Part shown: positions 1 to 64,000 of the stretch, one piece after another
Layout: each line of letters begins with the position of its first letter
How positions within the stretch are numbered: the stretch's first letter is position 1
Source of the DNA: Escherichia coli
GTDB taxonomy: Bacteria > Pseudomonadota > Gammaproteobacteria > Enterobacterales > Enterobacteriaceae
Direction: 5' to 3' (one strand)
DNA length: 64,000 bases
NCBI RefSeq assembly: GCF_013315695.1
Contig: NZ_CP054353.1
The notes under the pieces: model-generated
Databases searched by the model: none
What the model saw: the letters and a program-made list of their open reading frames with translations, nothing else
What the model was told of the DNA's origin: nothing
Made by a program: the position numbers and the translations under genes

Positions 1-843
1 TTGCATCCGATTACGCGCGGCGTATCGAAGCAACTGTTGCCGATTTACGATAAGCCAATGATTTACTATCCGCTGTCGGTGCTGATGCTGGCCGGTATCC
101 GCGAAATTCTCATCATTACTACGCCGGAAGATAAAGGTTATTTCCAGCGCCTGCTGGGTGACGGCAGTGAGTTCGGTATCCAGCTGGAATATGCCGAACA
201 GCCCAGTCCGGACGGTCTGGCGCAGGCCTTTATCATCGGTGAAACCTTCCTCAACGGTGAACCTTCTTGTCTGGTGCTGGGCGATAACATTTTCTTCGGT
301 CAGGGCTTCAGTCCGAAGCTGCGTCATGTTGCGGCGCGCACGGAAGGGGCGACGGTATTTGGCTATCAGGTAATGGATCCGGAACGCTTTGGCGTCGTGG
401 AGTTTGACGACAATTTCCGTGCGATCTCGCTGGAAGAAAAGCCAAAACAACCGAAATCAAACTGGGCGGTGACCGGGCTTTATTTCTACGACAGTAAAGT
501 CGTGGAGTACGCAAAGCAGGTGACGCCGTCGGAGCGTGGTGAACTGGAGATTACCTCCATCAACCAGATGTACCTCGAGGCGGGTAACCTGACCGTTGAA
601 CTGCTCGGGCGCGGATTTGCCTGGCTGGACACCGGTACTCACGACAGCCTGATTGAAGCCAGTACCTTTGTACAGACGGTAGAAAAACGCCAGGGCTTTA
701 AGATTGCCTGCCTGGAAGAGATCGCCTGGCGTAACGGCTGGCTCGATGACGAGGGTGTGAAGCGTGCTGCCAGTTCATTAGCGAAAACTGGCTACGGCCA
801 ATATCTGCTGGAGTTACTTCGTGCCCGTCCGCGCCAGTATTGA
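1..843 (+). CDS. rffH: glucose-1-phosphate thymidylyltransferase (5' end lies outside window)
   Basis: ORF runs from window edge; translation [24 protein letters not shown]... is RmlA/RffH nucleotidyltransferase family; first gene of the ECA cluster. Confidence 0.9.
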
Positions 844-1495
844 GCCACTAACCTGGGAAAACGCCTTCTTTGGTGTTAACAGCGCCATTGTGCGTATTAG
901 TCCTGACGCGGCACTCCTGACGCCAGACGCCTTAGCGCCGTGGTCACGGGTGCAGGCCAAAATTGCGGCATCAAATACGGGTGAACTGGATGCCCTGCAA
1001 CAGCTGGGATTCTCCCTGGTAGAAGGTGAAGTTGATTTGGCACTACCCGTGAACAATGTCAGTGATAGTGGTGCAGTAGTGGCACAAGAGACCGATATTC
1101 CCGCATTACGTCAGTTAGCCAGCGCCGCATTTGCGCAAAGCCGTTTTCGTGCGCCGTGGTATGCGCCTGACGCCAGCGGTCGCTTTTATGCACAGTGGAT
1201 TGAAAATGCCGTGCGCGGCACCTTTGATCATCAATGTCTGATTTTACGTGCGGCGTCCGGCGATATTCGCGGTTATGTCTCTTTACGGGAACTCAATGCG
1301 ACAGATGCGCGAATTGGCCTGCTGGCTGGACGCGGTGCAGGTGCTGAGCTAATGCAAACGGCGCTAAACTGGGCGTATGCTCGCGGTAAAACAACTTTGC
1401 GGGTGGCGACCCAGATGGGCAACACCGCCGCGCTTAAACGATACATACAAAGTGGTGCGAATGTAGAAAGCACCGCGTACTGGTTATACAGGTGA
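821..1495 (+). CDS. wecD: dTDP-fucosamine acetyltransferase
   Basis: 224-codon ORF overlapping rffH 3' end, position and size as in rff cluster; true start may be internal. Confidence 0.8.
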
Positions 1496-1499
1496 TCAC

Positions 1500-2630
1500 A
1501 TGATTCCATTTAACGCACCGCCGGTGGTGGGAACCGAGCTCGACTATATGCAGTCGGCAATGGGTAGCGGCAAACTGTGCGGCGATGGTGGTTTTACCCG
1601 TCGCTGCCAGCAGTGGCTGGAGCAACGTTTTGGCAGCGCCAAAGTGTTACTGACGCCATCCTGCACCGCTTCGCTGGAGATGGCGGCGCTGCTGCTCGAT
1701 ATCCAGCCTGGCGATGAAGTGATCATGCCGAGCTACACCTTTGTCTCCACCGCCAATGCCTTTGTGCTGCGTGGCGCGAAAATCGTCTTTGTGGATGTTC
1801 GCCCGGACACCATGAACATCGACGAAACGCTGATTGAAGCGGCGATCACCGACAAAACGCGCGTTATCGTGCCGGTCCATTACGCGGGTGTGGCCTGCGA
1901 AATGGACACTATTATGGCGTTGGCGAAGAAGCATAATCTATTTGTGGTGGAAGATGCCGCTCAGGGCGTGATGTCCACTTACAAAGGGCGTGCGCTGGGA
2001 ACCATTGGTCATATTGGCTGCTTTAGCTTCCATGAAACCAAAAACTACACGGCGGGTGGTGAAGGCGGCGCGACGCTGATTAACGATAAAGCGTTGATCG
2101 AACGAGCCGAGATCATCCGTGAAAAAGGCACAAACCGCAGCCAGTTCTTCCGTGGTCAGGTCGATAAATATACCTGGCGCGATATTGGCTCCAGCTATTT
2201 GATGTCCGATCTGCAAGCAGCGTACCTTTGGGCGCAACTGGAAGCCGCTGAACGTATCAATCAGCAGCGTCTGGCGCTGTGGCAAAACTACTACGATGCA
2301 CTGGCGCCTCTGGCAAAAAATGGGCGTATCGAGCTGCCGTCGATTCCCGATGGCTGCGTGCAGAACGCGCATATGTTCTACATTAAACTGCGGGATATTG
2401 ATGACCGGAGCGCGTTGATTAACTTTCTGAAAGAAGCGGAAATCATGGCGGTGTTCCATTACATTCCGCTGCACGGTTGCCCTGCGGGGGAGCGCTTTGG
2501 TGAGTTCCACGGTGAAGATCGCTACACCACCAAAGAGAGCGAGCGCCTGCTGCGCCTGCCGTTGTTCTACAACCTGTCGCCCGTCAATCAGCGTACGGTA
2601 ATTGCGACCTTGTTGAACTACTTCTCCTGA
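1500..2630 (+). CDS. wecE: dTDP-4-amino-4,6-dideoxygalactose transaminase (DegT/aminotransferase family)
   Basis: 376 aa; aminotransferase motifs; position in ECA cluster. Confidence 0.9.
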   Translation: MIPFNAPPVVGTELDYMQSAMGSGKLCGDGGFTRRCQQWLEQRFGSAKVLLTPSCTASLEMAALLLDIQPGDEVIMPSYTFVSTANAFVLRGAKIVFVDVRPDTMNIDETLIEAAITDKTRVIVPVHYAGVACEMDTIMALAKKHNLFVVEDAAQGVMSTYKGRALGTIGHIGCFSFHETKNYTAGGEGGATLINDKALIERAEIIREKGTNRSQFFRGQVDKYTWRDIGSSYLMSDLQAAYLWAQLEAAERINQQRLALWQNYYDALAPLAKNGRIELPSIPDGCVQNAHMFYIKLRDIDDRSALINFLKEAEIMAVFHYIPLHGCPAGERFGEFHGEDRYTTKESERLLRLPLFYNLSPVNQRTVIATLLNYFS

Positions 2631-2631
2631 T

Positions 2632-3882
2632 ATGTCGTTGGCAAAAGCGTCCTTGTGGACGGCGGCCAGTACACTGGTCAAGATTGGTGCCGGGTTACTG
2701 GTCGGTAAGTTGCTGGCAGTGTCATTTGGTCCGGCGGGGCTTGGGCTGGCGGCAAATTTCCGCCAGTTGATTACCGTGCTCGGCGTGCTTGCCGGGGCAG
2801 GCATCTTTAACGGCGTAACCAAATACGTTGCCCAGTACCATGATAATCCCCAACAATTGCGCCGCGTGGTCGGCACTTCATCAGCGATGGTACTTGGCTT
2901 CTCTATGCTAATGGCGCTGGTTTTTGTGCTGGCAGCTGCGCCAATCAGCCAGGGATTGTTCGGTAATACCGACTATCAGGGGCTGGTGCGTTTAGTGGCG
3001 TTGGTGCAAATGGGGATCGCCTGGGGCAACCTGTTACTGGCGTTGATGAAAGGCTTTCGCGATGCCGCAGGTAATGCGTTATCCCTGATTGTTGGCAGCT
3101 TGATTGGCGTTCTTGCGTACTACGTCAGTTACCGTTTGGGCGATTATGAAGGAGCGTTGCTGGGGCTGGCGTTGATTCCCGCGCTGGTGGTGATTCCTGC
3201 CGCCGTCATGCTAATTAAGCGTGGTGCAATCCCGTTAAGCTATCTGAAACCCAGCTGGGATAACGGCCTGGCAGGGCAGTTGAGCAAATTTACGCTCATG
3301 GCGTTGATTACGTCGGTAACCTTGCCCGTTGCTTACATCATGATGCGTAAACTGCTGGCGGCGCAGTATAGCTGGGATGAAGTGGGGATCTGGCAAGGGG
3401 TGAGCAGTATTTCCGATGCCTACCTGCAATTTATTACGGCATCGTTCAGCGTATATTTGCTGCCCACGTTGTCGCGGCTAACGGAAAAGCGCGATATCAC
3501 CCGGGAAGTGGTTAAATCGCTGAAATTCGTCTTACCGGCAGTGGCGGCGGCGAGTTTTACCGTCTGGTTGCTGCGTGATTTTGCTATCTGGCTGCTGTTG
3601 TCGAATAAATTTACCGCTATGCGCGATCTCTTTGCCTGGCAGTTAGTGGGTGATGTGTTAAAAGTGGGCGCTTATGTCTTTGGTTATCTGGTGATCGCCA
3701 AAGCGTCACTGCGGTTTTATATTCTGGCGGAAATCAGCCAGTTCACTTTATTGATGGTATTTGCCCACTGGCTAATCCCTGCGCATGGCGCACTGGGCGC
3801 AGCACAGGCCTATATGGCAACCTATATCGTCTATTTTTCTCTTTGTTGTGGCGTGTTTTTACTCTGGCGTAGGCGGGCATGA
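2632..3882 (+). CDS. wzxE: ECA lipid III flippase (polytopic membrane protein)
   Basis: 416 aa, highly hydrophobic multi-TM ORF 2 bp after wecE. Confidence 0.9.
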
Positions 3883-4958
3883 CTGTACTGATTCACGTAC
3901 TGGGATCGGATATCCCTCACCATAACCGAACCGTTCTGCGGTTTTTCAACGACGCGCTGGCCGCGACGAGCGAGCACGCGCGCGAGTTTATGGTTGTTGG
4001 CAAGGACGACGGCTTAAGTGATAGCTGTCCGGCGCTTTCTGTGCAATTTTTCCCTGGGAAAAAATCGCTGGCGGAAGCGGTCATCGCGAAAGCAAAAGCT
4101 AACCGTCAGCAGCGATTTTTTTTCCACGGTCAGTTCAATCCCACACTGTGGCTGGCTCTGCTGAGTGGTGGCATTAAGCCCAGCCAGTTTTACTGGCATA
4201 TCTGGGGGGCAGACCTGTACGAACTTTCCAGTGGCTTGAGATATAAGCTTTTTTACCCGCTACGTCGCCTGGCGCAAAAGCGAGTCGGCTGTGTATTTGC
4301 CACCCGCGGCGATTTGAGCTTTTTTGCCAAAACGCACCCAAAGGTGCGGGGCGAACTGCTGTACTTCCCGACGCGGATGGACCCTTCTCTCAATACGATG
4401 GCGAACGATCGGCAACGTGAAGGGAAAATGACCATTCTGGTGGGCAACTCCGGCGACCGCAGTAATGAGCATATTGCTGCCTTGCGCGCCGTTCATCAGC
4501 AATTTGGCGATACGGTAAAAGTGGTGGTGCCGATGGGATATCCGCCTAATAACGAAGCGTACATCGAGGAAGTTCGTCAGGCGGGGCTGGAGTTATTCAG
4601 CGAAGAAAATCTACAAATTCTGAACGAAAAACTGGAATTTGACGCCTATCTGGCACTACTTCGCCAGTGCGATCTCGGCTACTTTATTTTTGCCCGCCAG
4701 CAGGGCATTGGTACGCTGTGCTTGCTGATTCAGGCGGGCATTCCTTGTGTGCTTAACCGGGAAAATCCGTTCTGGCAGGATATGACAGAGCAACATTTGC
4801 CGGTGCTGTTTACCACAGACGATCTCAACGAAGATATTGTGCGTGAAGCGCAGCGCCAGTTGGCTTCGGTGGATAAAAACACTATTGCCTTCTTTAGCCC
4901 TAACTATCTACAAGGCTGGCAGCGGGCGTTGGCGATTGCCGCCGGGGAGGTCGCATGA
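3879..4958 (+). CDS. wecF: TDP-Fuc4NAc:lipid II Fuc4NAc transferase
   Basis: 359 aa; 4-bp start/stop overlap with wzxE; gene order. Confidence 0.9.
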
Positions 4959-6307
4959 GTCTGCTGCAATTCAGTGGCCTGTTTGTTGTCTGGCTGCTCT
5001 GCACGCTGTTTATTGCCACGCTGACCTGGTTTGAGTTTCGCCGTGTGCGCTTTAACTTCAATGTCTTCTTTTCATTGCTGTTTTTGCTCACCTTTTTCTT
5101 CGGCTTTCCGCTGACCAGCGTGCTGGTATTTCGCTTTGATGTTGGTGTCGCGCCGCCAGAAATCTTGTTGCAGGCGTTGCTTTCTGCAGGCTGCTTCTAC
5201 GCGGTTTACTACGTCACCTACAAAACCCGCCTACGCAAACGCGTTGCTGATGTACCGCGCCGTCCGCTGTTTACCATGAACCGCGTGGAAACCAATCTCA
5301 CGTGGGTGATCCTGATGGGCATCGCGCTGGTAAGCGTCGGCATCTTCTTCATGCACAACGGCTTTTTGCTGTTCCGGCTTAATTCTTACAGTCAGATCTT
5401 TTCCAGCGAAGTCTCCGGCGTGGCATTAAAACGCTTCTTTTACTTTTTCATCCCGGCGATGCTGGTGGTTTATTTTCTGCGCCAGGACAGTAAAGCGTGG
5501 CTGTTTTTCCTCGTCAGCACGGTCGCCTTTGGCTTGCTGACTTATATGATTGTCGGCGGCACTCGCGCCAATATCATCATCGCATTCGCTATCTTCCTGT
5601 TTATTGGCATTATTCGCGGCTGGATTTCGTTGTGGATGCTGGCGGCGGCGGGTGTGCTGGGGATTGTGGGCATGTTCTGGCTGGCGTTAAAACGCTATGG
5701 AATGAATGTGAGCGGCGATGAAGCGTTCTATACGTTTCTCTATCTCACCCGCGATACCTTTTCGCCGTGGGAGAATCTGGCATTGCTGCTGCAGAACTAC
5801 GACAACATCGACTTCCAGGGCCTGGCTCCCATTGTCCGCGATTTCTATGTCTTTATCCCTTCCTGGCTGTGGCCGGGTCGCCCGAGTATGGTACTGAACT
5901 CCGCCAACTACTTTACCTGGGAAGTGCTGAATAACCACTCCGGACTGGCGATCTCGCCTACGCTTATAGGCTCACTGGTGGTGATGGGCGGCGCGTTGTT
6001 CATCCCGCTCGGGGCGATTGTTGTTGGACTGATCATCAAATGGTTCGACTGGCTGTATGAGCTGGGCAACCGCGAGACTAATCGCTATAAGGCTGCGATA
6101 TTGCACAGTTTCTGCTTCGGGGCGATCTTCAATATGATCGTGCTGGCGCGTGAAGGGCTGGATTCGTTTGTCTCACGCGTGGTCTTTTTTATCGTGGTCT
6201 TCGGCGCATGTCTGATGATCGCAAAACTGTTGTACTGGCTTTTTGAAAGCGCCGGACTCATTCATAAACGTACAAAATCATCGCTCCGGACGCAGGTTGA
6301 AGGATAA
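4955..6307 (+). CDS. wzyE: ECA polymerase (polytopic membrane protein)
   Basis: 450 aa hydrophobic ORF, 4-bp overlap with wecF. Confidence 0.9.
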
Positions 6308-6309
6308 CA

Positions 6310-7050
6310 ATGAATAACAACACCACGGCACCGACCTATACGCTGCGTGGCTTACAGTTGATTGGTTGGCGTGATATGCAGCACGCCCTCGATTATCTGT
6401 TTGCTGACGGGCAGCTTAAGCAGGGAACGCTGGTTGCCATTAATGCCGAAAAAATGCTGACCATTGAAGATAATGCTGAGGTCAGGGAGCTAATTAACGC
6501 TGCCGAATTTAAATATGCGGATGGCATCAGCGTTGTACGTTCAGTACGTAAAAAGTACCCGCAGGCGCAGGTTTCCCGCGTTGCCGGTGCCGATCTCTGG
6601 GAAGAGCTGATGGCGCGCGCAGGCAAAGAAGGGACGCCGGTATTTCTTGTGGGCGGTAAACCTGAAGTGCTGGCGCAAACTGAAGCTAAACTGCGCAACC
6701 AGTGGAATGTGAATATCGTTGGCAGTCAGGATGGTTATTTTAAACCCGAGCAGCGTCAGGCGCTGTTTGAACGCATTCATGCCAGCGGAGCGCAAATCGT
6801 CACCGTTGCGATGGGATCGCCAAAGCAGGAGATCTTCATGCGCGACTGCCGTCTGGTGCATCCGGATGCGCTGTATATGGGCGTTGGCGGGACTTACGAT
6901 GTTTTCACCGGTCACGTAAAACGTGCACCGAAAATCTGGCAAACGCTGGGACTGGAGTGGCTCTACCGCCTGCTTTCGCAGCCGAGCCGCATTAAGCGTC
7001 AGCTTCGTTTGCTGCGTTATTTACGCTGGCACTACACCGGCAACCTCTGA
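6310..7050 (+). CDS. wecG: UDP-ManNAcA:lipid I transferase (WecB/TagA/CpsF family)
   Basis: 246 aa; last gene of the ECA cluster. Confidence 0.9.
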
Positions 7051-7068
7051 TTTTCCTCTCTTTGTAAA

Positions 7069-7106
7069 GCGACGGAGTGGTCACTTCGTCGCCTTCCTGC
7101 TTTTTT
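7069..7106 (+). terminator. putative intrinsic terminator of the rff operon
   Basis: imperfect GC-rich inverted repeat GCGACGGAGTG/CACTTCGTCGC followed by a T-run TTTTTT ~20 nt after wecG stop. Confidence 0.5.
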
Positions 7107-7240
7107 ATTACACAAAGCATTCAAATTTTTAATGCTTTATTTGCCATTTCTCCTGAATTACGAAAACATTCGCAACACTCGATGTACCCATAACGATAAC
7201 CGGTAACACCGGAAAGCATGCAAACACAACACGAGGATTT

Positions 7241-8626
7241 ATGGCAGATAACAAACCAGAGCTACAGCGTGGGCTGGAAGCTCGACATATCGAACTCATC
7301 GCCCTGGGGGGCACCATTGGCGTCGGCCTGTTTATGGGGGCCGCCAGTACCCTGAAATGGGCCGGGCCATCTGTATTGTTGGCCTATATCATCGCCGGGC
7401 TGTTCGTCTTTTTCATCATGCGTTCAATGGGCGAAATGTTGTTCCTCGAACCGGTTACCGGTTCGTTCGCCGTTTACGCGCATCGTTATATGAGCCCGTT
7501 CTTTGGTTATCTCACCGCCTGGTCTTACTGGTTTATGTGGATGGCGGTGGGGATCTCAGAAATCACCGCCATTGGCGTTTATGTCCAGTTCTGGTTCCCG
7601 GAGATGGCGCAGTGGATACCCGCATTGATCGCAGTGGCGCTGGTGGCGTTGGCGAATCTGGCGGCGGTGAGATTGTACGGCGAAATCGAGTTCTGGTTCG
7701 CGATGATCAAAGTCACCACGATTATCGTGATGATTGTCATTGGCCTGGGCGTGATTTTCTTTGGCTTTGGCAATGGCGGGCAGTCGATTGGTTTTAGCAA
7801 TCTCACAGAGCATGGCGGTTTCTTTGCTGGTGGCTGGAAAGGGTTCCTGACCGCGCTGTGTATTGTGGTGGCGTCCTACCAGGGCGTGGAGCTGATTGGC
7901 ATTACTGCCGGTGAAGCGAAGAATCCGCAGGTGACGCTGCGCAGTGCCGTAGGCAAGGTGCTGTGGCGAATCCTGATTTTCTACGTAGGCGCGATTTTCG
8001 TTATCGTCACCATCTTCCCGTGGAATGAAATAGGCAGCAACGGCAGCCCGTTCGTACTGACTTTCGCCAAAATCGGCATTACCGCAGCGGCGGGTATTAT
8101 CAACTTTGTGGTGCTGACGGCTGCGCTCTCTGGCTGTAACAGCGGCATGTACAGTTGCGGACGTATGCTCTACGCACTGGCGAAAAACCGTCAGTTACCG
8201 GCGGCAATGGCGAAAGTTTCCCGTCACGGCGTACCGGTTGCGGGTGTGGCAGTATCTATTGCTATTCTGCTAATTGGCTCATGCCTGAACTACATCATTC
8301 CCAATCCGCAGCGTGTGTTTGTCTACGTCTACAGTGCCAGCGTGCTTCCGGGGATGGTGCCATGGTTTGTGATATTGATTAGCCAGTTGCGTTTTCGTCG
8401 TGCGCATAAAGCGGCAATTGCCAGCCATCCGTTCCGCTCAATCCTGTTCCCGTGGGCCAACTACGTAACAATGGCATTCCTGATTTGCGTTTTGATCGGC
8501 ATGTACTTTAATGAAGATACGCGTATGTCGCTGTTTGTCGGCATCATCTTTATGCTGACGGTGACGGCGATTTATAAAGTTTTTGGGCTTAATCGCCACG
8601 GTAAAGCGCATAAACTGGAGGAATAA
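7241..8626 (+). CDS. yifK: amino-acid permease (APC family)
   Basis: 461 aa polytopic ORF with APC permease signatures. Confidence 0.9.
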
Positions 8627-8678
8627 GCAGCAAAATGCACAAACCGTAACCAAACGCGCAATTTATTTAAAAAGGGAC

Positions 8679-8707
8679 TAGACAGAGGGGTGGGAAGTCC
8701 GTATTAT
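8679..8707 (+). promoter_or_regulatory. sigma70-type promoter of the tRNA operon
   Basis: TAGACA-17 bp-TATTAT followed by GC-rich discriminator CCACCCCC, upstream A/T-rich tract; ~20 nt before tRNA-Arg. Confidence 0.5.
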
Positions 8708-8728
8708 CCACCCCCGCAACGGCGCTAA

Positions 8729-8805
<77 letters not shown>

Positions 8806-8862
8806 TTTAGTCCCGGCGCTTGAGCTGCGGTGGTAGTAATACCGCGTAACAAGATTTGTAGT

Positions 8863-8939
8863 GGTGGCTATAGCTCAGTTGGTAGAGCCCTGGATTGTGA
8901 TTCCAGTTGTCGTGGGTTCGAATCCCATTAGCCACCCCA
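8863..8939 (+). tRNA. hisR: tRNA-His (anticodon GTG)
   Basis: GGTGGCTATAGCTCAGTTGG...GGTTCGAATCC...CCA with extra 5' G typical of tRNA-His. Confidence 0.9.
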
Positions 8940-8959
8940 TTATTAGAAGTTGTGACAAT

Positions 8960-9046
8960 GCGAGGGTGGCGGAATTGGTAGACGCGCTAGCTTCAGGTGT
9001 TAGTGTCCTTACGGACGTGGGGGTTCAAGTCCCCCCCCTCGCACCA
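8960..9046 (+). tRNA. leuT: tRNA-Leu (anticodon CAG), long variable arm
   Basis: 87-nt GCGAGGGTGGCGGAATTGGTAGAC...GTTCAAGTCC...CACCA. Confidence 0.9.
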
Positions 9047-9088
9047 CGACTTTAAAGAATTGAACTAAAAATTCAAAAAGCAGTATTT

Positions 9089-9165
9089 CGGCGAGTAGCG
9101 CAGCTTGGTAGCGCAACTGGTTTGGGACCAGTGGGTCGGAGGTTCGAATCCTCTCTCGCCGACCA
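9089..9165 (+). tRNA. proM: tRNA-Pro (anticodon TGG)
   Basis: CGGCGAGTAGCGCAGCTTGGTAGCGCAACTGGTTTGGGACCAGTGGGTCGGAGGTTCGAATCC...GACCA. Confidence 0.9.
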
Positions 9166-9173
9166 ATTTTGAA

Positions 9174-9200
9174 CCCCGCTTCGGCGGGGTTTTTTGTTTT
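9174..9200 (+). terminator. intrinsic terminator of tRNA operon
   Basis: CCCCGC-TTCG-GCGGGG hairpin followed by TTTTTTGTTTT. Confidence 0.8.
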
Positions 9201-9311
9201 CTGTGCATTTCGTCACTTTCCCTTCGCAATAAACGCCCGTAATAACGCATTGCGCCACGGTATGATTTCGCCCTTAACTTATTGAAGGATGACTTCAGGC
9301 AAGGAGCGACC

Positions 9312-10547
9312 ATGCTGCAACAGGTTCCAACGCGTGCTTTTCATGTGATGGCGAAACCGAGCGGTTCCGATTGTAATCTGAACTGTGACTACTGTTTTTA
9401 TCTCGAAAAACAATCCCTTTACCGCGAAAAGCCAGTCACGCATATGGACGATGACACGCTGGAAGCGTATGTCCGTCACTATATCGCTGCCAGCGAAACC
9501 CAAAACGAAGTGGCTTTTACCTGGCAGGGCGGCGAACCAACGTTACTCGGGCTGGATTTTTACCGCCGTGCCGTGGCGCTACAGGCGAAATATGGTGCTG
9601 ACAGGAAGATAAGTAACAGCTTCCAGACTAATGGCGTGCTGCTTGATGACGAATGGTGTGCATTTCTGGCAGAAAATCATTTTCTTGTTGGGTTATCGCT
9701 GGATGGTCCGGCTGAGATCCACAATCAATATCGCGTGACCAAAGGCGGCAGACCAACGCATAAGCTGGTGATGCGTGCCCTGACGCTCCTGCAAAAACAT
9801 CATGTCGACTATAACGTGCTGGTCTGCGTAAATCGCACCAGTGCGTTACAACCTTTGCAAATCTATGATTTTCTGTGTGATGCAGGTGTTGAGTTCATCC
9901 AGTTTATTCCTGTGGTCGAGCGCCTGGCTGATGAAACGGCTGCTCATGCTGGACTTAAGCTACATGCTCCCGGCGATATTCAGGGCGAACTGACGGAATG
10001 GTCGGTGTGCCCGCAAGAGTTCGGTGAGTTTCTGGTGGCGATTTTCGACCACTGGATTAGGCGCGACGTCGGTAAGATTTTCGTAATGAATATCGAATGG
10101 GCGTTCGCCAATTTTGTCGGCGCACCGGGCGCGGTTTGCCATCATCAGCCAACCTGTGGGCGCTCGGTGATTGTTGAGCACAACGGTGACGTTTACGCCT
10201 GCGATCACTATGTTTATCCGCAATATCGGCTGGGGAATATGCACCAGCAAACAATCGCAGAAATGGTAGATTCCCCGCAACAGCAGGCGTTTGGTGAAGA
10301 TAAATTTAAGCAGTTACCGGCGCAGTGTCGCAGTTGTAACGTGCTAAAAGCATGTTGGGGAGGCTGCCCGAAACACCGCTTTATGCTCGATGCCAGCGGC
10401 AAACCGGGGCTGAATTATTTGTGTGCCGGGTATCAGCGTTATTTCCGCCATCTACCGCCATATCTTAAAGCAATGGTTGATCTGCTGGCGCACGGTCGTC
10501 CGGCCAGCGACATTATGCAGGCGCATTTGCTGGTGGTGAAGAAGTAA
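9312..10547 (+). CDS. aslB: anaerobic sulfatase-maturating enzyme homolog (radical SAM, SPASM domain)
   Basis: CxxxCxxC motif (CNLNCDYCFY) near N-terminus, Cys-rich C-terminus; AAGGAG RBS before ATG at 9312. Confidence 0.85.
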   Translation: MLQQVPTRAFHVMAKPSGSDCNLNCDYCFYLEKQSLYREKPVTHMDDDTLEAYVRHYIAASETQNEVAFTWQGGEPTLLGLDFYRRAVALQAKYGADRKISNSFQTNGVLLDDEWCAFLAENHFLVGLSLDGPAEIHNQYRVTKGGRPTHKLVMRALTLLQKHHVDYNVLVCVNRTSALQPLQIYDFLCDAGVEFIQFIPVVERLADETAAHAGLKLHAPGDIQGELTEWSVCPQEFGEFLVAIFDHWIRRDVGKIFVMNIEWAFANFVGAPGAVCHHQPTCGRSVIVEHNGDVYACDHYVYPQYRLGNMHQQTIAEMVDSPQQQAFGEDKFKQLPAQCRSCNVLKACWGGCPKHRFMLDASGKPGLNYLCAGYQRYFRHLPPYLKAMVDLLAHGRPASDIMQAHLLVVKK

Positions 10548-10582
10548 AAAAGCGGCCATTTTGTTGCCGCCTGCGGTTGATT

Positions 10583-10613
10583 GCCGGATAAGGCGTTCAC
10601 GCCGCATCCGGCA
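10583..10613. repeat. REP (repetitive extragenic palindrome) element
   Basis: GCCGGATAAGGCGTTCACGCCGCATCCGGCA between convergent aslB and aslA. Confidence 0.6.
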
Positions 10614-10648
10614 AGGTCAGTGTGGCCCGATGTAGCGATAGCGCCGGC

Positions 10649-12304
10649 TTAATCAGATTTAATCTGCGCGCGCGGCGGATATTTTTTCAGGATCTCCATA
10701 TACGCGTGCATTTCGGTCTGTAGCGGTACACCCATTGGGATATGGCGCACGCCGATAGAGTCGCTTTCCTGCGGATCGGTGTACAGGTTAAACACCGACG
10801 ATCCCGCCGTTTGCATTACTGTGCCGGTGAATCCACCCTGATACCCGCTCTGGGTATACGCGTACGGTTGCTGGATCAGGACGTGATACTTGAACTCATC
10901 CATACGCACAGCAGAAAGTTTACCGTTGAGGAAGTAGTGCTCGGCCTTACGGTTAGACTGACCATTTGTTCCCAGGAAGAAAGATGTCTGGTCCACACCA
11001 TCGATAAAGGTGGTTTTCGGTACTAAATTCGCTACTTTCGCCCCAGGATGCCCCGCCAGATCCAGCGCCGTAGGGAAGAGATCCGCCAGATCGACAATGC
11101 CGTCAGATTTACGCGGTTGGATCATGCCTTTCCAGTAAACGAAGGTTGGCACACGAACGCCGCCTTCCCATGTAGAACCTTTCGCACCGCGGAACGGCGT
11201 GCGACCGTGCGGCGGTACTTCCGCTTCCGGTCCGTTATCGGAGGTAAAGACGATTAGCGTGTTATCCAACTGACCATTTTTCTCCAGTGCTTTATACAGA
11301 TTGGCGAAGATATCGTTCATCTCCACCATGCAGTCGCCGTAAGAGGTGCGCGCCGGAGAGCTACCCGCATATTTCGCATTTGGGTAGTTATCGAAGTGAC
11401 AGCCGCGAGTGCCGTAGTAGAGGAAGAAAGGCTTATCGCTCTTCGCCATCTTGTCGAGGAACTTAACGCCATATTCCATCCAGCGTTGATCCAGGTCTTC
11501 CATATATTTCGGCGTAATGTCGGCAATGGCTTCCTGTTCACCGCCGCGCACGGCATGAACGTCATCTTTGCTGAATGGCAGTTTTTGGATGTATTCAGAA
11601 CGATCCGGGCTCAGGGCGACTTCCGGGTTGACGTGAACATCACGCCATTCGGTATACATATCGGATACCGAGTTAAAGCCGCGGAAATCATCAAAGCCAA
11701 CGTTCTGCGGCTGCGACTCTTTGTTTTCCCCCATATGCCATTTCCCGATGGCCTGAGTGACGTAGCCCTGATCGTGCAGCAACTGCGGCAGAGTGGTTAA
11801 CCCTTGCAGACCGCCCGGTTGCCCGTACATTGGCGGCATCAGAATGCCGTGGTGGATGGAGTATTGTCCGGTAAGAATCGTGGCGCGGGTTGGGGAAGAA
11901 CTCGGTTGAGAATACGCCGAAGTTAAAATCAGCCCCTGGCTGGCAACGGCGTCGATATCTGGTGTAGGGTTACCCACCGCCACGCCGCCGCCGTTAAAGC
12001 CAACATCCATCCAGCCCACATCATCCAGCAAGAAAACAACCACGTTCGGTTTCTTACCGGTTTTTTTCTCAAGTTCTGCCAGCTTCTGCTGGGTTTCTTT
12101 GTCTTGTGCAGGATGCTGCATCACCGGCATCATGTTGTCGGCAATAGTGGTCGCCGGTTTAACCAGATACTGGTTTGGGTGATCGTATCCGGCAAAGCCT
12201 TTGCGTGCGGTGGCGGTTGACGGGGTATCTGCTGCGTTGGCCATGAGTGGAAGAGCGGCGGCGACAGCTACAACAAGAAGTTTGGGTGAAAACGAAAATT
12301 CCAT
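10649..12304 (-). CDS. aslA: arylsulfatase-like protein with signal peptide
   Basis: 551 aa; sulfatase family features, N-terminal signal sequence. Confidence 0.9.
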
Positions 12305-12728
12305 GCAAAATGCTCCGGTTTCATGTCGTCAAAATGTTGACGTAATTAAGCATTGATAATTGAGATCCCTCTCCCTGACAGGATGATTGCATAAATAATA
12401 GTGATGAAAATAAATTATTTATTTATCCAGAAAATGAATTGGAAAATCAGGAGAGCGTTTTCAATCCTACCTCTGGCGCAGGTGATATGTAAGGCGGTGA
12501 TGTTATATCGCGTTGATTATTGATGCTGTTTTTAGTTTTAACGGCAATTAATATATATGTTATTAATTGAATGAATTTTATTATTCATTATATATATGTG
12601 TAGAATCGTGCGCAGGAGAAATATTCACTCAGGAAGTTATTACTCAGGAAGCAAAGAGGATTACAGAATTATCTCATAACAAGTGTTAAGGGATGTTATT
12701 TCCCGGTTCTCTGTGGCATAATAAACGA

Positions 12729-12935
12729 GTAGATGCTCATTCCATCTCTTATGTTCGCCTTAGTGCCTCATAAACTCCGGAATGACGCAGAGCCGTTTAC
12801 GGTGCTTATCGTCCACTGACAGATGTCGCTTATGCCTCATCAGACACCATGGACACAACGTTGAGTGAAGCACCCACTTGTTGTCATACAGACCTGTTTT
12901 AACGCCTGCTCCGTAATAAGAGCAGGCGTTTTTTT
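12729..12935 (+). ncRNA. glmZ: GlmZ small RNA (activator of glmS translation)
   Basis: sequence GTAGATGCTCATTCCATCTCTTATGTTCGCC...AACGCCTGCTCCGTAATAAGAGCAGGCGTTTTTTT matches my recollection of GlmZ including terminator hairpin; CATAAT -10 element ~7 nt upstream. Confidence 0.85.
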
Positions 12936-13533
12936 ATGACCGGATAAAGAACTGGTTACGTCGCTCCTGGGTCATCGGTTGCGCGTTTAACACTCTTACA
13001 AGAGAGCCTACCGTGACGATGGGAAGAAACGGATTCTCTTCTATTCCGCATAGATCGCGCCCGCAACGAGCAGCGGTATCTTCAACCAGCTCTTCTAACT
13101 CGACTGCGTCGCTCACCAAATCCAGATCATCGTCCAGTATATCATCGGCTTTCAGTGGCAGTGGGTAATCGATATAGCCGTTTCCTTGCAAGGTATCCCA
13201 CACCGCACGAATCACCCATGTATCTACGGTGTAGGTGTCAAATTCGCGGGCGAACTGGCAAATGGAGCGTCCCCGACGTTTATCTGCCATGATTCGGTAC
13301 TTCTTGAGGATCTTGATTTTTTCCTGCTTCGCCGCAGCTATCAGATATCCAATAAAAAGTGTTAACCAGAAGATGAATGTATTGCCCGTACGTACAAAGG
13401 AAATAATCAACCAACTTACGCCAGCCAGAGCGGCACATATCAACAAGATTAAAAAGAGCGTTGCCCGAAAAGGAGTAATTTCATGCGATGGCAAGCGGAA
13501 AAGATAGCGGGACGGCGTGCGCAATTTTGACAT
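12934..13533 (-). CDS. hypothetical small membrane protein (two predicted N-terminal TM helices, acidic C-terminal domain)
   Basis: uninterrupted 199-codon ORF lying between the glmZ terminator and the hemY terminator; weak translation-initiation context; family not recognised. Confidence 0.45.
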   Translation of the reverse strand: MSKLRTPSRYLFRLPSHEITPFRATLFLILLICAALAGVSWLIISFVRTGNTFIFWLTLFIGYLIAAAKQEKIKILKKYRIMADKRRGRSICQFAREFDTYTVDTWVIRAVWDTLQGNGYIDYPLPLKADDILDDDLDLVSDAVELEELVEDTAARCGRDLCGIEENPFLPIVTVGSLVRVLNAQPMTQERRNQFFIRS

Positions 13534-13538
13534 CCTGG

Positions 13539-13569
13539 TAAAAAAATATCGCCTCTGAACGAGGCGATA
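13539..13569 (-). terminator. intrinsic terminator downstream of hemY
   Basis: on minus strand: hairpin TATCGCCTC-GTTCA-GAGGCGATA followed by TTTTTTT. Confidence 0.65.
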
Positions 13570-13573
13570 TAGA

Positions 13574-14770
13574 TTACTGTGACGGGTTATTCTGTAAGGT
13601 CAGCATCAAACCGTCGCGGCGCATCGCTGCAGCTTCTTCTGGTTTGTGCAGTCTGTCCAGCGCGTCGGCAAGCCATGCGTAATCGTAGGCGTCCGGACGT
13701 TGTTTCAGCGCCGCGCGGAAGGCGAGCGATGCTTCCTGCCATTCGCCGTGCTTCATCAGCGACTGACCCAGTGTGCTCCACAACAACGGGCGATCGCCCA
13801 CGTTTTTGATCTGTTGGCGCAGCACTTTTTCCAGCTGTTCCGGGTTATTGGTTTTCAGACGCGGGATCGGCAGCAGCAGGCGATCGTCATACTGGCGTTT
13901 CAGGCCGTCGATGATAATTTGCTGGGCGGTGTCATGGTCATCACACTCAATAAGGTGTTCCGCCATTGCCACCTGTAACGCCACCTGATGACGCGTTTTC
14001 CGGCTTTGGTTTTTCCACCAGTTACGCAAACCTTCGCTACCGTTATCGGCACGCGCCTGATCCATCAGGCCAATCCATGCCTGTTGTTCCAGCATTGCAC
14101 GATGTTCTTCATCGCCAACGTGGGCTTTCGCCATTGATGGGATGATATCCAGCAGCGAACTCCATGCACCAGTGCGGATATACGCCTGTTCCGCCAGACG
14201 TAATACTTCCGGATGGCGTGGCGTAACTTCCAGCAGCTTATCCACGCCGTGGCGTGCAGCATGGTTTTCATTACGGGCCAGTTGCAGACGTACACGGGTG
14301 ATTTCTACCGGAATTGTGTCGTTGCCGGCCAGCTCCGCTGCGCGTTCCAGATGTTGGTTGGCGCGTGCTTCATCACCGCGTTGTTGCGCGGCTTCGGCAG
14401 CCAGCAGATAGTTCACCACCGGTTGTTCAGCGTGATCGGCATTTTTCGCCATCAGCTTTTCAACTTGCTGATAATCGCCTTCCGCTAGTTTCAGCAGCGC
14501 CTGTTCGGTCTGCTTACGGGCACGGCGACGCTTACGTCCGACAAACCACCCACGGGTGTGTGCGCCTGTGCGGAAGATCCGCCGCAGTAGCCACTCAATG
14601 GCAAACAGCACTACCATCGCCAGAATCAAAATAATCGCCAGGCCAGTGACGCTGGTTTCGATATTGTAGTTGTCGGTCTGAATCAATACGTACCCCTGAT
14701 GACCGGCAATCATCGGGCCAACCACGATCCCCGCAATCAGCAAAACAAAGAGCAATAACACTTTTAGCAT
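13574..14770 (-). CDS. hemY: HemY protein (TPR-containing inner membrane protein of heme pathway operon)
   Basis: 398 aa; operon position. Confidence 0.9.
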   Translation of the reverse strand: MLKVLLLFVLLIAGIVVGPMIAGHQGYVLIQTDNYNIETSVTGLAIILILAMVVLFAIEWLLRRIFRTGAHTRGWFVGRKRRRARKQTEQALLKLAEGDYQQVEKLMAKNADHAEQPVVNYLLAAEAAQQRGDEARANQHLERAAELAGNDTIPVEITRVRLQLARNENHAARHGVDKLLEVTPRHPEVLRLAEQAYIRTGAWSSLLDIIPSMAKAHVGDEEHRAMLEQQAWIGLMDQARADNGSEGLRNWWKNQSRKTRHQVALQVAMAEHLIECDDHDTAQQIIIDGLKRQYDDRLLLPIPRLKTNNPEQLEKVLRQQIKNVGDRPLLWSTLGQSLMKHGEWQEASLAFRAALKQRPDAYDYAWLADALDRLHKPEEAAAMRRDGLMLTLQNNPSQ

Positions 14771-14772
14771 GG

Positions 14773-15954
14773 TTATTCTCCTTGCGGCGCGGCTGCCGGA
14801 GTATCAGCTTGCGGTGCAGGTGCAGGTTTAGCTTCCGTTGCCCCCGCTGCCGGTTGTGCCAACAGGTTACGCACGCGAGTCTGCATCAGTTTTTCCAGCA
14901 TCGCCTGGCTTTGCAGGGTTTCGGGGAGATCCATCGAGATATTTTGCTGGCTTAACTGGTCCACCTCGTCGAGGAACGCTTTGGTGGTGGCATCATCAGT
15001 ATCGTAGTAAGCACGTACCCAGGTGGAGACGTTCTCCAGCGCCTGGCGATAAGTCTCTTCCTGATGACGCGGTACGGCTTGTGCCGCGACCAGCAGGCGA
15101 GAGCGAATATTTTCGCGCAGATAGATATCCTGATTTGGCGCTAACAGCGGTACGGCGGTGTCATCACGACGGCGAATCGTAATGAAGTTGTCCATAAAGT
15201 TCTGCCAGCTTTTTTGCAGATTGATACGCCATTCGCTGATGGAACTGGAAAGCTCTTCACCGTCGGAATCCATCGGCGAACCATCGCTGTCATTATCAGC
15301 CAGACGCAGGTTATCTACCTGATTTGAAAGCTGATTAAGCTTAAGGATAATGCCGTCATAATCCACCTGCGATACCGCAGAAAGGCTGGCGATATCATCG
15401 GTAATTGCCCGGCGAACGGTAATCAGACTCGGGTCATTCATATCCGCCAGGCTGGCGTCTGCACTTTTCAGCAACGCTGCAGCGGTCGTGACGTCCTGAT
15501 CGCTCCACAGCTTCCGTCCGGCGAGTTTCACCAGGAAATCAGCCTGAGCCAGCAGCCAGGTTTTAGCATCGCTGCCGGAAATAGTCGCGACCTTTTGTTG
15601 GACTTCATCCAGCTGTTTTGCCAGCGTTTCTTGCTGACGATTCGCCTGCTCAAGCTGTACAGCTTGTTGCTTGATAATGCCTTCCAGCTCGGCTTTTTGG
15701 CTCTCCTGGGCTTTTTGCAGTGCCGTAAGTTGGTTAGCCAGGGCATCGCTGGTGGCAGTCTGATTGACGGCCTGTTGTTTACCCCAGCCATACAAACCGA
15801 CGCCCGCCGCCAGAGCAATAGCGATAGCCACCGCGCTGAGAATCAATGCGGTATTGTTCTTACTCTTTTTTTCTGTTGCGACAGGTTGTGACGTGGTGTC
15901 CACGGCCTCCCTGGTCTCTTCAACCACGGCGGAGGTTTTTTCTTGTTCCGTCAT
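14773..15954 (-). CDS. hemX: HemX membrane protein
   Basis: 393 aa, Ala/Gln-rich coiled-coil; operon position. Confidence 0.9.
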
Positions 15955-15975
15955 TATGGCTTCCTGTTATGAGAG

Positions 15976-16716
15976 TTATTGTAATGCCCGTAAAAGCGCA
16001 TCGTTGTCAGCGTTATCGGCGACCTTAATGTCTTGCCAGCCCAGTTCCCGGGCGAGTTTCGCCAAACGCTCACTGACGACCAATAGTCGACAGCGTAGTA
16101 ACCAGTGCTCACGATACCATTGTGGGATCAGCGACCAGAGTTGCTGCAACATTTCACCGCTGGTAACAACGACTGTCGTCACCTCGCGGGATTGCCAGCG
16201 CATCGCTTCTTCTGCACCATCGTAATGGATTGCGCATCGTTGATAACATTCACAAAAAGTGACCTCAGCACCGCGCGCCGTCAGGGTATCCCCAATTAGC
16301 TCACGACCGCCATTGCCACATAATATCAGCGCACGTTTGCCCGCAATATTTTGTAATTCAGGTAATTGTAGCAAGACTTCGCTGATTTCCCGATCCTGCG
16401 GGTAGAGAATCTTCTGTCCGCTTACGGTATGTAATGCCAGTGCGGTGGTGCGTCCAATGGCGAAATAATCAGGTAGTCGGGGCCATTTACGATCTTGCTG
16501 ATGTAGCTGTGATTGGGCAAAAGCAACCGCGTGTTGCGAGAGGGCAAACAACAGATCGCTCTCCCCCAGCGCTGCCAGTTGATCAGCAAGTTGCGGTAAT
16601 TGTCGACCCGGAGAAAACTCAATCAGCGGAAAATGCCAGGCCACCTGCCCCAGTGTGCGCAGACGGCTCACTAACTCTTCTCCAGCGGGAGACGGGCGGG
16701 TGACCAGGATACTCAT
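15976..16716 (-). CDS. hemD: uroporphyrinogen-III synthase
   Basis: 246 aa; overlaps hemC stop. Confidence 0.9.
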
Positions 16717-17654
16717 GCCGGGGCGTCTCCGTTATAGACTTCAGCGAGGATCTCGCGCGCGCCGTTATTCAGTAGCTCTTCTGCCAGCGAAATCCCCATT
16801 TGTTCGGCATCTTGCGGCGCACCGCGGCGTTCACCGCGAATAATCTGCGAACCGTCCGGCGCGCCGACCAGCGCACGCAGCCAGATTTCGCCATCAATAA
16901 GCTCGGCGTAGCTACCAATTGGCACCTGACATCCGCCTTCGAGACGGGTATTCATGGCGCGTTCTGCGGTAACGCGCAGTGCAGTTTCGTGGTGATTCAG
17001 CGCGGCAAGCAGCTCGCGAGTGCGTGTATCATCAAGGCGGCATTCAATACCGACCGCACCTTGTCCTACCGCCGGAAGAGAAATCTCGGGTGGTAACGCG
17101 GCGCGAATACGTGACTCCAGACCTAAACGTTTTAGTCCGGCTACGGCAAGAATGATGGCATCGTATTCGCCGTTATCCAGTTTACTCAGGCGAGTGCCGA
17201 CGTTGCCGCGCAGGGAGCGGATAATCAGATCCGGGCGGCGTTCAGCCAGTTGGCACTGGCGACGTAAACTGGACGTCCCGACGATACTGCCTGCCGGTAA
17301 CGCATCCAGACTTTCATAGTTATTGGACACAAAGGCATCGCGAGGATCTTCACGCTCACAAATAGTGACCAGCCCCAGACCTTGCGGGAATTCAACCGGC
17401 ACATCTTTCATTGAATGTACGGCGATATCGGCGCGATTCTCCAGGAGCGCGACTTCCAGCTCTTTTACAAATAAGCCTTTTCCGCCTACTTTCGCCAGCG
17501 GCGTATCAAGAATCACATCGCCGCGCGTCACCATCGGTACCAGTTCAACGACCAGGCCCGGATGGCTCGCCATCAACTTGTCTTTGACATAGTGTGCCTG
17601 CCAGAGTGCAAGTGGGCTTTGGCGTGTGGCAATTCTTAAAACATTGTCTAACAT
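16713..17654 (-). CDS. hemC: porphobilinogen deaminase (hydroxymethylbilane synthase)
   Basis: 313 aa from [20 protein letters not shown]... Confidence 0.9.
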
Positions 17655-17871
17655 GCTTGTTACCGTCATTATCATCCGTGGTCCATCCTAACATCCTTGC
17701 CAGAGCGATGTCAGTGTTGTGGTGAAACGTAGACGCCTGCGCAAACCGTAAAATGAGGTCTGGCAGTGGATCCTGACAGGCGTTTCACGCCGTCGTAATA
17801 AGGAATTTACAGAGAATAAACGGTGCTACACTTGTATGTAGCGCATCTTTCTTTACGGTCAATCAGCAAGG

Positions 17872-17887
17872 TGTTAAATTGATCACG
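17872..17887. promoter_or_regulatory. CRP-like half-palindrome in hemC-cyaA divergent regulatory region
   Basis: TGTTAAATTGATCACG resembles TGTGA-N6-TCACA; location approximate, not verified. Confidence 0.25.
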
Positions 17888-18040
17888 TTTTAGACCATTT
17901 TTTCGTCGTGAAACTAAAAAAACCAGGCGCGAAAAGTGGTAACGGTTACCTTTGACATACGAAATATCCCGAATGCCGCGTGTTACCGTTGATGTTGGCG
18001 GAATCACAGTCATGACGGGTAGCAAATCAGGCGATACGTC

Positions 18041-20587
18041 TTGTACCTCTATATTGAGACTCTGAAACAGAGACTGGATGCCATAAATCAATTGCGTGTG
18101 GATCGCGCGCTTGCTGCTATGGGGCCTGCATTACAACAGGTCTACAGTCTACTGCCGACATTGTTGCACTATCACCATCCGCTAATGCCGGGTTACCTTG
18201 ATGGTAACGTTCCCAAAGGCATTTGCCTTTACACGCCTGATGAAACTCAACGCCACTACCTGAACGAGCTTGAACTGTATCGTGGAATGTCAGTACAGGA
18301 TCCGCCGAAAGGTGAGCTTCCAATTACTGGTGTATACACCATGGGCAGCACCTCGTCCGTAGGGCAAAGTTGTTCCTCTGACCTGGATATCTGGGTCTGT
18401 CATCAATCCTGGCTCGATAGCGAAGAGCGCCAGTTACTACAACGTAAATGCAGCCTGCTGGAAAGCTGGGCCGCCTCGCTGGGTGTGGAAGTCAGCTTCT
18501 TCCTGATTGATGAAAATCGCTTCCGTCATAATGAAAGCGGCAGCCTGGGGGGCGAAGATTGTGGCTCCACCCAGCATATACTGCTGCTTGACGAATTTTA
18601 TCGTACCGCCGTGCGTCTCGCCGGTAAGCGTATTCTGTGGAATATGGTGCCGTGCGACGAAGAAGAGCATTACGACGACTATGTGATGACGCTTTACGCG
18701 CAGGGCGTGCTGACGCCAAATGAATGGCTGGATCTTGGTGGCTTAAGCTCACTTTCTGCTGAAGAGTACTTTGGTGCCAGCCTTTGGCAGCTCTACAAGA
18801 GTATCGATTCCCCGTACAAAGCGGTACTGAAAACACTGCTGCTGGAAGCCTATTCCTGGGAATACCCGAACCCACGACTGCTGGCGAAAGATATCAAACA
18901 GCGTTTGCACGATGGCGAGATTGTATCGTTTGGCCTCGATCCATACTGCATGATGCTGGAGCGTGTTACGGAATACCTGACGGCGATTGAAGATTTCACC
19001 CGTCTGGATTTAGTACGCCGCTGCTTCTATTTAAAAGTGTGCGAAAAACTCAGCCGCGAACGCGCCTGCGTAGGCTGGCGTCGTGAAGTGCTAACCCAGT
19101 TAGTGAAAGAGTGGGAATGGGACGATGCGCGTCTGGCAATGCTCGATAACCGCGCTAACTGGAAGATTGATCAGGTGCGTGAGGCGCACAACGAGCTGCT
19201 CGATGCAATGATGCAGAGCTACCGTAATTTGATCCGCTTTGCGCGTCGCAATAACCTTAGCGTCTCCGCCAGTCCGCAGGATATCGGCGTACTGACACGT
19301 AAGCTGTACGCCGCGTTTGAAGCATTGCCAGGTAAAGTGACGCTGGTAAACCCGCAGATTTCGCCCGATCTCTCGGAACCGAATCTGACCTTTATTTATG
19401 TGCCGCCGGGCCGGGCTAACCGTTCAGGTTGGTATCTGTATAACCGCGCGCCAAATATTGAGTCGATCATCAGCCATCAGCCGCTGGAATATAACCGTTA
19501 CCTGAATAAACTGGTGGCGTGGGCATGGTTTAACGGCCTGCTGACCTCGCGCACCCGCTTGTATATTAAAGGCAACGGCATTGTCGATTTGCCTAAGTTG
19601 CAGGAGATGGTCGCCGACGTGTCGCACCATTTCCCGCTGCGCCTGCCTGCACCGACGCCAAAAGCGCTCTACAGCCCATGTGAGATTCGCCATCTGGCGA
19701 TTATCGTTAACCTGGAATATGACCCGACAGCTGCGTTCCGCAATCAGGTGGTGCATTTTGATTTCCGTAAGCTGGACGTCTTCAGCTTTGGCGAGAATCA
19801 AAATTGCCTGGTAGGTAGCGTGGACCTGCTGTACCGCAACTCGTGGAACGAAGTGCGTACGTTGCACTTCAACGGCGAGCAGTCGATGATCGAAGCCCTG
19901 AAAACCATTCTCGGCAAAATGCATCAGGACGCCGCACCGCCAGATAGCGTGGAAGTCTTCTGTTATAGCCAGCATCTGCGCGGGTTAATCCGTACTCGCG
20001 TGCAGCAACTGGTTTCTGAGTGTATTGAACTGCGTCTTTCCAGCACCCGCCAGGAAACCGGGCGCTTCAAGGCGCTGCGCGTCTCCGGTCAAACCTGGGG
20101 CTTGTTCTTCGAACGGCTGAATGTATCGGTACAGAAACTGGAAAACGCCATCGAGTTTTATGGCGCTATTTCGCATAACAAACTGCACGGCCTGTCAGTG
20201 CAGGTTGAAACCAATCACGTCAAATTACCGGCGGTGGTGGATGGCTTTGCCAGCGAAGGGATCATCCAGTTCTTCTTCGAAGAAACGCAAGACGAGAATG
20301 GCTTTAATATCTACATTCTCGACGAAAGCAACCGGGTTGAGGTGTATCACCACTGCGAAGGCAGCAAAGAGGAGCTGGTGCGTGACGTCAGTCGCTTCTA
20401 CTCGTCATCGCACGACCGTTTTACCTACGGCTCAAGCTTCATCAACTTCAACCTGCCGCAGTTCTATCAGATTGTGAAGGTTGATGGTCGTGAACAGGTG
20501 ATTCCGTTCCGCACCAAATCGATTGGCAACATGCCGCCTGCCAATCAGGATCACGACACGCCGCTATTACAGCAGTATTTTTCGTGA
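18041..20587 (+). CDS. cyaA: adenylate cyclase (class I)
   Basis: 848 aa; TTG initiation codon at 18041; translation [18 protein letters not shown]... Confidence 0.95.
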
Positions 20588-20626
20588 TGAGCGTGCCGGA
20601 AAGCGAGGCTTATCCGGCATGCAATC

Positions 20627-20947
20627 TTAGCGGAAACTGACTGTTTCATCCGCCTGCTGCGTTGCCGCCTGTTCCAGCAAATCCCAGAAGGTTTCGCCGC
20701 TACGATCGCAAATCCACTCATCGCCTTTCATATCAAAATGGTAGCCGCCCTGTTTGGTTGCCAGCCATACCTGGTGCAGCGGTTCCTGGCGGTTGATAAT
20801 GATTTTGCTCCCGTTTTCAAAGGTAATGGTCAGCACACCGCCGTTGATTTCGCAGTCGATATCGCTATCGCCATCCCAGTCGTCCAGACGCTCTTCAATG
20901 GTCAGCCACAGTTGATCAGCCAGGCGATGAAATTCACTGTCGTTCAT
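20627..20947 (-). CDS. cyaY: frataxin homolog (iron-sulfur cluster assembly)
   Basis: 106 aa, acidic; convergent with cyaA. Confidence 0.9.
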
Positions 20948-21416
20948 TGTTGTATCCTGTTTTTAAGTGATGGCGGCAGTATAGCGGTATGGGGTCAGGG
21001 CTTCAAAGTTTGCCCGTCTGCGGCTGCGTTACGGCATGATTCATCCGTCAACGGAATAATAATATCTCTATATAGCGAAAGATTGGTCTTTTCATAAGGG
21101 CGCAGGTACACCACGCCTTTTCCCTGTTTCTGGTAAATATTATGTTCCGGCTCATCAAGCCGACATCCCCATGCCGATGATAAAAACAACGAACAAGACA
21201 ACAAACAAACCACATTGCGATAGTGCATAAAGCCATCCTGGCGCGAGGTGCCGATCACGAAACTACCAGCAAAACATAAATCGCCACGTGTAAGCGTTAT
21301 ACTCGCAGCATTTCCTCACTTTTCAGACTTCATAAAGAGTCGCTAAACGCTTGCTTTTACGCCTTCTCCTGCGATGATAGAAAGCAGAAAGCGATGAACT
21401 TTACAGGCAATCCATA

Positions 21417-21620
21417 ATGAAAAACGTGTTTAAGGCACTCACTGTATTACTTACTCTCTTCAGCCTGACGGGCTGCGGTCTGAAAGGTCCGCTCTATTTC
21501 CCGCCTGCAGATAAAAACGCACCGCCGCCGACCAAACCGGTAGAGACGCAAACGCAATCCACAGTGCCGGATAAAAACGACCGCGCCACTGGCGATGGTC
21601 CATCCCAGGTGAATTACTAA
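21417..21620 (+). CDS. yifL: small lipoprotein
   Basis: 67 aa; lipobox LTGC after signal peptide. Confidence 0.8.
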   Translation: MKNVFKALTVLLTLFSLTGCGLKGPLYFPPADKNAPPPTKPVETQTQSTVPDKNDRATGDGPSQVNY

Positions 21621-21656
21621 AAGTCAGTTTCTGTACCCGCGTGATTGGAGTAAATG

Positions 21657-22481
21657 ATGCAGTTCTCGAAAATGCATGGCCTTGGCAACGATTTTATGGT
21701 CGTCGACGCGGTAACGCAGAATGTCTTTTTTTCACCGGAGCTGATTCGTCGCCTGGCGGATCGGCACCTGGGGGTAGGGTTTGACCAGCTGCTGGTGGTT
21801 GAGCCGCCGTATGATCCTGAACTGGATTTTCACTATCGCATTTTCAATGCTGATGGCAGTGAAGTGGCGCAGTGCGGCAACGGTGCGCGCTGCTTTGCCC
21901 GTTTTGTGCGCCTGAAAGGGCTGACTAATAAGCGCGATATCCGCGTCAGCACCGCCAACGGGCGGATGGTTCTGACCGTCACCGATGATGATCTGGTTCG
22001 CGTAAACATGGGCGAGCCCAACTTCGAACCTTCCGCTGTGCCGTTTCGCGCTAACAAAGCGGAAAAGACCTATATTATGCGCGCCGCCGAGCAGACAATC
22101 TTATGCGGCGTGGTGTCGATGGGAAATCCGCACTGCGTGATTCAGGTTGATGATGTCGATACTGCAGCGGTAGAAACGCTTGGTCCTGTTCTGGAAAGCC
22201 ACGAACGTTTCCCGGAGCGCGCCAATATCGGTTTTATGCAAGTGGTTAAGCGCGAGCATATTCGTTTACGCGTTTATGAGCGTGGGGCAGGAGAAACCCA
22301 GGCCTGCGGCAGCGGCGCGTGTGCGGCGGTGGCGGTAGGGATTCAGCAAGGTTTGCTGGCCGAAGAAGTACGCGTGGAACTCCCCGGCGGTCGTCTTGAT
22401 ATCGCCTGGAAAGGTCCGGGTCACCCGTTATATATGACTGGCCCGGCGGTACATGTCTACGACGGATTTATTCATCTATGA
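21657..22481 (+). CDS. dapF: diaminopimelate epimerase
   Basis: 274 aa [13 protein letters not shown]...; catalytic Cys motifs. Confidence 0.9.
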
Positions 22482-23185
22482 AGCAACCAGGGGAAGAACT
22501 GCAGGAAACACTCACGGAGCTTGATGACCGGGCGGTTGTCGATTATCTGATTAAAAATCCTGAGTTTTTTATCCGCAATGCGCGCGCAGTTGAAGCGATA
22601 CGTGTGCCGCATCCGGTACGCGGCACCGTTTCGTTGGTCGAATGGCACATGGCCCGTGCACGTAATCATATTCATGTTCTGGAAGAGAACATGGCGCTGT
22701 TGATGGAACAGGCTATCGCCAACGAAGGCCTGTTTTATCGCTTACTCTACTTGCAGCGTAGTCTCACCGCCGCCAGCAGTCTCGACGATATGCTGATGCG
22801 CTTTCACCGCTGGGCGCGCGATCTCGGCCTGGCGGGTGCGAGCCTGCGCCTGTTCCCGGATCGCTGGCGTTTAGGTGCGCCGTCGAACCACACTCATCTG
22901 GCATTAAGCCGTCAGTCTTTCGAACCGCTGCGTATTCAGCGTCTGGGGCAGGAACAGCACTATCTGGGGCCGCTTAACGGACCGGAGCTTCTGGTGGTGC
23001 TACCGGAAGCGAAAGCGGTGGGATCGGTGGCGATGTCGATGCTGGGAAGCGATGCTGATTTGGGTGTTGTGTTGTTTACCAGTCGCGATGCCAGTCACTA
23101 TCAACAAGGGCAGGGAACGCAGTTACTTCATGAAATTGCGCTGATGTTGCCGGAGCTTCTGGAGCGTTGGATTGAACGCGTATGA
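22478..23185 (+). CDS. yigA: DUF484 protein
   Basis: 235 aa; 4-bp overlap with dapF and xerC. Confidence 0.85.
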
Positions 23186-24078
23186 CCGATTTACACACCG
23201 ATGTAGAACGCTACCTACGTTATCTGAGCGTGGAGCGTCAGCTTAGCCCGATAACCCTACTTAACTATCAGCGTCAGCTTGAGGCGATCATCAATTTTGC
23301 CAGTGAAAACGGCCTGCAAAGCTGGCAGCAATGTGATGTGACGATGGTGCGCAATTTCGCTGTACGCAGCCGCCGTAAAGGGCTGGGAGCTGCAAGTCTG
23401 GCGTTACGGCTTTCTGCGCTACGTAGCTTTTTTGACTGGCTGGTCAGCCAGAACGAACTCAAAGCCAACCCGGCGAAAGGTGTTTCGGCACCGAAAGCGC
23501 CGCGTCATCTGCCGAAAAACATCGACGTCGATGATATGAATCGGCTGCTGGATATTGATATCAACGATCCCCTCGCTGTACGCGACCGTGCAATGCTGGA
23601 AGTGATGTACGGCGCGGGTCTGCGTCTTTCCGAGCTGGTGGGGCTGGATATCAAACACCTCGACCTGGAGTCTGGTGAAGTGTGGGTGATGGGAAAAGGC
23701 AGCAAAGAGCGCCGCCTGCCGATTGGTCGCAACGCTGTGGCGTGGATTGAGCACTGGCTTGATTTGCGCGACCTGTTTGGTAGCGAAGACGACGCGCTTT
23801 TTCTGTCGAAACTGGGCAAGCGTATCTCCGCGCGTAATGTGCAGAAACGCTTTGCCGAATGGGGCATCAAACAAGGGCTGAATAATCACGTTCACCCGCA
23901 TAAATTACGTCACTCGTTCGCTACGCATATGCTGGAGTCGAGCGGCGATCTTCGTGGTGTGCAGGAGCTGCTGGGTCATGCCAACCTCTCCACCACGCAA
24001 ATCTATACTCATCTTGATTTTCAACACCTTGCCTCGGTGTACGATGCGGCGCATCCACGTGCCAAACGGGGGAAATAA
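23182..24078 (+). CDS. xerC: tyrosine site-specific recombinase XerC (chromosome dimer resolution)
   Basis: 298 aa; R..HxxR..Y tyrosine recombinase motifs; conserved dapF-yigA-xerC-yigB operon context. Confidence 0.9.
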
Positions 24079-24794
24079 TGCGTTTTTACCGGCCTTTGGG
24101 GCGCATCTCGGCGCTCACCTTTGACCTGGATGATACCCTTTACGATAACCGTCCGGTGATTTTGCGCACTGAGCGAGAGGCGCTTACCTTTGTGCAAAAT
24201 TATCATCCGGCGCTGCGCAGCTTCCAGAATGAAGATCTGCAACGCCTGCGCCAGGCGGTACGGGAAGCGGAACCCGAGATTTATCACGACGTGACGCGCT
24301 GGCGTTTTCGTTCGATTGAACAAGCCATGCTCGACGCCGGGCTGAGTGCCGAAGAAGCCAGTGCAGGCGCACACGCAGCAATGATCAACTTTGCCAAATG
24401 GCGCAGCCGAATCGATGTCCCGCAGCAAACCCACGACACCTTAAAACAGCTGGCGAAGAAATGGCCGCTGGTGGCGATCACCAACGGTAACGCCCAGCCG
24501 GAGCTGTTTGGTTTAGGGGATTATTTTGAGTTTGTGTTGCGCGCTGGCCCGCACGGGCGCTCAAAACCGTTCAGCGATATGTACTTCCTGGCGGCGGAAA
24601 AACTCAACGTGCCGATCGGCGAGATCTTACATGTCGGGGACGATCTCACCACTGACGTGGGTGGGGCAATTCGCAGCGGAATGCAGGCCTGTTGGATCAG
24701 ACCGGAAAATGGCGATCTGATGCATACCTGGGACAGCCGTTTACTCCCGCATCTGGAAATTTCCCGGTTGGCATCTCTGACCTCGCTGATATAA
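24078..24794 (+). CDS. yigB: HAD-family phosphatase
   Basis: 238 aa; HAD motif DLDDTL near N-terminus. Confidence 0.85.
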
Positions 24795-24803
24795 TCAGCA
24801 AAT

Positions 24804-24819
24804 CTGTATATATACCCAG
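24804..24819. promoter_or_regulatory. LexA (SOS) box upstream of uvrD
   Basis: CTGTATATATACCCAG fits CTGT-N8-ACAG class, 58 bp upstream of uvrD ATG. Confidence 0.8.
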
Positions 24820-24877
24820 CTTTTTGGCGGAGGGCGTTGCGCTTCTCCGCCCAACCTATTTTTACGCGGCGGTGCCA

Positions 24878-27040
24878 ATGGACGTTTCTTACCTGCTCGA
24901 CAGCCTTAATGACAAACAGCGCGAAGCGGTGGCCGCGCCACGCAGCAACCTTCTGGTGCTGGCGGGCGCGGGCAGTGGTAAGACGCGCGTACTGGTGCAT
25001 CGTATCGCCTGGCTGATGAGCGTGGAAAACTGCTCGCCATACTCGATTATGGCGGTAACGTTTACCAACAAAGCGGCGGCGGAGATGCGTCATCGTATCG
25101 GGCAGCTGATGGGCACCAGCCAGGGCGGCATGTGGGTCGGCACCTTCCACGGGCTGGCGCACCGTCTGCTGCGTGCGCACCATATGGACGCCAATCTGCC
25201 GCAGGATTTTCAGATCCTCGACAGCGAGGACCAGCTACGCCTGCTCAAACGCCTAATCAAGGCGATGAACCTCGACGAGAAGCAGTGGCCGCCGCGCCAG
25301 GCAATGTGGTACATCAACAGCCAGAAAGATGAAGGCCTGCGTCCACATCATATTCAAAGCTACGGTAATCCGGTGGAGCAGACCTGGCAGAAGGTGTATC
25401 AGGCGTATCAGGAAGCGTGTGACCGCGCGGGCCTGGTGGACTTCGCCGAGCTGCTGCTACGTGCTCACGAGTTGTGGCTTAACAAACCGCATATCCTTCA
25501 GCACTATCGCGAACGGTTTACCAATATCCTGGTGGACGAATTCCAGGATACCAACAACATTCAGTATGCGTGGATCCGCCTGCTGGCGGGCGATACCGGC
25601 AAAGTGATGATCGTTGGCGATGACGATCAGTCAATCTACGGCTGGCGCGGAGCGCAGGTGGAGAATATTCAGCGTTTCCTCAATGATTTCCCCGGTGCTG
25701 AAACTATCCGTCTGGAGCAGAACTACCGCTCTACCAGCAATATTCTGAGCGCCGCGAACGCCCTGATTGAAAACAACAACGGGCGTTTGGGTAAAAAACT
25801 GTGGACCGATGGCGCGGATGGTGAGCCTATTTCCCTCTATTGCGCTTTTAACGAACTCGATGAAGCGCGTTTTGTGGTTAACCGTATCAAAACCTGGCAG
25901 GACAACGGCGGGGCGCTTGCCGAGTGCGCCATTCTCTACCGCAGCAACGCCCAGTCGCGTGTGCTGGAAGAAGCACTGTTACAGGCAAGTATGCCGTACC
26001 GTATTTACGGCGGGATGCGCTTCTTCGAACGCCAGGAAATCAAAGACGCGCTCTCGTATCTGCGCCTGATTGCCAACCGCAACGACGACGCGGCCTTTGA
26101 GCGTGTGGTTAATACGCCAACGCGGGGTATTGGTGACCGGACGCTGGACGTGGTACGTCAGACATCGCGTGATCGCCAGTTAACACTCTGGCAGGCATGT
26201 CGTGAACTGTTGCAGGAAAAAGCCCTCGCCGGACGTGCTGCCAGTGCCTTACAGCGGTTTATGGAACTGATCGACGCCTTAGCGCAGGAAACTGCCGATA
26301 TGCCGCTGCATGTACAGACTGACCGGGTAATTAAAGACTCCGGCTTGCGCACCATGTACGAGCAGGAGAAGGGCGAAAAAGGTCAGACGCGTATCGAAAA
26401 CCTGGAGGAACTGGTGACGGCAACGCGCCAGTTCAGCTACAACGAAGAAGACGAAGATTTAATGCCGCTGCAGGCATTCCTCTCCCATGCGGCGCTGGAA
26501 GCGGGCGAGGGGCAGGCGGATACCTGGCAGGACGCGGTGCAGTTGATGACGCTACACTCGGCGAAAGGCCTGGAGTTCCCGCAGGTGTTTATCGTTGGTA
26601 TGGAAGAGGGCATGTTCCCAAGCCAGATGTCGCTGGATGAAGGCGGACGTCTGGAAGAAGAACGCCGTCTGGCCTACGTTGGCGTAACCCGCGCGATGCA
26701 GAAACTGACGCTGACCTACGCGGAAACTCGCCGTCTGTATGGCAAAGAGGTTTACCATCGCCCGTCGCGCTTTATCGGTGAGTTGCCGGAAGAGTGTGTG
26801 GAAGAGGTGCGCCTGCGCGCTACGGTAAGCCGCCCGGTCAGCCATCAACGGATGGGTACGCCGATGGTCGAGAACGACAGCGGCTACAAGCTCGGCCAGC
26901 GCGTACGCCACGCTAAGTTTGGTGAAGGCACCATCGTCAATATGGAAGGCAGCGGCGAGCATAGCCGTTTGCAGGTGGCATTCCAGGGCCAGGGTATTAA
27001 ATGGCTGGTGGCGGCTTATGCCCGACTGGAGACGGTGTAA
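24878..27040 (+). CDS. uvrD: DNA helicase II
   Basis: 720 aa from MDVSYLLDSLNDKQREAV...; Walker A GAGSGKT. Confidence 0.95.
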   Translation: MDVSYLLDSLNDKQREAVAAPRSNLLVLAGAGSGKTRVLVHRIAWLMSVENCSPYSIMAVTFTNKAAAEMRHRIGQLMGTSQGGMWVGTFHGLAHRLLRAHHMDANLPQDFQILDSEDQLRLLKRLIKAMNLDEKQWPPRQAMWYINSQKDEGLRPHHIQSYGNPVEQTWQKVYQAYQEACDRAGLVDFAELLLRAHELWLNKPHILQHYRERFTNILVDEFQDTNNIQYAWIRLLAGDTGKVMIVGDDDQSIYGWRGAQVENIQRFLNDFPGAETIRLEQNYRSTSNILSAANALIENNNGRLGKKLWTDGADGEPISLYCAFNELDEARFVVNRIKTWQDNGGALAECAILYRSNAQSRVLEEALLQASMPYRIYGGMRFFERQEIKDALSYLRLIANRNDDAAFERVVNTPTRGIGDRTLDVVRQTSRDRQLTLWQACRELLQEKALAGRAASALQRFMELIDALAQETADMPLHVQTDRVIKDSGLRTMYEQEKGEKGQTRIENLEELVTATRQFSYNEEDEDLMPLQAFLSHAALEAGEGQADTWQDAVQLMTLHSAKGLEFPQVFIVGMEEGMFPSQMSLDEGGRLEEERRLAYVGVTRAMQKLTLTYAETRRLYGKEVYHRPSRFIGELPEECVEEVRLRATVSRPVSHQRMGTPMVENDSGYKLGQRVRHAKFGEGTIVNMEGSGEHSRLQVAFQGQGIKWLVAAYARLETV

Positions 27041-27059
27041 TTTACAACTCCGTTGCAGG

Positions 27060-27080
27060 ATGCGGTGCGCCACACCGCAT
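27060..27080. repeat. REP-like palindromic hairpin between convergent uvrD and downstream gene
   Basis: ATGCGGTG-CGCCA-CACCGCAT, 8-bp stem, no T-run. Confidence 0.35.
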
Positions 27081-27094
27081 TCGGCATCAGCACC

Positions 27095-27997
27095 TTACTT
27101 AGCGCACTTCTTCACATCAATATTCCAGTCAGCACCAGACGCAACCTGATGTTTCTGCGCAAAATTATCCATATTCAGCGCCACGGAAACATTCAATAAG
27201 CTGTTCAGATACACCATCGGCTGGCCTTCCGGCACATCGCCGAAGCTTGCGACATATGGCATTTTCCCTGCGTATTTTTGCTGGGAACCTTCGGAAATGG
27301 TCACACACAACGTGTCGTTGAGTTTGATTCCTGCCTGATTCAGCAACTCGTCGCTGATATTGCTCCAGACGTTGCCGTACTGAATATCGAGAATTGGGAT
27401 ATTGCCCTTCACTTCACCTTTTGTTGCTTTTGCTTTCTGATAAGAAAGTTCGACAACTTTTGCAGGAAGCTCTGGCCCCACCTGTTCGAACGTGATCACT
27501 CCGGAAGCCAGACGCGCACCGGTGTAGGCATATACATCGCGACCATGGAAGGTATATGACTTTTCAGAACCTTTCAGGCGGTTAGCTTTTTCGTCGATTT
27601 CCCGGACGCTATCAATACCCAGAGTTTGTGCCACCAAAGTGAGCGTACCGTTATCTGGTGAAACGAAGTATTGACCGTTTTTGGTTTTCAGCACTACCGA
27701 TTTACGGTCAGTGCCTACGCCCGGATCGACCACGCTAACCAACACCGAACCTTGCGGCCAGTAACTGGCAGTCTGATACAGGCGATAAGCGCCTTCCCAG
27801 ATGTTATACGGTGGAATTTCGTGTGTTAAATCAAAGATTTTAAGATTATGGTCAACGCCGAATGCGACCCCTTTCATCGCCGAGACGGCACCATCTTTCA
27901 GGCTAAAATCAGTTTGTAAAATCAAAGCGTTATCCGCATAGGCGGATGATGATCCCAGACACGTTAATAAAAATAACGTTGCGAGCGTTTTTTTCAT
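27095..27997 (-). CDS. DUF62 family protein (SAM hydroxide adenosyltransferase / SalL-FlA halogenase-like) with N-terminal signal peptide
   Basis: 300 aa; signal-like MKKTLATLFLLTCLGSSSAYA; family motifs LQTDFSLKDGAVSAMKGV, DLTHEIPPYNI, VVDPGVGT, SPDNG, FHGRDV, GNVWSNI; AAGGG RBS. Confidence 0.7.
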   Translation of the reverse strand: MKKTLATLFLLTCLGSSSAYADNALILQTDFSLKDGAVSAMKGVAFGVDHNLKIFDLTHEIPPYNIWEGAYRLYQTASYWPQGSVLVSVVDPGVGTDRKSVVLKTKNGQYFVSPDNGTLTLVAQTLGIDSVREIDEKANRLKGSEKSYTFHGRDVYAYTGARLASGVITFEQVGPELPAKVVELSYQKAKATKGEVKGNIPILDIQYGNVWSNISDELLNQAGIKLNDTLCVTISEGSQQKYAGKMPYVASFGDVPEGQPMVYLNSLLNVSVALNMDNFAQKHQVASGADWNIDVKKCAK

Positions 27998-28079
27998 TTT
28001 TGTTTCCCTTCATTTATCTGATGATTTTCCAGCTGTGTAGCCAGTCCCAGTTTGTCTGGCCTCCTCGAGTGTACAATGC

Positions 28080-28520
28080 TTAACCTTTCCGCTCGACGGA
28101 AATCATGGTGACAAAAGGATAGCGTTGCCACGGGATTGCCCCGCCTTTCATATACATATGTGAAATTGTGCCATCAAGATAAAGCAGCTGCTCAACGTTC
28201 AGTTTCGCTTTGGCATAGCAGGCAAAATCATAAAAATTTGTCGCCTGCTGGCTCAACAAAAACACGGCGTTCCCTTGTTTATTAATCCCTACACCGTTAC
28301 GAATTTTACGCGAGGCGACGTTGGGATGAATACGCGGATTAATTACACCGTTTTCCATCAACAATGGCCCTGACTGCACCGCAAACTGAATCTCTTTACT
28401 GGTTTTAAAGGCATCCAGACGAACGATGCCGACTTTATCTCCCGCGACATAAAACACGCCGCCAGGACGAATAAAGAAATTCCCTTCACCTGAAGCGAAA
28501 TTTAACGCCACCTTCTGCTG
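28080..28520 (-). pseudogene. yigE: yigE (DUF2233) C-terminal fragment, interrupted by IS4
   Basis: 143-codon ORF whose upstream end abuts the IS4 left end; continues the reading frame of the fragment on the other side of the IS. Confidence 0.8.
28509..28520. repeat. 12-bp target-site duplication (left copy) of IS4
   Basis: CACCTTCTGCTG immediately outside IS4 left IR; identical copy at 29947-29958. Confidence 0.85.
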
Positions 28521-29946
28521 TAATGCCAGTCAGTTAAGCAACTGACTGGCTCTTTTTCGGGGCTGTGGGGTATTTCCAGGGCCTCTCCTTTACCACTCTC
28601 GGGAAGGCCCTTTCCCTTCTTGTCGGTAATTTCACAAGTTGTCCCATACTTGCAAGATCGCGCATCAGCTCCGGTATACGTCCCGGTGAAGCGCCCTGCA
28701 ATGTCATCAGCATTCTCATCACCATTCCGCATGATTCTGAGAAACTCAGTTGATTCGGCCAGTAACCTTTCAGATGTTCCGCCATTTTAATCATCTGATA
28801 TCTCACCAGATTATAAGCCAGTAAGACACCCCACAGCTCTTGCTCCACAAGCTCCGGTTTTTTACTTCTCAGCGTCAGCCTGCTCAGTTGCATCGTCTGT
28901 TTTATCTCCCTGTATCCCAGTTCGATTTCCCAGCGATGACTGTACAGATCCGCCATTTCTCCTCCGGGGAAGCGCATGGCGTCCGTCATCGACGTCAGCA
29001 GATGGCAGACTTTTCCTTTGCGCGTCACGGTCAGCAGGCGGGCTGTCACTTCATTTCCCAGTCCCGGCCACTTTTTTCGTGCCTGCGGGCTGGTTTTCAG
29101 CTTCACCAGATGATCGCCTTTACCCAGTTTTCTGATCTCTTCATATTGCGCTCCCTTTCTGAGAGGTATCATCCAGTGGCGGTGTTCTCCCGCCAGGCTC
29201 CAGGCATTTAACAGTCCCAGTGAGTAATAACCTTTATCCATTAACGTCAGAGTGTTATCGCCGGTTTGTTCTATAAGTTGCTCAGCAAGCTCATTTTCGC
29301 TGTTCTTCATCGTGCCGAAGGCTGCAGCCGTCAGCAGATGGCTGGTCAGTTCCATCTGGCAGACCATTTTGACCTGCGGGTAGAGCGCCGGGTTCCCGGC
29401 ATGTGTCTGGCGGGGGAAGGCTGCATCGTTCTCTGGTGTATCCGGTGTGCGCCAGAACACACCATCGATGGCCAGCAGGGTCAGGCCGCACCAGTGCGGA
29501 TGCGGCGTGGCGTTATGCCAGAGCTGCGCTGTTTTCGTGAACACGCGGCGGACAGCCTCACTTCCCAGGCGCTGGCGGGCCTGAATAACGGCACTGGGGG
29601 CAACGAAGGGGCGATTGCCCGGCAGCATGATGTCCAGGCGATTCACAATCTGGTGAAGAGGTTCTTTACGCTCAAGCGCCATGCCAACAATACACCAGAC
29701 CATCATTTCGAGGGGAAGACGGCGCTTGCGTAGCGTTACAGTACCTGATTCGGCAAGGCAACGAGAGATGAGTTCGGGGTCGAGGTAATCCCCCAGAGAA
29801 GTCAGTGGGTTACGCAGAGAATCGTAACGGGATACCAGATCAAGAGCCTGTCCAATGTGCATAAAAAAATCCGGAAACAAGTGAGCGTTTCCGGATTCTT
29901 ACACAGCCACTGGATCGGTCAACTGATCCTTAACTGATCGGCATTA
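28521..29946 (-). mobile_element. IS4 insertion sequence (complete, 1426 bp)
   Basis: 18-bp terminal inverted repeats TAATGCCAGTCAGTTAAG / TAATGCCGATCAGTTAAG (16/18), single transposase ORF, flanked by 12-bp direct repeat. Confidence 0.9.
28534..29862 (-). CDS. insG: IS4 transposase (DDE)
   Basis: 442 aa from [20 protein letters not shown]...; matches my recollection of IS4 transposase. Confidence 0.9.
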
Positions 29947-29958
29947 CACCTTCTGCTG
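29947..29958. repeat. 12-bp target-site duplication (right copy) of IS4
   Basis: CACCTTCTGCTG immediately outside IS4 right IR. Confidence 0.85.
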
Positions 29959-30282
29959 ACCGTTTTCGATGTACAAACCGAGCGGCGCATAGCTTTCATC
30001 ATAGATGCCGCCGTTCATCGCCATCTGCACCTGACCCTGACTATTCATATCCGCCAGCAGAGCATGTAACGTTCCCCACGCTTCGCCATTGGCTTTTTGC
30101 CAGTACATTTTCACCCGCTCTGTTTGAGGATTAACGGTATACGCCTGTACGGTCAGCGTCGGATCTGAGAGTGCGCAATCTTCAGCGGCAACAGCAAACA
30201 AGGGAAGTAAGGTGAGGGTGAGAAAAATCCGTTTGAGATTCAAGGTGATCATTCCTTTACCAATGAGTAGCCGATGCGCCAT
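29947..30282 (-). pseudogene. yigE: yigE (DUF2233) N-terminal fragment, truncated by IS4 (stop codon supplied by IS end)
   Basis: 112-codon ORF MAHRLLIGKGMITLNLKRIFLTLTLLPLFAVA... ends at TAA formed by the terminal TTA of IS4. Confidence 0.8.
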
Positions 30283-30651
30283 TATAGGTCCTGGATGTGG
30301 GATTTTTTTATCCTGTTAGCGACCTTGACGAGTACCAAAAAGCGCGAAGTTCAACTATTGTTCTGTGGTGTTCTGTTGCGTGTTGACGGCAAAATTTTGC
30401 TGGCGTAACATGCGCGCACGATCACTCTAAGAGGACATTCGCCTTGGACACACCCAGTAGATACTGGCTCACTATCCTGTCATCCAGGATCAACTCCTAA
30501 GGCTATCCCTTTTTGCTGATAGCCTTAGCGGTTGTCAGCGACCTCAATTTTTCCCGTCGCGCTGAGTCAGGCTGTTTAATGGTCTGAAACCCAATTTGTT
30601 TCTGTGTGCCCACCGAACTGTCCGATATTTTAAGCATTGGGAGTCCCGGTC

Positions 30652-31602
30652 ATGCTGAGCGCATTTCAACTGGAAAATAACCGACTGACCCGGCTGGAAG
30701 TCGAAGAGTCACAACCCCTTGTAAATGCAGTATGGATTGATCTTGTCGAACCGGACGACGACGAGCGACTGCGCGTACAATCTGAACTTGGTCAGAGCCT
30801 GGCAACCCGCCCGGAACTGGAAGACATCGAAGCATCGGCACGTTTCTTTGAAGACGATGACGGCCTGCATATTCACTCCTTCTTCTTCTTTGAAGATGCG
30901 GAAGATCACGCCGGTAACTCCACTGTGGCATTTACCATCCGTGATGGTCGTCTGTTTACTTTGCGTGAGCGTGAACTGCCCGCTTTTCGTCTGTATCGTA
31001 TGCGTGCCCGTAGCCAGTCGATGGTAGACGGTAACGCCTACGAGCTGCTGTTGGATCTGTTCGAAACCAAAATCGAACAGCTGGCAGATGAAATTGAAAA
31101 TATCTATAGCGACTTGGAGCAGTTGAGCCGGGTGATTATGGAAGGGCATCAGGGCGATGAGTATGACGAAGCGCTCTCTACGCTGGCGGAACTGGAAGAT
31201 ATCGGCTGGAAAGTTCGCCTGTGTCTGATGGATACCCAGCGTGCGCTCAACTTCCTGGTACGCAAGGCGCGTTTACCGGGTGGGCAACTGGAGCAGGCGC
31301 GTGAAATCCTGCGAGATATCGAATCCCTGCTGCCGCATAACGAATCCCTGTTCCAGAAGGTGAACTTCCTGATGCAGGCGGCGATGGGCTTTATCAATAT
31401 CGAGCAGAACCGCATCATCAAAATCTTCTCGGTGGTATCCGTGGTGTTCCTGCCGCCAACGCTGGTTGCTTCCAGCTACGGGATGAACTTTGAGTTTATG
31501 CCAGAACTGAAGTGGAGTTTCGGCTACCCAGGCGCGATTATCTTTATGATCCTCGCGGGCCTGGCACCGTATCTGTACTTTAAGCGGAAGAACTGGTTGT
31601 AA
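30652..31602 (+). CDS. corA: magnesium/cobalt transporter CorA
   Basis: 316 aa from [15 protein letters not shown]...; GMN motif (YGMNF) before C-terminal TM helices. Confidence 0.95.
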
Positions 31603-31626
31603 CTTTACGATGTCGCTGTGAGTAAG

Positions 31627-32013
31627 TTAGTGTGCTGACAGCGACATTTTAGCCGAGGGAATCGCAGATAACATAATTGTTGTGAATAATATCCATGCTA
31701 CGTTGAGTTGGACGCTTAATGAATCACATCTCACCCCTTCAATTACTGCCGAGATAATAGAAAAAAGTGTCAAACCCAATGAAATCAATACAAAATAGAT
31801 TGCCTTACATCCAGTATCTCTTATTCTTTTAGCTCCGATATTGATATTCGCATACGTATTAGTGATGACCAGAATGAAACTCAAAGCCAGGTTGATATCA
31901 TTCAAAGTTATTAATATTGTCCATGATGTTAATGTGTAGATTATAAACTGCAAACGTGATAAATGCTCAAGCCTGGATGGGTATAATATATTTCTAATAG
32001 ATGATTTAAACAT
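31627..32013 (-). CDS. yigF: small inner membrane protein
   Basis: 128 aa hydrophobic ORF in AT-rich segment downstream of corA. Confidence 0.7.
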   Translation of the reverse strand: MFKSSIRNILYPSRLEHLSRLQFIIYTLTSWTILITLNDINLALSFILVITNTYANINIGAKRIRDTGCKAIYFVLISLGLTLFSIISAVIEGVRCDSLSVQLNVAWILFTTIMLSAIPSAKMSLSAH

Positions 32014-32200
32014 TTTTATATTGTTTTGTATATGATTGGTTTAAGTGTATATACATTATTTAGAACATATAGCTTGTTATATCCATGCAATATGACAGCC
32101 TTTGTATTGATAACTATACAGTAGTAATTTAGAGTGTGTAAGTTTTTATTGAGGGGAACTATATTTAATTAAATAATATTTGTTTCTATGAATAATATTT

Positions 32201-32518
32201 TTGGTGAATGTATTCTATATGGAAAATAGTAACTTTTGGCAGTTGTTCTTGGGTAAAGAACCTTACAGCAAAAAATCTGATTTTGTTAAGGCGTGGTTAT
32301 TGTGGTGGGCTATTACCATCCTTGTTCTATTTATTTTAAGCCTGACTACGACATTAAATTTAAGAAGTATAGGTATAGGGTTAAGTTTTGGGTTTTGTCA
32401 AATCCTTGGTAGATATACGATGTCTCTAGGATGGAGTAAGTACTGGGGAGTTTTGGGGGTATTTCCTGTAACAAATATTGTTCTTTTTCTTATCTTAATT
32501 TTTTTCAAAAAAAGATAA
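32201..32518 (+). CDS. yigG: small inner membrane protein
   Basis: 105-codon hydrophobic ORF in AT-rich segment; start uncertain. Confidence 0.6.
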   Translation: MVNVFYMENSNFWQLFLGKEPYSKKSDFVKAWLLWWAITILVLFILSLTTTLNLRSIGIGLSFGFCQILGRYTMSLGWSKYWGVLGVFPVTNIVLFLILIFFKKR

Positions 32519-32563
32519 ATAAGTCAGTGGGTAGGCTTTTAAACGGCCTACCCATGTTAATGC

Positions 32564-33451
32564 CTAACTTTTTCTACGCTGCGTATAAATCGCATCCATC
32601 ACAAAAATTGCCAGCGCCACCCAAATAAAGGCGAAGGTCACCATCTTATCGGCACCCGGTTTTTCACCATAAAACGTCACAGCCAGCAGGAACATCAGCG
32701 TCGGGCCAATGTACTGAAAAAAGCCTAACGTTGAGAGACGCAGGCGTGTCGCAGCCGCAGTAAAACACAACAGCGGTACTGTAGTGACAATCCCGGCGGC
32801 GATCAGCAGTAAATTCAGTGACATCGGGTTTTGCCCCATATGGCTGGTTGAGCTGTCGGCAATAGCAAACAGGTAAATCGCCGCCACGGGCAGCAACCAC
32901 ATAGTTTCGATTAACATGCCGGTTTGCGCTTCAACAGCAATCTTCTTGCGTACCAGGCCGTAGAAGGCAAAACTAAACGCCAGCCCCAGCGCGATAATCG
33001 GCAGTGAACCAAAAGTCCACAACTGAACCAACACGCCACATATCGCCAGAATCACCGCCAGCCATTGCATCCGGCGGAATCGCTCGCCGAGGAAAATCAT
33101 CCCCAGCACAATGTTCACCAGTGGGTTAATAAAGTAACCAAGGCTCGCTTCCAGCATATGGTGATTGTTCACCGCCCAGATAAACAGTAGCCAGTTGCCA
33201 CCAATCAGCACGGCAGAGACTGCCAGCATAAAAATTTTCTGTGGCGTCTGAATCAGCGTTTTTAAATAGGACCACTGGCGGCAAATGCTCATCAGCACCA
33301 CCATAAAGAAAAACGACCAGATCACGCGATGCGTCAGGATCTCATCGGCGGGCACGTAGTAAATCAGCTTGAAGTACGCTGGCGCAATACCCCAAATAAA
33401 ATAAGCGGCAAGAGCGAGTAATACGCCCTGCCGCGTTTGTTTTGCATCCAT
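32564..33451 (-). CDS. rarD: DMT-superfamily transporter RarD
   Basis: 295 aa, 10-TM EamA-type. Confidence 0.9.
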   Translation of the reverse strand: MDAKQTRQGVLLALAAYFIWGIAPAYFKLIYYVPADEILTHRVIWSFFFMVVLMSICRQWSYLKTLIQTPQKIFMLAVSAVLIGGNWLLFIWAVNNHHMLEASLGYFINPLVNIVLGMIFLGERFRRMQWLAVILAICGVLVQLWTFGSLPIIALGLAFSFAFYGLVRKKIAVEAQTGMLIETMWLLPVAAIYLFAIADSSTSHMGQNPMSLNLLLIAAGIVTTVPLLCFTAAATRLRLSTLGFFQYIGPTLMFLLAVTFYGEKPGADKMVTFAFIWVALAIFVMDAIYTQRRKS

Positions 33452-33502
33452 CGGGAATACTCATTTTTAATTGGTAACAGCAGTTTACCTGCTTTTATGT
33501 CT

Positions 33503-33970
33503 TCAACCTACCATATAGGTGGCGGTGGCACTGGCAATATAAAGCTGTTCTTCATTGTGTAATTCAACGCGGGCGACGGCGACTTTATTGCCTGCACGTA
33601 ACAGGCTACTGGTAGCAGTAAAACGCTCGCCTCTGCCTGGGCGCAGATAATCGACGCGAAGATCAATGGTCCCCATCCGCGATAGCCGCTGGCGTAGTTC
33701 ATCTTCACTGATGGTTTCGTGGCGGGTTAAGGTACTTCCCACGCACACCAGACCGGCGGCGACATCCAGCGCCGACGCAATGACCCCGCCGTGCAAAATG
33801 CTTTGCGCCCAGTTACCCACCATCATTGGCTGATTTTTAAAGGCCAGCTGTGCGAACTCTTTTTCGTAACGCTCCAGTTCCATCCCCAATGCGCGGTTAA
33901 ATGGCATGTGATAAACAAACATCTCACCCACTAATTTCAGGGCTTGTTCAGCGGTCAGTACGGCAGACAT
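33503..33970 (-). CDS. yigI: hotdog-fold acyl-CoA thioesterase
   Basis: 155 aa from [18 protein letters not shown]... Confidence 0.85.
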
Positions 33971-34134
33971 ATCATCCTTACACTTCATTGGTTAATGAAA
34001 TGTTGATTTTATGCTTCTTTGTTGTTGGTTTCTACTTTAGGAAGGGATAACTAACGGCTATGGAGTTAAGTATGTAAAATAGCCCGCAGAAAAATATTCA
34101 CCTTATCAATAATTCGTTACGGAGAACACGAGCG

Positions 34135-35004
34135 ATGCGGACTCTGCAGGGCTGGTTGTTGCCGGTGTTTATGTTGCCTATGGCTGTATATGCACAAGAG
34201 GCAACGGTGAAAGAGGTGCATGACGCGCCAGCGGTGCGTGGCAGTATTATCGCCAATATGCTGCAGGAGCATGACAATCCGTTCACCCTTTATCCTTATG
34301 ACACCAACTACATCATCTACACCCAAACCAGCGATCTGAATAAAGAAGCGATTGCCAGTTACGACTGGGCGGAAAATGCGCGTAAGGATGAAGTAAAGTT
34401 TCAGTTGAGCCTGGCATTTCCGCTGTGGCGTGGGATTTTAGGCCCGAACTCGGTGTTGGGTGCGTCTTATACGCAAAAATCCTGGTGGCAACTGTCCAAT
34501 AGCGATGAGTCTTCACCGTTTCGTGAAACCAACTACGAACCGCAATTGTTCCTCGGTTTTGCCACGGATTACAACTTTGCTGGCTGGACGCTGCGCGATG
34601 TGGAAATGGGCTACAACCACGACTCAAACGGGCGTTCAGACCCGACTTCCCGCAGCTGGAACCGCCTTTATACCCGCCTGATGGCAGAAAACGGTAACTG
34701 GCTGGTAGAGGTGAAGCCGTGGTATGTGGTGGGGAATACGGACGATAACCCGGACATCACCAAATATATGGGCTATTACCAGCTTAAAATCGGCTATCAC
34801 CTCGGTGATGCGGTACTGAGCGCGAAAGGGCAGTACAACTGGAACACCGGTTACGGTGGTGCGGAGTTAGGTTTAAGTTACCCGATCACCAAACATGTGC
34901 GCCTTTATACTCAGGTTTACAGTGGTTACGGCGAATCGCTCATCGACTATAACTTCAACCAGACCCGCGTTGGTGTGGGAGTTATGCTAAACGACCTGTT
35001 TTGA
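34135..35004 (+). CDS. pldA: outer membrane phospholipase A
   Basis: 289 aa with signal peptide; beta-barrel; catalytic HDSNG motif. Confidence 0.9.
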   Translation: MRTLQGWLLPVFMLPMAVYAQEATVKEVHDAPAVRGSIIANMLQEHDNPFTLYPYDTNYIIYTQTSDLNKEAIASYDWAENARKDEVKFQLSLAFPLWRGILGPNSVLGASYTQKSWWQLSNSDESSPFRETNYEPQLFLGFATDYNFAGWTLRDVEMGYNHDSNGRSDPTSRSWNRLYTRLMAENGNWLVEVKPWYVVGNTDDNPDITKYMGYYQLKIGYHLGDAVLSAKGQYNWNTGYGGAELGLSYPITKHVRLYTQVYSGYGESLIDYNFNQTRVGVGVMLNDLF

Positions 35005-35080
35005 TGAATGGTTGTCAAATCTGGAATCCAGCATCCAGGATTACCCTCTCAGAGACTAAAAGCATTGCAGTTTCTCGCGC

Positions 35081-35107
35081 AGGCGCTGAAAATAGCGCCT
35101 GTTTTTA
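35081..35107 (+). terminator. intrinsic terminator after pldA
   Basis: AGGCGCT-GAAAAT-AGCGCCT hairpin followed by GTTTTTATTT. Confidence 0.7.
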
Positions 35108-35128
35108 TTTCAGGCAATCGGGGTGAAT

Positions 35129-36958
35129 GTGGCGCAGGCGGAAGTGTTGAATCTGGAGTTCGGAGCTAAACAGGTTTTACAAGAAACCTTTGGCTACCAA
35201 CAGTTTCGCCCCGGCCAGGAAGAAATTATCGACACTGTGCTTTCCGGCCGCGATTGCCTCGTCGTCATGCCCACTGGTGGCGGAAAATCCCTTTGCTATC
35301 AAATCCCTGCCTTATTGCTAAACGGCCTTACCGTGGTTGTTTCACCGCTGATTTCCTTGATGAAAGATCAGGTGGATCAACTGCAAGCCAACGGCGTGGC
35401 GGCGGCGTGCCTTAACTCGACGCAAACCCGCGAGCAGCAACTTGAAGTGATGACAGGCTGTCGCACCGGGCAAATCCGCCTGCTTTATATCGCGCCGGAA
35501 CGCCTGATGCTGGATAACTTTCTTGAGCATCTGGCGCACTGGAATCCGGTGTTATTAGCCGTTGATGAAGCGCACTGTATCTCCCAATGGGGTCACGATT
35601 TCCGCCCGGAATACGCTGCCCTCGGTCAGCTGCGTCAGCGGTTCCCGACGCTGCCGTTTATGGCGCTGACTGCCACCGCCGACGATACCACGCGGCAGGA
35701 TATCGTGCGCCTGCTGGGGCTGAACGATCCGCTGATTCAAATCAGCAGTTTTGACCGTCCGAATATTCGCTACATGCTGATGGAGAAATTCAAACCGCTC
35801 GATCAGTTGATGCGCTACGTGCAGGAACAGCGCGGTAAGTCCGGCATTATCTACTGCAACAGCCGGGCGAAAGCAGAAGACACCGCTGCGCGCCTGCAAA
35901 GCAAGGGTATTAGCGCGGCGGCCTATCATGCCGGGCTGGAAAATAATGTCCGCGCCGACGTGCAGGAAAAATTTCAGCGCGATGACCTGCAAATTGTGGT
36001 GGCGACCGTGGCGTTTGGCATGGGTATCAACAAGCCTAACGTCCGCTTCGTGGTCCACTTTGATATTCCGCGCAATATCGAATCCTATTATCAGGAAACC
36101 GGTCGCGCCGGGCGTGATGGCCTGCCCGCGGAAGCGATGCTGTTTTACGATCCGGCCGATATGGCGTGGCTACGCCGTTGTCTGGAAGAGAAGCCGCAGG
36201 GGCAATTGCAGGATATCGAGCGCCATAAACTCAATGCGATGGGCGCGTTTGCCGAAGCGCAAACTTGCCGTCGTCTGGTGCTGCTGAACTACTTTGGCGA
36301 AGGGCGGCAGGAGCCGTGCGGGAACTGCGATATCTGCCTCGATCCGCCGAAACAATACGATGGTTCAACCGATGCTCAGATTGCCCTTTCCACCATTGGT
36401 CGTGTGAATCAGCGGTTTGGGATGGGTTATGTGGTGGAAGTGATTCGTGGCGCTAATAACCAGCGTATCCGCGACTATGGTCATGACAAACTGAAAGTCT
36501 ATGGCATGGGCCGTGATAAAAGCCATGAACATTGGGTGAGCGTGATCCGCCAGCTGATTCACCTCGGCCTGGTGACGCAAAATATTGCCCAGCATTCTGC
36601 CCTACAATTGACAGAGGCTGCGCGTCCGGTGCTGCGCGGCGAATCCTCTTTGCAACTTGCCGTGCCGCGTATCGTGGCGCTCAAACCGAAAGCGATGCAG
36701 AAATCGTTCGGCGGCAACTATGATCGCAAACTGTTCGCCAAATTACGCAAACTGCGTAAATCGATTGCCGATGAAAGCAATGTCCCGCCGTACGTGGTAT
36801 TTAACGACGCAACCTTGATTGAGATGGCGGAACAGATGCCGATCACTGCCAGCGAAATGCTCAGCGTTAACGGCGTTGGGATGCGCAAGCTGGAACGCTT
36901 TGGCAAACCGTTTATGGCGCTGATTCGTGCGCATGTCGATGGCGATGACGAAGAGTAG
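35129..36958 (+). CDS. recQ: ATP-dependent DNA helicase RecQ
   Basis: 609 aa; GTG start; DEAH box (VDEAH), zinc-binding and HRDC regions. Confidence 0.95.
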
Positions 36959-37021
36959 TCAGCAGGATAAAAAAGTGCCAGGATGAAGACTCCGTAAACG
37001 TTTCCCCCGCGAGTCTAATGT

Positions 37022-37642
37022 ATGTTGATGTTATTCCTCACCGTCGCCATGGTGCACATTGTGGCGCTTATGAGCCCCGGTCCCGATTTCTTTTTTGTCT
37101 CTCAGACCGCTGTCAGTCGTTCCCGTAAAGAAGCGATGATGGGCATGCTGGGCATTACCTGCGGCGTAATGGTTTGGGCTGGGATTGCGTTGCTTGGCCT
37201 ACATTTGATTATCGAAAAAATGGCCTGGCTGCATACGCTGATTATGGTGGGCGGTGGCCTGTATCTCTGCTGGATGGGTTACCAGATGCTACGCGGTGCA
37301 CTGAAAAAAGAGGCTGTATCTGCGCCTGCACCACAGGTTGAGCTGGCGAAAAGCGGGCGCAGTTTCCTGAAAGGCTTACTGACCAATCTCGCCAATCCGA
37401 AAGCGATTATCTACTTTGGTTCGGTATTCTCGCTGTTTGTCGGCGATAACGTCGGCACCACCGAGCGCTGGGGCATTTTCGCGTTGATTATTGTAGAAAC
37501 ACTGGCGTGGTTTACCGTCGTTGCCAGCCTGTTTGCCCTGCCGCAAATGCGCCGTGGTTATCAACGTCTGGCGAAGTGGATTGATGGTTTTGCCGGGGCA
37601 TTATTTGCCGGATTTGGCATTCATTTGATTATTTCGCGTTGA
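37022..37642 (+). CDS. rhtC: threonine efflux protein (LysE/RhtB family)
   Basis: 206 aa 6-TM LysE-type. Confidence 0.9.
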   Translation: MLMLFLTVAMVHIVALMSPGPDFFFVSQTAVSRSRKEAMMGMLGITCGVMVWAGIALLGLHLIIEKMAWLHTLIMVGGGLYLCWMGYQMLRGALKKEAVSAPAPQVELAKSGRSFLKGLLTNLANPKAIIYFGSVFSLFVGDNVGTTERWGIFALIIVETLAWFTVVASLFALPQMRRGYQRLAKWIDGFAGALFAGFGIHLIISR

Positions 37643-37665
37643 TGCCAGACGCGTCATCAGAGTAA

Positions 37666-37695
37666 GTCGGATAAGGCGTTTACGCCGCATCCGAC
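37666..37695. repeat. REP element
   Basis: GTCGGATAAGGCGTTTACGCCGCATCCGAC between convergent rhtC and rhtB. Confidence 0.6.
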
Positions 37696-37703
37696 ATTAT
37701 TTT

Positions 37704-38324
37704 TCACGCATGCCTCGCCGATGCTAACAGCGCTCCCACCAGCATAAACAACGAGCCGAAAATCTTATTCAGCGCCTTCATCTGCTTTGGTCCTTTAATC
37801 CATAGAGCAATCCGTTGAGCAAGGGTGGCGTAACCGATCATCACAATAATATCGACCACAATAGTGGTGACGCCGAGCACGATATACTGCATCAGTTGTG
37901 GCTGCTGCGGCATGATGAATTGCGGAAATAGCGCCGCCAGAAACACAATACTTTTGGGATTGGTAAGATTCACAAAAACTGCGCGCTGGAACAAATGTCG
38001 GCGCGATTGAGTAGAGGCTAGCGATTTAAGGTCAATTGCACCAGCGGCGCGCCATTGCTGTATTCCCAGCCAAATCAAGTAAGCTGCGCCTGCCCACTTC
38101 AACACTTCAAACGCAATCACTGAGCGGGAAAATAGCGTCCCCAACCCCACGCCAACCAGCACAATATGAATCGCCAGTCCGGTCTGAAGCCCAGCAATAG
38201 ACGCCACCGCGCCGCGATAACCGTGGTTGAGCGAGGTGGTCATGGTGTTGATTGCGCCAGAGCCTGGCGACAGGCTTAAAATGATCGATGTCAGCAGGTA
38301 GGCAAACCACCATTCTAAGGTCAT
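37704..38324 (-). CDS. rhtB: homoserine/homoserine-lactone efflux protein (LysE/RhtB family)
   Basis: 206 aa LysE-type paralog of rhtC. Confidence 0.9.
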
Positions 38325-38434
38325 GATGAACTCCCGGTGTGTCTATTTTTGTGCCACAATACGCTACTGTCGCAGCGTTGTGTCAGGCACGCTTAAAAAA
38401 ACGATTTTACGTGGTTTAAGAGGCAGATTACCCG

Positions 38435-39457
38435 ATGTTTCAGCAGCAAAAAGACTGGGAAACAAGAGAAAACGCGTTTGCTGCTTTTACCATGGGACCG
38501 CTGACTGATTTCTGGCGTCAGCGTGATGAAGCAGAATTTACTGGTGTGGATGACATTCCGGTGCGCTTTGTCCGTTTTCGCGCACAGCACCATGACCGGG
38601 TGGTAGTCATCTGCCCGGGGCGTATTGAGAGCTACGTAAAATATGCGGAACTGGCCTATGACCTGTTCCATTTGGGGTTTGATGTCTTAATCATCGACCA
38701 TCGCGGGCAGGGACGTTCCGGTCGCCTGTTAGCCGATCCGCATCTCGGGCATGTTAATCGCTTTAATGATTATGTTGATGATCTGGCGGCATTCTGGCAG
38801 CAGGAGGTTCAGCCCGGTCCGTGGCGTAAACGCTATATACTGGCACATTCAATGGGCGGTGCGATCTCCACATTATTTCTGCAACGCCATCCAGGTGTAT
38901 GTGACGCCATTGCGCTAACTGCGCCAATGTTTGGCATCGTGATTCGTATGCCGTCATTTATGGCACGGCAGATCCTCAACTGGGCCGAAGCGCATCCACG
39001 TTTCCGTGATGGCTATGCAATAGGCACCGGGCGCTGGCGCGCGTTGCCGTTTGCTATCAACGTACTGACCCACAGCAGACAGCGATATCGACGTAACTTA
39101 CGCTTTTATGCTGATGACCCAACGATTCGCGTCGGTGGGCCGACCTACCATTGGGTACGCGAAAGTATTCTGGCTGGCGAACAGGTGTTAGCCGGTGCGG
39201 GTGATGACGCCACGCCAACGCTTCTCTTACAAGCTGAAGAGGAACGCGTGGTGGATAACCGCATGCATGACCGTTTTTGTGAACTCCGCACCGCTGCGGG
39301 CCATCCTGTCGAAGGAGGACGGCCGTTGGTAATTAAAGGTGCGTACCATGAGATCCTTTTTGAAAAGGACGCAATGCGCTCAGTCGCGCTCCACGCCATC
39401 GTTGATTTTTTCAACAGGCATAACTCACCCAGCGGAAACCGCTCTACAGAGGTTTAA
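38435..39457 (+). CDS. pldB: lysophospholipase L2 (alpha/beta hydrolase)
   Basis: 340 aa; GHSMGG nucleophile elbow. Confidence 0.9.
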   Translation: MFQQQKDWETRENAFAAFTMGPLTDFWRQRDEAEFTGVDDIPVRFVRFRAQHHDRVVVICPGRIESYVKYAELAYDLFHLGFDVLIIDHRGQGRSGRLLADPHLGHVNRFNDYVDDLAAFWQQEVQPGPWRKRYILAHSMGGAISTLFLQRHPGVCDAIALTAPMFGIVIRMPSFMARQILNWAEAHPRFRDGYAIGTGRWRALPFAINVLTHSRQRYRRNLRFYADDPTIRVGGPTYHWVRESILAGEQVLAGAGDDATPTLLLQAEEERVVDNRMHDRFCELRTAAGHPVEGGRPLVIKGAYHEILFEKDAMRSVALHAIVDFFNRHNSPSGNRSTEV

Positions 39458-39464
39458 ATTTCTT

Positions 39465-40265
39465 ATGTACCAGGTTGTTGCGTCTGATTTAGATGGCACG
39501 TTACTTTCTCCCGACCATACGTTATCCCCTTACGCCAAAGAAACTCTGAAGCTGCTCACCGCGCGCGGCATCAACTTTGTGTTTGCGACCGGTCGTCACC
39601 ACGTTGATGTGGGGCAAATTCGCGATAATCTGGAGATTAAGTCTTACATGATTACCTCCAATGGCGCGCGCGTTCACGATCTGGATGGCAATCTGATTTT
39701 TGCTCATAACCTGGATCGCGACATTGCCAGCGATCTGTTTGGCGTAGTCAACGACAATCCGGACATCATTACTAATGTTTATCGCGACGACGAATGGTTT
39801 ATGAATCGTCATCGCCCGGAAGAGATGCGCTTTTTTAAAGAAGCGGTATTCAAATATGCGCTGTATGAGCCGGGATTACTGGAGCCGGAAGGCGTCAGCA
39901 AAGTGTTCTTCACCTGCGATTCCCATGAACAACTGCTGCCGCTGGAGCAGGCGATTAATGCTCGCTGGGGCGATCGCGTCAACGTTAGTTTCTCTACCTT
40001 AACCTGTCTGGAAGTGATGGCGGGCGGCGTGTCGAAAGGCCATGCGCTGGAAGCGGTGGCGAAGAAACTGGGCTACAGCCTGCAAGATTGTATTGCCTTT
40101 GGCGATGGAATGAACGATGCCGAAATGCTGTCGATGGCGGGGAAAGGCTGCATTATGGGCAGCGCGCATCAACGGCTGAAAGATCTGCATCCAGAGCTGG
40201 AAGTGATTGGTACTAACGCCGAGGACGCAGTGCCGCATTATCTGCGTAAGCTCTATTTATCGTAA
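39465..40265 (+). CDS. yigL: HAD-family sugar phosphatase (Cof-like)
   Basis: 266 aa from MYQVVASDLDGTLL... Confidence 0.9.
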   Translation: MYQVVASDLDGTLLSPDHTLSPYAKETLKLLTARGINFVFATGRHHVDVGQIRDNLEIKSYMITSNGARVHDLDGNLIFAHNLDRDIASDLFGVVNDNPDIITNVYRDDEWFMNRHRPEEMRFFKEAVFKYALYEPGLLEPEGVSKVFFTCDSHEQLLPLEQAINARWGDRVNVSFSTLTCLEVMAGGVSKGHALEAVAKKLGYSLQDCIAFGDGMNDAEMLSMAGKGCIMGSAHQRLKDLHPELEVIGTNAEDAVPHYLRKLYLS

Positions 40266-40340
40266 TCGTTCTTTATTTGGTCAGTTGTCAACCTGATACT
40301 TCGCTACAATGGATACTCGTTAATCAAAGAGTTTTCCATT

Positions 40341-41240
40341 GTGGCGCTACTTATCATCACCACGATTCTGTGGGCCTTCTCCTTTAGCTTTTATGGCGAG
40401 TACCTTGCGGGGCACGTCGATAGCTATTTTGCGGTGCTGGTGCGCGTTGGCCTGGCGGCACTCGTTTTTCTGCCGTTTCTGCGTACCCGTGGCAATAGCC
40501 TGAAAACGGTCGGCCTGTATATGCTGGTGGGCGCGATGCAGCTCGGTGTGATGTATATGCTGAGTTTCCGCGCCTATCTCTACCTGACGGTCTCCGAATT
40601 GTTGCTGTTCACCGTACTGACGCCGCTCTACATCACGCTAATTTATGACATCATGAGTAAGCGCCGTCTGCGCTGGGGCTATGCTTTTAGCGCCTTGCTG
40701 GCGGTGATTGGTGCCGGGATTATTCGCTATGATCAGGTCACCGACCATTTCTGGACTGGCTTATTGCTGGTGCAACTCTCCAATATCACTTTTGCCATCG
40801 GCATGGTGGGTTACAAACGTCTGATGGAAACTCGCCCGATGCCGCAGCATAACGCCTTTGCGTGGTTCTATCTTGGCGCGTTCCTGGTGGCAGTGATTGC
40901 ATGGTTCTTGCTAGGAAATGCGCAGAAAATGCCGCAAACCACGTTGCAATGGGGCATTCTGGTGTTTCTTGGCGTGGTGGCTTCCGGGATTGGCTACTTT
41001 ATGTGGAACTACGGCGCGACGCAGGTGGACGCCGGAACGCTGGGCATTATGAATAATATGCACGTTCCGGCAGGGCTGCTGGTAAACCTGGCTATCTGGC
41101 ACCAACAGCCGCACTGGCCAACGTTTATTACAGGCGCGCTGGTGATCCTGGCCTCACTGTGGGTGCATCGTAAGTGGGTCGCTCCGCGCTCTTCACAAAC
41201 GGCAGATGATCGCAGGCGTGATTGCGCGCTGAACGAATAA
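40341..41240 (+). CDS. yigM: DMT/EamA-family transporter (biotin transporter)
   Basis: 299 aa 10-TM; 3' end overlaps metR 3' end. Confidence 0.85.
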
Positions 41241-42081
41241 ACGCTTCTGTAATCGGCTTACGCTGCTCGCCATCGCGCACGGCGGCGTACAGTCGGCTCC
41301 ACAAGCCTTCGCCCAGGGTTTTGGTGACCACCAGACCCTGGCGTTCAAAACTCTCCACTACCCAATGCGGTAGTGCGGCAATACCCATCCGTGCGGCAAC
41401 CATCTGAATCAACAATAAGGTGTTATCGACGCTTTTCAGTGACGGGCTGACGCCTGCTGGCTGAAGAAAATGCCGCCAGACATCCAGTCGGCTACGCTGC
41501 ACCGGATAAATCAACAGCGTCTCGCTGGCGAGATCTTCCGGTGTAATTCGCGTTTTTGCCGCCAGTGGATGGTCAGGTGCTAACACCAGACGCACTTCAT
41601 AGTCGAACATCGGCGAATAATGCAGGCCACTGCGCGGCAGAATATCGGACGTCATCACCAGATCCAGCTCGCCCTGTTGCAACGCAGGCTGCGGATCAAA
41701 CGTTACGCCCGATTTAAAATCCATCTCCACCTGCGGCCAGTTCTTATGGAAACTTTCTAATGCGGGCGTCAGCCACTGAATACAGCTATGGCACTCTATG
41801 GCAATGCGCAGGCGCGTCTGCTGCGGTTCATTGCAGGCTTGCAGTGCCTGGCTAATTTGCGGCAGCACCTGATTTGCCAGTTGCAACAGGATTTCTCCCT
41901 GCGGTGTAAAGCGAAGCGGCTGGCTTTTACGCACAAATAGCCGGAAGCCAAGGCGTTGTTCCAGATCGCTAAACTGGTGAGACAGGGCGGATTGCGTTTG
42001 ATGCAACGTCGCCGCAGCGGCTGCGAGTGAGCCGCAGTTCCGCAACGCTTGTAGCGTTTTCAGGTGTTTTACTTCGATCAT
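41128..42081 (-). CDS. metR: LysR-type regulator of methionine biosynthesis
   Basis: 317 aa; divergent from metE. Confidence 0.9.
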
Positions 42082-42152
42082 GAAAGTCCTTCACTTCGGC
42101 ATGAATAATTTGCGCTTGAGGAATATACAGTAACCGCCAATTATGGATGTGT

Positions 42153-42168
42153 AAACATCTGGACGGCT
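42153..42168. promoter_or_regulatory. tandem MetJ-box-like repeats in metR-metE control region
   Basis: AAACATCT GGACGGCT, each 6/8 to AGACGTCT consensus, ~35 bp upstream of metE ATG. Confidence 0.45.
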
Positions 42169-42198
42169 AAATACTAAAAATTCCATAAGGGGCATATA

Positions 42199-44460
42199 AT
42201 GACAATTCTTAATCACACCCTCGGTTTCCCTCGCGTTGGCCTGCGTCGCGAGCTGAAAAAAGTGCAAGAGAGTTATTGGGCGGGGAACTCCACGCGTGAA
42301 GAACTGCTGGCGGTAGGGCGTGAATTACGTGCTCGTCACTGGGATCAACAAAAGCAAGCGGGTATCGACCTGCTGCCGGTGGGCGATTTTGCCTGGTACG
42401 ATCATGTACTGACCACCAGTCTGCTGCTGGGTAATGTTCCGGCGCGTCACCAGAACAAAGATGGTTCGGTAGATATCGACACCCTGTTCCGTATTGGTCG
42501 TGGACGTGCACCGACTGGCGAACCTGCGGCGGCAGCGGAAATGACCAAATGGTTTAACACCAACTATCACTACATGGTGCCGGAGTTCGTTAAAGGCCAA
42601 CAGTTCAAACTGACCTGGACGCAGCTGCTGGAGGAAGTGGACGAGGCGCTGGCGCTGGGCCACAAGGTGAAACCTGTGCTGCTGGGGCCAGTTACCTACC
42701 TGTGGCTGGGTAAAGTGAAAGGTGAACAGTTTGATCGCCTGAGCCTGCTGAACGACATTCTGCCGGTTTATCAGCAAGTGCTGGCAGAACTGGCGAAACG
42801 CGGCATCGAGTGGGTACAGATTGATGAACCCGCGCTGGTACTGGAACTGCCGCAGGCGTGGCTGGACGCATACAAACCCGCTTACGACGCGCTCCAGGGA
42901 CAGGTGAAACTGCTGCTGACCACCTATTTTGAAGGCGTAACGCCAAATCTCGACACGATTACTGCGCTGCCTGTTCAGGGTCTGCATGTCGATCTCGTAC
43001 ATGGTAAAGATGACGTTGCTGAACTGCACAAGCGTCTGCCTTCTGACTGGCTGCTGTCTGCGGGTCTTATCAATGGTCGTAACGTCTGGCGCGCCGATCT
43101 TACCGAGAAATATGCGCAAATTAAGGACATTGTTGGCAAACGTGATTTGTGGGTGGCATCTTCCTGCTCATTGCTGCACAGCCCTATCGACCTGAGCGTG
43201 GAAACGCGTCTTGATGCAGAAGTGAAAAGCTGGTTTGCCTTCGCCCTGCAAAAATGTCATGAACTGGCATTGCTGCGCGATGCGTTGAACAGTGGTGATA
43301 CGGCAGCTCTGGCAGAGTGGAGCGCTCCGATTCAGGCGCGTCGTCACTCTACTCGTGTACATAATCCGGCAGTAGAAAAGCGTCTGGCGGCGATCACCGC
43401 TCAGGACAGTCAGCGTGCGAATGTCTATGAAGTGCGTGCTGAAGCCCAGCGTGCGCGTTTTAAACTGCCCGCGTGGCCGACCACCACGATTGGTTCCTTC
43501 CCGCAAACCACGGAGATTCGTACCCTGCGTCTGGATTTTAAAAAGGGTAATCTCGACGCCAATAACTACCGCACGGGCATTGCGGAACATATCAAGCAGG
43601 CCATTGTTGAGCAGGAACGTTTGGGACTGGATGTGCTGGTACATGGCGAGGCCGAGCGTAATGACATGGTGGAATACTTTGGCGAGCATCTGGATGGCTT
43701 TGTCTTTACGCAAAACGGTTGGGTACAGAGCTACGGTTCCCGCTGCGTGAAGCCACCGATTGTTATTGGTGACGTTAGCCGCCCGGCACCGATTACCGTG
43801 GAGTGGGCAAAATATGCGCAATCCCTGACTGATAAACCGGTGAAAGGGATGTTGACCGGCCCGGTGACTATTCTCTGCTGGTCGTTCCCGCGTGAAGATG
43901 TCAGCCGTGAAACCATCGCCAAACAAATTGCGCTGGCGCTGCGTGATGAAGTGGCGGACCTGGAAGCCGCTGGAATTGGCATCATCCAGATTGATGAACC
44001 GGCGCTGCGCGAAGGTTTACCGCTGCGTCGTAGCGACTGGGATGCATATCTCCAGTGGGGCGTAGAGGCCTTCCGTATCAATGCCGCTGTAGCGAAAGAT
44101 GACACGCAAATCCACACCCACATGTGTTATTGCGAGTTCAACGACATCATGGATTCGATTGCGGCGCTGGACGCAGACGTCATCACCATCGAAACCTCGC
44201 GTTCCGACATGGAGTTGCTGGAGTCGTTTGAAGAGTTTGATTATCCAAATGAAATTGGTCCAGGCGTCTATGACATTCACTCGCCAAACGTACCGAGCGT
44301 GGAATGGATTGAAGCCTTGCTGAAGAAAGCGGCAAAACGCATTCCGGCAGAGCGTCTGTGGGTCAACCCGGACTGTGGCCTGAAAACGCGCGGCTGGCCA
44401 GAAACCCGCGCGGCACTGGCGAACATGGTGCAGGCGGCGCAGAATTTGCGTCGGGGATGA
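42199..44460 (+). CDS. metE: cobalamin-independent methionine synthase
   Basis: 753 aa [21 protein letters not shown]... Confidence 0.95.
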
Positions 44461-44498
44461 CGAATATTAACTAGTCACTGTAAATTGCAGTACGATAA

Positions 44499-44526
44499 TG
44501 GCTTCCAGCACTGGAAGCCATTTTGC
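44499..44526 (+). terminator. intrinsic terminator after metE
   Basis: TGGCTTCCAG-CA-CTGGAAGCCA hairpin followed by TTTTGCT. Confidence 0.75.
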
Positions 44527-44553
44527 TATGTATGCCAGGTATGATGTGGATCT

Positions 44554-45450
44554 TCAGGAACAGAAAATTAATTGCGGATTTCTTAAATATTCTATGCACC
44601 ACTGACAGGCTTTGCCCATACCATCGGAACGAGCGGCAAGAAATAACTTGGTGGCGTGTTTATGTTCGCGCATTGGCTTTTTAAGCAATTTACCGCTGTT
44701 CAATAACGGCAATGCCAGATGATGTGGAATATAACCAATACCGACGTTTTGTTCTATTAAGGCGATTGCCGTAGCGAAGTCAGGAACAAAAATGGGTTTT
44801 TGTCCTTCCAACAACCAGGCTTGCATCGGGGGGAAGTTAACGGAGGTATCGCGGATACAAACCGCTGGATAATGACGCAATTCACTGTTTTCTAATGGAT
44901 GCCGCTTCGCTGCCAGTGGGTGGAGTGGGCTGACGACAAAATCCCATTCCATTTGTCCGACCGGTTCGCTAATGATGCCTTCACTGCTTGGCACTGCATG
45001 AGGAGCACCGTAGACCAGATCGGCACGCTTACTGTACAGCGCATCCCAGCAGCCGTTGTATACCTCAAGATCTACCGTCAGTGTTGTTGATGTGAATTGC
45101 CGTTCAAAATCTCGAATAAATGCCACCAGCAAATCACCAGGAATAATATTGTTCACCGCAATTGTCAGTTCACGCTCAATACCATCGTGAATCAGCACTG
45201 TGTTGCGCTTTAATGCTTCCAGGTCGCCAAGAATAGTTTTGCTATGTTCGATGAAGTAACTTCCCGCTGGCGATAATTCAATATAGCGTCCCTTACGAAT
45301 GAACAGTTCAACGCCCAGGCTCTCTTCCGCTTTCTTGATGGTGTAACTGATAGCGGAAGGGACTTTATTTAACTGCTCGGCTGCGGTGGTAATGCTCTGG
45401 TGTCTGGCGACCAGATGAATAACACGAAGCGTTTCGTCTGAGATGAACAT
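44554..45450 (-). CDS. LysR-family transcriptional regulator
   Basis: 298 aa; N-terminal wHTH (ITTAAEQLNKVPSAISYTIKKAEESLGVELF) and LysR substrate-binding domain. Confidence 0.8.
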   Translation of the reverse strand: MFISDETLRVIHLVARHQSITTAAEQLNKVPSAISYTIKKAEESLGVELFIRKGRYIELSPAGSYFIEHSKTILGDLEALKRNTVLIHDGIERELTIAVNNIIPGDLLVAFIRDFERQFTSTTLTVDLEVYNGCWDALYSKRADLVYGAPHAVPSSEGIISEPVGQMEWDFVVSPLHPLAAKRHPLENSELRHYPAVCIRDTSVNFPPMQAWLLEGQKPIFVPDFATAIALIEQNVGIGYIPHHLALPLLNSGKLLKKPMREHKHATKLFLAARSDGMGKACQWCIEYLRNPQLIFCS

Positions 45451-45527
45451 AAGGCTCCCTGGTCAGTGGTAAAGTGGCTGAATCTCTCCAGATTCAGCCG
45501 TAATCATTGCCTGAGTATACCCAGGAA

Positions 45528-46751
45528 TTAGCGGTGTTGACTTGCCTGACTGAGAATCGCATACGCGATACATGCCACCAGAATCGAGTCTACCGAAGGG
45601 ATCGTCGTCAGGGTGAATAAGCCTTTTACGGTCATAAAGCCAACCGCTGCGCCTATGATCCATGCTGCGAATGTCAGCACTTTAATCTGTGACTCCTGGG
45701 CTAACACTGACTCTTGATAGCCATTACGGCGATAAAGGAAAAAGTCAGCGATATAAATTCCGGCAACGGGTGGCGTGGCGATACCCAGGAACAGCAGAAA
45801 CGGAATAAACCACGCCATAATATCCATACTGCCTACGATGGCGGAAAGGATACCCAGCGCCACGGTAATCTGCCATTTGGGAAAGCGGGTAAGCAGTGTG
45901 GAAACCACCAGCGTGCCCTGGAACATATTGCCCGCGTTACCGGTGACGCAGGCGAAAATCAACAACAGCGCCGCAGGCAGAACCGCACCGAATACCGCCA
46001 TCGCACCCAGTAAAGATCCCTGACCACTAATGGCGCTCGGCGTTGCACCCGCCCAGTAGAGCAGAGGGTAGGCAACCAGAAACGTCACGCCTGCGGCAAT
46101 CAGCGCATGTTTGCGGTTATGTACAAAACTACCGAAATCAGGCAGTGTGGCAACCAGCACAATAATGGTGCCAACAACGGTGGAAACGGCGACACCTGTA
46201 TTCATCTCCACAATCGCCGCTGGTACTGCCACTTCGGTATGGGTTGCCACATAGAGGATGTAACACAGCACCAGCGCGATAACCGGCACGGCAACCTGGG
46301 CAATTTTTCCCAGAACGGCAAAGCCAAATGCCGTAGAGGCGACAAAAATGACACAGCCAGCCGCCACTAACAGTGCCAGTGGAACTTCCAGTCCATGTTG
46401 AGCCAGTAAGTCATGTACCGAATGACCAAACATATTGGCGGTAACGGCAATCCAGCCGAACAGACTTATCGCCATCAAAATGTTAATGGCGATGGCCCCT
46501 TTTTCGCCAAACGAATATTTCACAATGCCATACGTTGGTAGGCGGGCTTTTTCTCCCACGCTAATGGTGATGGCTGAAAGTAAGGTCAGAATGACGCCGC
46601 CTAACAATACGACGCTAATTAAACTGCCGCTGGAAAGTTGATTGCCGAGGCTTGAGGATGACAACAGCACAGGTGTGACGGCAATACCCAGCAAAATCAT
46701 GGCAATACGCAATCCTGATGCCGTATTCAGATTCTCTTCTTTTTTACGCAT
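45528..46751 (-). CDS. NCS1-family (CodB-like cytosine/nucleobase) permease
   Basis: 407 aa polytopic; resembles CodB architecture (…VGEKARLPTYGIVKYSFGEKGA…). Confidence 0.7.
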   Translation of the reverse strand: MRKKEENLNTASGLRIAMILLGIAVTPVLLSSSSLGNQLSSGSLISVVLLGGVILTLLSAITISVGEKARLPTYGIVKYSFGEKGAIAINILMAISLFGWIAVTANMFGHSVHDLLAQHGLEVPLALLVAAGCVIFVASTAFGFAVLGKIAQVAVPVIALVLCYILYVATHTEVAVPAAIVEMNTGVAVSTVVGTIIVLVATLPDFGSFVHNRKHALIAAGVTFLVAYPLLYWAGATPSAISGQGSLLGAMAVFGAVLPAALLLIFACVTGNAGNMFQGTLVVSTLLTRFPKWQITVALGILSAIVGSMDIMAWFIPFLLFLGIATPPVAGIYIADFFLYRRNGYQESVLAQESQIKVLTFAAWIIGAAVGFMTVKGLFTLTTIPSVDSILVACIAYAILSQASQHR

Positions 46752-46776
46752 AGTATGTTCCCTTTATAAATGCGCG

Positions 46777-47166
46777 TTACACAGTATGAAAATGCCCGGT
46801 GTATTTGCGCCAGCTGCCCAGTTCTGTAATTTCCCGTTGGCCTTCGGTCAGCCAGTTTTCTGCCAGTACGCCCAGCACTTCGCTACCATCGGCAAGTTTG
46901 ATTTTGCCAATTGCCAGCCCAGCGGGTTCGCTCATTAACAGAGCGGCAAAACTGGCCAGCGGTAATTGCCAAATTTCTACGTCGACGTGTGTTCCTCCTT
47001 CATTCACGCGAATCATTCCCGGATGGCGATCATTAATACTCCACAACCGGTAATGGGCGTCAGTTCGGTCTTCACGGACAAAAATACCGCCCGCTTTTTG
47101 CATATTTGGGTTGAGTTCCAGGCCGCGCATCAGCGTTCCGTTAACGGCTAAAAGCGTTGTAGTCAT
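46777..47166 (-). CDS. gamma-glutamylcyclotransferase-like (AIG2 / allophanate hydrolase C-terminal domain-like) protein
   Basis: 129 aa; N-terminal LLAVNGTLMRG motif typical of GGCT fold. Confidence 0.5.
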   Translation of the reverse strand: MTTTLLAVNGTLMRGLELNPNMQKAGGIFVREDRTDAHYRLWSINDRHPGMIRVNEGGTHVDVEIWQLPLASFAALLMSEPAGLAIGKIKLADGSEVLGVLAENWLTEGQREITELGSWRKYTGHFHTV

Positions 47167-47182
47167 TGTGTTCTCCAGAGAA

Positions 47183-48139
47183 TTAAAGGGTTATCCATGT
47201 ACCGCTCTGATGCGCCAGGGCTGCTTTTATGGTTTGCGGTGAAGTAATCAGGCCGCTGGCCTGTTTGCCTTGTTGCTGGCTGGCATTGATGAAATCAACA
47301 ATGGCTTCCACTTTGGGTTGCATACTGCCGACACCAAACTGACCTTCCCGCAACAGCGTTTGCGCTTCGGCAACGCTGATAGCGTCGAGCCACTGTTGTT
47401 GTGGTGTACCAAAGTTAATCGCCACTTTTTCTACACCGGTGGGGATCACCAGCAGATCTGCGCCTAACTGACTGGCGAGCAGCGCGGAGGCCAGATCTTT
47501 ATCGATCACGGCTTCCACACCTTTCAGTTGTTGCCCGTCTCGCACCACCGGAATACCGCCGCCGCCGCAGGCAATAACCAGATATCCCTGGCGCACCAGG
47601 TGAGCGATGGTGTCGTGCTCAATAATTTCCAGTGGTGCAGGAGAGGGAACTGTACGCCGCCAACCACGCCCGGCGTCCTCCATCAGCGTCCAGCCGAGTT
47701 GTTGTTGGCGTTGTTGGGCCGTTGCTTCATCGAGAAACGCGCCAATTGGTTTACTGGGGCTGGCGAAAGCATCGTCATGTGGGCTGACTCGCGTTTGTGT
47801 CACCAGGGCAATTACCGGTTTGTTTATGCCACGGCGAGCCAATTCGTTATGCAGTGCTTTCTGGAACATGTAGCCAATTGCACCTTGTGTATCACCCACG
47901 GCGTAATCAAGTGGAACCGGAGAAACTTCGTTACTGGCGAGTTCAGAGCGGCGCAGAATAAAGCCCACCTGCGGGCCATTACCGTGGGTTAGTACCAGGT
48001 CCCATCCGGCTTCAACCATATCAACGATATGCTGCACGCTTTCCATCACTGCAACATATTGATCGGGAATACTATTGCGTTGCTCGTCCTGAATGAGCGC
48101 ATTGCCGCCAACCGCGACGACAGCCAGTGGCTTAACCAT
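47183..48139 (-). CDS. carbamate kinase-like protein
   Basis: 318 aa from MVKPLAVVAVGGNAL...; amino-acid kinase family; start overlaps upstream stop (ATGGTTAA). Confidence 0.8.
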   Translation of the reverse strand: MVKPLAVVAVGGNALIQDEQRNSIPDQYVAVMESVQHIVDMVEAGWDLVLTHGNGPQVGFILRRSELASNEVSPVPLDYAVGDTQGAIGYMFQKALHNELARRGINKPVIALVTQTRVSPHDDAFASPSKPIGAFLDEATAQQRQQQLGWTLMEDAGRGWRRTVPSPAPLEIIEHDTIAHLVRQGYLVIACGGGGIPVVRDGQQLKGVEAVIDKDLASALLASQLGADLLVIPTGVEKVAINFGTPQQQWLDAISVAEAQTLLREGQFGVGSMQPKVEAIVDFINASQQQGKQASGLITSPQTIKAALAHQSGTWITL

Positions 48140-49556
48140 GATGGTTCTCCTTTGCGACGATCTCCGCCAGTGCACGTACAGCGGCGACAAAACAGGCCAT
48201 CGGCGCAGTGGTGATCCCGGCACCAATTTGCCCGACCCCCGCTTGTTTGTGGGCGATACCCGTATTGATGACCGGTAAAATGCCGCGATCGGTCACTTTA
48301 CGCGCATCAATCCCTGCTGCGGTGGGGGCAAAATTGAGGGCTGGAAGTGTAAATGCGGGGTTACCGCCGAGGGTGATGGCTTGCATCCGACGGCTGTTAT
48401 TGGTGGCATCGGCAGGGGTGCCTCCCACAAATTTGACGATCGCCGGAGACGACGCCATCGCGAAGCCACCCACACCTGCGGTTTCAGTAATTGCGCTATC
48501 ACCCAGGTCAGCAGCAGCGTCGTCAACGCCAAATCCGGGGAAGAACAGACCTTCAACGGCATTGGCAGGAGCCTGGAACCAGCGATCGCCAGTACCGGAA
48601 ATCCGAATACCAAAATTCACCCCGTTACGCGCCATCACCGTAACCATTGAACTGAACGGTACATTGGCGGCGGCATCCATCATTGCTTTACAGGCGGCCA
48701 TCGACAGATTGAGGAAGAAGTGATCGTTACCGGTGATAAATGCCACGACGCGCTGGATATGTTCCTGTGGAAGAGAGCAGGCCAGCAATGCCGGGAGCAG
48801 GCGCTTAATCAGCAAACCGGTAGCGGCAGCATTGCGGTTATGAACTTCATCCCCCATATGCAGCGCCTGCGCCATTAATGGCTTGAGTTCCAGCTCGCCG
48901 TGTTGTGCGATTGCTGCTTTCATTGCCGGCGCCAGTTCATCGCGCATCCAGGCCAGACGATTGAGAACTTCATCGTTATTGGCGCCAAAACGGAGAACCT
49001 TACCCAGACCTTCATTGAAATTGCTAAAAGTACGATGGCCGTTGGTTTTGTTTTCTACCACCCATAACGGCATCGACGGGCTGATGATGCCTGCCATTGG
49101 GCCAACCGCGTGATAATGATGACAAGGGGCAAGGTCGATTTCGCCTGCGTTTATTTGGTTTTCAGCGTCTTGCTGGCTGGTGGCCCAACCTTCGTACAGC
49201 ATGGCACCAATAATCGCCCCTTTTACCGGACCACACATCTCTTCCCAGGCAATCGGCGGGCCAGAGTGCAAAATACGTTTTTGTTCAGCCATTGCTGGAA
49301 TGGCCTCTTTAGCGAGCATGACATCCACCAGCACGGGCTGTGCTTCGAGATAACGTGTCATGGCGATTTGGTTGGCATTTTCTACCAGGGGATGACGTAG
49401 CAACGATGCCAGATCCAATCCAGCGTCAATATCGCCTTGTGCTGGTGGCTGCCAGTTGAGTGCAATTGCGCTTCCCCCGGCATGTTGAATATTGTCAGCA
49501 AAACTGTGTAGTCCCGCGTTCACGACCTTCAAAGGCTGATTAAATAAGGTATTCAT
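48132..49556 (-). CDS. DUF1116 protein (YlbE/YahG-like)
   Basis: 474 aa from MNTLFNQPLKVVNAG...; ATGA start/stop overlap with upstream FdrA-like gene. Confidence 0.75.
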   Translation of the reverse strand: MNTLFNQPLKVVNAGLHSFADNIQHAGGSAIALNWQPPAQGDIDAGLDLASLLRHPLVENANQIAMTRYLEAQPVLVDVMLAKEAIPAMAEQKRILHSGPPIAWEEMCGPVKGAIIGAMLYEGWATSQQDAENQINAGEIDLAPCHHYHAVGPMAGIISPSMPLWVVENKTNGHRTFSNFNEGLGKVLRFGANNDEVLNRLAWMRDELAPAMKAAIAQHGELELKPLMAQALHMGDEVHNRNAAATGLLIKRLLPALLACSLPQEHIQRVVAFITGNDHFFLNLSMAACKAMMDAAANVPFSSMVTVMARNGVNFGIRISGTGDRWFQAPANAVEGLFFPGFGVDDAAADLGDSAITETAGVGGFAMASSPAIVKFVGGTPADATNNSRRMQAITLGGNPAFTLPALNFAPTAAGIDARKVTDRGILPVINTGIAHKQAGVGQIGAGITTAPMACFVAAVRALAEIVAKENHHG

Positions 49557-51112
49557 GCGTTTAGCCCCTTTTTCTGCAACTGAGTCTGTGCAACGGTGCT
49601 GGCCCATAACGCCGCCTGTGCATTGCTGCTGGCGATGATGACCCCTGCATTTTGTAGTGCGCTTATCTGCTGACTGCGTATTTGCGGATCAGCTTCCGTT
49701 CCGCAAACGTGCGCAATCAGCAACGGTGCGTTATTCATGTCGATGTGTGAAAGTTGGTCCAGTAATTCGCTGGCAGGCGTCGTGGAAGCGCCATAACCAA
49801 GTACCAGGTCGAATAACACGACGGCAGTGTGTGAGTCGTTGAGTTCGTTGAGCAGACGTTGATTGCGCAGAGTCGGGTCGATCATTGGATGCGGTTTGCC
49901 ACGGGTGAAATCATCGTCGCCCATATCGATCAACGTGTGATCTTCGCTTTGCCAGATATTTGCCAGAGCACGATTACCCGCAACTGGCGTATTGGAGGCT
50001 GCGATGAATCCCTTTTGTTGGCAGATAAGTTGCGCTTCGTAGCAGAAGGTTCCTCCGGCGAAAACACCGCGTATCGCCTGGCGATGGGCTGGCAGGCGCT
50101 GGCAGGCGTTTTGTAACATTGTGAGATCGTCGCAGGAAATTTCGGTCTCGATAGTCGGAAGTGGTTGATCATTCAGTAACGCCACGGCGATATTTGCGGC
50201 GCTGGCAAGTGTGGTGGCCGCGGTGATATTGGGACGTGCCAGATCATGCGGATTCGCACCGAGGAAATTCACCACCACGGGTTTTCCACAAGCCTCGGCA
50301 CGCTCCAGAATAGTCCGGGCAACGATCGGTGAAGGCGGTTTTGAAATAAGCACAATCACGCGAGTTTCATCGTCTTGCGCCAGCGCATCTAAAGCGAAGA
50401 GCATCGATATTCCACCAATCTCTTCACTGAGATCATGTCCGCCTGTTCCCAACGCCTGAGAAATACCCGCTCCGAGCTGGTCGATTCGGCAAGTCACTTC
50501 CTGTAACCCGGTGCCTGACGCGCCAATAACACCAATTGCTCCGCGTTTCACCACATTAGCGAAGCCTAACGGAATGCCGTTAACAATGGCGGTTCCACAG
50601 TCAGGTCCCATTACGATGCGCTGACGTTCTCGGGCAAGCGTTTTGATGGATTTTTCCTGCACGATACTGACGTTATCGCTGAACATCATCACGTTCATTC
50701 CGAGGTTTAACGCTTTAATTGCTTCGGCGGCGGCGTAGTCTCCCGGTACAGAAATGAGTGCCAGGTTGGCTTCGGGCTCGGCTTCCAGTGCCATTTCCAG
50801 GCTGACCTTTTCCGGTGATTTAATGCCACTATCCGTTTCATCATCGGGTTTGCTGGTCAGACGTTGCTGGGCCAGTACCAGTGCTTCATTGCAAATATCT
50901 TCTTCACCCATGACTGCAATCACTAAATCATTGGGACTGGCGTTGATTTCGTTACCCAGACCCGCATCGCGCAATTGTTCGAGATTATTGGGCGTTCCCA
51001 TGACGACCGAGGCCTGTTGAATACCGGGCAACTTGCTGATTTGCGCGGAAATCTGCATCAGAGAAACTGAGTCCTGATAAAGATTACTGAAAACTTTATA
51101 TTTAACTTTCAT
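49553..51112 (-). CDS. FdrA-like protein (succinyl-CoA synthetase alpha-like CoA-binding/ligase domains)
   Basis: 519 aa; FdrA/YahF-like. Confidence 0.75.
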   Translation of the reverse strand: MKVKYKVFSNLYQDSVSLMQISAQISKLPGIQQASVVMGTPNNLEQLRDAGLGNEINASPNDLVIAVMGEEDICNEALVLAQQRLTSKPDDETDSGIKSPEKVSLEMALEAEPEANLALISVPGDYAAAEAIKALNLGMNVMMFSDNVSIVQEKSIKTLARERQRIVMGPDCGTAIVNGIPLGFANVVKRGAIGVIGASGTGLQEVTCRIDQLGAGISQALGTGGHDLSEEIGGISMLFALDALAQDDETRVIVLISKPPSPIVARTILERAEACGKPVVVNFLGANPHDLARPNITAATTLASAANIAVALLNDQPLPTIETEISCDDLTMLQNACQRLPAHRQAIRGVFAGGTFCYEAQLICQQKGFIAASNTPVAGNRALANIWQSEDHTLIDMGDDDFTRGKPHPMIDPTLRNQRLLNELNDSHTAVVLFDLVLGYGASTTPASELLDQLSHIDMNNAPLLIAHVCGTEADPQIRSQQISALQNAGVIIASSNAQAALWASTVAQTQLQKKGLNA

Positions 51113-51206
51113 GCTGTTACGCCTGTTTCATTCCGCCCGATAGCAAAATTCGGGCAAAGTATCCCCGTGTAGCCCCATAAACGGGCTACGGGAGAAAAGG
51201 TTGAAA

Positions 51207-52067
51207 TCAATTCATGGTGTTCAGGGTTCGAAAGCCATGCAGCATTCCTGCAAGGCAATCTACTCCTGACGTTGCGCCAAATTGCATGACCTGTTCTGCA
51301 CAGGATGCGATTGTCATTGCCGATGCGCTCCCAACCAGTTGTGCGAGTAACTGGCAAATCGGTTCTGAAAAATGTCCCTGAAGCGCACGCTCCAGATAAT
51401 GACGACTGATATCCGTGGTGTTGTGCGCATGTTGATCAATTGCCTGCTGCAACCGGTATTGATGATCGGCAAGTGGTGCAGGGAGTTGCCATAACCAGAG
51501 CGCTGCCAGATAGCCCAACAAATAGTCATCTCCATCGGGCGTTAAGCCTTTACCAAAGCCGATCAGTTGTGGCACCTGGCGTTCCAGCGCATCTGGATGC
51601 TCCATAATCGCTAATCCCTGGTGCGTGAGACTATCCGGCAGGTGCAATGTGCTTTGAACGTTATGTTCCAGACAAAATAAAAGCCGTTGCGATGCCATCG
51701 TTGGGTAGTGCTGGAAAACCAAAGGGAATGCCTCAAGTGTCAGCATTCCCCCCACAAATGGCGACTGCCAGAGCGTTGCGTTATCGAGCGCCACACAAAA
51801 TCGAGGTGTCCGCAGTAAGCCTGGGGTTAACTGAATGGGATCTGAATGGGCAATCTCTCTTCGCCAGTCCCAACATTCAGGTAGCCAGACTCTGGCAGCA
51901 TCAGGGAGATTCAGATACGTTTGCGCACACAACAGAGTGATGAATGTTCCCGCGTCTGAATACAGATTTACCGCATGTTTAAAAGCGCTATGCAGACGTA
52001 AATCTTGCGTTTCATTCTGCGGGAAAATATATCCCAACGACGATGCGCAAAGCGTAACCTGTACCAT
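51207..52067 (-). CDS. DUF2877 protein (YlbF/YahE-like)
   Basis: 286 aa; co-occurs with DUF1116 and FdrA-like genes. Confidence 0.65.
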   Translation of the reverse strand: MVQVTLCASSLGYIFPQNETQDLRLHSAFKHAVNLYSDAGTFITLLCAQTYLNLPDAARVWLPECWDWRREIAHSDPIQLTPGLLRTPRFCVALDNATLWQSPFVGGMLTLEAFPLVFQHYPTMASQRLLFCLEHNVQSTLHLPDSLTHQGLAIMEHPDALERQVPQLIGFGKGLTPDGDDYLLGYLAALWLWQLPAPLADHQYRLQQAIDQHAHNTTDISRHYLERALQGHFSEPICQLLAQLVGSASAMTIASCAEQVMQFGATSGVDCLAGMLHGFRTLNTMN

Positions 52068-52072
52068 CGGCG

Positions 52073-52741
52073 TTAGCCTTCCAGACCTGCAATAATGGCT
52101 TTGGAATCAGTAACCCAACCGAAAATGGCACCTTGTGCTTTGATCATCTCGAGGGCGTATTTCTGGAATTCCGGGAAATAGGAGCCGACACAATCTTCCG
52201 GGATAATGCATTCATAGCCACGATCATTTGCTTCGCGCACGGTGGTGGTTACGCAAACTTCGGTTGTAACACCACAAACTATCAGCGTCTTGATACCGTG
52301 GTTTTGCAAAATCAGATGTAAGTCGGTTTGATAAAACGCGCCTTTGCCAGGCTTATCAATCACCGGTTCGCCTGCCACCGGGTACAGTTCAGGAATGATG
52401 TCATGACCTGCTTCACCTCTGACCAGAATGCGTCCCATCGGTCCTGGTTCACCAATAAAGGTTTTTCCGCCGCGCGTCAGTTTGGCTGGCGGGCAGTCGC
52501 TTAAGTCTGCACGATGGCCTTCACGAGTATGAATAACCATAATTCCTTTTTGACGTGCGGCTGCCAGCACCTCTGTACATGGTGCGATAGCCGTGCGTAC
52601 CAGTGAAACATCATTGCCCAGTGCCTCACCGAAGCCCCCTGCTTCGACAAAGTCACGCTGCATGTCGATCATGACCAGTGCAGTTGTGCGCGGATCAAAA
52701 GGTAATTCAAAGGGTTGAGCCTGAAAAATGGATTGCGTCAT
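52073..52741 (-). CDS. isochorismatase-family cysteine amidohydrolase (RutB / N-carbamoylsarcosine amidase-like)
   Basis: 222 aa; ALVMIDMQRDF and LIVCGVTTEVCV motifs of isochorismatase-like hydrolases. Confidence 0.8.
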   Translation of the reverse strand: MTQSIFQAQPFELPFDPRTTALVMIDMQRDFVEAGGFGEALGNDVSLVRTAIAPCTEVLAAARQKGIMVIHTREGHRADLSDCPPAKLTRGGKTFIGEPGPMGRILVRGEAGHDIIPELYPVAGEPVIDKPGKGAFYQTDLHLILQNHGIKTLIVCGVTTEVCVTTTVREANDRGYECIIPEDCVGSYFPEFQKYALEMIKAQGAIFGWVTDSKAIIAGLEG

Positions 52742-52997
52742 GGTAAATCTCCTGTCTGATGTTTAAACGATCCAGTTGTTCTGAGAACGAGTATTCAGGA
52801 GAAAAGCGGCACAAAACAGGAAAAAAGTTTGCCGCACAGCAACGAAATTTTTGCATTCAGCAGGTGGTGTGATGACGAATGTGAAGGGAGTCAAAGAGTG
52901 GCATACAGCAACAAATTTTTTGATGCTGTATGGTTTTGAGATTAAAAAAATCGTTGAAATTGTGTGAGCTTAATCATCAGATTTAGCGACTATGGCG

Positions 52998-53807
52998 TTA
53001 CTTTTTAACACCATACTGTGTAAACCATTCCAACATTCGCTGCCAGCCGTCTTTCGCAGACTCGGCATGATAGCCCGGACGATAATCGGCGTTGAACGCA
53101 TGCCCGGCATCCGGGTACACGATAATCTCTGCTTTCGCGTTTGCTGCCCGCAGCGCCTGGCGCATCGTTTCAACGCTCTCTTGCGGAATGCTGTTATCCT
53201 GACCACCATATAAGCCGAGAACCGGCGCGTTAAGATCGGTTGCGATATCAACAGGTTGTTTCGGTGAATTCAGCGTCTTATCGCCGGTTAATTTGCCGTA
53301 CCATGCCACCGCTGCTTTCAGTTGTGGATTATGCGCGGCATACAGCCAGGTGATACGTCCACCCCAGCAGAATCCGGTGATCATTAAACGATGAACATCG
53401 CCGCCGTTGCGTGACGCCCAACTGGCGACATGATCGAGATCGGCCAGCACCTGCGAGTCAGGCACTTTTGCTACCAGACCGCTAAGCAGCGTAGGGATAT
53501 CGGCAAAATCATTCGGATCGCCTTCGCGGAAGTAAAGTTCAGGTGCGATAGCCAGATACCCCTCCAGCGCCAGACGGCGACAAATATCGCGGATATGTTC
53601 ATGCACGCCAAAAATTTCCTGCACTACAATGACCACTGGCAGTGGGCCATCGCTTTGCTTTGGTCTGGCATGGTAAGCAGGCATGTTATCCCCTTGTGAA
53701 GGGATAGAGGTGAAGCCCGCCACAATCGCGTCGTCCGGAGTCTGAACGATGGTCGAAGCGAGAGGCGATGCAGCAGGTGCAAATCCAGATTGTTGTGTTG
53801 TTGCCAT
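52998..53807 (-). CDS. ysgA: dienelactone hydrolase family protein
   Basis: ~269 aa from MATTQQSGFAPAASP... Confidence 0.85.
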   Translation of the reverse strand: MATTQQSGFAPAASPLASTIVQTPDDAIVAGFTSIPSQGDNMPAYHARPKQSDGPLPVVIVVQEIFGVHEHIRDICRRLALEGYLAIAPELYFREGDPNDFADIPTLLSGLVAKVPDSQVLADLDHVASWASRNGGDVHRLMITGFCWGGRITWLYAAHNPQLKAAVAWYGKLTGDKTLNSPKQPVDIATDLNAPVLGLYGGQDNSIPQESVETMRQALRAANAKAEIIVYPDAGHAFNADYRPGYHAESAKDGWQRMLEWFTQYGVKK

Positions 53808-54068
53808 GGTATTCTCCGTACCCTTATAAAAATGTTGCGCAATGTTAACTATAGTCAGCATGCAACAAATCACATTGCCTGAATCGGCTCATCTTTTATG
53901 CAGTCCTGCAGAATGAAGAGTGATTTATGTGATTTGCATCACTTTTGGCGGGTAAATTTATGCAACGCATTTTCGTCATGGTGATGAGTATCACGAAAAA
54001 ATGTTAAACCCTTCGGTAAAGTGTCTTTTTGCTTCTTCTGACTAAACCGATTTACAGAGGAGTTGTAT

Positions 54069-54833
54069 ATGTCCAAGTCTGATGTTTTTCATCTCGGCCT
54101 CACTAAAAACGATTTACAAGGGGCTACGCTTGCCATCGTCCCTGGCGACCCGGATCGTGTGGAAAAGATCGCCGCGCTGATGGATAAGCCGGTTAAGCTG
54201 GCATCTCACCGCGAATTCACCACCTGGCGTGCAGAGCTGGATGGTAAACCTGTTATCGTCTGCTCTACCGGTATCGGCGGCCCGTCTACCTCTATTGCTG
54301 TTGAAGAGCTGGCACAGCTGGGCATTCGCACCTTCCTGCGTATCGGCACAACGGGCGCTATTCAGCCGCATATTAATGTGGGTGATGTCCTGGTTACCAC
54401 GGCGTCTGTTCGTCTGGATGGTGCGAGCCTGCACTTCGCACCGCTGGAATTCCCGGCTGTCGCTGATTTCGAATGTACGACTGCGCTGGTTGAAGCTGCG
54501 AAATCCATTGGCGCGACGACTCACGTTGGCGTGACAGCTTCTTCTGATACCTTCTACCCTGGTCAGGAACGTTACGATACTTACTCTGGTCGCGTAGTCC
54601 GTCACTTTAAAGGTTCTATGGAAGAGTGGCAGGCGATGGGCGTAATGAACTATGAAATGGAATCTGCAACCCTGCTGACCATGTGTGCAAGTCAGGGCCT
54701 GCGTGCGGGTATGGTGGCGGGCGTTATCGTTAACCGCACCCAGCAAGAGATCCCGAATGCTGAGACGATGAAACAAACCGAGAGCCATGCGGTGAAAATC
54801 GTGGTGGAAGCGGCGCGTCGTCTGCTGAAATAA
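54069..54833 (+). CDS. udp: uridine phosphorylase
   Basis: 253 aa [28 protein letters not shown]... Confidence 0.95.
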
Positions 54834-54837
54834 AAAA

Positions 54838-54859
54838 CGCTCCCCAACTTCGGGGAGCG
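54838..54859. terminator. hairpin between convergent udp and tctA-like gene (possible bidirectional terminator)
   Basis: CGCTCCCC-AACTT-CGGGGAGCG flanked by A-run upstream and T-rich downstream. Confidence 0.6.
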
Positions 54860-54866
54860 ATATCAG

Positions 54867-56357
54867 TTATTGACGCCGTAAACGCATTATTTTGCGGATT
54901 ATTGGCGTCAGTAGCGTAAAGGCTGCCAGAGTCAGCAATGCCAGAGTGATCGGTCGGGTATACAGAAAGTCGAGTGAACCACCAGAAAGCGACAGCGCAC
55001 GGCGAAAATTACTTTCCGCCATTGGCCCCATAATCAATGCCAGCACTACGGGTGATGCCGGATATCCTCCTTTCTGCATGAAATAGCCCACCACGCCTGC
55101 AATCAGCATAATGCCAACATCAAACAGGCTATTGTTCAACGCATAAGTCCCGACCACACAAAGTGCGAGGATCATCGGTGTGAGAATATTGCCGGGGATC
55201 TTCACCACGTTACCGATGACTTTCAAAGAGAGCAGTCCAAGAACTAGCAGCATGAAGTAACAAAAGATCATGCCGACAAACAGTGTATAAACCATATCGC
55301 CGTGGTCGGTAAACATCAGCGGGCCTGGTTGCATTCCCTGTAACGTTAACGCGCCCAGCATGATGGCGGTTACCGCATCGCCAGGGATCCCCAGCGTCAG
55401 CATAGGTAACAATGCGCCACCGGTGCAGCCATTCGCGCCTGCCTCACAGGAGGCCACAGCTTTAATTTCACCCTTACCAAAGTTTTCTGGTGTCTTACTG
55501 AAACGACGAGTTTCGTTATAGGCAACAAAAGCTGCAATATCCGCCCCCGCACCGGGGATCATGCCGATAAAAACCCCTAATCCTGATGAGCGCAAAATGG
55601 TTAATGCAATGCGGCGTAGTGTTTGCCAGGGCAGTAACAGACTGCCGATAGCCACCTTCGCCCCCTGACGAATTTGCTGGTTTTGCTCCATAGAGCGGAA
55701 TGCATCTGAAGCAGCAAATAAACCAATCATCACCGGGATAAATGGCACATTCATCAGCTCCACAAATCCACCTGTAAACCGTGGAAAACCGCCCATTGGA
55801 TCAAGGCCTATCGTTGCGATCAGCAATCCGCCAACCCCGGCAATCAGCCCTTTAATCAGTGACTCACCGGAAATACTGGCAATAATGCTCAGTCCGAAGG
55901 TTGCCAGGGCGAAGGACTCCGAGGCACTAAATTTCAGCGCCCAACTGGCAAGTACCGGAGAGAGAAACATCAGCACGATAATGCTGAGCGTTCCGCCACT
56001 AAAGGAAGAGAACGTGGCGGCACTCAATGCCAGCCCTGCTTTTCCCTGTTTCGTCAGCTCATAACCATCAATAGCGGTGGCTGCGGCGGCAGGCGTTCCG
56101 GGAATTTTGAGCAAAATTGCGGTGATAGAACCACCGTAGACGCCACCAAAAAAGACGCCGCAAATCATCAACAAGCCAGAAACAGGCTCCATGCCGTAGG
56201 TGAAAGGCAGCAAAATCACCACACCCATGGTCGCTGTCAGACCAGGCAAAGCGCCAATCACAATACCCAGCATCACCCCAAAAGTGGCAAACAGCAGCGC
56301 CTGAGGATTATTGAGTAATGTCGAAAAACCCTGAGTTAAAAGTTCACTTTCAAACAT
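54867..56357 (-). CDS. tripartite tricarboxylate transporter large permease TctA-like
   Basis: 496 aa polytopic, TctA family. Confidence 0.8.
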   Translation of the reverse strand: MFESELLTQGFSTLLNNPQALLFATFGVMLGIVIGALPGLTATMGVVILLPFTYGMEPVSGLLMICGVFFGGVYGGSITAILLKIPGTPAAAATAIDGYELTKQGKAGLALSAATFSSFSGGTLSIIVLMFLSPVLASWALKFSASESFALATFGLSIIASISGESLIKGLIAGVGGLLIATIGLDPMGGFPRFTGGFVELMNVPFIPVMIGLFAASDAFRSMEQNQQIRQGAKVAIGSLLLPWQTLRRIALTILRSSGLGVFIGMIPGAGADIAAFVAYNETRRFSKTPENFGKGEIKAVASCEAGANGCTGGALLPMLTLGIPGDAVTAIMLGALTLQGMQPGPLMFTDHGDMVYTLFVGMIFCYFMLLVLGLLSLKVIGNVVKIPGNILTPMILALCVVGTYALNNSLFDVGIMLIAGVVGYFMQKGGYPASPVVLALIMGPMAESNFRRALSLSGGSLDFLYTRPITLALLTLAAFTLLTPIIRKIMRLRRQ

Positions 56358-56369
56358 TGCTGGCCCCTG

Positions 56370-56879
56370 TTATTCGAAAAATGTGCCGACAGGCAATGGC
56401 ACCTGTAACGCTTCGACAAACAGCAACCAGAGGATTGCCGTTAACAGCAGCGCAATACCCGGTGTGAGTACCCATCGCCTGTAGCCCATCAACGTCATAA
56501 TGACGATGAGGAAAACAGGAGTAGTAATGAGATAACCGCAGTAGCTCATCGCCACAATATAAAATGCGGTTGCCGCAATTCCTGTTGCCGTTTTCCTGAA
56601 TGCCGGTTTTTCCTGTGCGTTGGCGCAAGAGGCTGGTTTTGCCTGCAAAAGATCGCGTATCACCAGCAAGACAGCGAGCACAATCAGGGCACAGGCATAG
56701 AAGGTAGGGAAGGCACTTGCACCGGGATCCGTTTCAATGGCAGTTGCTGGAAAATCAGCGGCATTAATCATCACCGCGCCAGCAACCACACAAAGTAACA
56801 GCGCCACCACCATCGTTGATGAAAGGCGCTTGCGGTGCGGTACGGCGAGTTGAGCAACAGACTGTTTTGTGTTCATCAA
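56370..56879 (-). CDS. TctB-like small permease subunit
   Basis: 169 aa, ~4 TM, between TctC- and TctA-like genes. Confidence 0.7.
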   Translation of the reverse strand: MMNTKQSVAQLAVPHRKRLSSTMVVALLLCVVAGAVMINAADFPATAIETDPGASAFPTFYACALIVLAVLLVIRDLLQAKPASCANAQEKPAFRKTATGIAATAFYIVAMSYCGYLITTPVFLIVIMTLMGYRRWVLTPGIALLLTAILWLLFVEALQVPLPVGTFFE

Positions 56880-56892
56880 CCGTACCTCAGGT

Positions 56893-57867
56893 TTATTTTT
56901 TCAGGCCCAGGCGAGTCAGCAACTCGTCAAAGTACTTTTCCTGTTCGCTGATTTGGGTCTGGAAGCTGGCAGCGTCAAGCCATGCATAGTTGAGATTCAA
57001 CTTTTGCAGTGCATCCTGGAATGCAGGCTCTTCAGCCGTCTCTTTTGCTGCCTTTGCCAGAACATCCACCACATCCTGCGGCGTTTTTTGCGACACAATC
57101 AGGCCGCGCCAGGTGCCGATGGAGAGATCAACGCCTTTCTCTTTTAACGTCGGGACGTCAGGCATGGTTTTCATTCGCTCATCCGCCATCACTACCAGTG
57201 TCTTCAGCTTGCCGCCATTCACATGGTTGATAACTTCTCCTGGGCTTACGGAAACCGCTTCAATGTGCCCGCCTAACAGGCCTGTAATGGCAGGGGCTGC
57301 GCCGTCATACGGGACATGAGAAAACTTTGCGCCCGTTTTGTCTTCCAGTGCAGCTGCCGCCAGATGCCAGATAGCTCCGGTGCCTGAGTTACCAATGCGT
57401 ACTTTTCCGGGATTCGCTTTGGCGTAAGTCATAAATTCTTCATAGCTATTCCACGGCGCATCGGCACGGACTGTGATAGCAGCCGGATCCGCATTCAGAC
57501 GGGCAATGGGTTTAAAGTCGCTGGTTTTAAAACGCACCATTCCGAGGCTGGGAAGGGTGGTCAGTTCAACTGTGCCTAAACCAATTTTGTAACCGCCAGG
57601 GCGGGCAGCGGCGATTTCACTCAGGCCGATAGCACCGCCTCCGCCAGGTTTATTGATAACCCCGATGCTGACGGGTAAATGGTTTTTGGCGGCATCAGCA
57701 AAGGCACGGGCAACCAGATCCGTACCGCCTCCGGCAGCGTAGGGAACGACTAACTCGATCTGTTTGGTTGGGTAGGAGGCTGCCTGTACAGGCGCAATGC
57801 TGAGGGCAGCGCCTGCAAGAAGTACCATTGCAGCCATTTTTTTCGGTAAGGTAAGATGTTTTATCAT
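56893..57867 (-). CDS. TctC/Bug-family periplasmic substrate-binding protein
   Basis: 324 aa with signal peptide. Confidence 0.8.
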   Translation of the reverse strand: MIKHLTLPKKMAAMVLLAGAALSIAPVQAASYPTKQIELVVPYAAGGGTDLVARAFADAAKNHLPVSIGVINKPGGGGAIGLSEIAAARPGGYKIGLGTVELTTLPSLGMVRFKTSDFKPIARLNADPAAITVRADAPWNSYEEFMTYAKANPGKVRIGNSGTGAIWHLAAAALEDKTGAKFSHVPYDGAAPAITGLLGGHIEAVSVSPGEVINHVNGGKLKTLVVMADERMKTMPDVPTLKEKGVDLSIGTWRGLIVSQKTPQDVVDVLAKAAKETAEEPAFQDALQKLNLNYAWLDAASFQTQISEQEKYFDELLTRLGLKK

Positions 57868-57891
57868 TGCTTTTATATCCTTATTTATCAG

Positions 57892-58521
57892 TTAGTTGCT
57901 ATTTAAATTGTTCCATGCGTTCATAAACAGTACTGCATTTTCATAGACTTGCTCTGGCGTCATGCCGGGGTGATATAGCGCAGAACCGAGGCCAAAGCCG
58001 TTTGCGCCGTGGCTCAGATAACGCGCCATGGTTTCCGGTGTGATACCGCCAACCGGTAACATCGGAACGGATTGTGGAATAACCGCACGCCAGGCTTTGG
58101 TAACTTCTGGCGTAATTTGTTCAGCCGGGAACAGCTTGATGGCATTAGCACCATGTTCAATGGCAGCAAAGGCTTCGGTGGGCGTGGCGACGCCAGGCGC
58201 ACAATACATACCCAGCGCACGGGCGCGACGGATCACCGCAGTATCGCAATGCGGCATCACGATAATCTGGCCCCCAGCCTCTTTAACCGCAACCACCTGC
58301 TCTACCGAAAGCACAGTTCCGGCTCCGACCAGGCAGTCCTTAGGCAGGGCGTCGCGCAGTAAACTGATACTTTGCAACGCCTCCGGCGAGTTCATAGGAA
58401 TCTCAATCAGGCGGAATCCGGCGGCGTACAGTTTTTCACCGATGGCGACAATCTCATCCGGTTTCACGCCGCGTAAAATGGCGACTAACCCGGTTTTTTG
58501 CAAAAGCGTCTTAAATGGCAT
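57892..58521 (-). CDS. 2-dehydro-3-deoxy-6-phosphogalactonate/KDPG aldolase (DgoA/Eda family)
   Basis: ~209 aa from MPFKTLLQKTGLVAILRGVKPDE...; clear similarity to DgoA. Confidence 0.8.
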   Translation of the reverse strand: MPFKTLLQKTGLVAILRGVKPDEIVAIGEKLYAAGFRLIEIPMNSPEALQSISLLRDALPKDCLVGAGTVLSVEQVVAVKEAGGQIIVMPHCDTAVIRRARALGMYCAPGVATPTEAFAAIEHGANAIKLFPAEQITPEVTKAWRAVIPQSVPMLPVGGITPETMARYLSHGANGFGLGSALYHPGMTPEQVYENAVLFMNAWNNLNSN

Positions 58522-59515
58522 GGGTACATTCCCTGGCGTTGGTGGACAGTAACCCGGCAGCGTGGGCGATTCGCCATAATCCCTGTTCAGTGGCATTAGG
58601 AATGGCGTGTATCTGTCTGTCGGGAAAAACGTGGCTGAATGCTTGTGAATAGCGGCTGTTCAGATTTGCGCTACCGATTAAAGCGATCGGTGTTGTGGCG
58701 GGTAAATCACGTAGCAAACTGGATGCCAGACCACATAATTCATGGCCTATCAGTAATCCGGAAAGGTAATCCCCCTGCGAGGACGACGTAAGATTACTGG
58801 TCAGCAGGCGCGAACGGGTCGAAAACAGCGTCGATAATAATCCGGTCTGATGATGCTCTTGTGCTGCTGTCAGCCCGTGGGTGAAGGCATCCCAGTGCGG
58901 TTCATCTCCAGGATGCATGGTGGCACCGAGAATCGAATGGCGGGATAAAACATCAAATAACTCGCCCGTCATAAAGGTTCGGAAATCGGTAATGGTGTTG
59001 TTTTCAACTACTGCCCATTTCGCATGTGTGCCGGGTAAGCCTATCAGCACTGGCATACCCTGATGGATCGCGTTTTGCAGGGCCGGTTCCATCGAGATAG
59101 CACCGAAGATTTGTGTCTCTTCGCCACGCATCACTTCGGGCATTTCACCTTCTTTAATCACGCCAGGAATGATGTGCAGCATTGTCTGCTGCTGGTGGAT
59201 AACAGGCGTCAACTGCTTCGCCAGACCCTCGAGAGTGACCGGGCAAGGTAAATAAGCTGCTGGTTGCCACCCTTGCGCACTGCCGAGCATGCCGCAAGCC
59301 AGTACCGGGCATGGGGTTTGTGCCAGCCAGTCGCCGCAGACACGTAAAAACGTATCGTGGAAAGCGTCCTCACGTGTTGCTGCCTGGGAGGGTAATTTCA
59401 TGATCCCCCAGGGGAATTCACGTTTTTCTTGTGGATTTGGTGATTCGTCAAAACGCCATGCCCGAAGCGATGACGTTCCCCAGTCCAGGGCAATAAATGA
59501 GGGTGCTCCCGGCAT
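58511..59515 (-). CDS. 2-dehydro-3-deoxygalactonokinase-like (DgoK family)
   Basis: 334 aa; ALDWGTSSLRAW N-terminus as in DgoK. Confidence 0.7.
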   Translation of the reverse strand: MPGAPSFIALDWGTSSLRAWRFDESPNPQEKREFPWGIMKLPSQAATREDAFHDTFLRVCGDWLAQTPCPVLACGMLGSAQGWQPAAYLPCPVTLEGLAKQLTPVIHQQQTMLHIIPGVIKEGEMPEVMRGEETQIFGAISMEPALQNAIHQGMPVLIGLPGTHAKWAVVENNTITDFRTFMTGELFDVLSRHSILGATMHPGDEPHWDAFTHGLTAAQEHHQTGLLSTLFSTRSRLLTSNLTSSSQGDYLSGLLIGHELCGLASSLLRDLPATTPIALIGSANLNSRYSQAFSHVFPDRQIHAIPNATEQGLWRIAHAAGLLSTNARECTHAI

Positions 59516-59538
59516 TAGTCGTTTCCTTTAATCATGGT

Positions 59539-60306
59539 TTATTTATCTTTGCGGACGTGCTTACCCCAGCCCAGTTCAGCGGATATCTCTTCTGCACAGG
59601 ATTTGACGTAAGGTGCCAGTTCTTCCAGACGCGCCAGCGACATATACGTGGTGGTACTGGCGACAGAAATAGCCGCCACAATTTCATCCCGGGCGTTGTA
59701 AACCGGCGCTGCAACGCAACGGATAGTCGGCTCGTTCTCTTCCAGATCAAAAGCAAAACCACTGGTGGCATAACGACGCATGTTCTGAATAAATGCGCCC
59801 AGTTTTGTTTCATCACCACAGGTCTTAAACAGCGTGCGCCACTCTTCTTCTGTTCGGTTGAGGATCAATGCCTTGCCGATGCCGGTGATTGCCAGTGGCA
59901 TGCGATGGCCTGGGCGTGAGCGCATTTCCAGCCCGCGCTGACTGTTGATCTTCTCCAGATACAGCACTTCGTCGCCTTCAACGATCCCCAGATGCACGGT
60001 GTCCAGGGTGTAACGGGCAAGGCGTTGCAAAACGGGCTGGGCAATTTCGTACAGCGAGGTGCTTTCCAGTGCTCTGGCACCGAATTCGATCAGTTTGGCA
60101 CCCAGTTGGTAGCCCTGCGTTGGGACATGGCGCAGGTAGCGTTGTTCCACCAGAACGGTGACTAAACGATGGGTTGTGCTCCGGGTCGTGCCGGTGAACT
60201 CGCCGATACTTTTTAGGTCATGGCAGCCGTTATAAACAGCATTAAGAACCGCCAGTCCACGTAATAACGTTTGTGCGCCTGCGGTGGTTGAAGAGGTTTC
60301 TGCCAT
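59539..60306 (-). CDS. IclR-family transcriptional regulator
   Basis: 255 aa from MAETSSTTAGAQTLLRGLAVLNAV...; AGGAG RBS 6 nt before ATG. Confidence 0.8.
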   Translation of the reverse strand: MAETSSTTAGAQTLLRGLAVLNAVYNGCHDLKSIGEFTGTTRSTTHRLVTVLVEQRYLRHVPTQGYQLGAKLIEFGARALESTSLYEIAQPVLQRLARYTLDTVHLGIVEGDEVLYLEKINSQRGLEMRSRPGHRMPLAITGIGKALILNRTEEEWRTLFKTCGDETKLGAFIQNMRRYATSGFAFDLEENEPTIRCVAAPVYNARDEIVAAISVASTTTYMSLARLEELAPYVKSCAEEISAELGWGKHVRKDK

Positions 60307-60366
60307 ACGTTTCTCCTGATGATATTGCTGAAGTGTTCCACATAATGACGTGGGGAAAAGGTGATA

Positions 60367-60404
60367 TATCCCACAATATAAACTCCATCTCATATTGTGG
60401 GATA
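60367..60404. promoter_or_regulatory. candidate operator: 13-bp perfect inverted repeat with 12-bp spacer
   Basis: TATCCCACAATAT-N12-ATATTGTGGGATA located 61-98 bp upstream of the IclR start. Confidence 0.4.
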
Positions 60405-60522
60405 AAATAATGAAAATTAACGATCGTTTTGCGTAGCGCCTCGCAGGAAACTTCTTTCAAACTGGACGTTTGTACAGCACAATTCTATTTTGTGCGGGTA
60501 AGTTGTTGCGTCAGGAGGCGTT

Positions 60523-61950
60523 GTGGATTTCTCAATCATGGTTTACGCAGTTATTGCGTTGGTGGGTGTGGCAATTGGCTGGCTGTTTGCCAGTTATCAA
60601 CATGCGCAGCAAAAAGCCGAGCAATTAGCTGAACGTGAAGAGATGGTCGCGGAGTTAAGCGCGGCAAAACAACAAATTACCCAAAGCGAGCACTGGCGCG
60701 CTGAGTGCGAGTTACTCAATAACGAAGTGCGCAGCCTGCAAAGTATTAACACCTCGCTGGAGGCCGATCTGCGTGAAGTAACCACGCGGATGGAAGCTGC
60801 ACAGCAACATGCTGACGATAAAATTCGCCAGATGATTAACAGCGAGCAGCGCCTCAGTGAGCAGTTTGAAAACCTCGCCAACCGTATTTTTGAGCACAGC
60901 AATCGCCGGGTTGATGAGCAAAACCGTCAGAGCCTGAACAGCCTGTTGTCGCCGCTACGTGAACAACTGGACGGTTTCCGCCGTCAGGTCCAGGACAGCT
61001 TTGGTAAAGAAGCCCAGGAACGTCATACCCTGACTCACGAAATCCGCAACCTCCAGCAACTCAACGCCCAGATGGCCCAGGAAGCGATCAACCTGACGCG
61101 TGCGCTGAAAGGCGACAATAAAACCCAGGGCAACTGGGGCGAGGTAGTATTGACGCGGGTGCTGGAGGCTTCCGGTCTGCGTGAAGGGTATGAATATGAA
61201 ACCCAGGTCAGCATCGAAAATGACGCCCGCTCGCGGATGCAGCCGGATGTCATCGTGCGGTTGCCGCAGGGAAAAGATGTGGTGATCGACGCCAAAATGA
61301 CGCTGGTCGCCTATGAACGTTATTTCAACGCTGAAGATGACTACACCCGCGAAAGCGCGCTACAGGAACATATCGCGTCGGTGCGTAACCATATCCGTTT
61401 GCTGGGACGCAAAGATTATCAACAGCTGCCGGGGCTGCGAACCCTGGATTACGTTCTGATGTTTATTCCCGTTGAACCCGCTTTTTTACTGGCGCTTGAC
61501 CGCCAGCCGGAGCTGATCACCGAAGCGTTGAAAAACAATATCATGCTGGTTAGCCCGACTACGCTGCTGGTGGCGCTGCGCACTATCGCCAACCTGTGGC
61601 GTTATGAGCATCAAAGCCGCAACGCCCAGCAAATCGCCGATCGTGCCAGCAAGCTGTACGACAAGATGCGTTTGTTCATCGATGACATGTCCGCGATTGG
61701 TCAAAGTCTCGACAAAGCGCAGGATAACTACCGCCAGGCAATGAAAAAACTCTCTTCAGGTCGCGGAAATGTGCTGGCGCAGGCAGAAGCGTTTCGCGGT
61801 TTAGGGGTAGAAATTAAACGCGAGATTAATCCGGATTTGGCTGAACAGGCGGTGAGCCAGGATGAAGAGTATCGACTGCGGTCGGTTCCGGAGCAGCCGA
61901 ATGATGAAGCTTATCAACGCGATGATGAATATAATCAGCAGTCGCGCTAG
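60523..61950 (+). CDS. rmuC: DNA recombination protein RmuC
   Basis: 475 aa; GTG start; coiled-coil N-terminal half. Confidence 0.9.
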   Translation: MDFSIMVYAVIALVGVAIGWLFASYQHAQQKAEQLAEREEMVAELSAAKQQITQSEHWRAECELLNNEVRSLQSINTSLEADLREVTTRMEAAQQHADDKIRQMINSEQRLSEQFENLANRIFEHSNRRVDEQNRQSLNSLLSPLREQLDGFRRQVQDSFGKEAQERHTLTHEIRNLQQLNAQMAQEAINLTRALKGDNKTQGNWGEVVLTRVLEASGLREGYEYETQVSIENDARSRMQPDVIVRLPQGKDVVIDAKMTLVAYERYFNAEDDYTRESALQEHIASVRNHIRLLGRKDYQQLPGLRTLDYVLMFIPVEPAFLLALDRQPELITEALKNNIMLVSPTTLLVALRTIANLWRYEHQSRNAQQIADRASKLYDKMRLFIDDMSAIGQSLDKAQDNYRQAMKKLSSGRGNVLAQAEAFRGLGVEIKREINPDLAEQAVSQDEEYRLRSVPEQPNDEAYQRDDEYNQQSR

Positions 61951-62044
61951 CCCATTGGGGGTAGTTAAGCCGGGTAGAAATCTAGGGCATCGACGCCCAA
62001 TCTGTTACACTTCTGGAACAATTTTTTGATGAGCAGGCATTGAG

Positions 62045-62800
62045 ATGGTGGATAAGTCACAAGAAACGACGCACTTTGGTTTTCAGACCGTCGCGAAGGA
62101 ACAAAAAGCGGATATGGTCGCTCACGTTTTCCATTCCGTGGCATCAAAATACGATGTCATGAATGATTTGATGTCATTCGGTATTCATCGTTTGTGGAAG
62201 CGATTCACGATTGATTGCAGCGGCGTACGCCGTGGGCAGACCGTGCTGGATCTGGCTGGTGGCACCGGCGACCTGACAGCGAAATTCTCTCGCCTGGTCG
62301 GAGAAACTGGCAAAGTGGTCCTTGCTGATATCAATGAATCCATGCTCAAAATGGGCCGCGAGAAGCTGCGTAATATCGGTGTGATTGGCAACGTTGAGTA
62401 TGTTCAAGCGAACGCTGAGGCGCTGCCGTTCCCGGATAACACCTTTGATTGCATCACCATTTCGTTTGGTCTGCGTAACGTCACCGACAAAGATAAAGCA
62501 CTGCGTTCAATGTATCGCGTGCTGAAACCCGGCGGCCGCCTGCTGGTGCTTGAGTTCTCGAAGCCAATTATCGAGCCGCTGAGCAAAGCCTATGATGCAT
62601 ACTCCTTCCATGTGCTGCCGCGTATTGGCTCACTGGTCGCGAACGACGCCGACAGCTACCGTTATCTGGCAGAATCCATCCGTATGCATCCCGATCAGGA
62701 TACCCTGAAAGCCATGATGCAGGATGCCGGATTCGAAAGTGTCGACTACTACAATCTGACGGCAGGGGTTGTGGCGTTGCATCGTGGTTATAAGTTCTGA
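62045..62800 (+). CDS. ubiE: ubiquinone/menaquinone C-methyltransferase
   Basis: 251 aa; SAM-binding LDLAGGTGD. Confidence 0.95.
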
Positions 62801-62813
62801 CAGGAGACCGGAA

Positions 62814-64000
<1,187 letters not shown>

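Follow-up and report, generated by a model that had tools for sequence, protein, structure and literature searches.

The aslA-glmZ spacer of Escherichia coli holds the known sigma70 promoter of glmZ and an E. coli-specific tandem repeat that is most likely functionless

The aslA-glmZ spacer of Escherichia coli is an already known and characterised region. The analysis of a 64-kb stretch of E. coli DNA (hereafter, the window) shows that it comprises the published sigma70-dependent promoter of glmZ, set in AT-rich DNA, together with a short direct repeat that is most likely a functionless micro-duplication specific to E. coli. We describe the anatomy of the locus, its lack of sigma54 and GlrR motifs, and a repeat that is restricted to one lineage and polymorphic in copy number. 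This repeat is most likely neutral and of mutational origin. The architecture of the promoter, the loss of sigma54/GlrR control at Escherichia glmZ and the dispensability of the upstream sequence were published in 2010-2011; added here are the exact coordinates, motif scans with positive controls, the E. coli-specificity of the repeat with its 3.2% one-copy polymorphism, and the aslBA/tRNA-Pro context.

Organisation of the locus

Positions 12205-13000 of the window are 100% identical to the record of E. coli isolate AF3 (NZ_OZ547117.1) and are present in 5,425 of 5,426 complete E. coli genomes; the spacer between aslA and glmZ was found in 5,422 of the same 5,426 genomes. The initial annotation, made from the sequence alone, had taken aslA and glmZ to be the divergent neighbours of this spacer. 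The open reading frame, the annotated identical record and the Rfam match agree on both the identities and the order of the two genes. The match to the GlmZ covariance model, whose gathering score is 60, covers model positions 1-214, that is, the full length of the model, and places the sRNA in family RF00083.

Since the aslA reading frame ends at 12304 and GlmZ starts at 12729, the spacer is exactly the interval that had been proposed, where it was described as about 420 bp long and very AT-rich. This description holds, as the AT content of the spacer greatly exceeds the 47.9% of the window (Table 1). The GC fraction reaches its minimum of 0.20 at 12500-12599. A perfect 9-bp inverted repeat, CAATTAATA-N7-TATTAATTG, was observed at 12545-12569, within a core of 80% AT, and its arms are kept in K-12 and partly in E. 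albertii. Neither an Rfam family nor a credible small open reading frame was detected in the spacer, which several laboratories have used as a neutral chromosomal integration site.

Table 1. Features of the aslA-glmZ region, in window coordinates.
Feature	Position	Strand	Details
aslA (arylsulfatase) CDS	10649..12304	-	551-aa ORF; annotated aslA in the 100% identical NZ_OZ547117.1; divergent from glmZ
aslA-glmZ spacer	12305..12728		424 bp, 66.3% AT
Most AT-rich core of the spacer	12500..12620		GC 0.20-0.26; holds the 9-bp inverted repeat; diverges most among E. coli haplotypes
Repeat copy 1, TATTC-ACTCAGGAAG	12622..12636	+	exact 10-mer 12627-12636; overlaps a one-mismatch IHF match at 12627-39
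Repeat copy 2, TATT-ACTCAGGAAG	12638..12651	+	exact 10-mer 12642-12651
Candidate aslA-direction promoter, TTAACA-N18-TGTAAT	12689..12660	-	computed best match (PMC3946193), located by motif scan
glmZ sigma70 -35, ATGTTA	12693..12698	+	motif scan; K-12 mutagenesis in PMC3045617
glmZ extended -10, TGg-CATAAT	12714..12722	+	hexamer 12717-12722; 6 nt before +1 G 12729; K-12 mutagenesis in PMC3045617
GlmZ sRNA	12729..12935	+	Rfam RF00083, 218.4 bits, E = 4e-57
GlmZ intrinsic terminator	stem 12901-12930, T-run 12929-12935	+	terminator scan

The sigma70 promoter of glmZ

The Escherichia glmZ promoter was defined as ATGTTA-N15-tggCATAAT by Göpel et al. 2011 (NAR 39:1294, PMC3045617). This motif, ATGTTA-N15-TGGCATAAT, is matched exactly at 12693-12722 of the window, with 18 bp between the -35 and -10 hexamers and 6 nt before the GlmZ +1, as in the sigma70 promoters of group iii. 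The hexamer CATAAT, which had been proposed from the sequence as the glmZ -10 element, occurs only once in the spacer, and coincides with the -10 of the promoter that was mutagenised in K-12 (PMC3045617). In that strain, mutation of the -35 or the -10 element cripples or abolishes glmZ expression, whereas a glmZ'-lacZ fusion keeps full activity after 5' deletion to -40; these 5'-deletion fusions were plasmid-borne and were assayed in K-12 under laboratory conditions only (PMC3045617). Moreover, K-12 glmZ is unaffected by delta-rpoN, by delta-glrR and by overexpression of glrR, and neither the E. coli nor the Yersinia GlrR bound a glmZ fragment from -424 to +32 in EMSA (PMC3045617). By analogy with K-12, where they have been demonstrated, promoter activity, independence of rpoN and glrR and dispensability of the sequence upstream of -40 would also apply to the window. 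Transcription of glmZ would be driven by the ATGTTA -35 element (12693-98) and, after the 18-bp gap, by the extended -10 element (12714-22), starting from the G at 12729, and no sigma54, GlrR or IHF enhancer apparatus would be present at glmZ in the window.

The segment between the -35 and -10 elements at 12705-12717 reads CCCGGTTC in this strain and CCCGATTC in K-12. The former contains GG at -24/-23 and GC at -13/-12, a pair whose spacing is one base shorter than in the GG-N10-GC arrangement of sigma54 promoters; K-12 has GA in place of GG. This GG/GC pair may be a decayed remnant of a sigma54 promoter, or a coincidence.

Scans for sigma54, GlrR and IHF motifs

The motif TGG-N9-TGC is absent from the spacer (12305-12728), and TGGCAC-N5-TTGCA was not found at about -27 to -12 upstream of the glmZ gene of the window. 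No GlrR site of the form TGTC-N10-GACA is present with up to two mismatches in 12305-12748, where the best match has three mismatches. The IHF consensus WATCAR-N4-TTR, whose sites flank ABS3 in promoters dependent on sigma54 and GlrR, gave five one-mismatch matches in the spacer, one of them on repeat copy 1, a background that is expected in AT-rich DNA. The best match to the sigma54 motif, a sequence on the plus strand with two mismatches (TGACAG-N5-TTGCA, 12376-12391), was considered and rejected, as it lacks the -24 GG and lies 340 bp upstream of glmZ. In K-12 and O157, among others, it reads TTACA, and E. albertii does not conserve it.

As positive controls, the same scans were carried out on the glmZ upstream regions of other Enterobacterales, and both elements were found in at least 12 taxa. 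A first pattern search of contigs for glmZ loci was too degenerate: of the 120 loci that it gave, about two thirds lay outside Enterobacterales and matched by chance. TGGCAC-N5-tTGCA at -27, together with three TGTC-N10-GACA sites at about -246, -214 and -151, is found in Enterobacter, Yersinia, Serratia, Siccibacter, Cedecea and Lelliottia, and Mangrovibacter likewise has the sigma54 core with three GlrR sites at the conserved spacing. No sigma54 or GlrR elements were found by these scans in the window, in E. albertii, in Kluyvera or in the Klebsiella-type contigs. Because the control taxa score positive in the same scans, the failure of the initial annotation to find a clear sigma54 -24/-12 element is a true negative. 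Its statement that glmZ expression in E. coli depends on sigma70 only is in agreement both with the scans and with the published lack of any rpoN or glrR effect and of GlrR binding (PMC3045617). As to the checks that it had suggested, the search for GlrR and IHF motifs yielded the five one-mismatch IHF matches and no GlrR site, and the comparison with Yersinia revealed a glmZ promoter with a sigma54 core and GlrR sites, of which the window has neither.

Anatomy of the tandem repeat

The 64-kb window contains exactly two copies of the 10-mer ACTCAGGAAG, at 12627-36 and 12642-51, with a period of 15 bp. The direct repeat that had been noticed about 80-100 bp upstream of GlmZ is therefore real, its two exact copies occupying positions -102 to -78 relative to the GlmZ 5' end. 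If one indel is allowed, it lengthens to TATT(C)-ACTCAGGAAG (12622-36 and 12638-51), with identity at 14/14 positions. In 5,000 dinucleotide shuffles of the spacer, a 10-mer direct repeat appeared in 2.0% of cases at a spacing of 10-30 and in 16.6% at any spacing, while the whole window contains 5 close 10-mer repeats as compared to 1.5 ± 1.2 in shuffles. The repeat is thus mildly non-random in its local context and unremarkable for a scan of 64 kb. No function had been assigned to it in the initial annotation, which we judge appropriate. The 15-bp period corresponds to 1.5 helical turns and sets the copies on opposite faces of the helix, at variance with tandem operators of the OmpR/PhoB type, whose copies are spaced by integral turns (10-11 bp).

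Conservation and copy number of the repeat

In E. albertii, copy 1 of the repeat keeps 8/10 positions and copy 2 only 4/10, so that the half-sites are not both conserved. No such repeat is present in the aslA-glmZ spacers of Kluyvera, Pseudocitrobacter and the metagenomic contig L146, which are 402-466 bp long (68-70% AT in the first two), and no ACTCAGGAAG repeat was found in the glmZ upstream spacers of the Klebsiella-type contigs. The repeat adjoins a boundary, at about -50 to -70, beyond which the E. coli sequence no longer aligns with the DNA upstream of glmZ of the Klebsiella type.

Strain 980-2 shows a clean 15-bp deletion of one repeat unit. A search with a junction-specific 40-mer detected this one-copy allele in 176 of 5,426 E. 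coli genomes (3.2%); the ST648 lineage is an example of natural one-copy strains. The upstream sequence is fully of the window type in 173 of these genomes, and in at least two of the remaining three the match begins only at query position 8, which is what K-12-type upstream sequence would give; the deletion of one unit probably arose more than once. No three-copy allele was found among the E. coli genomes, nor was an allele of the repeat region resembling that of E. albertii. Both copies fall within a 109-bp stretch (12620-12728) that 4,995 of 5,420 E. coli genomes share at an identity of 99% or more. Among 8 diverse strains, this stretch shows no difference in 69 positions, whereas the adjacent 139 bp differ at 12%. 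Some constraint may act on -110 to -41, yet zero differences over 69 sites are within neutral expectation. The spacer is 424 bp long in E. coli and 425 bp in E. albertii, so that the duplication need not have been a simple additive one.

The adjacent segment of the window, 12481-12619, exists in E. coli as two deeply divergent haplotypes: that of the window (B2-like) and that of K-12, O157 and others differ at 17/139 positions (12%). It is flanked by nearly invariant sequence, and the split may derive from an old recombination import.

Candidate promoters on the aslA side

In genomic SELEX with K-12 DNA, this spacer was bound by H-NS and contained a site for the RpoD holoenzyme; the best-match promoters computed by the authors were TTAACA-18-TGTAAT on the aslA side and TTGAGA-17-GATGAT on the glmZ side (PMC3946193). 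These predictions are weak, because the one for glmZ differs from the experimentally proven promoter. The candidate for aslA lies back to back with the glmZ -35 element, with its predicted start at the edge of the repeat, and neither E. albertii nor Pseudocitrobacter conserves its -10 element. A consensus scan gave other weak promoter candidates on the minus strand, 4 sites as compared to 2.9 expected. The divergent aslA promoter that the initial annotation had placed in the spacer is a candidate only, although a reasonable one for a divergent gene pair. Apart from these elements, the spacer would consist of AT-rich DNA bound by H-NS, as reported for K-12.

Possible origin and role of the repeat

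We argue that the repeat is most likely functionless because it lies upstream of -40, where the sequence is dispensable for glmZ, is restricted to one lineage and is polymorphic within E. coli. It would have arisen in the E. coli lineage as a micro-duplication or a short templated change, and recombination or slippage between the two copies would occasionally remove one unit. It might be objected that the identity of the two 10-mers is a pure coincidence, with no duplication event behind it, considering that chance would yield about 1.5 close repeats of this kind in 64 kb and that the E. coli and E. albertii spacers are equal in length, with no 15-bp gap between them. We hold this to be highly improbable: the flanking TATT is repeated too (14/14 positions, with one indel), the excess of close repeats in the window (5 vs. 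1.5) suggests that local duplication processes are real, and the two copies do interact as repeats, as shown by the clean loss of 15 bp. A post-transcriptional role seems no more credible. Transcribed from the minus strand, the repeat would appear as two copies of CUUCCUGAGU at the beginning of an aslA leader, since the computed promoter at 12689..12660 would start near 12653 and place the copies at about +2 to +27 of a leader of approximately 350 nt. However, this promoter is a best-match computation whose -10 element is unconserved in E. albertii, and the putative minus-strand leader shows neither excess RNA structure (z = -0.96) nor a match in Rfam, so that we give this reading very little credit.

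An effect at the level of DNA binding deserves more attention, even if we consider it unlikely that the two direct repeats serve as an operator, bound by some transcription factor acting on the H-NS-silenced aslA or, in other conditions, on glmZ. The repeat is exact, locally non-random (2% of shuffles) and invariant in nearly all two-copy E. coli genomes. Its position at -102 to -78 of glmZ is in the range of class I activators and, with respect to the computed aslA-direction promoter, it lies just downstream, where a repressor would bind. In addition, aslA responds indirectly to RpoE and LL-37 in E. coli K1 (PMC9147696), and an indirect response implies that further regulators of aslA exist; RpoE itself was rejected as a direct regulator, since only indirect regulation is reported in that paper. 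On the other hand, glmZ needs nothing upstream of -40, the 15-bp period sets the copies on opposite helix faces, and the repeat is unconserved in E. albertii, Kluyvera, Pseudocitrobacter and L146, all of which have aslA beside glmZ. Furthermore, 176 genomes, whole lineages among them, live with one copy and, in a comparison by eye, no match of the repeat to a familiar regulator consensus was recognised. We regard as slightly less likely still a lineage-specific operator for a putative regulator, either an H-NS antagonist on aslA or a condition-specific modulator of GlmZ, which would be tuned by the polymorphism between two copies and one. Binding of a regulator to the repeat, if real, would offer a first handle on the control of a cryptic arylsulfatase gene. 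The aslA gene has been implicated in invasion by K1 strains.

The repeat region might also be an architectural site, where IHF binding or H-NS nucleation would shape the spacer. Copy 1 with the following TTA fits the consensus WATCAR-N4-TTR with one mismatch (12627-39), and the spacer is H-NS-bound in genomic SELEX. Nevertheless, the five one-mismatch IHF matches in the spacer are as many as chance predicts, the repeat is the least AT-rich part of its neighbourhood, the IHF sites of this promoter family accompany sigma54 promoters, of which there is none here, and the activity of the glmZ promoter is unaffected. An architectural function thus appears very unlikely, and we retain a functionless micro-duplication as the preferred reading.

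Natural variation at aslA and downstream of glmZ

Disruptions of the locus are found in natural strains: an IS1 element is inserted in the aslA-glmZ spacer of strain FLI21, and the aslA gene is cut short in strains M11 and E2865 and carries a frameshift in 980-2. These disruptions fit a dispensable locus.

On the other side of glmZ, a strain-variable segment of about 600 bp (12936-13573), absent from K-12, lies between the glmZ terminator and hemY. It was found in 690 of 5,426 genomes, where it occurs as two alleles with a divergence of about 12%. It contains an open reading frame on the minus strand (12934..13533) of 199 aa, annotated in RefSeq as a hypothetical protein of 118 aa, whose TAA stop codon overlaps the T-run of the GlmZ terminator at its last two T's. 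By eye, the 199-aa product shows two apparent hydrophobic segments at the N-terminus and an acidic C-terminus; it gave no significant match in Pfam, NCBIfam or PADLOC.

The aslBA segment and the distribution of glmZ promoter types

In the window, the tRNA operon Arg-His-Leu-Pro ends at 9165 and tRNA-Pro is separated from glmZ by 3,564 bp; aslB, aslA and the AT-rich spacer occupy the gap between the two (window 8729-12728). This distance is about 3.6 kb in both E. coli and E. albertii, because the aslB-aslA genes and the spacer intervene, as compared to 146-333 bp in Citrobacter, Enterobacter and Klebsiella-type contigs (L008, L019, L144) and up to 605 bp when Serratia is included. From this spacing, aslBA would seem to have been inserted beside a tRNA gene. 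The AT content (66% vs. 48%) and the distance from tRNA-Pro are those of an AT-rich segment that was acquired horizontally beside a tRNA gene and is bound by H-NS, the binding by H-NS being taken from the literature only. The 8-mer AATAAACG, which is found at both the left (9228) and the right (12720) end of aslBA, was rejected as a target-site duplication, since by our own estimate about one shared 8-mer is expected by chance.

We also considered whether the insertion of aslBA caused the loss of the GlrR sites and of the -24 element. In a first sample, aslA adjacency coincided with loss of sigma54 control in 4/4 taxa, as compared to 0/14 of the others. This explanation was rejected when a scan of metagenomes showed that Klebsiella-type contigs have a homologous promoter that is sigma70-only, most of these contigs having tRNA-Pro 177 bp upstream and lacking aslA. 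The homology to the sigma70-only promoter (window 12680-12728) is seen in the Klebsiella-type loci (L131-L163) and in Kluyvera (L055). Citrobacter, a closer relative of E. coli, has a sigma54-type core instead, so that the distribution is phylogenetically patchy, which could reflect recombination. Among the Citrobacter loci compared (L008, L028 and L090), C. werkmanii and Citrobacter sp. FP75 carry a sigma54-like core, TGGCAT-N5-GTGC, and no GlrR site in the 146 bp to tRNA-Pro, while the core of C. youngae carries mutations in its GG as well as in its GC (CCGCAT...TGTAATAAT). The Citrobacter cases may represent further independent losses of GlrR/sigma54 control.

Comparison with known systems

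The closest known system is the glmZ promoter of E. coli K-12 (group iii), which shares with the window the locus, the motif, the distance from the GlmZ 5' end and the 424-bp length of the spacer, and likewise lacks sigma54 and GlrR elements and probably IHF elements too. In the core promoter the two differ at a single position, 12706, which is G in the window and A in K-12 and lies between the -35 and -10 elements; over the whole spacer they diverge by 5.2%, the window carrying a B2-type haplotype.

The repeat can be compared with slippage-born short tandem duplications and mini-VNTRs. It likewise consists of two adjacent units with a 15-bp period, and an allele lacking one unit is segregating. 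Unlike mini-VNTRs, it has only two copies, with no expansion, and its units are identical over 10-14 bp rather than over the full 15 bp.

The glmY and glmZ promoters that depend on sigma54, GlrR (QseF) and IHF, such as those of Yersinia, Salmonella and Enterobacter and that of E. coli glmY, drive an orthologous sRNA from the same +1. Unlike these, the window has no TGGCAC at -27 and no TGTC-N10-GACA. When the sigma54-type core GTGCAATAATATACGn is compared to positions -16 to -1 of the E. coli promoter (GTGGCATAATAAACGA), 12/16 positions match. On the strength of this match, the sequence suggests that the sigma70 -10 element of E. coli glmZ is a retained, overlapping -12/-10 element.

The Klebsiella-/Kluyvera-type glmZ promoter, ATGCAA-N15-tgcGATAAT, is sigma70-only, as in E. 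coli. The homology of the Klebsiella-type sequence GATGCAATTTCCCCGGATCCTGTGCGATAAT to the promoter of E. coli extends from about -48 to +1 (81% identity over 48 nt, E = 1e-6). Unlike E. coli, most Klebsiella-type contigs have tRNA-Pro 177-190 bp upstream, with no aslA and no 400-bp AT-rich spacer. A sigma70-only glmZ promoter is therefore common to E. coli, Klebsiella and Kluyvera, with aslA or without it.

Follow-up and report, generated by a model that had tools for sequence, protein, structure and literature searches.

The window, a stretch of 64,000 nucleotides of Escherichia coli DNA, carries a minus-strand ORF between hemY, the last named gene of hemCDXY, and the glmZ sRNA gene. The ORF lies 3' of hemY on the same strand and converges with glmZ. 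The features of the locus, by position in the window, are as follows.

12729 to 12935, plus strand: glmZ sRNA gene, convergent with the ORF (Rfam RF00083, 218 bits)
12901 to 12935, plus strand: glmZ terminator, a stem at 12901 to 12930 and then the T-run (terminator scan)
12934 to 13533, minus strand: ORF of 199 codons from ATG (open reading frame list)
12934 to 13524, minus strand: likely coding sequence, 196 codons from TTG (13524 to 13522) plus TAA (12936 to 12934) (orthologue alignment)
12939 to 13574, no strand: haplotype-specific segment (comparison with K-12-type genomes)
13525 to 13533, minus strand: ATG TCA AAA, three in-frame codons 5' of the likely start, the ATG overlapping AGGA with zero spacer
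13533 to 13536, minus strand: Shine-Dalgarno-like AGGA, 8 nt 5' of the TTG (read from the sequence)
13540 to 13570, minus strand: hemY-proximal hairpin (13546 to 13570) and U-run (13540 to 13545), resembling an intrinsic terminator
13574 to 14770, minus strand: hemY

The segment from the glmZ terminator to the hemY stop is 636 bp long, and the ORF takes up nearly all of it. In MG1655, 47 bp without an ORF separate the glmZ T-run from the hemY stop, and K-12-type genomes have approximately 45 unrelated bases at the equivalent of 12939 to 13574. A first-pass annotation of this DNA had described a 199-codon frame between the two terminators, put the end of the glmZ T-run at about 12935 and the hemY terminator hairpin near 13539 to 13569, and proposed that the roughly 640 bp found here shrink to tens of bp in K-12, which would lack the ORF; our coordinates and the MG1655 comparison agree with this description. 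The long form of the segment is present in 693 of 5426 complete E. coli genomes, and the gene itself in 689 (about 13%), ST131 included. The E. coli copies fall into two main allele classes, at identities of at least 95% and about 87.5%, the latter including that of ST131 strain EC958, and all are annotated as "hypothetical protein".

A strain-variable protein-coding gene next to hemY

When the 638-bp gap was shuffled 5000 times with its dinucleotides preserved, an open frame as long as this one arose only twice. All three Escherichia allele classes retain the 196 codons without interruption, and dN/dS among the three alleles is 0.22-0.29 (dS 0.32-0.39), a range that applies to the membrane and soluble halves of the protein alike. 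The ORF is a real accessory protein-coding gene, variable between strains, with a product of about 196 amino acids. The earlier judgement that chance was a poor explanation for the frame thus held up on both the shuffles and dN/dS, and conservation of the frame across strains, which had been named as a test, was found.

Translation probably starts at codon 4, the TTG at 13524. In all orthologues the start aligns with this codon (M-R-T-P), which is ATG or GTG outside the window allele; the ST131 and E1V33 alleles have ATG where the window has TTG. TTG is a usable start codon. The AGGA 8 nt upstream has counterparts in four orthologous loci (L005, L065, L067 and L002), with AGGAG or AAGGA motifs 5-8 nt 5' of their start codons (ATG or GTG). 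The first ATG is an in-frame triplet specific to Escherichia that overlaps the Shine-Dalgarno sequence, and the three-codon extension that it opens is not present in orthologues outside the genus. These codons, the source of the 199-codon reading, are probably not translated. The first-pass view that initiation signals are weak, which was based on the first ATG, does not stand in that form, as the orthologues place the start at the well-spaced TTG. Database annotations of the gene disagree, giving 118, 196, 199 or 281 amino acids, and in a genome with identical DNA PGAP calls only a 118-aa internal fragment.

Because no promoter-like site was found between 12600 and 13900, we infer that the gene would be transcribed from hemCDXY by read-through of the hairpin and U7 that separate it from hemY in Escherichia, with translation initiating at the TTG at 13524. 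The hairpin (-16.1 kcal/mol, z = -6) and its U-run lie 4 nt 5' of the AGGA and 16 nt 5' of the TTG. A homologous hairpin lies next to hemY in a Klebsiella aerogenes-type genome (L005), where it has no U-run. Intrinsic terminators usually permit some read-through. Given the TTG start and the canonical terminator 16 nt upstream, expression of the window allele may be very low.

The copy in E. albertii is split and some of those in E. coli (P0026, P0036 and P0038) are frameshifted; because of this, and because 87% of E. coli do without it, the gene is dispensable. It could therefore be asked whether the window copy is a silent or decaying remnant, conserved by descent and no longer expressed or useful in this strain. 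Such a remnant would fit the TTG in place of the ATG of the ST131 and E1V33 alleles, the hairpin and U7 directly upstream with no promoter-like site, the fragmentary PGAP call, and the broken or absent copies elsewhere. However, the 196-codon frame has stayed intact in three allele classes despite their synonymous divergence and with the dN/dS given above, the TTG is usable with good Shine-Dalgarno spacing, and terminators are usually leaky. We consider decay in this strain unlikely.

The TAA of the ORF is the complement of 12934 to 12936 and so shares two nucleotides, 12934 and 12935, with the last two T of GlmZ. The overlap of the stop codon with the glmZ terminator had been pointed out in the first-pass annotation, together with its consequence that a transcript would be antisense to the GlmZ 3' end; the latter holds for any transcript that reaches the ORF stop. 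Read on the minus strand, the glmZ hairpin still folds (-21.6 kcal/mol), followed by UUAAAACA in place of a U-run. The gene's transcript, having no good terminator of its own, would then run on antisense into glmZ.

This arrangement raises the alternative that regulation in cis is the main effect of the gene, with convergent transcription altering the level or 3' end of GlmZ and the protein being secondary. The overlapping stop and the probable run-on of the ORF transcript past UUAAAACA speak for it. Yet the protein is also conserved in contexts without glmZ, and the overlap is limited to Escherichia, other orthologues ending 3-10 nt before the terminator. Termination upstream should also hold antisense transcription low. 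Moreover, GlmZ is identical at 207 of 207 positions in two K-12-type genomes without the gene (L003 and L062); an ST131-type carrier (L002) matches at 206 of 207. A primarily cis-acting role is, in our assessment, quite improbable.

Protein architecture and likeness to acyl carrier proteins

From its N-terminus the protein has a basic tail, a two-helix membrane hairpin, a basic juxtamembrane segment and an acidic domain with an acyl carrier protein (ACP) fold. The corresponding features are listed below.

13498 to 13524, minus strand: conserved N-terminal cytoplasmic motif (M/L)RTPSRYLF (pLDDT 72-86, deep-alignment model)
13396 to 13464, minus strand: membrane helix 1, residues about 21-43 (hydropathy peak 2.5; AlphaFold helix 18-46)
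13327 to 13386, minus strand: membrane helix 2, residues about 47-66 (hydropathy and charge counts; AlphaFold helix 49-82)
12970 to 13275, minus strand: ACP-like four-helix cytoplasmic domain, residues about 84-185

The membrane helices were called from hydropathy and two AlphaFold models. Together with the net charge of the C-terminal domain (about -12), they confirm the two N-terminal transmembrane helices and acidic C-terminal domain predicted at first pass. The basic segment that follows helix 2, next to the membrane, has a net charge of +8. Both ends of the protein should lie in the cytoplasm, since both carry net positive charge, and the ACP-like domain should sit at the inner face of the inner membrane. 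The loop between the two helices would then be periplasmic.

In an alignment of 80 family sequences, the N-terminus follows the consensus M-[RK]-x-P-S-R-x-M-P (column counts M78, S78, R75, M67 and P68). R83, D101, R106 and D128 are invariant in the family and R153 and R156 nearly so. The string CGRDLCG, which had been singled out as a motif, is present in the window protein; within it and just before it only R153, G155, R156 and L158 are conserved in the alignment. It is thus not a cysteine motif, neither cysteine being conserved, and the conserved part is R-x-G-R-x-L.

The cytoplasmic part looks like an ACP without the usual attachment serine. The domain has the four-helix ACP fold, and the resemblance is distant: the family profile matched ACPs in the PDB at E 0.7-4, hhalign against E. 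coli ACP gave a probability of 4%, and Foldseek returned no match at E <= 0.001. No PF00550 (PP-binding) match was obtained with Pfam for the window protein or any of 80 relatives. The serine that carries phosphopantetheine in ACPs (D-S-L motif, start of helix II) is not conserved, the column reading D24 P18 S10 E8 G6 among the 80 sequences. The window residue in this column is A140, or else S138 within a two-residue insertion (V137-S138) that is missing from 73-75 of the 80. Where the window allele has S138, a 97%-identical allele (P0001) has R, that of ST131 has N, and further orthologues have C or G.

These observations bear on whether the protein is a true carrier: an ACP anchored in the membrane, with phosphopantetheine on S138, that shuttles an acyl or aminoacyl group there. 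Besides the fold, its DLDLVSDAVEL can be overlaid on the ACP motif DLGLDSLDVVEV in the HMMER register, which places S138 on the serine, and automatic annotation in UniProt names some members of the family "Carrier domain-containing protein" or "Acyl carrier protein". Nevertheless, S138 varies even between close alleles and falls in an insertion that most relatives lack, the aligned column is occupied by D, P, S, E or G, PF00550 finds no match, and no gene for an acyl- or aminoacyl-loading enzyme lies nearby. We regard a true carrier function as very improbable.

Family spread, integron cassettes and history of the locus

Searches of Pfam, NCBIfam, PHROGs, PADLOC and PDB sequences with the window protein gave nothing usable, and four divergent family members had no match in NCBIfam, in keeping with the first-pass remark that the family was not recognised. 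We found no description of the gene or of its family in the literature. Relatives are nonetheless plentiful: 51 in a 90%-clustered protein database, 940 clusters at 50% identity (E <= 0.001) from several phyla, and 56 loci in species-representative genomes of Proteobacteria, Campylobacterota, Verrucomicrobia, Armatimonadetes and Planctomycetes. The architecture and the N-terminal motif are kept across the family. Pfam searches with 80 members gave scattered weak matches driven by the membrane helices, plus weak matches to DUF1493. Candidate domain fusions were rejected, the longer members being mis-called starts or a tandem duplication (P0061).

All-against-all ORF clustering of 58 loci revealed no recurring neighbour family beyond local synteny, and because no neighbour gene is conserved, the protein probably works alone. 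The family had no phage matches and one plasmid match, on an 801-kb Pseudoalteromonas replicon. In Enterobacteriaceae the gene follows either hemY or rlmC, as the last gene in the same orientation; Kosakonia, Phytobacter and Superficieibacter have it after rlmC and before artJ. The family is thus not tied to heme genes wherever it occurs, as both the rlmC-artJ site and the integron cassettes described next illustrate.

In other (environmental) bacteria, the family moves as integron cassettes. An attC-type site lies directly 3' of nine relatives (L004, L028, L034, L041-L043, L045, L049 and L057), and attC arrays are present in L004, L034 and L041. In L057 the family member is the second cassette of an integron whose integrase matches TIGR02249 at 428 bits (cutoff 265); the combination of integron integrase and attI is partly seen in L034 as well. 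The cassettes were recognised by elements repeated between ORFs, by TAAC...GTTA ends that abut the stop codon, and by the integrase. Two attC detectors, one a strict search for RYYYAAC...GTTRRRY and the other relying on folding, lacked both sensitivity and specificity and were set aside.

No attC was found at the window gene, where the stop abuts the perfect glmZ hairpin and there is no imperfect TAAC...GTTA palindrome. We considered the glmZ terminator itself as a degenerate attC and rejected it: the hairpin is perfect, with only AAC/GTT at its base, and it is part of glmZ and does not differ in genomes that lack the gene. The window also contains no integron integrase; an IntI1 query (approximate sequence) matched only 23587-24015, at 30%, and this tyrosine recombinase, the only one in the window, is presumably xerC.

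In four other enterobacterial lineages (L006, L065, L067 and L005) the gene likewise sits immediately 3' of hemY, ahead of the glmZ terminator; ORF identity there is 83, 57, 42 and 41%, and hemY identity 98, 92, 91 and 90%, respectively. The gene evolves fast relative to hemY. The distance from hemY is 47-66 bp in the window and in L002, L006, L005, L065, L067 and L063, so that the gene's position, on the same strand and directly 3' of hemY across species, is that of a fifth gene of hemCDXY. Such diverged orthologues at one site, both elsewhere in Escherichia and in further genera, favour an old resident over a recent insertion. Judged from this distribution, the gene has probably long been established between hemY and glmZ and has probably disappeared from most E. 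coli, K-12 included. The first-pass annotation had left insertion and K-12 deletion as alternatives; the orthologues favour loss from K-12-like E. coli. A reading of the K-12 spacer as what a deletion left behind was rejected, since no resemblance between it and the ORF segment can be seen.

A recent insertion into the lineage of this strain, for instance of a cassette captured at a secondary site, would account for the absence of the segment from K-12 and 87% of E. coli, and the mobility of the family elsewhere is in its favour. The junctions, however, have no attC, integron integrase or target duplication, and the two haplotypes carry unrelated sequence between the same flanks, which means replacement rather than simple insertion. 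In addition to the orthologues, a homologous hairpin occupies the same site in other Escherichia and K. aerogenes-type genomes, and the alleles have diverged (dS 0.32) to a degree comparable with the adjoining hemY 3' end (0.35-0.47). Recent insertion is accordingly improbable. As the best explanation of the locus we give somewhat better than even credence to an accessory gene for a membrane-anchored ACP-like protein, old at this site, lost from most E. coli and expressed by read-through.

Possible functions and comparison with known systems

On that explanation, the protein might act by itself, with no prosthetic group, as an ACP mimic or adaptor tethered to the membrane. Through acidic helix II and the arginines, both conserved, it could dock on an ACP-binding partner or on a phosphate-bearing lipid or cofactor at the membrane. 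This mechanism is a guess from fold, charge and conserved residues, and we put it forward as a long shot. Equally speculative is the wider proposal that the family forms a new class of membrane-tethered, prosthetic-group-free ACP-like proteins, spread by integrons for a portable one-gene benefit, and that in Escherichia it became a heme-operon tail colliding with glmZ. Candidates for the benefit would be capture or block of an ACP-dependent enzyme or a phosphate-bearing lipid, or a one-gene phage defence.

The last of these can also be framed as an alternative in its own right, in which the protein is a stand-alone effector of phage defence, abortive infection or membrane stress whose hairpin perturbs the membrane while the ACP-like domain senses. 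Chromosomal integron cassettes are reported to include many small anti-phage systems, frequently made up of one or a few genes, and one such cassette, "Brigantia" of the Vibrio cholerae superintegron, is described only by a transmembrane domain (10.1101/2024.07.02.601686). Carriage of the family as cassettes fits this picture, as do the lack of a conserved partner gene, the fast evolution relative to hemY that is expected of conflict genes, and weak Pfam matches of 2 of 80 members to the CptA membrane toxin family. On the other hand, there was no PADLOC or PHROG match, the gene is not on phages or mobile plasmids, the Enterobacteriaceae copies sit in core operon tails rather than defence islands, and a dN/dS of 0.25 gives no sign of diversifying selection. 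A defence role strikes us as doubtful.

Whatever its function, about 13% of complete E. coli genomes, pandemic ST131 among them, carry the gene, and it escaped laboratory study because it is absent from K-12. It belongs to a large, multi-phylum, integron-carried family for which we found neither a Pfam or NCBIfam model nor any literature. It is unusual for an ACP fold to be anchored in the membrane and to lack the serine, and the design could point to a new use of the ACP surface, for docking or as a decoy. Should the gene have a phenotype (phage resistance, envelope or lipids, or control of GlmZ/glmS), clinically important E. coli would have a strain-specific trait in it; failing that, the locus would still be a clean case of how a cassette-type gene becomes fixed at the tail of an operon and is subsequently lost.

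Several known families share individual traits with the window protein. CptA/YgfX (PF07254) is likewise small and located in the inner membrane, with a hairpin of two helices at its N-terminus and its C-terminal domain in the cytoplasm, and 2 of the 80 family members match it at E <= 0.001. The window protein does not, and the matches probably reflect the hydrophobic hairpin. Unlike CptA, the window gene has no cptB/sdhE-like partner, its neighbours being hemY and glmZ, and the C-terminal domain has the ACP fold instead. DUF1493 (PF07377) is also small and uncharacterised, and our literature search on it found nothing functional. It is an enterobacterial family of soluble proteins of about 115 aa and shares a Pfam clan with ACP. 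Among the 80 members of the window protein's family, three match it at E <= 0.1; none of these matches is significant, and the window protein has none.

Compared with ACPs themselves (PF00550), the window protein differs in its membrane anchor, a two-helix hairpin, in the arginines R83, R106, R153 and R156 of its family, in the conserved N-terminal motif, which ACPs lack, and in the absence of partner enzyme genes nearby. The closest parallel in gene organisation is with integron cassettes. The relatives elsewhere are single promoterless ORFs with an attC (TAAC...GTTA) directly after them, in arrays with an integrase nearby, and the E. coli copy is likewise promoterless and reliant on upstream transcription. 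In contrast to those cassettes, it has neither attC nor integrase and occupies a fixed chromosomal site that is common to other genera.

An accessory open reading frame between hemY and glmZ

The minus-strand open frame between the glmZ terminator and hemY (here, the ORF) is no artefact; it is an accessory E. coli gene that has yet to be characterised. Its description in the first-pass annotation was largely right. The coordinates and features, correct as given there, were recovered by an ORF listing, an Rfam search and a terminator scan:

12729..12935, plus strand, glmZ (Rfam RF00083, 218 bits against a threshold of 60)
12901..12930, plus strand, glmZ terminator stem, followed by a T-run (terminator scan)
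12934..13533, minus strand, the ORF, 199 codons counted from the first ATG
13524..13522, minus strand, inferred TTG start, equivalent of the orthologues' M-R-T-P start codon
13536..13533, minus strand, AGGA, 8 nt upstream of the TTG
13546..13570, minus strand, hairpin followed by a U-run after hemY (-16.1 kcal/mol, z = -6)
13574..14770, minus strand, hemY, the upstream neighbour, on the same strand as the ORF

The TAA of the ORF is the complement of 12934..12936, confirming that the stop overlaps the last bases of the glmZ terminator, with two bases common to the GlmZ end. The open frame had been judged unlikely to be a chance product, and when the 638-bp gap was shuffled with dinucleotides preserved, only 2 of 5000 sequences had one as long. 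We compared three Escherichia alleles, those of the window, the ST131 type (L002) and Escherichia sp. E1V33 (L006). The frame is kept in all three despite a dS of 0.32-0.39, with a dN/dS of 0.22-0.29 that is about the same in the membrane and soluble halves; hemY in the same genomes has a dN/dS of 0.006-0.009.

Relatives of the product all begin with the pattern M-[RK]-x-P-S-R (M and S each in 78 of 80, R in 75 of 80). Every orthologue next to hemY opens with ATG or GTG, then CGC ACx CCx (M-R-T-P), and has a Shine-Dalgarno sequence 5-8 nt upstream. Because these starts align with the TTG at 13524..13522, which has AGGA 8 nt upstream, the product is most likely 196 aa. The proposed weak initiation holds for the first ATG (13533..13531, found in Escherichia only), which overlaps the AGGA, but not for the aligned TTG, from which the AGGA is suitably spaced. 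Database annotations of this one gene conflict: PGAP gives 118 aa from an internal Met in a genome with identical DNA (L001 3035-3391) and 196 aa in ST131-type genomes (L002 3035-3625), UniProt gives 199 aa, and the E. fergusonii entry B7LU57 has 281 aa.

Within 12600-13900, the hemY-ORF interval included, a scan found nothing promoter-like, and a canonical terminator precedes the AGGA by 4 nt and the TTG by 16 nt. Transcription would then come by read-through from hemCDXY, much as cassette genes are transcribed from an upstream promoter, and expression of the window allele is probably low because of this terminator and the TTG start. We consider it unlikely that the gene is a silent remnant in this strain. 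On the ORF strand the glmZ hairpin is followed by UUAAAACA, with no U-run, and the transcript would probably continue antisense into glmZ. A mainly antisense role on GlmZ seems very improbable. GlmZ is identical at 207 of 207 positions in two K-12-type genomes (L003 and L062), both lacking the ORF, and at 206 of 207 in the ST131-type carrier.

Distribution and history at the hemY-glmZ site

Spacing in K-12 had been given as tens of bp, against the long segment here, and MG1655 indeed has 47 bp from the glmZ T-run to the hemY stop. The sequence of this spacer is unrelated and forms a hairpin of its own, which lacks a U-run. The MG1655 hairpin after hemY (L062 2640-2689; -17.4 kcal/mol, no U-run) was not called a terminator, and in K-12 the glmZ terminator, met from its reverse side, may be where transcription of hemY stops, or may be read through. 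Among 5426 complete E. coli genomes, 693 have the long segment and 689 the ORF; most E. coli can do without the gene. Identity to the window is at least 99% in 90 carriers, 95-99% in 14 and about 87.5% in 585, the last class including O25b:H4-ST131 strains such as EC958. Among the 689, one match is on a record labelled plasmid, which may be a mis-assigned chromosomal contig.

The two haplotypes share their flanks, on the left up to 12938 and on the right from the hemY stop codon, and are wholly different in between, which makes this a replacement and not a simple insertion with target duplication. The block reaches into hemY, since between haplotypes the last 60 codons (13574-13753) have a dS of 0.35-0.47, against 0.16-0.22 in the rest of hemY, and the stop codon is TAA in the window and TAG in K-12.

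Four further loci have the ORF with hemY immediately before it and the glmZ terminator immediately after it:

Loci with the ORF at the hemY-glmZ site (identity to the window)
L006, Escherichia sp. E1V33: ORF 83%, hemY 98%
L065, enterobacterial contig: ORF 57%, hemY 92%
L067, enterobacterial contig: ORF 42%, hemY 91%
L005, nearest protein cluster Klebsiella aerogenes: ORF 41%, hemY 90%

The hairpin adjoining hemY is homologous in Escherichia and L005 or L067, its U-run being confined to Escherichia. In E. albertii (L063 2266-2857) the gene has the same hemY-aslA position and is broken, probably by a frameshift, into ORFs of 80 and 118 aa that overlap; frameshifted copies also occur in E. coli (P0026, P0036 and P0038).

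At this site several Escherichia species and further genera have diverged orthologues and a homologous hairpin; together with an E. coli allele dS of 0.32, of the same order as that of the adjacent hemY 3' end, this points to an old resident gene. Sequence comparison thus suggests, as the simplest reading, that the ORF was lost by most E. coli and decayed in E. albertii and some E. coli. The choice posed by the first-pass annotation was between an insertion and a deletion in K-12; the segment is absent from K-12, but with orthologues at the same site a recent insertion is improbable and less likely than an old resident gene. Nor do the junctions in the window have an attC, an integron integrase or a duplication. 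A tyrosine recombinase at 23587-24015 (plus strand) matches IntI1 over 184 residues at 30% identity; since it lies close to the hem and cya genes, it is presumably xerC and not an integron integrase.

A large integron-borne family

The ORF belongs to a large, unnamed, integron-borne family of membrane-anchored proteins that resemble acyl carrier protein (ACP) and lack its serine, the phosphopantetheine attachment residue. We find this family of more interest than the E. coli gene by itself. A 90%-clustered protein database yielded 51 relatives, and a profile search (E <= 0.001) retrieved 940 clusters at 50% identity, 721 of them below 1e-10. Species-representative genomes contained 56 loci, in Kosakonia, Phytobacter, Superficieibacter, Pseudomonas, many Burkholderiales, Sulfurovum, Verrucomicrobia, Armatimonadetes and Planctomycetes, among others. 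Length (about 170-200 aa) and architecture are both conserved. In one 354-aa protein, P0061, two diverged copies are fused head to tail, and both have a membrane hairpin and an ACP-like domain.

In Kosakonia, Phytobacter and Superficieibacter (L007-L012, ~3960-4610), and in an Enterobacteriaceae MAG, the family member lies 22-37 bp after a gene of 375-378 aa, with arginine-transporter-like genes downstream on the opposite strand. From sequence and synteny we take these to be rlmC and artJ, and the site is a second operon-tail location of the family in Enterobacteriaceae.

Elsewhere the setting is that of integron cassettes. The family gene of L004 lies in an array where repeated elements of 64-85 nt, starting TAAC and finishing GTTA, separate small ORFs that all share one strand. 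This array (1-9102) comprises at least 15 such ORFs, and its attC-like repeats fall into two classes, of 85 and 64 nt. An element of the TAAC...GTTA type abuts the stop codon in L028, L034, L041, L042, L043, L045, L049 and L057, with additional copies inside L034 and L041. A truncated integrase homologue adjoins the family member in L034. In L057, positions 1908-4435 form a complete integron start: an integron integrase (TIGR02249, 428 bits, cutoff 265) on the opposite, minus strand, a first cassette of 141 aa with attC, and a second consisting of the family member with its own attC.

The family had not been recognised in the first-pass annotation, and Pfam, NCBIfam, PHROGs, PADLOC and PDB sequences gave no significant match. 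When 80 members were scanned singly against Pfam, two matched the CptA membrane toxin family (E <= 0.001) and three matched DUF1493 very weakly. AlphaFold-database relatives are labelled 'Uncharacterized protein', though a few bear 'Carrier domain' or 'Acyl carrier protein' as an automatic label, and a literature search found no paper on the gene or family. The phage collection contained no member, and the plasmid collection had the family on a single replicon, an 801-kb one of Pseudoalteromonas. Across the loci no neighbour family recurs beyond local synteny. A one-gene phage-defence or membrane effector seems rather unlikely.

A membrane hairpin with an ACP-like domain

The ORF is a stand-alone conserved gene for a membrane hairpin and an ACP-like domain without the conserved serine. 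Hydropathy, charge and AlphaFold models bore out the predicted two N-terminal transmembrane helices and acidic C-terminal domain. Two adjacent hydrophobic segments (residues ~21-43 and ~47-66) are linked by R-T-G-N, and net charge is +3 in the N-terminal tail, +8 in the segment after helix 2 and -12 in the C-terminal domain; by the positive-inside rule both ends would be cytoplasmic. The pLDDT was 80 for a model built from 14 sequences and 92.4 (pTM 0.84) for one from 80, which has long helices at 18-46 and 49-82 plus a helical domain, the N-terminal 20 residues having a pLDDT of 72-86.

Every one of the top 20 Foldseek entries contains an ACP, none significantly (E 0.4-7), and ACPs were the sole, weak matches of the family profile to the PDB (E 0.7-4). 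The profile alignment matches the family's D-L-x-I-D-x-E-D-L to the ACP motif D-L-G-x-D-S-L-D. In the column of the ACP serine the 80 members have D (24), P (18), S (10), E (8) and G (6). S138 of the window allele can be superposed on that serine, which would suit a true carrier protein, but its position is R, N, C or G in close relatives and falls in a two-residue insertion in the wider alignment; with serine in only 10 of 80, we regard a true carrier as highly improbable. The fold thus resembles ACP, and the attachment site is not a family trait. R83, F91, D101, R106 and D128 are invariant, and near-invariant residues include I88, W103, P123, R153, R156, N164-P165 and Q182. The CGRDLCG string singled out in the first-pass annotation is present, but only its R, G, R and L are conserved.

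The cytoplasmic domain appears to keep the acidic helix II surface by which ACPs meet their partners, and would add to it conserved arginines and the N-terminal peptide; with these features it may act as an ACP mimic or adaptor. As a guess that we hold with little confidence, the protein, tethered to the membrane, could serve an ACP-binding enzyme as a mimic or adaptor, or could bind a phosphate-bearing lipid or cofactor non-covalently. The known part is the ACP-like fold; the new part is an unnamed membrane-anchored family without the conserved serine.

Follow-up and report, generated by a model that had tools for sequence, protein, structure and literature searches.

The closest described relatives of the protein analysed here are the cytoplasmic SAM hydroxide adenosyltransferases of the DUF62 family (P. 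horikoshii PH0463, M. jannaschii MJ1651, Salinispora StDUF62 and T. maritima 2ZBU), which start directly at the domain, without a signal peptide, and act on the cytoplasmic pool of S-adenosylmethionine (SAM). The water-activating Asp-Arg-His triad has been defined (PMC4859513 and PMC10491745), and the ligand-binding motifs expected in the family comprise a ribose-binding Asp (D16 in FlA), PxNG(L) and the Asn of IDxxFGN (N215 in FlA) (PMC4859513). The characterised hydrolases are slow, at least one of them prefers the (R,S) epimer, and their physiological role is disputed (PMC12120602), with metabolite repair of (R,S)-SAM or another function under debate (PMC12120602; bioRxiv 10.1101/2025.08.29.672840). 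The family is expected to form homotrimers that have their active sites where subunits meet. The halogenases SalL (chlorinase) and FlA (fluorinase) are likewise cytoplasmic, are encoded in biosynthetic clusters, lack the triad and possess halide-pocket residues (Y70 and G131 in SalL, T80 and S158 in FlA).

The window, a stretch of 64,000 nucleotides from Escherichia coli, contains a complete DUF62 gene, the product of which is very probably an exported enzyme of the hydrolase type. It belongs to a large exported branch of the SAM hydrolase family that was previously undescribed, and it probably works outside the cytoplasm, unlike its known relatives. The protein has the two Pfam domains, the triad and the adenosine-binding motifs of the cytoplasmic hydrolases, with which it shares the fold (TM 0.85–0.90), and SN2 hydrolysis of SAM is expected alike. 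It differs from them in a 21-residue Sec signal, a clade-specific pair of cysteines, a C-terminal extension ending in KKCAK and Tyr for Phe in IDxxFGN, and it is only 30–34% identical to them. With SalL and FlA it shares the fold and the adenosyl-transfer chemistry at C5' of SAM; however, it lacks halide-pocket features, is not predicted to be cytoplasmic and is not encoded in a biosynthetic cluster. The best explanation, to which we assign a probability of about 0.45, is a periplasmic or released SAM hydrolase that would turn exogenous SAM into adenosine and methionine for uptake.

Gene structure and locus

The open reading frame list of the window gives an ATG-initiated frame of 300 codons (Table 1), and RefSeq calls the same CDS in the identical genome of E. 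coli MSB1_4I (WP_201555557.1, 'SAM hydrolase/SAM-dependent halogenase family protein'). The minus strand was absent from the first-pass annotation, which had described a well-formed gene with a good ribosome-binding site, located between uvrD and yigE and outside the K-12 backbone. These points hold: the ATG is preceded by the Shine-Dalgarno-like GAAGGGA and, before it, by ATCAGATAA, common to the E. coli and H. pylori loci; the flanking stop codons of uvrD and yigE are at positions 27040 and 28080; and K-12-type genomes lack the gene, the locus alignment revealing a REP-containing spacer of approximately 100 bp in place of approximately 1040 bp.

Of 5426 complete E. coli genomes, 2295 (approximately 42%) have the DUF62 gene in the uvrD–yigE interval. 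The other 58% lack it, and one H. pylori strain has only a pseudogene with a frameshift; the gene is dispensable. The REP-like hairpin has a predicted folding energy of −20.5 kcal/mol on either strand and is a probable bidirectional transcript end; the presence/absence polymorphism has its left edge at the left part of this hairpin, which K-12-type genomes share. In a promoter and terminator scan, the matches did not exceed the frequency seen after shuffling, and the 82-bp spacer that precedes the gene had none. Comparison with the H. pylori orthologue yields a dN/dS of 0.059 for the whole CDS and of 0.045 for the mature chain (at a dS of 0.95), and purifying selection on the mature chain, as read from these sequences, is strong.

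Table 1 Features of the predicted exported DUF62 gene and its flanks, in window coordinates
Feature	Coordinates	Strand	Details and basis
Exported DUF62 / SAM hydrolase-family CDS, complete (predicted export)	27095..27997	−	300 codons + TAA; ORF list, RefSeq annotation, Pfam, dN/dS
Signal peptide, residues 1–21	27935..27997	−	n-region MKK, h-region TLATLFLLTCLG, c-region SSSAYA; predicted SPase I cleavage A21/D22
SAM_HAT_N domain, residues 26–174	27476..27922	−	Pfam PF01887, E = 1.8e-52; ribose-binding D30, catalytic triad D91/R98/H151
SAM_HAT_C beta domain, residues 198–291	27125..27406	−	Pfam PF20257, E = 3.9e-18; LDIQYGN (D204, N209)
Cys231 (27305–27307) and Cys298 (27104–27106) codons	27104..27307	−	Only cysteines of the mature chain; candidate periplasmic disulfide
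Shine-Dalgarno-like GAAGGGA	28005..28011	−	7–8 nt upstream of ATG; direct sequence reading
REP-like GC-rich hairpin	27052..27087	.	Between the convergent uvrD and DUF62 stop codons; folding energy, K-12-type alignment

Fold and active site

The profile search places the protein in DUF62, as the first-pass annotation had proposed, with matches to both Pfam domains (Table 1). The SAM_HAT_N match scores 177 bits and covers positions 2–145 of the 145-position model, and the motifs listed by that annotation (TDFSLKDGAVSAMKGV, DLTHEIPP, VVDPGVGT, PDNG, FHGRD and GNVWSN) are all found in the translation. Sequence matches in the Protein Data Bank are 2zbu (8e-43), PH0463, MJ1651 and SalL. The AF2 model of the monomer has a pLDDT of 93.4, and Foldseek aligns it with 2zbu (E = 2.6e-31, TMt 0.89), SalL (0.89) and PH0463 (0.86), with TM values of 0.89–0.90 for 2zbu and SalL; the 40 matches at E ≤ 0.001 are chains of the DUF62 family only. 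The protein is thus confidently predicted to adopt the two-domain DUF62 fold, comprising an α/β/α N-domain and a β C-domain.

The ligand-binding motifs are present as D30 in TDF, P114-D-N-G117 and L203-D-I-Q-Y-G-N209, with LDIQYGN as the counterpart of the family motif IDxxFGN (PMC4859513). D91, R98 and H151 align with the PH0463 triad D68-R75-H127. At the triad positions SalL has what we take, by our own count, to be Y72, H79 and Y130 (Tyr, His, Tyr). Across 58 homologues, D30, D91, P114, N116, G117, G152-R153-D154 and G208 are invariant, and R98 and H151 are conserved in at least 90%. Only three highly conserved positions, P201, Y207 and L267, separate the exported clade from its cytoplasmic, triad-bearing relatives.

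The equivalog cut-offs of the NCBIfam (R)-SAM hydrolase models are not reached (133.4 against 350 bits for NF058624, 116.4 against 470 for NF053629). Judged by their names and by matches of the MJ1651/PH0463 type, these appear to be narrow archaeal/thermophile models, and the scores below cut-off mean that the protein is no equivalog of the modelled enzymes, leaving its status as a hydrolase untouched.

Signal peptide and predicted export

The N-terminus has the architecture of a Sec signal peptide (Table 1), its regions being assigned by rule-based inspection for a charged n-region, an h-region of 7–15 residues and small residues at −3 and −1. The h-region has 12 residues with a mean Kyte-Doolittle value of 1.97, and Ala occupies both −3 and −1 (AYA/D). 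A twin-arginine motif and a canonical lipobox are both absent from the N-terminus; the sequence LLTC was rejected as a lipoprotein signal because Thr is at −1 and Helicobacter sequences have Gln or His instead of the Cys.

The segment lies outside the fold, as all solved homologues align only from residue 21–28 onward, leaving residues 1–21 outside the PDB alignments, and it has a pLDDT of 54–58 against more than 90 for the remaining model. It also evolves approximately eight times faster than the mature part (dN/dS of 0.37 against 0.045), the identity to H. pylori being 13/21 (62%) in the signal and 257/279 (92%) in the mature part.

Signals are borne by 109 of 147 sequences among the relatives of the protein, and every homologue at least 55% identical to it (approximately 70 species in at least 10 phyla) carries an analogous hydrophobic segment, the sequence of which is not conserved. 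Signal-bearing DUF62 proteins, as predicted from such segments, are not rare. The Sec signal noted in the first-pass annotation is therefore upheld as a prediction by its n-, h- and c-regions, its position outside the fold and its recurrence in about 70 species. Its description as unusual stands against the characterised cytoplasmic members, but not among the relatives of this protein, where a signal is the rule. Free-living bacteria of soil and water, for example Chitinophaga, Verrucomicrobia and Aeromonas, account for most of the exported clade. Literature searches on DUF62, hydroxide adenosyltransferase, halogenase-family names and HP0709 turned up no paper that reports a signal peptide or places such a protein in the periplasm.

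The two cysteines of the mature chain are both present in 29 sequences and both missing in 117, one truncated sequence having the first only, and each is absent from the signal-less relatives. In the AF2 model, C231 is within strand 229–236 and C298 is right after the last strand, 291–297. The predicted export of the E. coli protein is well supported. The repair of epimerised SAM proposed for the family requires a cytoplasmic location, against which stand the conserved signal and the occurrence of the orthologue in culture supernatant.

The H. pylori orthologue HP0709

HP0709 (UniProt O25413) of H. pylori has 300 residues and is approximately 90% identical to the E. coli protein (84% for the DNA), which it also matches in signal architecture, triad and Cys pair. 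It is annotated as an uncharacterised 'conserved hypothetical protein'. HP0709, unlike the E. coli protein, has proteomic evidence of release. In strain 26695, its spectral counts were 0, 1, 1, 6 and 17 in the supernatant against 0, 1, 0, 1 and 0 in the soluble cell fraction, with a log2 enrichment in the supernatant of 5.1 at 48 h (Bonferroni p = 1.4e-5), and the MudPIT counts were 3 and 9 against 1 and 0 (log2 4.5, p = 0.010) (PMC4773364). The enrichment is significant at the last time point only, with late leakage of the periplasm as an alternative to active release, and the 74 proteins that the authors themselves regard as selectively released do not include HP0709 (PMC4773364).

An OMV proteome likewise includes HP0709 (PMC8756444), which is also among the targets of serum antibodies that differ between patient groups (PMC11394471), and a bacterial GWAS linked HP0709 alleles to the risk of gastric cancer (PMC6090961). 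The GWAS and antibody data show host exposure, not mechanism. A function has yet to be assigned to the H. pylori protein, although it is released from cells, is visible to the immune system and carries a polymorphism associated with cancer.

Proposed function

In the mechanism that we propose, in which the cleavage site, the disulfide, SAM as the physiological substrate and the scavenging role are what we infer, the pre-protein would be exported through Sec and cleaved by signal peptidase I after Ala21. This would yield a two-domain DUF62 enzyme of 279 residues (30.4 kDa) in the periplasm, which a Cys231–Cys298 disulfide would probably stabilise and some of which would leave the cell. Water activated by the Asp91-Arg98-His151 triad would attack an adenosyl-sulfonium substrate at C5' by an SN2 mechanism and, because the active site is of the hydrolase type, the most likely reaction would be SAM + H2O → adenosine + L-methionine, outside the cytoplasm. 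Scavenging would be the most economical role, in that exogenous SAM from lysed host or microbial cells would be split into two importable compounds; nucleoside permeases take up adenosine, and the methionine ABC transporter takes up methionine. Salvage of exogenous SAM as the physiological role is more tentative than the overall reading, its chances standing somewhat short of even.

We know of no SAM pool in the periplasm and of no SAM import by E. coli, and the role in repair of epimerised SAM therefore cannot apply. A clade exported in its entirety, as predicted here, cannot repair a cytoplasmic cofactor pool and therefore allows an alternative role to be tested cleanly. No enzyme that uses or degrades SAM is, to our knowledge, on record from the bacterial periplasm. 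Free SAM is scarce and chemically unstable outside cells, so that a dedicated salvage enzyme is not obviously worthwhile. The phosphoesterases UshA and CpdB and the nuclease NucT have folds and chemistries unrelated to those of DUF62. These periplasmic or surface proteins of E. coli (UshA, CpdB) and H. pylori (NucT), which make importable nucleosides from adenine-containing compounds that cannot themselves be imported, as proposed here for SAM, represent a functional analogy only, with no homology (partly PMC13328217).

H. pylori is a purine auxotroph that depends on salvage (PMC13328217, PMC13280913), and a gene list from biofilm RNA-seq has HP0709 alongside the methionine transporter gene metI (PMC6212823), a co-listing that is weak evidence for scavenging. 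No enzymatic assay of the E. coli protein or of HP0709 was found in the literature, and an established function was found for none of the extracytoplasmic members, in agreement with the first-pass view that such an enzyme would be functionally unexplained. If active on SAM, these enzymes would open an unrecognised route to methionine and purines for gut and gastric bacteria. If extracytoplasmic harvesting of SAM is indeed their task, HP0709 would be a nutritional colonisation factor, and the role of DUF62 would extend beyond the repair of epimerised cytoplasmic SAM.

In its broadest form, which we put forward as a speculation and consider doubtful as a whole, exported DUF62 proteins would be a widespread, unrecognised class of extracytoplasmic SAM-cleaving enzymes that let non-importing bacteria harvest SAM as adenosine and methionine, and the Helicobacter copy would have been acquired from an Escherichia-like enterobacterium. 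The proposed exported class spans Proteobacteria, Campylobacterota, Bacteroidota, Verrucomicrobiota, Synergistota, Firmicutes, Fusobacteriota, Thermotogota and Planctomycetota.

The foremost alternative, unlikely in our estimate, is that the enzyme is exported and catalytically competent, with another 5'-substituted adenosine bearing a good leaving group as its physiological substrate, and serves detoxification or a different salvage. The substrates that can be named are decarboxylated SAM, a sulfonium or sulfamoyl nucleoside antibiotic and a halogenated adenosine. The scarcity of SAM outside cells would be in keeping with such a substrate, as would two features of the exported clade, the fixed Y207 (Tyr for Phe in IDxxFGN) and Leu267, which stands where halogenases have a carboxylate-binding Arg. 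Moreover, several more distant exported relatives are without the triad altogether, and the exported lineage therefore does explore other functions; the physiological substrate of DUF62 enzymes has also been openly questioned (PMC12120602). However, the known adenosine-holding residues and the water-activating triad are all conserved, the clade differs from its cytoplasmic relatives at just three conserved positions, no biosynthetic or resistance gene cluster is found beside the gene in 80 loci, and the data here point to no candidate substrate.

It is improbable that the enzyme is an exported SAM hydrolase of non-nutritional purpose, which would remove extracellular or periplasmic SAM, or inhibitory (R,S)-SAM, in a protective, competitive or host-directed role. 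The evidence for export and chemistry applies to this reading as it does to the salvage of SAM, and the HP0709 cancer-risk alleles (PMC6090961) and antibody differences between patient groups (PMC11394471) are compatible with it; against these, no extracytoplasmic SAM-sensitive target is known, and a role specific to a host is at odds with a clade of mostly free-living soil and water bacteria.

A mis-called start or a non-functional signal, with an ordinary cytoplasmic (R)-SAM hydrolase made, for example, from TTG codon 25, is very improbable. E. coli and H. pylori share that codon, and a protein started from it would begin with M-ILQTDF, like the N-termini of the cytoplasmic homologues. The codon was rejected as a start because no Shine-Dalgarno sequence lies ahead of it, whereas one precedes the ATG; in addition, the hydrophobic extension is kept in about 70 species across phyla, the conserved Cys pair is limited to signal-bearing forms, and the H. 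pylori protein is enriched in the supernatant, with hardly any of it in the soluble cell fraction. Least probable of all is an exported SAM-dependent halogenase making 5'-chloro- or 5'-fluoro-5'-deoxyadenosine, for which the chloride-rich gastric niche, the equal similarity of the fold to SalL (TM 0.89) and the H. pylori annotations 'adenosyl-chloride synthase / salL' (database names only) could be adduced, but the 'halogenase-like' option of the first-pass annotation is disfavoured by the Asp-Arg-His triad, present here and missing in halogenases, by Val89 and His151 at the positions of SalL Tyr70 and Tyr130, by a score of 81.5 bits against a cut-off of 400 with the fluorinase model TIGR04507, and by the lack of halogenation in characterised triad-bearing enzymes (PMC4859513, PMC12120602).

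Genomic context and inter-phylum transfer

Open reading frames were called in 80 loci, compared by all-against-all BLASTP and clustered. No conserved gene neighbour was found among them beyond genus-level synteny, and the context therefore provides no functional lead; a nucleoside or methionine transporter is not a conserved neighbour in any lineage of this set. The synteny at genus level is as follows: 11 Aeromonas loci have an RNase T2-like gene downstream, and three Neisseriales/Burkholderiales MAGs have a convergent phosphopentomutase-like gene beside the homologue.

Searches with tblastn against plasmids and phages detected no close homologue on a genuine plasmid or phage. The E. coli 'plasmid' matches were rejected as mobile carriage, the records being 4.9-Mb chromosomes. 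A Helicobacter phage record was likewise rejected, as it merely takes in the flanking chromosomal gene; the record is consistent with a described prophage hotspot (PMC11321410).

HP0709 is located between rsmH/HP0708 and homA, rather than between uvrD and yigE, and the DNA homology between the E. coli and H. pylori loci ends approximately 25 nt before the ATG and approximately 9 nt past the stop codon. HP0709 nests within an enterobacterial clade, which indicates inter-phylum transfer, and the 84% DNA identity between Escherichia and Helicobacter represents a clear example of gene flow across two phyla that share the human gut. The H. pylori gene falls in a cluster of 2,579 member sequences and, judged from the size of this cluster, is widespread in the species.

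Gene and fold

The DUF62 gene lies between uvrD and yigE, and a GAAGGG Shine–Dalgarno-like element ends 8 nt 5′ of its ATG. This confirms the well-formed gene with a ribosome-binding site reported in the first-pass annotation; all the DUF62 motifs listed there were found in the translation. Membership of the family is further established by Pfam matches to both halves of the protein and by sequence matches to the PDB entries of the T. maritima DUF62 protein 2ZBU (8e-43), SalL, PH0463 and MJ1651. An AlphaFold2 model, computed with 58 homologues as input, has a mean pLDDT of 93.4 and superposes on 2ZBU and SalL with TM scores of 0.89–0.90. In E. coli MSB1_4I, whose chromosome is 100% identical to the window across the 2.1-kb query region, RefSeq has a CDS with the same ends, named 'SAM hydrolase/SAM-dependent halogenase family protein'; the family-level annotation is already in place, and the chemistry of the family is already known.

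Features of the DUF62 gene, its product and the insertion element in yigE
Feature	Position	Strand	Description
DUF62 gene	27095–27997	minus	ATG-initiated ORF, 300 codons
Signal peptide	residues 1–21		MKK / TLATLFLLTCLG / SSSAYA, then DNALILQTDF
SAM_HAT_N	residues 26–174		Pfam, E = 1.8e-52
SAM_HAT_C	residues 198–291		Pfam, E = 3.9e-18
IS4 element	28521–29946		1426 bp, inside yigE
IS4 transposase ORF	28534–29880	minus

Signal peptide and support for export

The signal peptide has an n-region of charge +2, a hydrophobic core of 12 residues and Ala at −3 and −1. It lies outside the fold: solved homologues align from residue 21–28 only, and pLDDT falls to 54–58 over residues 1–20, against values above 90 for the rest of the model. 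The sole alternative start that keeps D30, a TTG at codon 25, is without a Shine–Dalgarno sequence, and the signal stands rather than being a mis-called start. A lipoprotein reading was rejected, as LLTC makes a poor lipobox whose Cys is substituted in Helicobacter sequences; a twin-arginine motif was absent from the N-terminus.

Real export is supported by four independent lines of evidence. First, in a scan that kept one genome per species (80 loci), all homologues of at least 55% identity, from about 70 species, have an N-terminal hydrophobic segment of unconserved sequence with a small-x-small end directly before the domain. These species belong to the Proteobacteria, Campylobacterota, Bacteroidota, Verrucomicrobiota, Synergistota, Tissierellia, Fusobacteriota, Thermotogota, Planctomycetota, Ignavibacteriota and Desulfobacterota, and the signal, described at first as unusual for the family, is thus common among homologues at this level of identity. 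Second, the signals of the E. coli protein and its H. pylori orthologue HP0709 are identical at 13/21 positions (dN/dS 0.37), against 257/279 (dN/dS 0.045) for the mature chains. Third, the sole cysteines of the mature E. coli chain, C231 and C298, occur together in 29 sequences, are both missing from 117, and are represented by the first only in one truncated sequence; the pair is found in none of the signal-less relatives in this set, a pattern that would be expected for a disulfide from an oxidising compartment.

Fourth, proteomics provides direct evidence for the H. pylori orthologue. In strain 26695, spectral counts of HP0709 were 0, 1, 1, 6 and 17 in culture supernatant depleted of OMVs, whereas the soluble cell fraction gave 0, 1, 0, 1 and 0 and membranes gave 2, 1, 3, 5 and 3, with a supernatant log2 enrichment of 5.1 at 48 h (Bonferroni p = 1.4e-5); independent MudPIT data gave 3 and 9 versus 1 and 0 (log2 4.5, p = 0.010)(PMC4773364). 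Because enrichment is late and HP0709 was left out of the authors' 74 selectively released proteins (PMC4773364), leakage from the periplasm is as likely as active secretion.

No functional study of HP0709 was found in the literature searched. The protein is listed in an OMV proteome (PMC8756444), among serum-antibody targets (PMC11394471) and, under the name 'salL', in a list of genes from biofilm RNA-seq together with the methionine transporter gene metI (PMC6212823). It was also a hit in a gastric cancer GWAS, through a polymorphism at nucleotide 145 encoding Asp in 'safe' and Asn in 'risk' strains (PMC6090961). This corresponds to D49 (window codon 27851–27853), which is also Asp in E. coli and directly follows helix 36–48 of the AlphaFold2 model. 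HP0709 is not essential, because strain Pt11468 carries it as a frameshifted, prophage-flanking pseudogene (locus L088:1–1000, Helicobacter phage Pt11468_1 record) with 93% nucleotide identity to the intact gene and a frame broken by 11 gapped positions. Chromosomal HP0709 stands at the end of two 'Helicobacter phage' records, in keeping with the hotspot for prophage integration reported beside homA.

Active site

SAM hydrolases are defined by an Asp-Arg-His triad (PH0463 D68-R75-H127), and halogenases by halide-pocket residues (FlA T80/S158, SalL Y70/G131)(PMC4859513; PMC10491745). In the E. coli protein D91, R98 and H151 form the triad, within VVDPGVGTDR...FHGRD. D30, which binds ribose, is invariant across the 58 homologues, as are D91 and G152-R153-D154; conservation reaches at least 90% at R98 and H151. 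SalL, by contrast, has Tyr, His and Tyr at the triad positions (Y72, H79 and Y130 by our own count), and its halide-pocket Tyr70 aligns with V89. The fluorinase model scored 81.5 bits (cut-off 400) and two '(R)-SAM hydrolase' equivalog models 133 and 116 bits (cut-offs 350 and 470). As the triad is kept and these scores fall below cut-off, the protein is hydrolase-like, yet no equivalog of the enzymes characterised from archaea and thermophiles; of the two activities first proposed, SAM hydroxide adenosyltransferase is favoured over halogenase.

Several more distant signal-bearing relatives have lost the triad (representative proteins P0136, P0145, P0153, P0190, P0191, P0194 and P0196), with residues such as DQT, GSY, DTL, NDA, DEY, DKA and DTY at its positions; it may be, therefore, that some exported members serve another function or are not catalytic. 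In another representative, P0158 (672 aa), the exported DUF62 domain is fused to a long C-terminal extension that, by its sequence, looks like an alpha/beta-hydrolase, and ORFs of 639–640 aa in two Fervidobacterium MAGs (L071, L079) also combine the domain with a long C-terminal extension.

Distribution in E. coli

The gene region is present at 80% coverage or more in 2295 of 5426 complete E. coli genomes, and in each of these it lies between uvrD and yigE; the remainder, K-12 derivatives among them, match only in the flanks. The gene is indeed off the K-12 backbone, as first stated: a REP-containing spacer of ~100 bp occupies the K-12-type locus in place of ~1040 bp with the gene. The left edge of the polymorphism lies just past a REP-like hairpin that follows the uvrD stop, and its right edge coincides with the yigE stop codon. 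The K-12-type spacer is made of REP-like palindromes, of which the first hairpin alone is common to the gene-carrying form (27041–27094 versus L086:842–987), suggesting REP-associated deletion or replacement. Given a dS of 0.14 between E. coli alleles and a copy in one cryptic-clade Escherichia genome, the gene is old in the genus and was probably lost repeatedly, not gained recently. Its GC content (47.2%; GC3 50.5%) is lower than that of its neighbours.

Directly upstream and in the same orientation, yigE encodes a phosphodiester glycosidase family protein and is interrupted by IS4, with terminal inverted repeats TAATGCC..TCAGTTAAG and a 12-bp target duplication (CACCTTCTGCTG, 28509–28520 and 29947–29958); any read-through from the yigE promoter would therefore be disrupted in this strain. 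Between cyaY and lptM, in the upstream part of the window, RefSeq records a partial 'DKNYY family protein' pseudogene (L001:574–759, same chromosome).

Proposed transfer to Helicobacter

Outside Escherichia and Shigella, the best matches are proteins of equal length from H. pylori and H. acinonychis (89–90% identity), one cluster of which has 2579 member sequences. HP0709 lies between rsmH/HP0708 and homA, which encodes an outer-membrane protein, and shares 84% DNA identity with the E. coli gene, despite hosts in different phyla (loci L002–L005, gene at 6001–6903). DNA homology extends from ~25 nt 5′ of the ATG, including the common stretch ATCAGATAA, to ~9 nt past the stop codon. Next in similarity (65–75% identity) come relatives exclusively from the Gamma- and Betaproteobacteria (Aeromonas, Edwardsiella, Pasteurellaceae, Thorsellia and Neisseriales). 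In a neighbour-joining tree without support values, Helicobacter is the sister group of Escherichia, and Edwardsiella branches next. No other Helicobacter species was among the 80 loci kept. The simplest reading is that an Escherichia-like enterobacterium passed the gene to the H. pylori/H. acinonychis lineage, a direction that we infer. With an Escherichia–Helicobacter dS of 0.92, the transfer would not be recent, and HP0709 still exceeds its surroundings in GC content (42.8% versus 38%). A plasmid and phage search returned no close copy on a real plasmid or phage.

Proposed role

In the literature searched, the large exported DUF62 clade, its occurrence as an accessory E. coli gene and a released H. 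pylori protein, and the Escherichia–Helicobacter transfer are apparently undescribed; the clade bears on what purpose DUF62 enzymes serve. Among positions at least 90% conserved, it differs from cytoplasmic triad-bearing relatives only at P201, Y207 and L267. Because fold, triad and ligand motifs are all preserved, under strongly purifying selection, and just these three positions are clade-specific, the chemistry has most likely stayed the same: Asp-Arg-His would activate water to attack C5′ of SAM, yielding L-methionine and adenosine, and compartment, not chemistry, would be what differs.

Cytoplasmic DUF62 enzymes have been proposed to clear epimerised (R,S)-SAM (bioRxiv 10.1101/2025.08.29.672840), a role that has itself been called into question (PMC12120602). 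As that role cannot apply in the periplasm, we favour scavenging. SAM from lysed cells, which E. coli is not known to import, would be split outside the cytoplasm into adenosine and methionine, each with transporters. H. pylori requires methionine. It is also a purine auxotroph dependent on salvage (PMC13328217; PMC13280913). Counting against scavenging, the gene neighbourhoods of the loci examined show no transporter linkage. Extracellular SAM, moreover, is scarce. The main rival, that the exported enzyme acts on an adenosyl substrate other than SAM, gains some weight from the triad loss in more distant exported relatives.

At 11 Aeromonas loci (including L020:5964–6620), a signal-bearing RNase T2/RNase I-like gene with an HGLWPQ motif lies immediately 3′ of the exported DUF62 gene, a synteny at genus level only; both products would be periplasmic and nucleoside- or nucleotide-releasing. 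In three Neisseriales/Burkholderiales MAGs (L012, L015, L037), the DUF62 gene is flanked on one side by glgC-glgA-like genes and on the other by a convergent gene; the N-terminus of the latter, judged by eye, looks like that of phosphopentomutase (DeoB), a nucleoside-catabolism enzyme.

Follow-up and report, generated by a model that had tools for sequence, protein, structure and literature searches.

Whether the copy of IS4 that interrupts yigE in the 64-kb stretch of Escherichia coli DNA analysed here (the window) is the accident of one strain, or one of many visits of the element to a preferred position, is the question raised by this locus. The initial annotation took it for a recent, still mobile insertion and a strain-specific loss of yigE. 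We propose that an intact IS4 has transposed into the non-essential gene yigE at a natural hot spot, and that the insertion is very probably both recent and one of many independent events. The impact on annotation is small (a textbook IS4 copy inactivating yigE); the site itself illustrates well, in natural genomes, that IS4 selects its targets strongly and by two arms, and does so without a foldable terminator.

The element (28521..29946, minus strand) is 1426 bp long and has 99.72% identity (four substitutions in 1426 bp) with the annotated IS4 of K-12 MG1655, the reference being the 'insertion sequence:IS4' feature of the K-12 record. Full-length copies 100% identical to the window element are present in many E. 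coli genomes, where they carry the annotation 'IS4-like element IS4 family transposase'. Within the IS4 family of DDE transposases, IS4 is the founding member, and the element itself is well known. Its imperfect 18-bp terminal inverted repeats (TAATGCC...), TAATGCCAGTCAGTTAAG at the transposase-distal end (28521..28538, plus strand) and the GATC-containing TAATGCCGATCAGTTAAG at the transposase-proximal end (29929..29946, minus strand), match at 16 of 18 positions; the pattern, with up to three mismatches allowed, is found in only two places in the window (chance expectation 0.04). A perfect 12-bp duplication, CACCTTCTGCTG, flanks the element (28509..28520 and 29947..29958), lies within the 11-13 bp range for IS4 and occurs only at these two places when both strands of the window are searched; on the minus strand the right copy encodes QQKV of YigE. 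The inverted and direct repeats that had been described for the element were both reproduced on recount, and the intact 1426-bp IS4 in yigE is borne out by the recount, the K-12 comparison and the domain searches, while affiliation to another IS family is ruled out by NCBIfam, K-12 nucleotide identity and Pfam domains. The K-12 copy (insG, b4278) has the same 1426 bp, 18-bp ends and 12-bp duplication, but it sits between yjgZ and nanX, whereas the window copy lies inside yigE. Overlapping the distal inverted repeat there is a perfect 11-bp hairpin followed by TCTTTTT (28525..28550, plus strand), which looks like a candidate terminator for transcription entering IS4 from the distal side.

The transposase gene (insG type; 28534..29862, minus strand) is a single long, uninterrupted ORF of 442 amino acids, from the ATG at 29862 to the stop at 28534-28536, in agreement with the single intact DDE transposase claimed earlier; the ORF lister and PGAP place the start at a TTG at 29880, which gives 448 amino acids. 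The protein differs from K-12 InsG in two of 442 residues (G304A and R326L), scores 304.5 bits with the NCBIfam IS4 model NF033592 (cut-off 115), and contains the Pfam domains Nterm_IS4 (PF13006, E 7.6e-33) and DDE_Tnp_1 (PF01609, E 1.1e-31). The catalytic residues, assigned by pattern in the translation, are D133, D209 and E314 (spacers 75 and 104) with a YREK motif (Y307-R310-E314-K321), and they fit the D(60-110)D(100-150)E triad and the Y(2)R(3)E(6)K motif of the IS4 family (PMC2266710). None of the solved structures matches the transposase by sequence at E ≤ 1. In MSB1_4I the PGAP annotation of this copy is WP_000483766.1, an accession also given at other IS4 sites in several other fetched genomes; the K-12 allele differs.

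Promoter scanning, GATC listing and RNA folding of the transposase leader (29863..29946, minus strand) revealed a promoter-like site (-35 TTGACC at 29922-29917, -10 AAGAAT at 29900-29895), GATC sites at 29913, 29925 and 29936, and a hairpin (29865-29900) with a U-run after it, the ATG being covered by the hairpin/U-run feature. This hairpin folds with -35.4 kcal/mol (z -4.6), and 0 of 200 shuffles were equally stable. The promoter and the hairpin have putative roles. GATC sites and a fold-back at the transposase-proximal end are control features of IS10 and IS50; similar features are present in IS4, for which a corresponding control may be presumed.

A full-length, apparently functional IS4 has transposed into codons 109-112 of yigE, presumably by the cut-and-paste DDE mechanism with a 12-bp staggered target cut that is expected for the family; the insertion duplicated 12 bp of target and left a 112-codon stub and a promoterless C-terminal remnant. 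The N-terminal fragment (29947..30282, minus strand; 112 codons, ending ...QQKV) is closed by a TAA (29946-29944) that consists of the terminal three bases of IS4, and PGAP describes it as 'phosphodiester glycosidase family protein, missing C-terminus'. The C-terminal remnant (28080..28520, minus strand), a pseudogene 'missing N-terminus' according to PGAP, consists of 142 codons plus the 4 duplicated ones. A gene of the SAM-hydrolase family (27095-27997) lies downstream of it. In silico removal of IS4 and one repeat copy restores an open yigE of 254 codons. The splitting of the gene by IS4 and the origin of the N-terminal stop in the IS end, both claimed by the initial annotation, are confirmed. 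The fragment sizes given there (112 and 143 codons) hold for the first fragment; the second figure is an ORF-finder artefact, because the listed ORF starts at the GTG at 28511-28509, that is, at the V of the duplicated QQKV. The repaired YigE is identical to K-12 YigE (b4482) at 247 of 254 residues (97%) and matches the Pfam phosphodiester glycosidase family PF09992, formerly DUF2233 (E 6.4e-18), while the NCBIfam search yielded no model for it. With the identical neighbourhood uvrD-yigE-ysgD-corA, the repaired gene is the orthologue of K-12 yigE.

The closest genome, MSB1_4I, differs from the window at 4 positions in 64 kb, and its RefSeq annotation already gives the IS4 copy as inactivating yigE. 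Comparison with strains carrying an uninterrupted yigE, which had been suggested as a check, shows the empty site both in K-12 and in MS 21-1, the latter with 4 mismatches to the window over ~8 kb of flank. MSB1_4I holds a second, 100% identical IS4 copy, and the IS4 query matches 18 places in this genome versus 12 in MS 21-1. That the insertion is recent and the element still mobile is a reasonable inference, since the site is empty in MS 21-1 and an identical second copy exists in MSB1_4I. AF3 carries IS4 in the opposite orientation and has no mismatch to the window over 6.7 kb; a separate insertion of IS1, independent of IS4, is also found within its yigE.

The loss of yigE is indeed absent from MS 21-1; however, it is not specific to one strain. 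An orientation-blind junction probe detected IS4 at the exact same position of yigE in 35 of 5,426 complete E. coli genomes, 19 of them with the orientation of the window, 14-15 with the opposite one and 1-2 rearranged (IAI39 included); yigE is intact in 5,269 of the 5,426. Base-by-base reading covered 16 of the 35 carriers. Wherever a carrier was fetched with both junctions (13 genomes, 7 oriented as in the window and 6 the other way round), IS4 sits at the same position and the same 12 bp are duplicated. Recurrent, independent insertion of IS4 at a hot spot in yigE would explain these observations best.

What the transposase might recognize at this position can be approached through the layout of the target, AAATTTAA-CGC-CACCTTCTGCTG-ACCG-TTTT, where CACCTTCTGCTG is the duplicated core. 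The left arm AAATTTAA (28498..28505) lies at -23 to -16 from the IS end, which is the position of the A-run at other sites, and the right arm TTTT (29963..29966) lies at +17 to +20, as the mirror of the A-run. In the consensus of 58 non-redundant flanks of IS4 and relatives from other genera, positions -23 to -16 hold an A-run and positions -15 to -9 are rich in C and G, with G at both -4 and -1. The yigE target mimics a pseudo-palindrome of an A-run, ~3 bp, a 12-13-bp core, ~3 bp and a T-run, in which the core tends to begin with C and finish with G. At those intergenic sites of E. coli that were fetched, the same pattern takes the form of a terminator-like hairpin. Five other IS4 sites were read (bamD/raiA, ycaL/aroA, tas/ygdR, baeR/yegP and eno), all with duplications of 12-13 bp; four E. 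coli sites, a biased sample selected through flanks resembling those of yigE, take the form of terminator-like palindromes and likewise show 12-13-bp duplications. In one orientation, IS4 occupies the bamD/raiA site in 70 genomes. The target pattern is roughly symmetric, therefore IS4 may enter in either orientation while the same two phosphodiester bonds are cut.

A hairpin as the target at yigE was considered and rejected: the DNA folds with -3 kcal/mol (z -0.7), no better than shuffles. Three of the comparison sites do fold (-13.2, -8.2 and -6.7 kcal/mol), hence a fold is not what unites these sites, and yigE shows that IS4 can do without a foldable palindrome. Scored with a position matrix built from the 58 flanks, the repaired window offers 187,497 candidate sites, among which yigE comes 9th if the scores of the arms are summed and 1st if both arms must score, the latter criterion being post hoc. 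The top site by summed score is the terminator of a tRNA operon (window 9187), for which a synthetic occupied-site query found IS4 in 0 of 5,426 genomes. A concatenated junction probe likewise found IS4 in 0 of 5,426 genomes at eight top-scoring sites other than yigE (window 54023, 4112, 41736, 54855, 18553, 6762, 9187 and 13563), with no match extending more than 3 nt beyond the 40-nt flank. Top-scoring sites being empty, the matrix is not by itself a predictor of hot spots; the K-12 IS4 site, which is widely occupied, scores low (3.1 and -1.8). The matrix accounts for the yigE hot spot only in part.

The empty high-scoring sites bear on one alternative, namely that the recurrence stems mainly from selection for the loss of YigE, or from full neutrality of that loss, and not from target preference. 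Sites in the window with equal matrix scores are never occupied, the IS1 insertion in AF3 is a second, independent hit in yigE, and disruption of the gene occurs without visible compensation, all as this explanation would have it. Selection for gene loss would, however, spread insertions across the 765 bp of yigE, while all 35 matches of the junction probe (35/35) fall at one position, 13/13 carriers share the same 12-bp duplication, and the site has the two-armed A-run/T-run pattern of unrelated IS4 sites. Selection can supplement site preference but not substitute for it, and we regard this explanation as very unlikely. Persistence, yigE being dispensable, may nevertheless contribute to the frequency of carriers as much as the insertion rate does.

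The invariant position would also follow from a single ancient insertion, inherited vertically or spread through homologous recombination of the flanks, with no hot spot at all. In line with this, the duplication and the position are identical in all carriers read, and there are near-identical groups of carriers, maybe clonal (the OZ04xxxx and OZ038xxx records, with equal scores). Both orientations are nevertheless present, which is impossible from one event. The IS4 alleles inserted at yigE differ by 0 to 21 positions among the carriers read: the K-12 allele is the one present in VR50 and FDAARGOS_497, whereas the copy of NCTC10444 differs at 10 positions. Occupied and empty strains are only 0-2 SNPs apart over 3.6 kb of flank, as is the case with VR50 (occupied) and K-12 (empty), with 1 SNP in 3,640 bp, and with MSB1_4I (occupied) and MS 21-1 (empty), with 2 SNPs in 3,640 bp. 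Carriers of opposite orientation can have identical flanks, ECE313 (same orientation as the window) showing no difference in 3,640 bp from PEC403 and CE-O153H30 (opposite), and the carriers are spread over at least 4 local gene arrangements with different gene contents. The sampled flanks suggest that empty-site strains are interspersed with carriers of either orientation. A single origin is highly improbable in view of these data; the presence of both orientations, of differing alleles and of differing flank haplotypes argues for independent events.

That the opposite-orientation copies are in-place flips of a resident IS4, which would leave fewer independent events than counted, is hardly credible, even though IS4-mediated rearrangement is known at the locus (the two junctions of IAI39 are ~255 kb apart) and VL40 has a 53-bp remnant of an IS4 end adjoining an inverted full copy, since recombination between inverted IS4 copies inverts the intervening segment and swaps the flanks, as in IAI39, leaving no flipped copy between intact yigE flanks, the inverted homology inside one copy is limited to 18 bp with two mismatches, and the opposite-orientation carriers retain the perfect 12-bp direct duplication, as fresh insertions would.

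Returning to recurrent insertion at a preferred site, we consider it probable, though well short of certain, that codons 109-112 of yigE form a natural IS4 hot spot so far unreported, entered in many independent events, in both orientations and, in every carrier read through both junctions, with an invariant 12-bp stagger. Our literature search found no paper that mentions yigE together with IS4, and only passing mentions of IS4 target specificity. Classical IS4 sites reportedly include the pheST attenuator and a single site in galT that takes IS4 in either orientation (Habermann et al. 1979; Klaer et al. 1981; Mayaux et al. 1984). The terminator-like hot spots share with yigE an A-run and a T-run ~19 bp apart, a 12-13-bp C...G duplication and the repeated use of one exact position; unlike them, the yigE site is within a coding sequence, has a broken A-run (AAATTTAA) and forms no stable hairpin. 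IS1397 and ISKpn1 belong to the IS3 family and insert into the palindromic units of REP/BIME. They prefer, like IS4, intergenic palindromes at gene ends, a preference which makes most insertions harmless, but they differ from IS4 in transposase family and target.

IS10/Tn10, IS50/Tn5 and IS231A share with IS4 a single DDE transposase and the YREK motif, and elements of the IS4 family have a symmetric target consensus on both sides of the staggered cut (PMC2266710). IS10 and IS50 generate 9-bp duplications and have much shorter consensus cores, whereas IS4 generates duplications of 11-13 bp and, unlike these two, appears to read arms ~20 bp from the cut. If the hot spot is real, the IS4 transposase would read a ~35-bp pseudo-palindromic pattern in double-stranded DNA (A-tract, ~19 bp, T-tract) and not an extruded hairpin, and the yigE target would provide a compact natural substrate for studying long-range target recognition by IS4, distinct from that of Tn5 and Tn10.

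As a homoplasic marker, yigE::IS4 is unsuitable for clonal or lineage typing in E. coli. IS4 copies at such sites also seed large rearrangements; in IAI39, where the two yigE::IS4 junctions have been separated, the copy borders on eno at its other side.

IS4, with its 18-bp ends, duplications of 11-13 bp and strong site selectivity, is long established. By sequence, the inserted element (28521-29946) is IS4 and the gene that it interrupts is yigE. Exactly 1426 bp separate the two copies of the target-site duplication CACCTTCTGCTG (28509-28520 and 29947-29958), which were obtained alike by direct reading, a repeat finder and a script recount; the repeat finder and the recount returned just these two copies when both strands of the window were counted. 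The terminal inverted repeats, TAATGCCAGTCAGTTAAG and TAATGCCGATCAGTTAAG, are 18 bp long and match at 16 of 18 positions, and with up to 3 mismatches the motif occurs at two sites in the window, both IS termini (chance expectation 0.04). These recounts agree with the initial annotation, which had described a 1426-bp element with imperfect 18-bp ends, a perfect 12-bp direct repeat and a single intact transposase. The latter is encoded on the minus strand by the single long ORF filling the element, with 442 residues from the ATG at 29862 (448 residues according to PGAP and the ORF lister, which place the start at a TTG 18 nt upstream). It passes the NCBIfam IS4 model with 304.5 bits (cut-off 115) and contains the Pfam domains Nterm_IS4 and DDE_Tnp_1. 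Assigned by pattern only, D133, D209 and E314 fit the IS4-family signature D(60-110)D(100-150)E, and Y307-R310-E314-K321 fits Y(2)R(3)E(6)K (PMC2266710). A search of solved structures with the transposase sequence gave no match. Compared to the K-12 MG1655 feature "insertion sequence:IS4", the element shows 4 substitutions in 1426 bp and its transposase differs in 2 of 442 residues (G304A and R326L), while many E. coli genomes have full-length copies 100% identical to it. Of 5,426 complete genomes, 2,686 contain IS4, in a maximum of 32 places per genome.

In silico deletion of the element and one repeat restores an open gene of 254 codons, the product of which is identical to K-12 b4482 at 247 of 254 positions and matches Pfam PF09992 (NAGPA, "phosphodiester glycosidase", the former DUF2233; E 6.4e-18). 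The neighbourhood, uvrD-yigE-ysgD-corA, is that of K-12. The upstream piece (29947-30282, minus strand) ends in QQKV after 112 codons and is stopped, as had been claimed, by a TAA made by the final three bases of the element. The 143-codon fragment annotated with it exists as an ORF, but the GTG at which it starts is in fact the codon for V in the duplicated QQKV. The RefSeq annotation of the closest genome, MSB1_4I (NZ_LR898874.1), has the same yigE::IS4 structure. Between uvrD and yigE lies a 300-aa gene with an apparent signal peptide (27095-27997, minus strand), named by PGAP "SAM hydrolase/SAM-dependent halogenase family" (NCBIfam 133 bits, far under the cut-off of 350) and missing from K-12, VR50, O121 and AST215; it follows yigE on the same strand at a distance of 82 bp, so IS4 could have a polar effect on it. 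The segment from corA to rarD (31603-32563) is variable: the place of K-12 yigF-yigG is taken in this lineage by a hypothetical gene of 300 nt (32219-32518), and DUF943/YPO3983 genes and a corA fragment occur in other strains.

The window differs from the MSB1_4I chromosome by 4 mismatches in 64,000 bases (8823, 27376, 35160 and 35686; at 27376 it has the base of AF3, a close relative with IS4 in the opposite orientation), and hence stems from a different assembly or a sister isolate rather than from this very record. Between MSB1_4I and MS 21-1, in which yigE is intact, there are 2 SNPs in the 3,640 bp of flank that were compared, and MS 21-1 has 4 mismatches with the window over ~8 kb. The yigE copy has an identical counterpart elsewhere in MSB1_4I, between ycaL and aroA, and MSB1_4I has 18 places matching a 2,426-bp IS4-plus-flank query as against 12 matching an IS4-only query in MS 21-1, two counts that are comparable only roughly as the queries differ. 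The near-identical flanks and empty site of MS 21-1, the identical second copy and these counts support a recent insertion of an element that is probably still mobile.

A strain-specific loss of yigE, as first proposed, holds against the empty MS 21-1 but not among the complete genomes, where the same position is occupied repeatedly. IS4 with 500 bp of each flank, in the orientation of the window, gave a contiguous match in 19 of 5,426 genomes; a synthetic query with the IS reversed did so in 15, plus IAI39 with one junction; and a 58-nt probe (40 nt of flank and the 18-nt inverted repeat) detected either orientation in 35. Comparison with uninterrupted strains yielded the reconstructed empty site in 5,269 of the 5,426, MS 21-1 included. 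Sixteen loci were fetched, 13 of them carriers with both junctions, and all 13 share the identical 12-bp duplication and position, 7 in the orientation of the window and 6 in the opposite one. Their IS alleles vary: the USVAST219 copy is identical to that of the window, those of VR50 and FDAARGOS_497 have the four K-12 diagnostic bases, that of NCTC10444 shows 10 differences, and that of BEN5202 shows 21, among them seven insertions of one base each, which put the gene out of frame. The BEN5202 copy (NZ_LR740758.1, 3501-4933; 1433 bp, annotated as frameshifted) has SNPs in common with the NCTC10444 allele, and errors of long-read sequencing, not decay, may account for its indels.

Across a 3,640-bp flank (uvrD 3' end, yigE, ysgD-corA) the occupied VR50 differs from the empty K-12 by 1 SNP, and ECE313, with IS4 in the orientation of the window, is identical to PEC403 and CE-O153H30, with the opposite one; AF3 and the window show 0 mismatches over 6.7 kb of flank. 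Local gene content takes four forms among the carriers, with or without the SAM-hydrolase-family gene and with yigF-yigG, DUF943/YPO3983 or a small hypothetical gene after corA. The two orientations, the several IS alleles and the flanks identical to those of empty relatives could not all come from one ancestral insertion. Taken alone, selection for loss of yigE explains the pattern poorly: AF3 carries, besides IS4, an IS1A in the C-terminal part of yigE (NZ_OZ547117.1, ~3189-3956), so that the gene was hit twice, but selection alone would not place every insertion at one position. The survival of insertions in a dispensable gene probably also shapes the observed frequency. The economical reading of these sequences is that yigE is an IS4 hot spot with repeated independent insertion, estimated at no fewer than 8-10 events among the 16 loci read (an informal count from tree inspection). 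For scale, 967 genomes have IS4 at the K-12 site, probably for the most part inherited, and 70 have it at the bamD/raiA site, in one orientation. Among the papers covered by a literature search, none names yigE together with IS4, thus the hot spot may be unreported. The yigE::IS4 finding is correct and ordinary, the hot spot being a new address for known IS4 behaviour; the only points that merit mention are that it recurs and that the target does not fold.

The galT and pheST-attenuator sites are classical IS4 targets. Searching 100,044 species-representative genomes with the 30-nt end of IS4 returned 67 loci, of which at least 16 are true IS4 (99.4-100% over the aligned IS part), with junctions in Kosakonia oryziphila REICA_142. 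The remaining loci are IS4 relatives, ~70-95% identical overall yet with the 30-nt end kept exactly, in ~20 Enterobacterales genera (Budvicia, Buttiauxella, Silvania, Dryocola, Rosenbergiella, Yersinia and Photorhabdus among them). Loci in "Chryseobacterium" sp. 18061 (a contig junction with the same 40-nt flank as Citrobacter sp. 18056 of the same project) and in an Oscillospiraceae MAG (a 1.4-kb contig, 90% IS4) are likely contamination or mis-binning, not real host range. In the 58 non-redundant flanks from genera other than Escherichia, counted from the IS end, positions -23 to -16 form an A-run (A in up to 84%), positions -15 to -9 are rich in C/G, and G stands at -4 and -1; many flanks combine the A-run and GC-rich stretch typical of terminator-like sites. 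The whole target is visible at four other E. coli sites, e.g. AAAACGG[CAGCCTTGAGCTG]CCGTTTTTTT behind bamD, all of them intergenic terminator-like palindromes with 12-13-bp duplications. The yigE target, AAATTTAA-CGC-[CACCTTCTGCTG]-ACCG-TTTT, similarly has 19 bp between its A/T arms and a core that begins with C and finishes with G, but its A-run is interrupted. Scored on both arms by a matrix built from the 58 flanks, it ranks 9th of 187,497 candidates in the repaired window (the fourth distinct locus), ~4.4 SD above the mean, and 1st when both arms must score, a criterion adopted after the first result.

A hairpin as a requirement was rejected: the yigE target folds no better than shuffles (DNA -3 kcal/mol, z -0.7), hence a stable fold is not required, while the bamD/raiA, ycaL/aroA and baeR/yegP targets fold with -13.2, -8.2 and -6.7 kcal/mol, respectively. 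The matrix catches just part of what the transposase reads. Eight other high scorers in the window, including the top tRNA-operon terminator, carry IS4 in 0 of 5,426 genomes, and the K-12 IS4 site scores poorly. The top-scoring terminator hairpins at 9176-9187 (after the argX-hisR-leuT-proM tRNA operon), 13552-13563 (after hemY) and 54844-54855 (between the tctA-like permease gene and udp) have a single strong arm each.

IS10 and IS50 are known for protection against read-through activation and for Dam control, and the transposase-proximal end of IS4 appears to resemble them. In the window, yigE transcripts run into this end. A promoter scan finds there a promoter-like TTGACC - 16 nt - AAGAAT, with TG before the second hexamer, GATC on either side of the -35 hexamer and a third GATC within the inverted repeat. 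The predicted fold of a transcript entering from outside has a perfect 15-bp hairpin followed by a U-run (-35.4 kcal/mol, z -4.6); the U-run would also pair with the start codon region, and a transcript from the internal promoter would begin within the hairpin. We propose that these leader features probably control transposase expression. The distal end has an 11-bp hairpin that overlaps the inverted repeat; together with the TCTTTTT that comes next, it resembles a terminator acting on transcription into the element.

Two carriers are rearranged at yigE. In IAI39 (NC_011750.1, 3328832-3336773) the yigE IS4 has eno/pyrG on its other side, with the flank TTTAAAAATGCCAGCCTTCGGGCTG, and the second yigE junction lies ~255 kb away (3076677-3076734), which looks like an inversion in which the yigE copy recombined with an IS4 at the eno terminator. 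In VL40 (NZ_CM177011.1, 742-851) the duplication is followed by a 53-bp IS4 end in the orientation of the window, 57 bp of unrelated DNA, a complete IS4 in the opposite orientation and again the duplication, a composite at the yigE site that is probably a secondary IS4-mediated rearrangement.

Follow-up and report, generated by a model that had tools for sequence, protein, structure and literature searches.

The convergent core genes corA and rarD of Escherichia coli K-12 flank a small AT-rich islet, yigF-yigG, and the question raised by the corresponding interval in another E. coli genome is whether it holds the same two genes and how its AT-rich DNA arrived there. The window analyzed here is a stretch of 64,000 nucleotides (contig NZ_CP054353.1 of RefSeq assembly GCF_013315695.1). 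A prior sequence-only reading described its positions 31603–32560 as an old, horizontally acquired patch that contains yigF and yigG and is likely bound by H-NS. Our analysis favors a different identity, in that the segment is probably an allele-like version (the stand-alone form of what we call the W-type) of an accessory AT-rich cassette at a recombination hotspot between corA and rarD.

Composition, limits, and architecture of the cassette

The low GC content that first drew attention to the segment was borne out by calculation. Positions 31603–32560 have a GC content of 0.3215 (32.2%), as compared to a mean of 0.521 (52.1%) over the 64-kb stretch (sd 0.033 in sliding windows of 958 bp; z ∼ −6), and the segment is itself the lowest-GC 958-bp window in the entire stretch; equally low values are found in 0.16% of such windows, each of which overlaps the segment. 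The GC content is 0.525 in corA, 0.344 in the first open reading frame of the segment (ORF128, or W128), 0.225 in the divergent intergenic region, 0.327 in the second frame (ORF99, or W99), and 0.506 in rarD. Codon usage differs as had been predicted: the two ORFs have GC3 values of 0.36 and 0.33, compared with 0.577 ± 0.052 (minimum 0.459) for 47 reference ORFs, and CAI-like indices of 0.45 and 0.47, compared with 0.692 ± 0.045, which places both measures 4–5 sd under those of the genes of the 64-kb stretch.

Of the limits originally assigned to the segment, the start at 31603 is correct, being the first base past the corA stop codon, and the end at 32560 is slightly short. The variable segment reaches position 32572 and takes in the stop codon and the last two codons of rarD (Table 1). 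The RarD tail varies with the type of site. Up to the stop, it reads ...QRRKS next to the present cassette, ...QRRTSK next to that of K-12, and ...QRRTRxGx where the site is empty.

Table 1. Features of the corA-rarD interval, in coordinates of the 64-kb stretch.
Feature	Position	Strand	Remarks
corA (Mg/Co transporter)	30652..31602	+	Conserved left flank; ORF and RefSeq annotation at identical loci
Left breakpoint (corA stop codon)	31600-31602	+	Cassette types identical through TAA, fully divergent beyond
Stable hairpin across ORF128 stop codon	31609..31648	.	13-nt arms 31610-31622 and 31635-31647
ORF128 (W128), predicted 128-aa four-helix membrane protein	31627..32013	-	Divergent YigG family by sequence, DUF805-like; no RefSeq CDS
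Divergent intergenic region, 205 bp	32014..32218	.	GC 0.225 over 32014-32200; presumed promoter region of both genes
ORF99 (W99), predicted 99-aa three-helix membrane protein	32219..32518	+	RefSeq 'hypothetical protein' WP_001330510.1
11-bp GC-rich hairpin in ORF99/rarD gap	32527..32555	.	RNA fold
Cassette-specific rarD 3' end (codons K-S-stop)	32564..32572	-	Right breakpoint 32572/32573
rarD (EamA-family transporter)	32573..33451	-	Conserved right flank; conservation starts at 32573 in all cassette types

The cassette is closed by a strong hairpin at either end, and its two genes diverge from a spacer of 22% GC. The left hairpin, which a simple terminator scan missed, folds with −23.6 kcal/mol and a z-score of −3.95 on the plus strand, where it is followed by UUUU (z −2.55 on the minus strand), and is probably a bidirectional terminator for the convergent corA and ORF128. 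The right hairpin (−19.0 kcal/mol, z −3.5 on the plus strand; −20.7 kcal/mol, z −4.45 on the minus strand) probably terminates transcription in both directions as well. The spacer varies more than any other part of the cassette, with 79% identity and indels relative to the EDL933-type cassette, and in other strains it has received IS1 insertions (AF14, for example). A promoter/terminator consensus scan did not exceed shuffled sequence; it found eight promoter-like hexamers against a shuffle expectation of 5.3 ± 2.8. Searches for signs of a self-mobile element in the segment returned no transposase or integrase ORFs, no significant PHROGs match, no Rfam family, and no terminal inverted or direct repeats or att-like sites, the only repeats being 10–13 nt long and at chance level. 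A match to the Norovirus CRE within corA, obtained with Rfam at a permissive threshold, was dismissed as chance.

Two predicted membrane proteins and their relation to YigF and YigG

The segment does encode only two small hydrophobic proteins, as had been claimed. These are a protein of 128 residues on the minus strand and one of 99 residues on the plus strand, with GRAVY values of 0.8 and 0.7, and their AlphaFold models contain four and three long helices (pLDDT of 76 and 71), respectively. Several observations would be compatible with chance open frames in decaying non-coding AT-rich DNA, such as the remnant of an old insertion: ORF128 has no annotated CDS at matching RefSeq loci, is not called by PGAP, and lacks an obvious Shine-Dalgarno sequence; matches of both ORFs to Pfam and NCBIfam are sub-threshold at best; and the codon usage is atypical. 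Against this interpretation, both frames are uninterrupted at all 11 loci compared, which range over 85–100% DNA identity, and also in a second genus, where the proteins are 46% and 61% identical. An excess of synonymous change is significant for ORF128 (dN/dS 0.12–0.24, p 2e-6 to 1e-3) and for ORF99 (dN/dS 0.21, p 1e-5), and at the profile level ORF128 is strongly homologous to a conserved family whose motif contains invariant residues. Decaying junk is strongly disfavored and, in our estimate, highly improbable; judged from these sequence comparisons, the cassette codes for two real, selectively maintained small membrane proteins that are predicted to be polytopic.

The conserved family in question is that of YigG. 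ORF128 aligns with K-12 YigG at 30% identity (BLASTP E 3e-5), and a profile of the ORF128 family matches that of the YigG family from several genera with an hhalign probability of 99.4% (E 1.6e-21 over 117 columns). ORF128 carries the family motif, an N-x-N...R-x-R-D-(S/T)-G loop together with an N-terminal P...R; in a comparison of 14 sequences, residues R20, R63, R65, D66, and G68 never vary, and conservation is 90% or higher at P12, N58, and P119. These sequence criteria place ORF128 in the YigG family, as a divergent member. An assignment as the K-12 YigG equivalog was ruled out, as its score of 27.4 bits (E 2.9e-6) compares with a cut-off of 217 bits for the NCBIfam model NF008474/PRK11371.

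The family may be related to DUF805 (PF05656), which comprises small inner-membrane proteins of the YhaH/YhaI type; in both, the proteins are small, multi-helical, and membrane-bound and have an R-x-R-D-x-G loop. Both K-12 YigG (17.3 bits, E 0.007) and ORF128 (14.2 bits, E 0.062) match the Pfam model over their full length, and the DUF805 label is given to YigG-family members in some databases, but neither score attains the gathering cut-off of 25.7 bits. DUF805 has no known function, and the literature that we found mentions it merely in passing. The sole phenotype known for any member of the YigG family comes from Salmonella yigG mutants, which are reduced in surface attachment and chlorine tolerance.

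ORF99 belongs elsewhere. Its homologues are confined to Escherichia and Pseudocitrobacter corydidari, with distant relatives in the metagenomic sequences P0047, P0049, and P0050, which lie on short contigs with uninformative neighboring genes. Comparison of the ORF99 family with YigF, YigG, and ORF128 gave no significant hhalign match (probability 3–5% for ORF99-ext with the YigG family), and BLASTP found none to YigF or YigG. ORF99 itself has no Pfam match to DUF805; P0050 matches that model at E 1.3e-4 and 22.8 bits, which is under the cut-off. On present sequence evidence ORF99 represents an orphan family, with a weak and indirect link to DUF805. A Foldseek search of the PDB with the AlphaFold models of ORF128 and ORF99 returned nothing with E < 1.

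These assignments bear directly on the statement that the segment contains yigF and yigG. The present cassette and the K-12 islet share the insertion site and the left breakpoint at the corA stop codon, are similar in length and composition (970 bp with a GC content of 0.32 here, 915 bp and 0.347 in K-12), and the K-12 islet likewise encodes two membrane proteins (of ∼126 residues), one of which belongs to the YigG family together with ORF128. The common position, the similar length, and the YigG-family protein would be expected if the segment were a diverged orthologue of K-12 yigF-yigG with the same two genes. However, megablast aligns the K-12 DNA solely in the corA and rarD flanks, and even the C-terminal codons of rarD differ. 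In K-12 the minus strand encodes both genes, and the one beside corA is the DUF2628 gene yigF; here the YigG-like gene is beside corA and its partner is an unrelated gene on the plus strand. The location of ORF128 between corA and rarD fits the YigG family, but the adjacent co-directional DUF2628 gene of K-12, Salmonella, and Buttiauxella is absent. Neither ORF matches YigF or DUF2628 (PF10947) by Pfam or BLASTP, and the hhalign probabilities against YigF are 0.2% for ORF99 and 1.6% for ORF128; K-12 YigF itself matches PF10947 at E 3.7e-10. Orthology of the whole segment is therefore very improbable. By sequence comparison, the yigF label is refuted, and the yigG label stands solely as homology at the level of the family.

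Replaceable cassettes at the corA-rarD site

A census of 5426 complete E. coli genomes found yigF-yigG in 2408, a DUF3289/DUF943 pair in 2624, and the W-type cassette in 1429; these are counts per cassette, and some genomes carry two. The E. coli site thus has at least three interchangeable, foreign-looking occupants, namely yigF and yigG, the DUF3289/DUF943 toxin-immunity pair, and the W-type, alone or in stacks. All three cassettes have 32–35% GC (33% for DUF3289/DUF943), are unrelated or barely related to each other, and have razor-sharp breakpoints at the corA stop codon and the last rarD codons. In ∼1420 of the genomes the W-type is present at 90–95% identity to the cassette studied here. 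Its common form, of ∼92% identity, is stacked directly behind DUF3289/DUF943 in seven of seven sampled copies, including that of EDL933, and in each of the seven a duplicated 147-bp corA 3' fragment (corA') sits between the pair and the W-type cassette. The present stretch carries the stand-alone form, in which tblastn found neither DUF3289 nor DUF943. Locus L006 (GCA_002230675.1), a candidate distant relative, was set aside because its genes are frameshifted and it proved to be a copy of the stacked E. coli locus that is either degenerate or rich in errors. No relevant earlier account of a hotspot at corA-rarD was found in the literature searched.

Outside E. coli the distribution is patchy, with empty sites or other DNA in relatives. 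Among 80 Enterobacterales species, most genera have an empty corA-rarD site of 50–136 bp with a GC-rich hairpin (including Citrobacter, Enterobacter, Klebsiella, Kluyvera, Cedecea, Yersinia, Hafnia, and Erwinia), and several have yigF/yigG-like AT-rich inserts. An empty site holding just the terminator hairpin is the ancestral state in Enterobacterales. The W-type cassette occurs in a non-coli Escherichia lineage, and P. corydidari has the same two-gene arrangement at the same site, at the protein identities given above, in an insert of 35% GC within a 54% GC background. In Atlantibacter subterranea the order is corA-DUF943-DUF3289-rarD'-corA'-yigF-yigG-rarD. Empty sites in most genera and three replaceable cassettes with sharp breakpoints in E. 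coli support horizontal acquisition. The old age ascribed to the segment is supported by the P. corydidari arrangement, the non-coli Escherichia copy, and an ORF128 dS of 0.22 between two E. coli W sub-types.

Could the cassette instead be ancestral, a vertically inherited and fast-evolving native locus of the Enterobacteriaceae that was repeatedly deleted to give the empty sites, with an AT-richness that is maintained and not a foreign mark? The YigG family is found at this locus only in every genus examined, including Salmonella and Buttiauxella, and the cassette has neither mobility genes nor terminal repeats. Cassettes at the site in Enterobacteriaceae always have 32–45% GC, and AT-richness lasts among family members of 25–30% identity (33–45% GC); its persistence over such ancient divergence does not fit simple ameliorating foreign DNA, and some maintained bias is needed. 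This history is nevertheless unlikely, given the short GC-rich empty site in Yersinia, Hafnia, Erwinia, Pectobacterium, Lonsdalea, and most Enterobacteriaceae genera, and the presence or absence of an insert within single genera (P. corydidari versus P. faecalis, whose site is empty; A. subterranea versus A. hermannii). Within E. coli, moreover, unrelated cassettes swap, and strains with different cassette types differ by an unusual 3.3% in the adjoining rarD. Also against it, dS differs 14-fold between ORF128 and ORF99 of one cassette, which reveals recombination within the cassette.

The favored explanation is exchange at a hotspot, in which cassettes would pass between lineages when the conserved sequences on either side, corA and rarD, undergo homologous recombination. 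Stacks may arise by single-crossover (Campbell-type) insertion of circularized donor fragments, an event that would leave behind corA' and rarD' fragments of the kind seen at the junctions.

Possible silencing and possible roles at the envelope

The segment has the composition expected of a target of H-NS. It is 67.8% AT, compared with 47.9% for the 64-kb stretch, and reaches 77.5% in the intergenic region; 200-bp windows with at least 68% AT cover 31751–32530, and the densities of TpA steps and A/T tracts are three to six times the average of the 64-kb stretch. The high-affinity motif TCGATAAATT has no match in the segment with up to two mismatches, as opposed to 0.92 matches per kb elsewhere in the 64 kb. 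The K-12 yigF-yigG cassette forms an extended protein-occupancy domain, is a 'promoter island', and has been counted with H-NS-silenced genes. Binding by H-NS, as the sequence-only reading proposed, is plausible for the present segment by its composition and by analogy with the K-12 data, which pertain to a different cassette that has no alignable DNA in common with this one. Because of that composition H-NS/StpA may bind the cassette and keep it largely silent, as has been measured for its K-12 counterpart, in which case both proteins would be made only under de-silencing conditions. Their site of action would be the inner membrane or envelope.

The present cassette resembles known H-NS-silenced xenogeneic islets in lying ∼20 points under the host GC content, in its patchy distribution between conserved core genes, in its abundant TpA steps and A/T tracts, and in being a target of IS1 insertion. 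In contrast to them, it lacks the high-affinity motif and is locked to one locus, where it is exchanged like an allele in the absence of any recognizable mobile-element delivery.

The other E. coli occupant of the site suggests a role in interbacterial competition. DUF3289/DUF943 is a colicin-M-like type VI effector/immunity pair, shown by experiment to consist of a periplasm-acting toxin and its immunity protein. The pair shares the insertion site and the low GC content and lies directly upstream of the W-type in the seven sampled stacks, but has no sequence or family relationship with ORF128 or ORF99. If ORF128 and ORF99, and by extension YigF and YigG, were orphan membrane proteins that give immunity to, or protection from, toxins aimed at the envelope, held in an arms-race polymorphism, the alternation and stacking with such a pair at one site would be explained. 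The constant position of the W-type behind the pair in the seven sampled loci, its spread through E. coli at 90–95% identity, and the several deeply diverged alleles at the site agree with this proposal, as do the products, which are predicted to be small polytopic membrane proteins. Immunity proteins of pore-forming colicins may be similar in size and topology to ORF128 and ORF99 as predicted here.

Other observations point away from such a module. A corA' junction (rarD'-corA' in Atlantibacter) parts the W-type from DUF3289/DUF943, and these fragments therefore indicate independent arrivals and not one operon. The stand-alone form of the present stretch has no toxin gene. PADLOC (defense) and PHROGs (phage) searches with ORF128, ORF99, YigF, YigG, DUF943, and DUF3289 returned nothing significant, and immunity and defense families gave no match. 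The dN/dS values of 0.12–0.24 are those of purifying, not diversifying, selection. We consider a competition module improbable on balance. A wider conjecture, to which we would give slightly less credence still, is that corA-rarD serves as a dedicated 'cassette-exchange' locus for envelope-conflict genes; the locus-locked YigF, YigG, ORF128, and ORF99 would then be protective or immunity-type proteins that counter phage or toxins active in the periplasm or at the membrane. Throughout Escherichia they would persist as a multi-allelic polymorphism of long standing, and flank-homology recombination would exchange them with DUF3289/DUF943 or stack them together with it. Were it true, it would provide a first function for the YigG/DUF805-like and DUF2628 families.

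The segment is an accessory islet of an ordinary sort at a recombination hotspot with much traffic, a kind of feature that is well known, and current ideas stand. Its recognition corrects an error of annotation by position, as roughly one in four complete E. coli genomes, that of O157:H7 EDL933 among them, carries at this site a cassette different from yigF-yigG, and RefSeq misses within it a conserved YigG-family gene under purifying selection. The site is a compact multi-allelic hotspot with base-pair-sharp limits, at which AT-rich cassettes of three kinds, including a validated toxin-immunity pair, replace each other or stack, and the scars at the junctions (corA' and rarD' fragments) point to a recombination mechanism. 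It thereby offers a natural system in which to study the exchange of xenogeneic, presumably H-NS-silenced genes without mobile-element machinery, and the persistence of AT-richness over long divergence.

Composition and boundaries of the cassette

The segment between the convergent core genes corA and rarD (31603-32560) has a GC content of 32.15%, compared with 52.1% across the window, and represents the minimum of all 958-bp windows (mean 0.521, sd 0.033), with equally low values only in windows that overlap it. A profile in 300-bp windows dips to 0.243 at 31900-32199 and is back above 0.5 within corA and rarD; by part, GC is 0.525 in corA, 0.344 in ORF128, 0.225 in the spacer, 0.327 in ORF99, and 0.506 in rarD. 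The two ORFs have GC3 values of 0.36 and 0.33; for comparison, 47 long ORFs of the window average 0.577 ± 0.052 and reach no lower than 0.459. A CAI-like index derived from those same 47 ORFs is 0.45 and 0.47 versus 0.692 ± 0.045. The AT-rich character proposed by the sequence-only reading is thus borne out by GC content and codon usage, the calculation it had named as a check, and its description of two small hydrophobic proteins also holds (GRAVY 0.8 and 0.7).

When the window is aligned with K-12, Nissle 1917, and strain 7_56_38A, the sequences agree as far as the corA stop codon (31602) and then diverge completely until 32573, in the last rarD codons. The RarD tail varies with the occupant, ending in ...QRRKS* in the window, ...QRRTSK* next to yigF–yigG, and ...QRRTRxGx* at empty sites. 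The segment is shown to be an accessory cassette of atypical composition with sharp boundaries. Strong hairpins at both ends, identified by RNA folding, probably insulate it from corA and rarD.

Features of the cassette and its neighbourhood (window positions)
Feature	Position	Strand	Description
IS4-family transposase gene	28534..29880	minus	interrupts yigE
yigE remnant ORF	29944..30282		112 aa
ysgD (presumed)	~30444-30500		18-aa leader ORF (YsgD/CorL family), about 150 bp upstream of corA; expected from K-12 and MSB1_4I annotation
Left hairpin	31609-31648		-23.6 kcal/mol, z -3.95
ORF128	31627..32013	minus	128 aa, hydrophobic
Spacer	32014-32200		
ORF99	32219..32518	plus	99 aa, hydrophobic
Right hairpin	32527-32555		-19 to -21 kcal/mol, z -3.5 to -4.45

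Apart from the cassette, the most AT-rich spot in the window is at 12305-13533 (200-bp windows of ≥68% AT at 12381-12730); it is situated between a sulfatase gene (10649..12304) and a 199-aa ORF (12934..13533) adjoining a hemY-like gene, and may be another small accessory islet. The IS4 insertion in yigE (28534-30282) shares its junction, at 100% identity, with E. coli MSB1_4I; as just 19 of 5426 genomes have this junction, the window can be assigned to the MSB1_4I lineage.

Identity and conservation of ORF128 and ORF99

The two genes had been named yigF and yigG, an assignment that does not survive comparison with K-12. When 31400-32800 was compared by megablast with 5426 complete E. coli genomes, only 1430 covered at least 80% of the query, and K-12 derivatives matched it in the two flanking genes alone, corA and rarD (31% of the query). 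At the K-12 site yigF (DUF2628) and yigG are both on the minus strand, whereas the two genes of the window diverge from a central spacer. By BLASTP, ORF128 has no similarity to YigF and is 30% identical to YigG (E 3e-5); hhalign comparison of the ORF128-type and YigG-type family alignments yields a probability of 99.4% (E 1.6e-21), with R20, R63, R65, D66, and G68 invariant and a shared N-x-N...R-x-R-D-S/T-G loop. ORF128 scores 27 bits, far under the 217-bit cut-off of the NCBIfam YigG equivalog, and both it and K-12 YigG match DUF805 only below threshold. Pairwise and profile comparisons revealed no relationship of ORF99 to YigF or YigG. Members of its family were recovered by exhaustive profile search in Escherichia and Pseudocitrobacter only, plus a few distant metagenomic proteins, one of which matches DUF805 at E 1.3e-4, under the Pfam threshold; direct profile comparison of ORF99 relatives with the YigG family was not significant. 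ORF99 is thus an orphan with at most a weak link to DUF805. The window allele differs from that of K-12, and the name yigF–yigG is a mislabel by position.

RefSeq lists ORF99 as 'hypothetical protein' and carries no annotation for ORF128 in any of 11 E. coli loci inspected, an omission that appears to be systematic in gene calling and to affect about a quarter of E. coli genomes. All 11 loci compared, at 93-100% DNA identity, have an uninterrupted ORF128, and in Pseudocitrobacter corydidari it and its partner are both intact, at 46% and 61% protein identity. Synonymous differences are in excess in ORF128 between the window and the common E. coli sub-type (17 versus 8 non-synonymous; dN/dS 0.12, p = 2e-6) and in ORF99 between the window and a non-coli Escherichia lineage (21.5 versus 21.5; dN/dS 0.21, p = 1e-5). 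In the AlphaFold models, ORF128 (pLDDT 76) has four long helices and ORF99 (pLDDT 71) has three, and a fold search of both against the PDB returned no matches. These data show that ORF128 and ORF99 are real, selectively maintained membrane-protein genes, with ORF128 a YigG-family member that is conserved and under purifying selection.

Alternative and stacked cassettes at the corA–rarD site

Among the 5426 complete E. coli genomes, the site holds yigF–yigG in 2408 (GC 0.347), DUF943 with DUF3289/YPO3983 in 2624 (GC 0.329), and the W-type, composed of ORF128 and ORF99, in 1429 (GC 0.32). Experiments have shown DUF3289 to be a colicin-M-like, putative type VI effector that acts in the periplasm and DUF943 to be its immunity protein (PMC11148199). 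The version of the W-type in the window is rare, with full-length matches at ≥96% identity in only 11 genomes, and it directly follows intact corA in all four of these that were inspected (AF14, MSB1_4I, AR_0077, and GF4-3). A ~92%-identical version occurs in about 1420 genomes; in seven of seven sampled, including O157:H7 EDL933, the order is corA – DUF943 – DUF3289 – corA 3' fragment (147 bp) – ORF128 – ORF99 – rarD. This hotspot accommodates any of three cassettes, one of them a validated toxin–immunity pair, and the cassettes can be stacked. Identity between the two W sub-types is 92-95% in the corA' fragment, 93.5% in ORF128 (dS 0.22), 79% in the spacer, 99% in ORF99 (dS 0.016), and 96.7% in rarD, a mosaic that points to recombination within and around the cassette. 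Part of the 5' end of yigG and of its upstream region survives in the Nissle-type cassette, indicating that the toxin pair there replaced yigF and most of yigG.

IS1 prefers AT-rich DNA and, in keeping with this preference, various strains have IS1 copies within AT-rich cassettes of each of the three types (L004 2263-2960, and H41, H58, H66, and H110); in AF14 a copy lies within the 22% GC spacer separating ORF128 and ORF99. In GF4-3, the interval between pldA and recQ, about 2 kb away from the cassette, carries an inserted gene for a WapI-family immunity protein (L089 6444-6902), so the neighbourhood has a second variable spot with conflict-type genes.

Throughout 80 species loci retrieved with CorA as query, corA and rarD are convergent neighbours. 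Most genera have an empty site with just a GC-rich hairpin of 50-136 bp (among them Citrobacter, Enterobacter, Klebsiella, Kluyvera, Cedecea, Trabulsiella, Pseudocitrobacter faecalis, and Atlantibacter hermannii, as well as Yersinia, Hafnia, Erwinia, and some Pectobacterium). Pairs resembling yigF and yigG, stated as AT-poorer than the host, are found in Escherichia, E. albertii, Phytobacter, Superficieibacter, Pseudescherichia, Kosakonia, Mangrovibacter, Salmonella, and Buttiauxella; among the family members examined, including those of the last two genera, the YigG family was never seen away from this locus. Outside E. coli, the W-type occurs only in P. corydidari (35% GC in a 54% background) and in one non-coli Escherichia lineage, whose rarD is 94.5% identical to that of E. 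coli. The reading of the segment as an old horizontally acquired patch is broadly right, gene names aside. A genome labelled E. coli SCPM-O-B-8794 also has an empty site with a 59-bp hairpin (L008 6900-7040); given that its corA 3' end shares only 87% DNA identity with E. coli, it probably falls outside E. coli sensu stricto. Many genera outside Enterobacteriaceae (Serratia, Pectobacterium, Pantoea, Dickeya, Brenneria, and others; L056-L086, about 7050-8200) have a GC-normal, plus-strand gene of about 350 aa at this position.

Cassettes are probably swapped through homologous recombination in the corA and rarD flanks, and stacking would result if one homologous crossover inserted a circularised donor fragment that spans corA-3' to rarD-3'. 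At the stacked junctions, 3' ends of the core genes are present in duplicate: 62 bp of rarD and 264 bp of corA in Atlantibacter subterranea (L024 8627-9083), and 147 bp of corA in EDL933 (L090 2847-2993). These are scars suggestive of such Campbell-type insertion. The A. subterranea order, corA – DUF943 – DUF3289 – rarD' – corA' – yigF – yigG – rarD, is the product expected from this event. That corA' differs in length between E. coli and Atlantibacter favours independent recombination events over a fixed att site.

Possible silencing and role of the cassette

The cassette may be silenced by H-NS, as judged from its AT content (68% overall, 77.5% in the spacer), its densities of TpA steps (117 versus 43 per kb) and A/T tracts (102 versus 17 per kb), and analogy with K-12. 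The yigF–yigG cassette of K-12 has been described both as an extended protein-occupancy domain and, with H-NS data, as a 'promoter island'; yigG has been used to illustrate horizontally acquired genes that H-NS represses and that contain intragenic promoters. The segment lacks the high-affinity H-NS motif, which counts against silencing. It is a small, AT-rich islet between core genes and, as the sequence-only reading supposed, is probably H-NS-bound.

The only phenotype for any YigG-family member is that Salmonella yigG mutants attach less, with chlorine tolerance reduced in some backgrounds. It is improbable that the cassette proteins act in immunity or conflict; most likely, ORF128 and ORF99 are conditionally expressed inner-membrane or envelope proteins carried as silent cargo. 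The K-12 allele of the site is already in the literature and small AT-rich islets between core genes are well known; we found no paper on a corA–rarD hotspot, which pan-genome hotspot catalogues may list. New here are an allele other than that of K-12, mislabelled by position, a gene that is conserved yet unannotated, and the three-way, stackable nature of the hotspot.
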